A DNA stretch of 20,195 nt. It comes from Candidatus Dadabacteria bacterium (lineage in GTDB: Bacteria > Desulfobacterota_D > UBA1144 > Nemesobacterales > CSP1-2). Shown piece by piece: positions 1 to 20,195 of this stretch; positions within the stretch are counted from its first letter, which is position 1, and each line of letters opens with the position of its first letter. The position numbers and the translations under genes were made by a program. The notes beneath the pieces were generated by a model. It worked only from the letters and a program-made list of their open reading frames with translations. It was not told where the DNA came from and made no database searches. The stretch lies in the NCBI GenBank assembly GCA_040289575.1, contig PSLL01000023.1, forward strand, positions 1 through 20,195, in the 5' to 3' direction.

Positions 1-2
1 TA

Positions 3-551
3 AATGTTACACCAAAACCTCTACAGAAACCCCATATCCCGATTTACATCGGCGCATTTGAGGAGCCTGCTATAAGACGTGCGGGAAGGCTTGGCTACCC
101 TCTTCTTATAGGCCCAGGAAGAACGATGCAGGTGGCGAGGGATACAATAGACATATATAACAAAGCGGCTAGAGAGGCGGGAAAAGACCCGATTGGTACG
201 GAGCATATACTCCTTAGAGAGGCCTATATCTCTGAGAACAAAAGGAGGGCAAAGGAGGAAGCGGACAAATATATAATTAGCATGTATAAATTCTATTTTA
301 GATTAGGGGTTAAGATGTTTGTTCGGGGAGAGCAGCTTAAGGGATTGGATGACCCTTTATTTGATTATTTACCTGAAGACCGTTTCTTAATCGGTGATCC
401 GGAGGATTGCATAAGAGAGATAAAAAGATATAGGGATGAAATCGGAATCAGATATATAGTCTGCCGAATGGTATTTCCTTCTGCGACACATGAAACAATA
501 TCGAGATGCATAGAGCTTTTCGGGAGGGAGGTTATAAATAACATTACTTAA
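3..551 (+). CDS. LLM-class (luciferase-like) flavin-dependent oxidoreductase, 5'-truncated by window edge
   Basis: Frame is open from base 3: NVTPKPLQKPHIPIYIGAFEEPAIRRAGRLG (PKPxQxP..PI.IG motif) and later LIGDPEDCIREIKRY...IELFGREVI, typical of the LLM C-terminal half. Confidence 0.88.
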   Translation, partial: NVTPKPLQKPHIPIYIGAFEEPAIRRAGRLGYPLLIGPGRTMQVARDTIDIYNKAAREAGKDPIGTEHILLREAYISENKRRAKEEADKYIISMYKFYFRLGVKMFVRGEQLKGLDDPLFDYLPEDRFLIGDPEDCIREIKRYRDEIGIRYIVCRMVFPSATHETISRCIELFGREVINNIT

Positions 552-626
552 TAGGTGTTACCGCATTGTAAAAGCGCATTTATCAATTTAAGTAGATAGC
601 CGGTGCGGATGTGGGCACTCTTCTCT

Positions 627-1619
627 CTACCATTTTAGAGCGATTCGCCCGGTGGAAAACAATTCTTTCAATTCTTCATATGAAAGCTCACGCCTCTGCC
701 TGCCCTTTATAAGTGTCAGGAGTTCCGTTTCTCCAGGGGCAAACTGCACGCGTGCAACACCTTTATTGTCTGTTTTTCCAATTGTTCCTGACCAAGCCCC
801 GCACTCGTATGACCGTAATTTTTGACTTACCGACGCCCCGACTACAGGTGTTCCGTCTGCATTTTGAACTCGTATCTCAAACCCCTTTTCGGGCAGATTC
901 CATACCTTACGCACCAACACTCTGGGTTTCGATCCGGTTTTTAACCCTACCATCGCTTCGTATTCCGGTCCGAGTTCACTCTCATTGATTTTCCGGTAAT
1001 ATTCCAGTTCATCTAAATAGAGGGGCACAAGCGGCGCCCTAAACTCAATCTCTCCCTTGGCGTCGGTTCGAAATTTTCCAATGGGCAGTCCGGTATGACG
1101 CCCGCAGTGGTTTCTATCATATAGATATATGGAAACACGGACTTCCATGCCCGATACGGGCTTTCCGCTTTCAGATTGAAATGTAATACGCCGATTCGTG
1201 AGTGTCGGAAGAACCAAAAGCATCTCACCAGAGGGATAGGCTTTTGTCCTTCCAAGTGTATTCAAACCCTTTGAGAAATTACGCAAGAGTGTTCTAGGCT
1301 CAATATTGGCGGTTTGGGGAAGTTCAATGACAATAACATGCGCCTCCAGGGTACGCAAGGGTTGAAGCGCCTTCCTAATAAGACGGATTCGAACCCGACC
1401 GTTTTTGATTGTCCCCAGATTGAATTTCTCTAAATCCTCCCATGCCAGGCTGTAGAGCCATACGGTACCGGAGGATACAGGTGTTTTTTCATCTCCGACT
1501 GCAATTCGATAGACGAGGTCTATTTCCTGACGTGCGTAGGTCTGTTTAACTCCCACAACCGCTAGACTAAACATGAAACCGGCAATGGCCATTGCTTTTG
1601 TGAAGGTTTGCATATTCAT
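627..1619 (-). CDS. Hypothetical secreted protein with two carboxypeptidase-regulatory/prealbumin-like beta-sandwich repeats
   Basis: 330-aa ORF with an N-terminal signal peptide (KAMAIAGFMFSLAVVG..TYA) and two similar segments, FQSESGKPVSGMEVRV...TDAKGEIEF and VQNADGTPVVGASV...TDNKGVARV. Confidence 0.65.
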   Translation of the reverse strand: MNMQTFTKAMAIAGFMFSLAVVGVKQTYARQEIDLVYRIAVGDEKTPVSSGTVWLYSLAWEDLEKFNLGTIKNGRVRIRLIRKALQPLRTLEAHVIVIELPQTANIEPRTLLRNFSKGLNTLGRTKAYPSGEMLLVLPTLTNRRITFQSESGKPVSGMEVRVSIYLYDRNHCGRHTGLPIGKFRTDAKGEIEFRAPLVPLYLDELEYYRKINESELGPEYEAMVGLKTGSKPRVLVRKVWNLPEKGFEIRVQNADGTPVVGASVSQKLRSYECGAWSGTIGKTDNKGVARVQFAPGETELLTLIKGRQRRELSYEELKELFSTGRIALKW

Positions 1620-1791
1620 TCAAATATATTTCCGCAAAGCACGGCGGTCAAATTATTGGACTGATATAGATTTGACTTCTCACCTCTGCTCTAAGAGAAA
1701 AATTTTTCCTGAATTCACAAAATGTATTGATTTTTCTAGAAATTTCTGTAATATTGACAACCAATCATACCTAATCCTTAAAGGAGGAAAC

Positions 1792-2079
1792 ATGGCAAAA
1801 CCAATGACGAAGTCCCAGATTGCGGATCATCTGGCAAAAAAAGCTGATTTAACGAAAAGGACCGCCATTCAAGTCCTCGATGAGCTTGCCGCTCTGGCTT
1901 ATAAAGAAGCCAAGAATACATTCACCCTCCCTGGAATCGGGAAACTCGTGCTCGTCAATCGTAAAGCCCGAATTGGAAGAAACCCTGCCACAGGTGAAGA
2001 GATAAAGATCCCTGCTAAGAAGGTAGTTAAGTTTCGGGTTGCCAAGGCCTGTAAGGACTCTGTTCTCGGAAAGAAATAG
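1792..2079 (+). CDS. hup: HU family DNA-binding protein (95 aa)
   Basis: AAGGAGG RBS at 1781-1787 before ATG 1792; MTKSQIADHLA...LPGIGKL...RKARIGRNPATGEEIKIPAKKVVKFRVAK is the HU/IHF signature. The upstream ORF extension to 1573 is spurious. Confidence 0.95.
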   Translation: MAKPMTKSQIADHLAKKADLTKRTAIQVLDELAALAYKEAKNTFTLPGIGKLVLVNRKARIGRNPATGEEIKIPAKKVVKFRVAKACKDSVLGKK

Positions 2080-2267
2080 CAGGCTGCCCTAATTTTTGTA
2101 TCTGATATTTTGCTTGTGTATCAAGTATCATACCCGCCATGTGTGTGTGGCAGGAAGGTGGTTTGTGTCCTGGTAAGCTGCTTGACCTAAGCGTATCGAG
2201 ATTTCATTCGGGTATTTGGATCAGTTTACTTGGTGCGGTGCATAAATACTCGTCAACCGAGCTGCCG

Positions 2268-3470
2268 TTACTCCTTTTCCTTTGGTTTGTATCCGTTTTC
2301 CCTTAGGAGTTTAAGGATTTCTTCTTTGTGCTCGTAGCCTTTTGTTTCCAGACTGAGTTCGACTATTGCCCTACCAATCGGGAGTGTTGTTGAAGACCTG
2401 TCGTGATAAATCTGTACTATGTTTGCCTTTGCCATGCCGAGGAGCGATGCGAGTTTTCCTAAGGAGCCCGGAATGTCGGGGATCTCTATCTCAAGCCTTA
2501 TAAACCTTCCGCGCTTTACAAGACCCCTTTCTATGATTCTAGAGAGCGTGTTTATATCAATATTCCCGCCGCTTATTATAATCACAACGTTCTTTTTATA
2601 GAAACCTTCTTTTCTTTTAAGAAGCCCTGCAAACCCTACAGCCCCTGCGCCTTCTACCACGATTCTCATTCTTTCGGTCAGAATAAGAAGCGCGTCTTCA
2701 ATCTCGCTGTCATTAACTGTGAGGGCTTCGTCTACATATCTGTCAACTATCTCAAAGGGGATTGTTCCACATCTTTTAATTGCAATTCCATCGGCAATAG
2801 TTTGCGCTGAACTAATCTCTACGATTTTTCCTTTCTCCTTTGATAGAACCATAGAAGCTGCGCCCTCCGCCTGAACACCCATGATTTTAATCCTCGGATT
2901 CTTCTCTTTAAGAGCGACCGATATTCCCGAGATCAGCCCGCCTCCGCCAATAGGCACAAACACCGCTTCCATACCGGGAAGTGAATCAATAACCTCAAGC
3001 CCGATTGTTCCCTGGCCTGCGATAATATCGGAATCATCAAACGGATGTATGAAAACGGCCTCATACTCTTTCTCAATCTGTTTTGCATATCTATAGGCGT
3101 CATCGAAAGTGGCTCCGTATAGGACTATCTCGGCTCCATAGTGTTTGGTGGCAAGGATTTTATTAATCGGGGTTACTTCGGGCATAACAATGGTTGCCTT
3201 CATGCCTAGGAGCCTTCCTGCGAGCGCTACGCCCTGTGCGTGATTCCCTGCGGATGCAGCAACCACATTTTTTACGGTGTTACTCAGTTTGTGGAGTCTA
3301 TTGTATGCCCCACGAATCTTAAACGAGCCTGTTCTTTGGAGGTTCTCAAGCTTAAAAAATACATTTGCTCCAGAGACCTCACTCAATGAATAAGAGTATA
3401 CAAGGGGTGTTGTATAGGTTACGTCTTTTAATCTATTTGCGGCTTCTTCTATTTCTTTCAGTGTAATCAT
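2268..3470 (-). CDS. ilvA: Threonine ammonia-lyase (PLP), ~400-aa form with one C-terminal ACT domain
   Basis: KLENLQRTGSFKIRGA (PLP lysine), ASAGNHAQG, HPFDD..IIAGQGT, PIGGGGLISG, SGGNID, and ACT segment IPDIPGSLGKL. Confidence 0.95.
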   Translation of the reverse strand: MITLKEIEEAANRLKDVTYTTPLVYSYSLSEVSGANVFFKLENLQRTGSFKIRGAYNRLHKLSNTVKNVVAASAGNHAQGVALAGRLLGMKATIVMPEVTPINKILATKHYGAEIVLYGATFDDAYRYAKQIEKEYEAVFIHPFDDSDIIAGQGTIGLEVIDSLPGMEAVFVPIGGGGLISGISVALKEKNPRIKIMGVQAEGAASMVLSKEKGKIVEISSAQTIADGIAIKRCGTIPFEIVDRYVDEALTVNDSEIEDALLILTERMRIVVEGAGAVGFAGLLKRKEGFYKKNVVIIISGGNIDINTLSRIIERGLVKRGRFIRLEIEIPDIPGSLGKLASLLGMAKANIVQIYHDRSSTTLPIGRAIVELSLETKGYEHKEEILKLLRENGYKPKEKE

Positions 3471-3685
3471 GGTTTGGTTGTCAGAGTATTATACGTGAAT
3501 TGCGTATGGTGAAAAGGAGGCATCTTTCCTCTACTCTTGACCTGAAATTATGTTTTCTGTATTTTATGTGGAATAATTCTTAAAAACGGTTCACATCAAA
3601 CATGCCATATAGATAGAATGGTTATCTTTGTAGACTGATTAAGAATCAGCCGGCATTAGAAACACAAATGTGAAAGGAGTAAACC

Positions 3686-4144
3686 ATGAAACCCATGTTT
3701 GTTACGCTAGTTCTAGTTTTGATGGTGGTTCCCTTGCTTCTTTGGGCGGCAGATCAAGGAACACCCGCCGAGGCCAAGGCGATGCTGCAGAAGGCAGTGG
3801 CGCATTATAATTCCGTCGGACGCAAACAGGCACTGACCGATTTCACTGCGGCAAAGACTCCATTCCGAGATCGCGACCTGTATGTTGTGTGTATTGGACC
3901 CGACCACCTCATCTCGGCGAACGGCGCATTTCCGCAGTACGTCGGTCTTACGTCAGATATACTTAAAGACGCCTCTGGCAAGCTGCTCGGCCGAGCTATT
4001 ATTGACGCCGTCGCAACGAAGAGCGAAGGTTCCGTTTTCTATATGATGATTAATCCGATGACGGGCAAGATCGAACCGAAGGTCTTGTTTGTGAAGAAGC
4101 TCGGCGAGGATGTTTGCGGCGTAGGTGCATACAACCCGCATTGA
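3686..4144 (+). CDS. Stand-alone periplasmic single Cache (sCache_2-like) domain protein
   Basis: AAGGAG RBS and signal peptide; GTPAEAKAMLQKAVAHY...F.DRDLYV...LKDASGK...G.V.Y...NP.TGKIEPK...CGVGAY pattern. Confidence 0.85.
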   Translation: MKPMFVTLVLVLMVVPLLLWAADQGTPAEAKAMLQKAVAHYNSVGRKQALTDFTAAKTPFRDRDLYVVCIGPDHLISANGAFPQYVGLTSDILKDASGKLLGRAIIDAVATKSEGSVFYMMINPMTGKIEPKVLFVKKLGEDVCGVGAYNPH

Positions 4145-4288
4145 TGGTAGTTTCTTATAGGTGGCTGCCAGCTAAATTCATATCGCTTAACCGGAACGTC
4201 CCAGATATAGCCTCCATTCACGTATTGAGTAAGCCGCTATCTATGCCTGATTGAACCACCACCGATAAGGGTTGGGACAAGCGGCGGC

Positions 4289-5494
4289 TCAAGTACGAGA
4301 GCGTTTAATCTCAATTATCCTATCAAAAATCCTCTCGGCAATCTCCGTCTTTTTCATAAGGGGGAGTTCTTCAATTCTTCCATTCCTATCTGCGATATAT
4401 ACGATATTTGTGTCCTCTCCAAATCCCACTCCGGGTTTCGATACATCGTTGGCTATGATCAGGTCGGCGTTTTTCTTTCTGAGTTTCCCAAGCGCATTTC
4501 CTACTATATCCTCTGTCTCGACGGCAAATCCCACGACGATCTTGCCGTTCTTTTTCTTTCCAATCTCCGATAGAATATCCACGGTTTGTTTAAGTTCAAG
4601 CGTAGATTCCTTTAGTCCCTTCTTCATTTTTCCCTGAAATCTGTTAACAGGGGTGTAGTCGCCCACAGCTGCGGCTTTTATCACAATAGTCGCCCAGTCA
4701 AGGCGGCTCATTACAGCTTCATACATATCCGATACACTGACGACATTAACCAGATTTACGCCACGAGGCGGGGCCACATCGGCCTTAGCAGAGATTAAAA
4801 CCACCTCTGCTCCTCTTAACCATCCCGCCCTCGCAATCGCATATCCCATCTTTCCGCTTGAAGGGTTCGAGATAAATCTCACAGAGTCAATGAACTCCCT
4901 TGTCGCTCCCGCCGTAACAAGTATCCTCTCACCGCTTAGGTCCTTAGGAGAAAGCGCCTTCTCTATCTCTTCTAATATTTCATGTGTATCCGGGAGTCTT
5001 CCCCTTCCCTCATATCCGCAGGCGAGGTCGCCCTCGCCTGGCTCTATTACTATGAATCCGCGTTTTCTCAATCTCTCTATATTCTCCTGAACCACTGCGT
5101 TATTGTACATATTTACATTCATGGCAGGACACAAAATCACAGGGGCACGAACCGCCATAAGCACAGTTGTAAGGAGGTCGTCGGCGATCCCAGATGCGGC
5201 TTTTCCTATAAAATTCGCCGTGGCCGGAGCAACAACAATCAGATCGGCGCTATCGGCAAGGCTTATGTGTCCGATCTCCGATTCCCAATCGAGGTCGAAA
5301 ACATCTGTTGCCACACGCCTTCTCGAGAGTATCTGCAGAGTAAGGGGGGGGATAAACTGTGTAGCGTTCCTTGTCATAATTACCTGCAATGTTGCTCCTT
5401 CGGACACGAGCCTTCTTGTGATCTCACAGGCCTTATAAGCGGCGATTCCGCCTGTAATACCCAGAATTATTGTTTTCCCTGAGATTCTCGACAT
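4289..5494 (-). CDS. coaBC: Bifunctional phosphopantothenoylcysteine decarboxylase/phosphopantothenate-cysteine ligase
   Basis: GITGGIAAYKA, HISLA, APATAN, PAMNVNMY, GDLACG..G.GRL, TAGATRE.ID.VRFISNPSSGKMG, GFAVET, ANDV. Start placed at ATG 5494 behind an AAGGGAG RBS (5501-5507). Confidence 0.96.
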   Translation of the reverse strand: MSRISGKTIILGITGGIAAYKACEITRRLVSEGATLQVIMTRNATQFIPPLTLQILSRRRVATDVFDLDWESEIGHISLADSADLIVVAPATANFIGKAASGIADDLLTTVLMAVRAPVILCPAMNVNMYNNAVVQENIERLRKRGFIVIEPGEGDLACGYEGRGRLPDTHEILEEIEKALSPKDLSGERILVTAGATREFIDSVRFISNPSSGKMGYAIARAGWLRGAEVVLISAKADVAPPRGVNLVNVVSVSDMYEAVMSRLDWATIVIKAAAVGDYTPVNRFQGKMKKGLKESTLELKQTVDILSEIGKKKNGKIVVGFAVETEDIVGNALGKLRKKNADLIIANDVSKPGVGFGEDTNIVYIADRNGRIEELPLMKKTEIAERIFDRIIEIKRSRT

Positions 5495-5714
5495 TATATT
5501 CTCCCTTACAGACATATCGTTACAGCGATTGTCCTTTATTGGTGGGCAAATAGAGATTTGCTTATACAATAATAAGACAGTCAGCCACAATTATTATAGA
5601 GAAGTACATGAAATGAGGCAAACCGAGATTGTGGGGGCAAGAGGCAATTGCATACAGATTGATAAGATTGGATATTACGGCCGCGGTATAACGATTGGAG
5701 ATTATATTGCTTTC

Positions 5715-6992
5715 TCAATCCTGTGCCTTTGAGACATCTTCCTTCAATCTAGCCTCAATTCTTTGTCTCTGCCCTTCAATTGATTTGATTAGGGATTCTT
5801 CTTTTGCAAACCTTTTTGCATTATTGTTTGCGATTCTCGCATCTGAGATCCGACCCATGCGGTAGTAGATCTCAGCTAGTGTACTCCAATAGTACGGCTC
5901 ATCGGGTTTTAGCTCTAAACTGTGCCTAGATAACTCCAAAGCCTTATTGAGTTGTTTGTTATCTAATGCGAGGAGATATGCTAGACCATTTATGGGTCTA
6001 TCATAATCGGGATTGAGTTCTATCGCCTTGTTAAAGTCTGCGATTGCCTTATCATATTGACCCTTGTTATAGTATGCGACTCCACGGTGATAGTAGGCCT
6101 GGGCATCCCTGGGGTTTGCCTCTATGGCCTTGGTGTAATTATATATGGCTTGGTCATACTGGGCATCTTTATTATTATCATAGATTGGGCTTATCTTTAG
6201 TGTTTTGTTAAAACCGGAGATGGCTTTATCGTTCCGATCCTTGTTTACATATGCGTTTTGGTAGATTGCCTCACCATACTTTGGGTCTATTTCTACAGCC
6301 CTATTATAATCGGATGCGGCTTGGTCAAGCAAGCCTCTATTGGCGTAGACAATCCCTCGGTTAATGTATGCGGCGGCATAACTTGGATTTATCTCTATGG
6401 CCTTTGAGTAATCGGATATGGCTTTATCGTATCTGCCCTTGGCTTGATAGGCAATTCCACGATTGTAGTATGCCAGGGCATTCTTTGGGTTTATCTCTAT
6501 AGCCTTTGAGTAATCGGATATGGCCTTATCATATTCGCCCTTACTCCTTGCATATGCAACCCCTCGGTTAATGTGTATCTCTGTATAGACTGGGTCTATC
6601 TCCTTGATTGCGTTATCATAATCAGATATGGCCTTATCATATTGACCTTTCTTCTGATAGGCGAGTCCGCGGCTTTTGTATGCCATAACGCTTCCCGGAT
6701 TTATCTCTAACACCTTATTAAAATCGGATATGGCTTGGTCGTATTGACCCTTATAGTAATAAGCAATTCCCCGATTGTAGTATGCATTTGCATCCCTTGG
6801 GTTTATCTTTATTGCCTCGCTGAATTCGGCAATTGCTTTATCCAGCATACCTCTTTTTAGGTAGCCCTCCCCACGAGAGAAATAATTGGACGTCCTTACT
6901 TCTCGGCTGTTTATGTCTTCACCATAGCAGACACTGGCCGTTAAAAATAAAAGTATTAAAAACGCTGGATATATCCTTCCTAAGACATTCAT
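5715..6992 (-). CDS. Secreted tetratricopeptide-repeat protein
   Basis: Signal peptide followed by many 34-aa repeats of the form AYYNRGIAY..KGQYDKAISDYSKAIEINP. Confidence 0.92.
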   Translation of the reverse strand: MNVLGRIYPAFLILLFLTASVCYGEDINSREVRTSNYFSRGEGYLKRGMLDKAIAEFSEAIKINPRDANAYYNRGIAYYYKGQYDQAISDFNKVLEINPGSVMAYKSRGLAYQKKGQYDKAISDYDNAIKEIDPVYTEIHINRGVAYARSKGEYDKAISDYSKAIEINPKNALAYYNRGIAYQAKGRYDKAISDYSKAIEINPSYAAAYINRGIVYANRGLLDQAASDYNRAVEIDPKYGEAIYQNAYVNKDRNDKAISGFNKTLKISPIYDNNKDAQYDQAIYNYTKAIEANPRDAQAYYHRGVAYYNKGQYDKAIADFNKAIELNPDYDRPINGLAYLLALDNKQLNKALELSRHSLELKPDEPYYWSTLAEIYYRMGRISDARIANNNAKRFAKEESLIKSIEGQRQRIEARLKEDVSKAQD

Positions 6993-7048
6993 GGAACTTA
7001 TACTATAAGAGCCACAGTATAGGTGCGGCGTAGAAGCGAATAGGGTAA

Positions 7049-8784
7049 CTATAGGTTCTTATCCGTTACCGCACCCTCCGATGCCGATGTGACGAGCTTG
7101 GCGTACTTGGCTAGTGCGCCTCTTATAGCCTTTGGTCTCGGCCTCTTCCATGCGTCAAGTCGCTTTTTAATCTCGCCCTTTGGAACATTTAGGTTAATCT
7201 CCCTCTTTGTAGCGTCAATCGTGATGCTGTCGCCGTTTTTTACGACGGCGAGGACTCCCCCTTCGTAGGCCTCCGGTGTAATGTGTCCGACGACAAACCC
7301 GTGGCTTCCGCCTGAGAACCGTCCATCTGTAATAAGCGCCACGTCTTTGCCTAAGCCCCTGCCCATAACCGCCGAGGTGGGGCTGAGCATTTCCCTCATA
7401 CCGGGGCCCCCTTTAGGCCCTTCATAACGGATTACAATGACGTGTCCCTTCTTTACCGTTCCATTCAATATGGCTTTTAGACATGCCTCTTCCGAGTCAA
7501 AAACAATCGCCTTTCCGGTAAACGACAGACCTTCTTTGCCTGTAATCTTTGCAACGGCTCCCTGAGGCGCCAGATTACCGTAGAGGATTACAATATGGCT
7601 GTCTTTCTTTATGGGATTATCAAACGGGGCTATAATTTCCTGCCCTTGAGGATAGGGCTTTACATCCTCCAAATTTTCCCTCAGTGTCTTGCCAGTAACC
7701 GTCAGGCAATCCCCATAAATCAATTCCCTGTCAAGGAGCATTTTCATAAGTGGTGTTAGGCCGCCGATCTTACAAAACTCGGACATTAGATACTTGCCGC
7801 TCGGTTTGAGGTCTGCGAGCACGGGCACTTTTCTACCGATTCTCGTGAAATCATCGAGAGTGAGCTTAACATCCGCTGCGTGAGCCATAGCCAAGAGATG
7901 GAGTACGGCATTGGTTGAGCCGCCTAGCGCAATGACTACAGTAATGGCATTCTCAAATGCCTTCTTTGTCATAATATCCCTGGGGAGTATGTTATTTCGG
8001 ATCAGGTTCATGACAGCAGCTCCGGCATTAAAGCAATCGTCGTTTTTTTCGGGCGATATTGCCGCCTGAGCGGAGCTGTTTGGGAGGCTCATACCCAGTG
8101 CCTCATCGTATTTGCCGTATACATCCCCCCGCATGAGCCTGCACCGGGGATGGCGCAGGACTCAATTGATTTGAGCTCATCGTCGCTTATTGTTCTACTG
8201 GCATGTGCGCCCACAGCCTCAAACACAGAGACAATATCAACCATCTTGTCGCAGTATAAGCCGGGCATAATTGTGCCTCCATAGACAAAGACGGACGGGC
8301 GATTGAGATATGCCATAGCCATCAGGCATCCTGGCATGTTTTTATCACAGCCACCGATGGCGACCAATCCGTCAAAACCTTCAGCCCCCGTCACGGTCTC
8401 AATTGAATCGGCAATGACCTCGCGGGAGACCAAGGAGTAGCGCATCCCTAGGGTTCCCATCGAAATGCCATCTGAGACCGTTATGGTATTGAATATTATG
8501 GACTTGCCTCCGGCATTATCCACACCGCGCCCGGCCTCTATAGCCAGTTTATCAATGTGCATATTGCAGGGTGTAACCATACTCCATGTAGAGGCAATAC
8601 CTACGACCGGCTTTTGAAAGTCCTCGTCCTTGAAACCGACTGCCCGAAGCATGGCGCGGCTTGGGGCACGCTCGACGCCTTCTACAAGTATAGAGGAGTA
8701 TTTCCTCAGATTGTTTTTTGCTTCTATTAGGTTGATGCTTGCCTTTTTCAATATGTTTTTTCCCTCCTTGTCAGATGAATTCAC
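7049..8784 (-). pseudogene. ilvD: Dihydroxy-acid dehydratase, frameshifted at 8103/8104
   Basis: 5' ORF has [35 protein letters not shown]; 3' ORF resumes EALGMSLP and has [25 protein letters not shown]. The junction reads ACG ATG|AG GCA, so the conserved MASAIEALG lacks about 13 nt. The true start may be TTG 8751 (AGGAGG upstream). Confidence 0.9.
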
Positions 8785-8870
8785 TTATATATATCACAAT
8801 GGAGACTGTTAAATGGACAGTGCTTATACACATTCCCATTGACACAACACATGTGAGTTTAGCCAGCACT

Positions 8871-8899
8871 ATTATCTATCGAATGTGTTTTAATGTCAA
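8871..8899 (-). promoter_or_regulatory. Putative sigma70 promoter for ilvD
   Basis: Minus strand TTGACA (8899-8894), 17-nt spacer, GATAAT (8876-8871). A divergent TTGACA at 8923-8928 faces the 9071 gene. Confidence 0.55.
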
Positions 8900-9070
8900 T
8901 TCTCCCCTGTCTAATTTTGGTATTGACAAAATAGAGTATTCAAAAAATATATGAAAAGGGATATTATGAGGTTATATGAAATCTCGGAAATGTTATTAGG
9001 AATCAGAGACAGAGCAAATAAGTGTACTTAAGTTGAGTGTACAGAAAATACGTCTCTAAGGAAGGCAGAC

Positions 9071-9553
9071 ATGAACCCCATTATTGTAACGGTTCTTTTG
9101 ACAATCCTGGCGGGAATATTAGGAACTGCGGGAATGACCATTGTTATGTGGCTTATTCACCGCTCCGGGCTTGCAAACGCCGATATGATGAGGGCAATCG
9201 GCAGCCTCTATACACGGTCTTATGAGAATTCATTGCTGCCGGGGTTTATCATACATTTTGGCATAGGCAGCATTCTTGCCTTCCTCTATACTGCTTTTCT
9301 TAGCATTTTTCTACTCAGGTCTGTTGTTGCCCTTACCGGCCTGGGCGGTATGCTGGGATTGCTCCATGGGCTTGTCGTAAGCTTTGCGCTTGTCGCCCTC
9401 GTAGCAGAGCACCATCCACTTGAGCAATTTCAAAAGGCTGGCTCCGAGGTAGTCGTAGCCCATATGGTAGGTCATATCATATACGGGCTGATTGTAGGAG
9501 CTGTAATAGGGATTACTGGTATAAGCTTTGATTTCATTCCCAGAATGGTTTAG
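9071..9553 (+). CDS. Four-TM integral membrane protein of unknown function with intramembrane histidines
   Basis: 160 aa with four hydrophobic segments; IHFGIG, LHG, EHHP, AHMVGHIIYG. Confidence 0.8.
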   Translation: MNPIIVTVLLTILAGILGTAGMTIVMWLIHRSGLANADMMRAIGSLYTRSYENSLLPGFIIHFGIGSILAFLYTAFLSIFLLRSVVALTGLGGMLGLLHGLVVSFALVALVAEHHPLEQFQKAGSEVVVAHMVGHIIYGLIVGAVIGITGISFDFIPRMV

Positions 9554-9795
9554 TCCGTTGTTTATGTTAGCTTATTATGGATTAAAAGCCTTCTACTAAA
9601 AAACCTCTTTTAAGGGAGTTTTTTTAAGAGAGGCAATGTAAGTTCATCGTCTAAAAAGAATATAAAGAATCTCAATTCAAATTACAATCTTCTATTGTAC
9701 TTCTTCACACAGAGGAAACTCATTTCCAACTGGTTAAAAGATGTTAGAATTTATATTTGAGTTAGTCAACAAAGTCATCGTCAAAGGAGAGGACA

Positions 9796-9999
9796 ATGCA
9801 AATTAAGGTGATATTAGAACCCGCTGAAGAAGGGGGATATACCGTGTATGTACCATCTCTTCCTGGATGTATCAGCGAAGGAGAAACAGAAGAAGAAGCA
9901 CTGGCTAATATCAAAGAAGCGGTAGAACTCTATTTAGAGCCGATTGAGGACGAAATGTTCATAACGGAAAGTCGCATTATTAAAGAGGTTACGATTTGA
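9796..9999 (+). CDS. hicB: Type II TA antitoxin, HicB family (short form without DNA-binding domain)
   Basis: AAGGAGAGG RBS; LEPAEEGGYTVYVPSLPGCISEGETEEEALANIKEAVELYLE. Confidence 0.93.
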   Translation: MQIKVILEPAEEGGYTVYVPSLPGCISEGETEEEALANIKEAVELYLEPIEDEMFITESRIIKEVTI

Positions 10000-10223
10000 G
10001 TGAAGTTCCGAATCTGTCCTACACAGAGATTATTAAGGTGTTACAAAGAGCAGGATTTATAGTGGTTAGACAGCGAGGAAGTCATATAAGGTTACAGAAA
10101 AGAACTCAAAGTCGTATTATCAAGATCACGGTACCCGCACATAAGCCAGTTAAAAAGGGCACTTTGGCTCGAATTATCAAAGATGCTGGACTGACCGTAG
10201 AAGAATTTAAACAACTTCTTTAA
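9996..10223 (+). CDS. hicA: Type II TA toxin, HicA family mRNA interferase
   Basis: TTG start overlaps the hicB TGA; LQRAGF..VRQRGSH (catalytic His), ITVPAHK...GTLARIIKDAGL. Confidence 0.93.
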   Translation: MSEVPNLSYTEIIKVLQRAGFIVVRQRGSHIRLQKRTQSRIIKITVPAHKPVKKGTLARIIKDAGLTVEEFKQLL

Positions 10224-10240
10224 TTAATCGTATAAACATA

Positions 10241-10314
10241 TCTTTCAATTGTCAAAGACCTCACGGTATCGGAGTCGTTAACCTAATCGTAGTAAAATCC
10301 AAATCCATTGTCAA
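10241..10314 (-). promoter_or_regulatory. Orphan CRISPR-leader start: sigma70 promoter plus boxA-like antitermination motif
   Basis: Directly after the cas2 stop: TTGACA (10314-10309), 17 nt, TACGAT (10291-10286), then GGTCTTTGACAATTGAA (10260-10244). Confidence 0.7.
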
Positions 10315-10316
10315 GC

Positions 10317-10595
10317 TCAAACTACGATCATATTTTCAAGCGTAACCTTTTTTCTTATTCCCACCCTCTCGATTCTATGCCGACACCTGGGGCAAATGTC
10401 ATAGTAAATCACACTGTCTTCATTCTTGTTGATTATTCGTTCTACCTTATCTCTTATAAGAAGAAAATTCTCATCGCTTAACTCGCACTCAAAAACACTG
10501 AATTGCACAGGGATTCCGTAGCCCTCAAGGATTTTAAAAAGTTTAGTTCTCTTTCTGTCGTCTGCTATATCGTAAACGAGGATTATATTTCTCAA
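10317..10595 (-). CDS. cas2: CRISPR-associated endonuclease Cas2 (intact, TTG start)
   Basis: VYDIADDRKRTKLFKILEGYG.PVQFSVFECEL...DSV..Y.IC..C. Confidence 0.95.
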   Translation of the reverse strand: MRNIILVYDIADDRKRTKLFKILEGYGIPVQFSVFECELSDENFLLIRDKVERIINKNEDSVIYYDICPRCRHRIERVGIRKKVTLENMIVV

Positions 10596-10600
10596 TCAAA

Positions 10601-12253
10601 TCACCTCACCACAAACGGCACGTATTCATCAATCTCGCCATTAATGACTTTGGCAAGGAACCTTGCCTGAATCTCAAAGATTCTTCTGTAAATCACCCTG
10701 TAATCGAATACTGGATGGACTATCTCAGTTTGAACCCTAAATGCATAAGCCTTAAAAAAGGCCTCTCTACCATTATCTTCTAAGTAAATCCCACTGAATT
10801 TCTCTTTAAAGTTTTCCTCTGAGAGCATCCCCTTATTAAGCATCGAAAGTACAAGGGAATCAACTATAACAGGACGAAACTCATCCATAAGATCGAGTGT
10901 GAGTGCAGGACGTCCATATTTTGTTGAATGAAAAAATCCGATATATGGGTCGAGTCCGACTGTAGATATAGCGGAGACCATGTCTCCTACAAGAATGCTG
11001 TAGCCGAAGCTAAGAAGTGCATTGACGGGATCACGGGGTGGACGCTTTGTCCTCTTTTCAAAATCAAATCCGAGAGATTTTGATTTTATGAGCCTTCCAA
11101 ACACCCTGAAATACTCCCTTGTTCCAATCCCTTCAAGACCAAGCAACTCATCTTTTTTTCTTGCCTCCGTTACTTTATTTAGAACATTGTTGATCCAACT
11201 ACATGCCTTCTCTACCTCGGCATCTTCAATTTCTCTATTCTGTCTAAGTAGAAGCGTGCGCATGTTTGAGAGCTTTAGGGCAAACGCTCCATCAAGATGA
11301 GATTTATACTGTGCCAATCTTAGAAGTGAGTTTTTGCTTTCCTACGGAACGAATTTTCCTTCGAACCTACCCCCAGGAGAATTGATATATTATCTCGACA
11401 TTCATTCTTAGTAGAAATTTTATAGCCTGTGTAGAGATATTCGCGTTTGCCAAAAGAACAACTTGTCTTAGATAGAATGCGGGCACTTCCGATATAATCT
11501 CCTTGCCTTTAGTAACAATAATCTTTCCTCATCTTTTCCCAACATAGGCTCTGTGCTCATCTACATAGAGGACTCTCCCTGTGTGAAGCTCGGGGATAAT
11601 TCGCTGGGGTCTGGGGTATCCCCGACTGGATCGGGGATCTAGAGGAGGGTTTTTTAGGAAATCACTTGTTGGAATTCTCTTATTCTTTAGAGAATTAACC
11701 TCAAACGGAAGGCATATAGAAAATAGGGGGCGCATCCGGGACATCTCTCATCCGCCACAGGTTCAGGGATTTCACCTCTGTAGAGTATCTCTCTGACCTT
11801 CTGTATTGTTTCAACCGATGTTCTCCTGAGCTCATCGCTAAACTCGACCCTTCTTCTTGTCTTTGAGGCTGAATAATATATGTATCCAAAGGGGATGCGC
11901 TTTCCCGTGCACTCTTCTAAAAGAAGTGCTTCAAGACAAACCTGAACATCGTCATGAAAGCTTTCCTTCAATTCCCCTCTCTTATATTCTATCGGGTAAA
12001 TCCCCTCACCCTCTTCTACGGCATCGAGCACACCGATTGTTCCCAACTTCTCGGATGATAGGCTTATCTCTCTAATCTGTGTTTTCTCTTGAGTTCTAAC
12101 CCTTTCCCTTTCATTCCTTTTTTCATCCTGAAGGGAGCCATCGAGGACAAATCTATTTATCTCTTCCGCACCCTCGCATGCACGGTAATAGAAGTTCCTA
12201 GGACAGAAGATGATTTCTGAAATCAGAGATACTGGAAGGAGTTCATCCCACAT
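10601..12253 (-). pseudogene. cas4/cas1: Cas4-Cas1 fusion, disrupted
   Basis: Cas4 part: FCPR, G.LD.VE, PIEYKRG, Q.C....LLEE, RCPGCA then LFSICLP after a frameshift in the C5 run at 11726-11730. The same frame runs through a linker into Cas1 LYVDE..AYVGK with no stop or restart. Further lesions: TGA 11529-11531, frameshift near 11382, TAG 11342-11344. Cas1 C-terminal part: LLGLEG, RPPRDPVNALLSFGY, GLDPYIGFFH, LDLMDEFRP. Confidence 0.9.
11618..11638. repeat. REP-like GC-rich palindrome inside the cas4-cas1 linker
   Basis: ATCCCCGA-CTGGA-TCGGGGAT with perfect 8-bp arms; translates as DPRSSRG on the coding strand. Confidence 0.6.
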
Positions 12254-12256
12254 TGT

Positions 12257-12877
12257 TCATTTCTCTACCCTATCCCTTTTTGCATTAGGTACCTTCAGGT
12301 ATCTGCCTTTCTCGAAATGATAAAGTTCAATATTAAAGTGTGCGAGCCCTACAAATGGTCCGATTTGAAACCCCAATACAACGGGTACGGAGAGTATAAG
12401 ATGTATTGTGGGACCTTTATGGACGGTGTTTATTGTTTGAATAAAATCCGAAATCCTTCTTGCTATAGATGGAAATTCATTGGGCACAATTTCACTTACG
12501 GATGAGACCAAATATTCGACAGGTCTTTCAAGTTGGATTCTTACATCGCTCTCTGTCTTCCTTGAGATCTCTACGGCAAGGGTTATTTCCTTATCCGATC
12601 GGACTTTTTTAAGATATTCCTCGATTGTCTGCGTGTCCTTGGTTTCTATGAATTCTTCGTATGCGCAAATGAGACTTTCCCCAAGATCTCCTTTAAGAAC
12701 AAGTGGTATATCCGCGGTTTCATCCATCCGGTAAAGCTCATCCTTTCCCCGATAACTACTTTCGGAGATGACATTTGTCATTTCTTTTGTCTGCTTCTTC
12801 GTGGCGATTGTAATTACCCTTCCTAGAATTAAAGTTGTGGTGCTTTCAATTAGAGAGCTAATCACGGCTTCAATCAT
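12257..12877 (-). CDS. Stand-alone SAVED-like (cyclic-oligonucleotide-binding) domain protein, intact
   Basis: 206 aa, no stops; C-terminus IHLILSVPVVLGFQIG...IELYHFEKGRY resembles the SAVED C-terminal motif (IHLF..xP...AF..G.....I.LY...Y); no recognisable effector domain. Confidence 0.7.
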   Translation of the reverse strand: MIEAVISSLIESTTTLILGRVITIATKKQTKEMTNVISESSYRGKDELYRMDETADIPLVLKGDLGESLICAYEEFIETKDTQTIEEYLKKVRSDKEITLAVEISRKTESDVRIQLERPVEYLVSSVSEIVPNEFPSIARRISDFIQTINTVHKGPTIHLILSVPVVLGFQIGPFVGLAHFNIELYHFEKGRYLKVPNAKRDRVEK

Positions 12878-12925
12878 GTCTTTAATACACAGTTTACCGA
12901 CTGTTTGATTTTATGTAAGGAAAAA

Positions 12926-12944
12926 CAATATTTCGGAAATATTG
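12926..12944. promoter_or_regulatory. Perfect palindrome (operator or AT-rich terminator) between the NE0113-like and SAVED-like genes
   Basis: CAATATTTC-G-GAAATATTG, followed on the minus strand by TTTTT. Confidence 0.45.
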
Positions 12945-13900
12945 CTACGGTAAGACTAAAGGCTTTATTTTTGACCCGTCAATCTGGATTCCGTATCTTG
13001 TGGCTCTGTATGTCCGCATAAGCCCGACAGGGATTATCTTATAGTAGATGGCAATCGCACGGTTGCCTAAGACACTTTCGATTTGTTTGTTTATCTTGCT
13101 AATATCCTGAAGGATGTTTTCTCTAGAGAACTTGTATCTATCTAGATTGGCTTCCGGGAGTATCTTTTTAATGTAACCCCTGATTTCTTCCAAATGTTTG
13201 TTTATAGAGTCTGCCCCTTTTAGCGGCTCAAAGCACGACTCCTCGGAAAGACTCCTTCGCCTCTCGGCATAATGGGCATAGAGCGCAATATGCTTTGGTT
13301 TAAGGTTTATCTCCTTTTCTCCAATCTTCATGTACCTTTTCTTTAGATTCATCTCAATATCCTCCACAGAATGCATCGCATCGATTTCTGTTTGGGCGAT
13401 CTTAACCATACTGCTAAATGAGGGTTTCTCAGAGCCAAATAGGTTTTTTATTTTATCCCTCAGTCTAACATAAGGAATCTTGGCAAGGTCAATGCTCGAT
13501 TTCTCTTTTGGTGATTTCTTCGGATAGAAAAACATCTTGTCTTTTTCTGATTTTTCATCCACAAGGACGTGTGAGAGCGTATCCTGAGGTCTGCCAAAGA
13601 GCATAAGGGTATAGGCGAGATAGACCGACATCGTTTTTCTCCCACCGGCGATTGAGCAGTGGAAAGCAGTATCTGAGTCCTTTGTCTTCTCTCTTATAAA
13701 CTCTGTAATCTGGTCTGCAACGGCCTCATTGTCTTCCGGAGTGCGAATATCCTGAAGGGGTTTTCCTGCTTCAGTCTGTAAGGAGAATGATTGAATCTTC
13801 GTTGAAGCGAATCGAGGAAGGAGTTATCTTATACTCCCTGCAAAAATCAAAGAAGCGCCCATTTTTCGGATCTAGGAGTTTTGCGAGAATTTCTCTTTTT
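12945..13900 (-). pseudogene. NE0113/TIGR02584-like CARF protein (Crn1/Csm6-type ring-nuclease family) with C-terminal extension, disrupted
   Basis: Reconstructed: KREILAKLLDPKNGRFFDFCREY...(frameshift ~13770-13780)...GKPLQDIRTPEDNEAVADQI...FHCSIAGGRKTMSVYLAY...RPQDTLSHVLV...FFYP...LAKIPYVRLR. The family N-terminus (G.SPQ..TET..AL) is absent, and the sequence abuts the upstream gene's stop. Confidence 0.85.
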
Positions 13901-14916
13901 ATTCCCATCTGAGTTTTGGAAAAATGTCATCCCCGAATGTAGTAATCAGGGACTCGACCCGTTCTGCCCTGGTGCAGCCCAGAAAATCTTTTACGATAGA
14001 TGAGAGTTTTTTAAATGTTTCTTCTGAGACTGGATTTAATCCGTGTGCGAGAATAGAGCTGTTTCTTGCAAAGAGGGTTCTATCCATTTCTTCCCTGCGC
14101 TTGAAGAAAAGTTTGCCAAACTCATTGTCAGCTTCTTTTAGCACAGCGAAAATACCATAGAGAGGGATTTTTATCTTGCCGTTATGGGCTGTGTGTTTTT
14201 TCCCCATCTCATCTCTCAGAGATTCGGGGAGTTTCTTGATTTTTGCATCAGAAGTTGAGCATCCAAACTGTTTTTCAAACTCAATCTGTCCTCTCATCTC
14301 AAGCGTGCGGTAGAGTCTTGCAACCGCATCATCGTACTTTCCCTCTTCAGAGCGTCTCTGGGCGTTGCGAAATAAGTCGAGGAGGGTAGCCTCTTTATTG
14401 CCCTTAATTGTTTTGAGGAATTCCAGATTTCTTTTAGCCGATTCGGCAAAGTCTTTTAGAATCGGGTCTGTTTTGAAATTAAGGTATTCCGAGAGTTTTT
14501 TCACTTCCTGATCTAAAGTCTTTAGTGCTTCATTATGATTAAAGCTGTCCCATAGCCTGTATCCTTCGATGAGATTAGAGAGGCACTCAAACAAAGCCTT
14601 ATCAATTCCGGTCAGATTTTTGGCTAATTTGTCCGCTACGTCTTTAGCAGCGGAGAACTGATAGCTGTTAAAAAAGAGAGCTATCTTTTTTCTGTCTTCA
14701 ACAAGAAGCACCTGCCAGGGACTTAATCCCGTTTTTACCTCTTCAAATCCACTAACTACAACTCCCAGTCCACTTTTCGTTCTTTCTTTTCCGCCTACAT
14801 ACGAGAATGTGTAGCCCTTCGTAGAGGAAATATAAATAATCTGGCCTATGGGTTTCGATTGACTTTACAATAGAGTCTGGCGTTCCGCCAAGGGAAACTA
14901 TAAGGGTTTTTGGCAT
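13899..14916 (-). pseudogene. TIGR02710-like CARF-HEPN CRISPR ancillary protein with out-of-frame internal deletion
   Basis: ATG 14916: MPKTLIVSLGGTPDSIVKSIETHRPDYLYFL, then a jump near 14825 into another frame, TKGYTFSYVGGKERTKSGLGVV. The CARF core (TGGTK segment) is missing. C-terminal part has NAQRR...GKYDDAVARLYRTLE and HEPN-type RNSSILAHG. Confidence 0.87.
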
Positions 14917-14961
14917 CGCTAAATTTTACCTTAACTATTCACTCATGCACATCATGGTTGG

Positions 14962-14981
14962 CGGGACATAAGGTTTTCTAC
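14962..14981 (-). repeat. Possible degenerate 5' half of the CRISPR repeat
   Basis: GTAGAAA-ACCTTATGTCCCG versus repeat GTAGAAAGACTCTAACTCCCG, 16 of 21 columns identical by hand alignment; same strand, 7 nt after the vapC stop. Confidence 0.35.
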
Positions 14982-14988
14982 TCGCATT

Positions 14989-15387
14989 CTATCTAATCCA
15001 TATCAAACTCAATTCATCTACCGTTCTGAATTCTTCATCACCTGTCAAAACTCCTGCTTTAAGCTCCATAGCTAAAGCTATACAGAAGGCATCAGCATAT
15101 GAGATAGGATATTTACCCTTTATTTTGGAAGCCTCCCTTATTCTCTTTGTTGTGGGTTCTACAAAAACAATAGGGCAATCTCTTCTTCCTTCCCAAAACT
15201 CTTCAGCATCTACCGTTTTTCCCCTCTTTATCAGTGTGTAGTAAACCTCTCCCCAATTTATCAGGTTCATATAGGCTTTTACTTTTCCCTTGGTACTTCT
15301 TTCAAGAAAGTCATTTACGATTTCGTACCCTTTATCCTTCCCAAGTAAGGTAAGCATAGCAAATGCATCAAGAACTACCTTTTCCAT
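14989..15387 (-). CDS. vapC: Type II TA toxin, VapC/PIN domain (intact)
   Basis: VVLDAFA, INWGEVYY, ISYADAFCIALA, VLTGDEEF; the acidic PIN residues are present; overlaps the upstream antitoxin by 13 nt. Confidence 0.93.
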   Translation of the reverse strand: MEKVVLDAFAMLTLLGKDKGYEIVNDFLERSTKGKVKAYMNLINWGEVYYTLIKRGKTVDAEEFWEGRRDCPIVFVEPTTKRIREASKIKGKYPISYADAFCIALAMELKAGVLTGDEEFRTVDELSLIWIR

Positions 15388-15635
15388 TTGCTTTCTTTTT
15401 CCTTTTCTTTTTTCTTCTCTTTCAAATATTCGCGGATTAATTCTTCTCCCTCAAAGATACCTATCCACTCTCTCCAGTCTTTTCTCCTCTTTCTCATAGG
15501 TCTTAAGACTATAGAATTGTTGTCTCCTGTGGTTTCCACCTCCAATATCGTACCTTTCTCAAGTCCAAGTTTTTCCCTTATCTGCTTTGGTATTACTACT
15601 TGTCCTCTTTCTCCAACTACAGATTTCATATTCAT
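15375..15635 (-). CDS. AbrB/MazE/SpoVT-family antitoxin (VapB-like, intact)
   Basis: AGGAGG RBS; VGERGQVVIPKQIREKLGLEKGTILEV. Confidence 0.92.
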   Translation of the reverse strand: MNMKSVVGERGQVVIPKQIREKLGLEKGTILEVETTGDNNSIVLRPMRKRRKDWREWIGIFEGEELIREYLKEKKKEKEKESKWKR

Positions 15636-15678
15636 ACCTCCTAAGTATGAATATATCTCTTAAAATCAAAAAAATCAA
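15628..15678 (-). promoter_or_regulatory. Putative abrB-vapC promoter and palindromic operator
   Basis: TTGATT (15678-15673), 17 nt, TATATT (15655-15650); perfect 10-bp inverted repeat ATATTCATAC-N7-GTATGAATAT (15628-15654) spanning the -10, RBS and start codon. Confidence 0.65.
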
Positions 15679-15679
15679 G

Positions 15680-15715
15680 GTTTCAATTTCCTTTCGGGAG
15701 TTAGAGTCTTTCTAC
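15680..15715 (-). CRISPR. Solitary 36-bp CRISPR repeat (no spacer array)
   Basis: GTAGAAAGACTCTAACTCCCGAAAGGAAATTGAAAC: GT start, small CC-CGAAA-GG stem, canonical ATTGAAAC 8-nt 3' tag; same orientation as the cas genes; intergenic. Confidence 0.8.
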
Positions 15716-15862
15716 AGTACTCTCAAAAATCTGAACAATTCTAATAAATTTATAACCTGGTTTTCAAGCAACCCAACTTGTCCACAACTTGTAAACATGA
15801 CAATTTTTAACCATATCCTCTAACCTATCAAATCATTAACTTTTCTTTTATCGAGCAACCCC
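15716..15862 (-). promoter_or_regulatory. CRISPR leader remnant upstream of the solitary repeat
   Basis: AT-rich and abuts the repeat; motif GGGTTGCTYGA occurs twice (15851-15861, 15764-15774); exact IHF consensus WATCAANNNNTTR (TATCAAATCATTA, 15826-15838, + strand); ACAAGTTG twice; possible TTGAAA-18-TAGAAT (15767-15738). Confidence 0.6.
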
Positions 15863-16731
15863 TGCCTTTTCTGCATTTCCTCGCTAAATTTTGATTCCTC
15901 CTTTTTAGGAGATAGGTCTTCAAGGAAGCTTCTTTTCTCCCTTCTAAACCTGTGGAGGAATGTCTCATGGAAAAGTTGACCGATTGCGGTTAGAGCAACC
16001 GTCTTTTTGCCTTTTATTGTTTCTACTTCGACCAGCGTGTTTAGTCTCTTGTCATTCGCTAGATCCTTTACCTCATCGTAAGGAACAAGGTCATCAGTTG
16101 AAAGCCTTTTAAAGTCTTCATAGTTCGAGAGCCAGAGGTCAAAATTGAAACTAACAGGCTGTGGCGAGAGTTCTATAATCTCTTCAAATCTTTCAAACAT
16201 ATACATGACCAGGATTTCAAGGGCCTGTCCTATAAGACCTGCAAAAGAGATTTGAGCTTTATAACCACCCGTGGCATTTAACGATACGCTCTGCTCCTTT
16301 TTCTCTTACAATTTTTGTTTTGCTATCTCTTTAACTAAATTCTTAAGCCCCTCAGTCTGGAATTTTTTGACATCGTAGTCTTTGAATCCTTCTACGGCCT
16401 TGGCAATAACCCTTTCAAATCTGTAGGGGTTTTTTGAGTATTGATAGTAGTGCTTAAGAATCTCCCCGATCTCCCATCCCTCATCCGTATGGGAGACGAG
16501 GAATTAGAGTTCTTCTCGGTCTTCAAGCTTTCCCTTTCTTATGAGGCTTGTAATCGAGTTTATCTCCGCCCCGCAAACTCTGTCTGAGGGGTCACGCCTT
16601 AAGAGTTCCTTGACGAGTCCCGTTACATTTCCCTTTCTCTCGCAAACCTTTATCGGGTCGCCTTCATCCAGGCGTTCAATGTTGCTAAAGAGGCTTGTCC
16701 CTACAGTACAGATTAAAGTGTCACGACTCAT
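15820..16731 (-). pseudogene. APE2256/TIGR02619-like CARF CRISPR ancillary protein, disrupted
   Basis: ICTVGTSL, CGAEINSI, (TAA 16504-16506) FLVSHTDEG, GLKNLV, NATGGYKAQISFAGLIGQAL, YMFERFEEIIEL. An apparent 5-bp duplication CAAAA (~16312-16322) creates a second TAA, and a probable 2-bp loss near 16280 restores the frame. The last ~15 codons run into leader-like DNA. Confidence 0.88.
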
Positions 16732-17448
16732 TTTATCCTTACCACCTGTCCCATGCCCATTGTTGTCTTGTAGCCCACACCTGCAAAGAATGCAAAGTCG
16801 GCGAGGGTGCTTATCTGCTTCTTTTCTTCTTTTGTAAATTTTTTCCCCATTCTATATTCGACTGTTCCTTTAAAACCTATCTTAAATCTTATCCCCGAAA
16901 AGGAGTTCCATTTATCAAGGAGAGAGCCGAAAATAAGAAGGGTTTCTGGGATGGTGCATTGCTTTCCTTTGCTCCTGAAAGAAGTAGGAGAAATAAACCT
17001 AAGCTTAATCCTATCAGCGGATTTTGCCTCTTCAAAGAGTTTTGGATAAAGAGATGACCTTACCCAGGGGCTTGAGTTTTCCTGATAATTTATGTTCCTT
17101 ATGATTATTCTTTCATTTGCAAGAGAGAGCTTTGTTTTGAGATTGAGCGCTTTCCCGAATGCGGCAAGAATATCTGGGATTAGCTTCTCATCCAGGATGG
17201 ATACCCTAAAGGAGGTATTTTCGCCGGAATCCAGAAGTGACTTTCCCTGGGTTTTTGTTTTTCTCTCAAGAATCCCGGAAAAGGAGAACGGTTTATGCTT
17301 TCTATTTCCGTTGTAAATAAAATCGGCTACTTTATCGGAATAGTCTCTCAGAACCTCAAAAAAACAAGCCGTGTATGGCTTCCCCGCCATAACCATTTAG
17401 GGTTATTGGCTCCAGGGTTTCAATCTCGATAACAAAGCTTGAGAGCAT
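16728..17448 (-). pseudogene. cas6: Cas6 crRNA-processing endoribonuclease, frameshifted
   Basis: ATG 17448: MLSSFVIEIETLEPITLNGYGGEAIHGLFF, an extra base in the T7 run (17358-17364), then HKPFSFS, FISPTSFR, WNSFS, GFKGTVEY and G-loop FAGVGYKTTMGMG. The segment between WNSFS and GFKG looks ~30 aa shorter than usual. Confidence 0.9.
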
Positions 17449-18608
17449 TCATTCAGCCTCGATTTTAATCCAGCCAAGGGTGAGTTCTTCCTTTGTTGCC
17501 GGATTGATTATAACCTTTCTTGTTTTAGGGAAGTTGTTTGTATAAATTCTTTTTCCTGTAGATTTAAGAAGCTCAACATAGTCTCTGTAAGTTTCTTCCC
17601 TAAGCTTTTTTACAAGTTCGGCAAGTGTAATACTCATGAATCCCTGATGTTTTCCAATTCTTATTACAGGTGAACTCTCGTTATTAGCTCTTTTTATCTC
17701 TTCTAATTGGTTTATTGCGCTGTCTACTTTTAACCTTCGGTAGAAATTGAGTTCCTCTTCTATAACCTTTTCAGACATTTTATAACAAGCTTTAAAGATC
17801 GGCTCAAGATTATTAAAGAAAGATTTTCTTTGATCACCTGCTTGAAAACGATTTACAAACTCTTCAAACTATTTTCCCTTAATAATCCCTATTTCTCCTT
17901 GAAATTCAGTGTTATTTGGAACAATCTCATGAAAATCACCTATTGGTCGAGAAGTATTTTTAGTTTGTATATTCATTACAAGTCTTTCTACCTTTTTAGG
18001 ATAAGCGTCGGATACAAATATGAACTTCATAAAGTCAAATTTAGCATCATTTTTTGAGGAAGGCGGAAGGCTCTTGCGGATATTTCTTCCTCAAGTTTTT
18101 TCAATTCTTTTCTGACTTCTTTCTTATCTATATTCCTGGAGAGTTTATTCTTAATATCTTTTATCTTGCTAGAAATGAAACTTCCGGAAGAACCATCAAG
18201 GATTAACTTCCTAAGAATAGCGGTTCTTAATGCTCCCTTAATTTCGGTTCCAGGTATATTTATATTAAGGTTGGTTTCGTGATTTAATAAATGTCCAGAA
18301 TTTACTAGGTTCATCACTTCCCCGGAAGCTAAGCGAAGAGGATGCCTTGTCAGAAGCAACTTTCAATATTTGTTCTGTATTACTATAGGTTCTAAAAAAT
18401 CCGAGGAGGCTGGGTGATTCATTGTTGATAGCGCGTAGTTAATAAAATCCTCGAATTGTCTGGTCAAAAAGCGTTGTAAATCTTCGGACTTGTATAAGTA
18501 AATTTTCCCATTGTATAGAAAATACTCCAGATTGCTTAAAATATTTCCATCTCCTATGTGTAGGGGAGAAAGAGTTTTGTATCTAACCTTTCTAAAAACC
18601 TTTTCCAA
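17449..18608 (-). pseudogene. csm5: Type III-A RAMP Csm5, disrupted
   Basis: TLSPLHIGDG, IPGTEIKGALRTAI, DFMKFIFVSDA, IRIGKHQGF, FPKTR, LGWIKI. Lesions: TGA 18363-18365, frameshift in the A6 run at 18050-18055, TAG 17869-17871. Confidence 0.9.
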
Positions 18609-18620
18609 GCTTAACCTCCG

Positions 18621-19289
18621 TTACAGATCGAAAAAAGCGGGGAAAGCAAGACCGTTTTGATATATGGATTTCCCTCCTATATTGCAGACCTCGATAACCC
18701 TGCCATAGAATTCCTTTTTCTCCTTTGCTTCGAACAAAGAGCCTTCTTTCATATAGAAAACCCTATCCTTTATAAATCTCTCTCCTTGAAAGTCATAGGA
18801 GTTATCCACTCTAGAAATGTAAGGTTCTATCCCATAAGACGTTCTATCAGAGTCGATATTAAGCTCATTTGGATCAGGAATATATTTTGAGAGTGTAACA
18901 AAATTTCTACTTTTTCTTTCAAATCGTAAATCAATTTCTTCTGTCGAAACCCTAAAATGATTGAGACCTATTGTTCTATCTCCTCCTATTCCGTGATCAG
19001 AAAGAAATTTGTCTTTATCAAGAAGTGGTTTAAAAAATTCAAAGTTATCTGTCTTTAGAAGGAAAAACAGTGAGAATCCCCCACCTATTATCTTTGTTTC
19101 ACTGTGAAACATCTCTCCTTGTCCGGTAGTTGAACCGGTTAAGCGATCAATCCTAGTTCTTATTCGAATGTCGTCTTGAATGAATCTGTCCTCTAATTCT
19201 TTTTCTTCTCCACTTTTTAGAAGAAATCCGCTTTTTTCTATAATTTGTCCTTTCACAAAATCTTCAAAAAGCGATTTCTCAGTTGCCTT
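18621..19289 (-). pseudogene. csm4: Type III-A RAMP Csm4, 5'-truncated at the IS end
   Basis: Frame is open from the IS boundary (KATEKSLFEDFVKGQ...); R.RIDR.T, GIGGDRTIG, FVTLS.Y.P, MKEGSLF, GRVIEV, YQNGLAFP; N-terminal third absent. Confidence 0.88.
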
Positions 19290-20011
19290 GGGATTTTTTC
19301 AATAGGTGTGTAAAAACCATTCAGGCGGTCTTCCTTTTTTGATTAACTTTTACATCTTCTACCATTACCCCATTAACAAATCTCTTTCCCGCATAAACTT
19401 CCGGTAACAACCGGTATCCCCTGAGTGCATAAAAGTCCTTCTCTGCTAAGCAAAGGAGCTTCCATATCATCGCCGTGGCGTTCTCTACTCTCTTGAACCT
19501 CTTAGCTGCATCGGTCCTCAGCCGGATCGAACTAAAAGGTGACTCCACAACATTGGTAGTCCTTATATGCACCCAATACTCCTTGGTATATGAATAAAAC
19601 ATTACCATCCGCTGTACTTCGCTTGAACAGCGGCAGTACCTTGCTCTCAAACTCCTCTGCATTTCTTAACCGTGGCCTCCTAATCCTTATCGTCCCATTC
19701 ATCAGTGCTAGCCTTCGGGGCTTCTCATACCCATTTTGGTACCCACTGTGTGTATCTATCTTCCTCCTTATCCTCTCCGATTTTCTCCTCCCTAAGAATT
19801 CGGTGATCTCTTCCTCAAGGATATCCTGTATAAACTCCCCTACCTTCATCCTTACTGCTTCTTCCAGTACTTCATAAGTTACTCTTGATTTACCTGCCTT
19901 CTTATCGGTATTCTTTCCCAGGGGTGGCGTCTCCCTTCTTTTTTTGAAAATTTGGCTATGAATAGGATACGCCGCCTCTCTCAACTTTTACACTCTTTTT
20001 GATATTATCCC
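19290..20011 (-). mobile_element. IS256-family element, 722 bp, with internally deleted transposase
   Basis: Imperfect terminal IRs GGGATTTTTTCAATAGGTGTGTAAAA (19290-19315) and GGGATAATATCAAAAAGAGTGTAAAA (reverse complement, 20011-19986). Transposase N-terminus (LEEEITEFLGR..SER...GYQNGY.KPR...G.I.I.RPRLR...FESKVLP) joins out of frame near 19613 to the C-terminus (HIRTTNVVESPFSSIRLRT). Confidence 0.92.
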
Positions 20012-20194
20012 GACTTCTTTCAGCTTGTTTATCGTTTCTTCTTTATTAGGGAGAAGAATCTGAAAGTTTCCCCCGCCTGCATAAAGAATGTTCACAAGGG
20101 TCTGGCCAAGAGTTTAAGTTATATAATTTGCGGTAACAATTGGTAGAATGGTTAAAAACATTGACCTTCCACGAAGTATCCTTCCAACTCCCTT
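20012..20194 (-). pseudogene. cas10: Cas10/Csm1 internal fragment (runs off window; cut by IS)
   Basis: Not in the ORF track. Hand translation: KGVGRILRGRSMFLTILPIVTANYIT*TLGQTLVNILYAGGGNFQILLPNKEETINKLKEV. LRGRS and NILYAGGG.F..LLPN are Csm1 motifs; in-frame TAA at 20114-20116. Confidence 0.88.
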
Positions 20195-20195
20195 T

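Follow-up and report, generated by a model that had tools for sequence, protein, structure and literature searches.

The window, by which we mean the whole stretch of 20,195 nucleotides that was analysed, carries on its minus strand a type III-A CRISPR-Cas locus in which an abrB-vapC toxin–antitoxin (TA) pair follows a single CRISPR repeat and its leader. A sequence-only reading had described this anatomy as a leader, one 36-bp repeat, an abrB ATG 44 nt further on, intact abrB and vapC and, 7 nt past the vapC stop, a 'half repeat', and each of these parts is indeed present. The features are listed below in order of position; G and L numbers denote the relatives compared, among them L114, a related metagenome contig.

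10317..10595, minus strand: cas2, intact (PF09827, E 6.4e-23; full-length 75% match to L114)
10601..12253, minus strand: cas4-cas1 fusion pseudogene with two frameshifts (NF049935)
12257..12877, minus strand: SAVED-like 206-aa gene, intact (PF18145; full-length tblastn match to the 204-aa protein of L114)
12948..13914, minus strand: NE0113-type csm6-like pseudogene, frameshift near residue 87 (partial matches to PF09623 and TIGR02584)
13899..14916, minus strand: TIGR02710 (cas02710) CARF-HEPN pseudogene, residues 32-106 missing, with a change of frame
14962..14981, minus strand: 'half repeat', weakly similar to the repeat's 5' portion (16 of 21 columns, one gap)
14989..15387, minus strand: vapC, PIN-domain toxin gene, intact (PF01850, E 4.8e-14)
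15375..15635, minus strand: abrB/SpoVT-type (MazE-fold) antitoxin gene, intact (PF04014, E 2.4e-14; TIGR01439, E 2.8e-16)
15650..15678, minus strand: promoter-like site of the TA operon itself, TTGATT-17-TATATT (promoter scan)
15680..15715, minus strand: solitary degenerate 36-nt CRISPR repeat, GTAGAAAGACTCTAACTCCCGAAAGGAAATTGAAAC (homology to the array repeats of relatives)
15716..15885, minus strand: CRISPR leader, conserved part of ~170 nt (alignment to the leaders of five arrays in four relatives)
15767-15738, minus strand: promoter-like site in the leader, TTGAAA-18-TAGAAT (promoter scan)
15820..16731, minus strand: csx1-like CARF pseudogene, in-frame TAA stops at 16504-16506 and 16309-16311
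16728..17448, minus strand: cas6, frameshifted near codon 21-30, leaving a 222-aa ORF (PF10040, TIGR01877)
17449..18650, minus strand: csm5 pseudogene with one in-frame stop and one frameshift (TIGR01899 pieces)
18621..19286, minus strand: csm4 3' fragment, residues ~129-347 only (tblastn; TIGR01903 profile positions 127-301)
19321..19984, minus strand: IS256-family transposase remnants (NF033543 and PF00872 fragments)

The decayed type III-A locus

The breaks in the genes were located by tblastn with proteins of relatives. The L114 and G003 proteins match cas02710 with residues 1-31 in frame -3 and residues 107-410 in frame -1, and the deletion junction is also present in a contig of another run, X4. 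The csx1-like ORF lacks its last ~85 codons, its tail runs into the leader, and the 373-aa G004 protein is covered over residues 1-288 only. Residues 1-35 of Cas6 are encoded in frame -3 (17448-17359) and the remainder in frame -1 (17387-16734); G004 Csm5 is split likewise, with residues 1-193 in frame -1 and 194-394 in frame -3. The cas4-cas1 fusion matches the 538-aa L114 and G003 proteins in three pieces (frames -2, -1 and -2), and the csm6-like gene was traced with the 363-aa proteins of L114 and G003 and the 360-aa protein of G004. The IS256 remnants occupy the place of the missing cas10 3' part, csm2, csm3 and csm4 5' part, and just beyond them, at contig positions 20012-20972, lie Cas10 fragments with stops that cover profile positions 21-309 of 753 only. 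A tblastn search of the window for a Uma2 remnant found none.

A functional type III-A system has intact cas10/csm1-csm5 and cas6, and here all of these are broken, truncated or missing. Judged by the state of its genes, the type III-A locus of the window is dead, and with cas6 frameshifted and the Csm effector genes turned into pseudogenes the setting of the repeat and TA is not an intact one. The sole other Cas6 found in the genome belongs to a type I-B locus. Sequencing noise as the source of the frameshifts was considered and set aside, given that two of the breaks are TAA substitutions, that one deletion junction is reproduced and that the cas region is densely broken.

The gene ilvD is split as well, which makes some assembly error possible.

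A lone repeat beside an intact toxin–antitoxin cassette

The leader is conserved in six loci (the window, G003, the two arrays of G004, G010 and L114) with a mean column identity of 76%, and blastn gives 70-78% identity to G004 and G010; no second copy was found in the window's genome. In the six-locus alignment the 36-mer stands in register directly 3' of the leader. It is identical to the repeat of the 35-copy G003 array at 31 of 36 positions, which bears out its proposed kinship with array repeats, and it can be aligned with one or two gaps to the repeats of G004, G010, L113 and L114. By this homology the 36-mer is a true CRISPR repeat.

It is nevertheless solitary. At up to three mismatches there is one copy in the window (0 of 100 shuffles match) and one in the whole 3.06-Mb genome, exact or near-exact copies at the same threshold occur in 0 of 40 relatives, and a degenerate repeat pattern matched only in G000 and G003 among 120 genomes of the class. 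A CRISPR array consists of at least two repeats with unique sequence of spacer length between them; here the nearest repeat-like bases are ~700 bp off and marginal, and beside the repeat there is neither a second repeat at spacer distance nor a spacer-sized guide. The repeat has also lost its hairpin. Relatives carry the 7-bp pairing AATTCCC/GGGAATT and the window AACTCCC/GGAAATT, which breaks two pairs, and the minimum free energy is -2.4 kcal/mol (z 0.26) compared with -8.0 to -12.7 kcal/mol in all five relatives' repeats. The window repeat has no match to the Rfam CRISPR-DR families at E<=10, whereas L114 repeats score 31.9 bits, and Rfam at gathering thresholds returned no match in the entire window.

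The TA genes are intact and overlap by 13 nt. The ATG 44 nt past the repeat is the first in abrB, and a better-spaced ATG at 15629, 50 nt past the repeat, is the likely start. The window AbrB shares 74% identity with its L114 homologue, and across 18 close homologues VapC residues D7, D99 and D117 are invariant and E47 nearly so (at least 90%). A 95%-identical VapC (P0001) lies on contigs of ~1.1 kb. With a PIN toxin that has its acidic residues, an upstream overlapping gene for a DNA-binding antitoxin and a promoter-like box of its own, abrB-vapC is by sequence features an ordinary type II toxin–antitoxin operon of the VapBC class. It would be transcribed from its own promoter, which AbrB would be expected to repress from the known behaviour of its family, and the PIN-domain VapC would, on the same grounds, be a ribonuclease restrained by AbrB. 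The promoter-like site begins 2 nt 3' of the repeat and aligns with a TTGAC(T/C)-17-TAT.TT box 5' of abrB in six of seven other contexts, CRISPR-linked or not.

Comparison with relatives places the repeat and the cassette in context. A single-VapC query scan of genome contigs gave no confirmed relative, and a scan with a VapC alignment added a single close match, on the 450-nt contig of G006; its 79 further matches were distant, at <=44% identity, and were left out of the comparison. Metagenomes yielded 80 TA loci, of which the 8 at >=69% identity were compared and the 72 at <=44% set aside as too distant. L114 has the same gene order as the window, with a 5-repeat array directly before the TA, cas02710 ~27 nt past the TA and no half repeat. 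In G003 the TA (77% nucleotide identity) lies between cas6 and cas02710 with no repeat nearby, and a 35-repeat array sits after cas2; in G004 an 11-repeat array follows cas6, csx1 and leader, and the TA is absent. The position of the TA in the type III locus is common to G003, L113 and L114, and 7 of 12 TA contexts (G006, L110, L111, L112, L115, L116 and L117) have no repeat nearby where flanks are present. Between cas6/csx1 and cas02710 the loci of this family vary: the interval can contain leader and array, the abrB-vapC cassette, or both.

The sequence-only reading had said that its proposal would be refuted by relatives in which a normal multi-spacer array is merely followed by the TA and the half repeat is lacking, and L114 is such a case. 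The idea of the TA as a giant spacer fails on the same array and on the repeat-free TA of G003. The relatives favour instead the simpler alternative, already named in that reading, of an array of which one repeat was left after collapse, with an unrelated TA as its neighbour. We consider it probable that the solitary repeat is the last trace of an array and, with equal confidence, that the whole is what remains of a CRISPR array, within a type III-A locus decayed to pseudogenes and beside an ordinary, self-sufficient TA. This is genome decay and no new regulatory device.

We infer an ancestor that would have resembled L114, with cas6, csx1, leader, a multi-spacer array, abrB-vapC and cas02710, followed further on by cas4-cas1 and cas2. 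The array would then have been reduced to one repeat in the window's genome, and this repeat would next have acquired the two hairpin-breaking substitutions; meanwhile stop codons and frameshifts would have built up in the cas genes, parts of them would have been deleted and an IS would have inserted. The abrB-vapC pair may have been kept intact as a selfish addiction module while the neighbouring genes decayed.

One observation runs against this scheme. Had an L114-like ancestor lost its other repeats by plain recombination between repeats, the last spacer would still stand before the TA; because only 2 nt separate the repeat from the TA, an extra deletion must be assumed.

The bases behind vapC and competing explanations

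The half repeat is 20 nt long and aligns to the first 21 nt of the repeat from position 1 and on the same strand. The reported 16 of 21 alignment is reproduced but does not stand out clearly from chance: random genome windows of 60 or 72 nt reach its score in 2.4-3.0% of cases and shuffles in 3.3%, and when the 12 nt after the vapC stop are dropped, p rises to 0.68 against the window's own repeat and to 0.23 for the best of six repeats. Most of those 12 nt are common to the TA flank of G012, L111 and L112, where GAGTAGA, the first bases of the half repeat, also follows the vapC stop and no repeat is seen near the TA. The order repeat–TA–half repeat, for which a check of conservation in relatives had been proposed, is not found there, given that the half repeat is absent in all three other CRISPR-linked TA copies (G003, L113 and L114). 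In a comparison of the 72 nt after vapC with the trailers of five arrays, no homology was seen past the repeat-like bases. From these comparisons the half repeat is most likely a chance similarity aided by bases of the TA flank.

The same bases are the core of an alternative that we regard as unlikely, in which the TA cassette, by insertion or recombination, took the place of one or more spacers that lay between a first and a degenerate terminal repeat, and the half repeat is a real relic. That it starts with repeat position 1 and shares the strand of the repeat is consistent with this, as are p values of 0.024-0.033 against the window's own repeat, 0.016 as best of six, and 0.002-0.003 each against the G004 and G010 repeats. 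The match to the truncated terminal (third) repeat of the G010 array is 16 of 20 ungapped (p ~0.045), and the terminal repeats of the G004 and G010 arrays have likewise kept their 5' part and lost their 3' part. In this family terminal repeats decay from the 3' side, so a G010-like half repeat that starts at position 1 on the same strand could be a true relic. The cassette is also mobile, with an L110 copy lying between 70-nt direct repeats beside an IS110 transposase, and its homology spans from 2 nt past the repeat to just past the stop codon. In L114 the TA promoter starts 40 nt past the last repeat, about one spacer length (spacers 37-39 nt) and hence the place where a terminal repeat would start. 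This alternative is opposed by the GAGTAGA shared with repeat-free contexts, by the loss of significance without the 12 post-stop nt, by the three CRISPR-linked TA copies that lack a half repeat and by the missing trailer homology. Even if it were correct, the structure would still be debris without function, the locus around it being dead.

Short-read assembly is known to collapse arrays, the genome assembly consists of 126 contigs, and six array-only contigs are binned with it. A real genome with a long array, which the assembler collapsed to one repeat, is nevertheless very improbable. The array-only contigs bear unrelated repeats, neither the repeat (<=3 mismatches) nor the leader occurs a second time in the genome, and a hairpin-degenerate repeat would be unexpected in an active array. 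Two other runs gave k=31 contigs that read through the 36-nt repeat and reach unique flanks to its left and right, with 0 differences and without loose ends (X3, 15253-15796; X4, 15586-15789); since leader, repeat and abrB are unbroken in them, they argue that no assembly collapse took place. X3 and X4 share their two studies of origin with the possible source runs, and at their depth of only 3-6 a rare variant with a longer array would escape notice. Their cover ends near 15976 and 15789, short of the csx1 stop codons.

About as improbable is a functional unit in the intact ancestral, L114-like form, in which abrB-vapC would be the physical tail of a type III-A pre-crRNA. Array transcription and a Cas6 cut at the last repeat would there determine how much TA mRNA is present or where its 5' end lies, linking a protein TA to crRNA biogenesis, and with leader, one repeat and TA the window would retain this unit in its smallest form. 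If intact relatives did work in this way, the range of CRISPR-guarding addiction modules would come to include protein TAs and type III systems.

For the window itself, the sequence-only reading had proposed a crRNA-tagged TA mRNA: the leader promoter would give an RNA with one repeat and the TA, and a Cas6 cut 8 nt from the repeat 3' end would tie the TA mRNA to Cas6/Csm, much like a protein version of a CreTA-type guard. The leader promoter-like site, the repeat and the TA are co-directional with no terminator predicted between them, the L114 array likewise runs straight into the TA, and spacers of type I mini-arrays can match promoters of TA cargo genes in the cases that PMC10120712 describes. 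However, the window's genome has broken copies of cas10, csm4, csm5 and cas6 and lacks csm2 and csm3, the only other Cas6 found is that of the type I-B locus, the window repeat lacks the hairpin that all five relatives keep, and no spacer-sized guide or second repeat at spacer distance accompanies it. The TA, moreover, retains its own conserved promoter, is repeat-free in G003 and seven other contexts, and in L114 has a terminator-like hairpin within its promoter region. Nothing found here supports the coupling idea, and we hold it to be the least probable of the readings considered.

Known systems and biological meaning

Mini-arrays near type III loci were judged to be degraded, non-functional repeats by Shmakov et al. 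2023 (PMC10120712). Like the standalone repeats beside type III loci described there, the window repeat lies outside a proper array, at a position unconserved among relatives and with no evident target. Unlike them, as far as that description goes, it has a full conserved leader, which marks it as the remains of a main array and not as an ectopic copy, and the surrounding locus is pseudogenised.

Pairs of vapBC genes interspersed in cas cassettes are described, for example from Sulfolobales and from the type III-D cassette of Acidianus hospitalis (Garrett et al. 2015, PMC4390879). As in these cases, a VapC-type TA separates functional modules within a type III locus, and by analogy a TA in such a place is plausibly a maintenance or addiction module. 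Compared with the cases given in that article, the window differs in its bacterial (Desulfobacterota-type) lineage, in its AbrB-fold antitoxin and in that its TA has outlived the cas genes that it may once have stabilised.

In the accounts of CreTA/CreR (PMC8501985, PMC9458426, PMC10120712), the guide CreA, of spacer size, lies between two repeats and pairs in part with the toxin promoter; it depends on an intact type I Cascade, and the toxin CreT is itself an RNA (Li et al. 2021, cited in PMC10120712). The window resembles CreTA, so described, in that one or more degenerate repeats adjoin a toxin within a CRISPR-cas locus. It is unlike CreTA in that ~700 bp encoding a protein TA separate the repeat from the doubtful half repeat, the effector is of type III and broken, and a guide is missing; 2 nt past the repeat lies the TA promoter itself, and there is no intact effector complex.

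The finding matters little in itself. For scans it is a caution, given that a lone repeat beside a toxin gene can mimic a CreTA-type regulator, a question that synteny with relatives settles quickly. For the biology of these loci, it is a clean example of the death of a CRISPR-Cas locus, with the array down to one decaying repeat and the TA cassette intact throughout.

The repeat, its leader and the toxin-antitoxin pair

The genome, 95% complete, consists of 126 contigs and 3.06 Mb; contig C30 is 40,622 bases long, and the window is its opening 20,195 bases. The arrangement described by the sequence-only reading, namely a repeat, abrB, vapC and repeat-like bases after the stop codon (the 'half repeat'), was found on the minus strand at the following positions.

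15680-15715, minus: 36-mer repeat, GTAGAAAGACTCTAACTCCCGAAAGGAAATTGAAAC
15678-15650, minus: promoter-like site of the toxin-antitoxin (TA) pair, TTGATT-17-TATATT
15635, minus: first ATG of abrB, 44 nt after the repeat
15629, minus: second ATG of abrB, better spaced from the AGGAGG box than the first
15387-14989, minus: vapC, overlapping abrB by 13 nt and ending in TAG
14981-14962, minus: half repeat, GTAGAAAACCTTATGTCCCG, 7 nt past the vapC stop

Family hits are PF04014 for AbrB (E = 2.4e-14) and PF01850 for VapC (E = 4.8e-14), with the acidic PIN residues D7, D99 and D117 invariant and E47 at least 90% conserved among 18 close homologues. A single copy of the 36-mer turned up when the window was scanned at up to three mismatches (0 of 100 shuffles contained a match), and the whole genome also contains just one. 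Homology identifies it as a CRISPR repeat: a blastn search of 13800-17500 against 40 relatives, combined with direct inspection, located related arrays in three of them, with 35 copies of GTGGAAAGACACTAATTCCCGGAAGGGAATTGAAAC in G003 (31 of 36 positions identical to the window repeat), arrays of GTAGAAATACCTCTAATTCCCGTAGGGAATTGAAAC in G004, and, in G010, GTAGGAAACCTTCTAATTCCCGCAGGGAATTGAAAC twice in full with an incomplete third copy. The G010 array (locus L015, 7669-7830) follows cas2, and its third repeat is cut off after ~14 nt, leaving only two full repeats; within the window's family of loci it is a further example of an array that is shrinking. Leaders of five related arrays can be aligned with the ~170 nt that precede the window repeat (mean column identity 76%). 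This stretch contains a promoter-like site, TTGAAA-18-TAGAAT; 'leader plus one repeat' was therefore the right description.

The window repeat itself is degenerate. The stem AATTCCC/GGGAATT is perfect in five of five relatives (-8.0 to -12.7 kcal/mol) vs AACTCCC/GGAAATT in the window, where two pairs are broken (-2.4 kcal/mol, z-score 0.26). At up to three mismatches the repeat is absent from the 40 relatives, and a degenerate repeat pattern applied to 120 genomes of the class matched only this genome and G003. None of the Rfam CRISPR-DR families matched the window repeat at E≤10; in a small Rfam search the repeats of L114, a metagenome locus, reached 31.9 bits (E = 0.006) against CRISPR-DR63, under the gathering score.

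Four sequencing runs contain most of the window stretch. Assembly collapse of a longer array was rejected because contigs from two of them, X3 (15253-15796) and X4 (15586-15789), both built from 31-letter words, run through the repeat into the unique sequence that flanks it on either side, and do so without differences, joints or loose ends. This evidence is limited by a depth of only 3-6 and by the origin of X3 and X4 in studies that also include the possible source runs; runs X1 and X2 gave no contigs.

State of the type III-A locus

Gene breaks were identified by tblastn, using intact L114, G003 and G004 proteins as queries, together with translation and sequence checks.

cas6: frameshift near codon 21-30
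csx1-like CARF gene: two in-frame TAA stops, last ~85 codons lost
cas02710: residues 32-106 lost, with a frame change
NE0113-type csm6-like gene: frameshift
cas4-cas1 fusion: two frameshifts
csm5: interrupted by a stop and by a frameshift
csm4: reduced to residues ~129-347
IS256 remnants: in the expected place of csm2, csm3 and most of cas10
abrB, vapC, a 206-aa SAVED-like gene and cas2: intact

Just outside the window only fragments of Cas10 with stops are left, and the cas02710 deletion junction is also present in an X4 contig. The locus is dead and pseudogenised. The genome has one further Cas6, which is part of a type I-B locus on another contig; in the type I-B cas locus on C84, cas8b consists of two ORFs. 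Six array-only contigs of 2-4 kb (C2, C8, C11, C16, C83 and C114), assigned to the genome by binning, carry four other repeat types, unrelated to the window repeat, and their spacers look richer in G+C than the window.

Elsewhere in the window, a frame at 7049-8784 (minus), which from its translation we take to be an ilvD-like dihydroxy-acid dehydratase, is broken into a pair of overlapping ORFs (8089-8784 and 7049-8134). The split is either a real housekeeping-gene frameshift or an assembly error, and matters for the confidence placed in the cas-gene breaks.

The same place in relatives

The close VapC clade (at least 67% identity) holds 16 database proteins, with the next relative down at 45%. 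Across 12 TA contexts, from genomes of the family and 8 close metagenome loci of 80 returned, the succession of repeat, TA pair and half repeat is not conserved. In L114, a 180-kb contig with the gene order of the window, five perfect repeats stand immediately 5' of abrB-vapC, cas02710 starts ~27 nt past vapC, and no half repeat follows the pair. L113 has a 10-repeat array ~1.4 kb upstream of the pair, which is followed by a further gene, presumably Uma2-type. In G003 the pair lies between cas6 and cas02710 without any repeat, the array being located after cas2, and no repeat was seen near the pair in G006, L110, L111, L112, L115, L116 or L117. The G012 contig begins within vapC, so this context covers the downstream side only. 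Two genomes lack the pair: G004 has cas6, csx1, a leader and an 11-repeat array, and in G001, a member of the window's genus, all that is left of a repeat is a 3' piece ~300 nt before cas02710. This piece, CTTCCCGAAAGGGAGTTGAAAC (L007, contig C135, reverse complement ~838-862), has the GAAA loop of the window repeat; a 56-aa ORF occupies the window's TA place.

The half repeat matches the genome's own repeat with a local score of 10, which 2.4-3.0% of random genome windows, and 3.3% of shuffles, also reach; p is 0.002-0.003 against the G004 and G010 repeats and 0.016 for the best of six repeats. The match begins at repeat position 1, shares 16 of 20 bases with the truncated terminal repeat of G010 (p about 0.045), and terminal repeats in this array family lose their 3' part first, all of which would fit a true relic of a terminal repeat. 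However, the bases straight after the vapC stop (AGAA...GAGTAGA) also occur in the TA flank of G012, L111 and L112, and without those 12 nt significance is gone (p rises to 0.68 for the genome's own repeat and to 0.23 when the best of six repeats is taken). We consider chance similarity the more probable explanation and a relic the less likely one; either way there is no functional consequence.

A predicted autonomous cassette beside a residual array

Judged from an alignment of eight contexts, the pair is a predicted autonomous cassette: homology starts at the -35 box (TTGACT in most) and stops just past the stop codon, and the promoter moves with the pair whether CRISPR sequences are nearby or not. 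In L110, the closest metagenomic copy (VapC 89% identical), the pair is flanked by 70-nt direct repeats (253-322 and 1127-1196, 89% identical) and followed by a transposase gene, which we assume to be IS110-type; this suggests a mobile cassette, moving as a unit. In L114 (7634-7715), 40 nt separate the last full repeat from the -35 box and spacers are 37-39 nt, so the TA promoter begins at the expected place of the terminal repeat; a terminator-like hairpin lies within this promoter region (7715-7732).

A second pair, hicB-hicA, lies directly after cas2 in the window (9796-10223, plus), where G003 and G010 have a leader and array. With hicAB-type genes also adjoining the abrB-vapC cassette in G006 and L113, loci of this family show a clustering of TA cassettes. 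Two 31-nt direct repeats (10225-10255 and 10284-10314; 71% identical, 59 nt apart) lie in the interval from hicA to the cas2 stop; they resemble none of the CRISPR repeats encountered in this analysis.

According to PMC10120712, TA cargo is frequent in CRISPR loci, and mini-arrays occur near 10-14% of type III loci, at unconserved positions and with targets not found, and were judged degraded, non-functional repeats by the authors. PMC4390879 describes vapBC pairs scattered within cas cassettes, with a suggested help in locus maintenance. CreTA-type modules depend on an intact effector and on a guide of spacer size flanked by two repeats; the window has neither. The sequence-only reading had favoured a TA pair coupled to Cas6/Csm or captured as a giant spacer. 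The counter-case which it named, relatives with an ordinary array and the pair simply downstream without a conserved half repeat, is what L114 shows. That the pair is a transcriptional tail of the array, tied to crRNA processing, in intact L114-like loci is highly improbable. The structure is real but ordinary: within a type III-A locus that has become pseudogenised, a residual, decaying array adjoins a VapBC-type cassette predicted to be autonomous.
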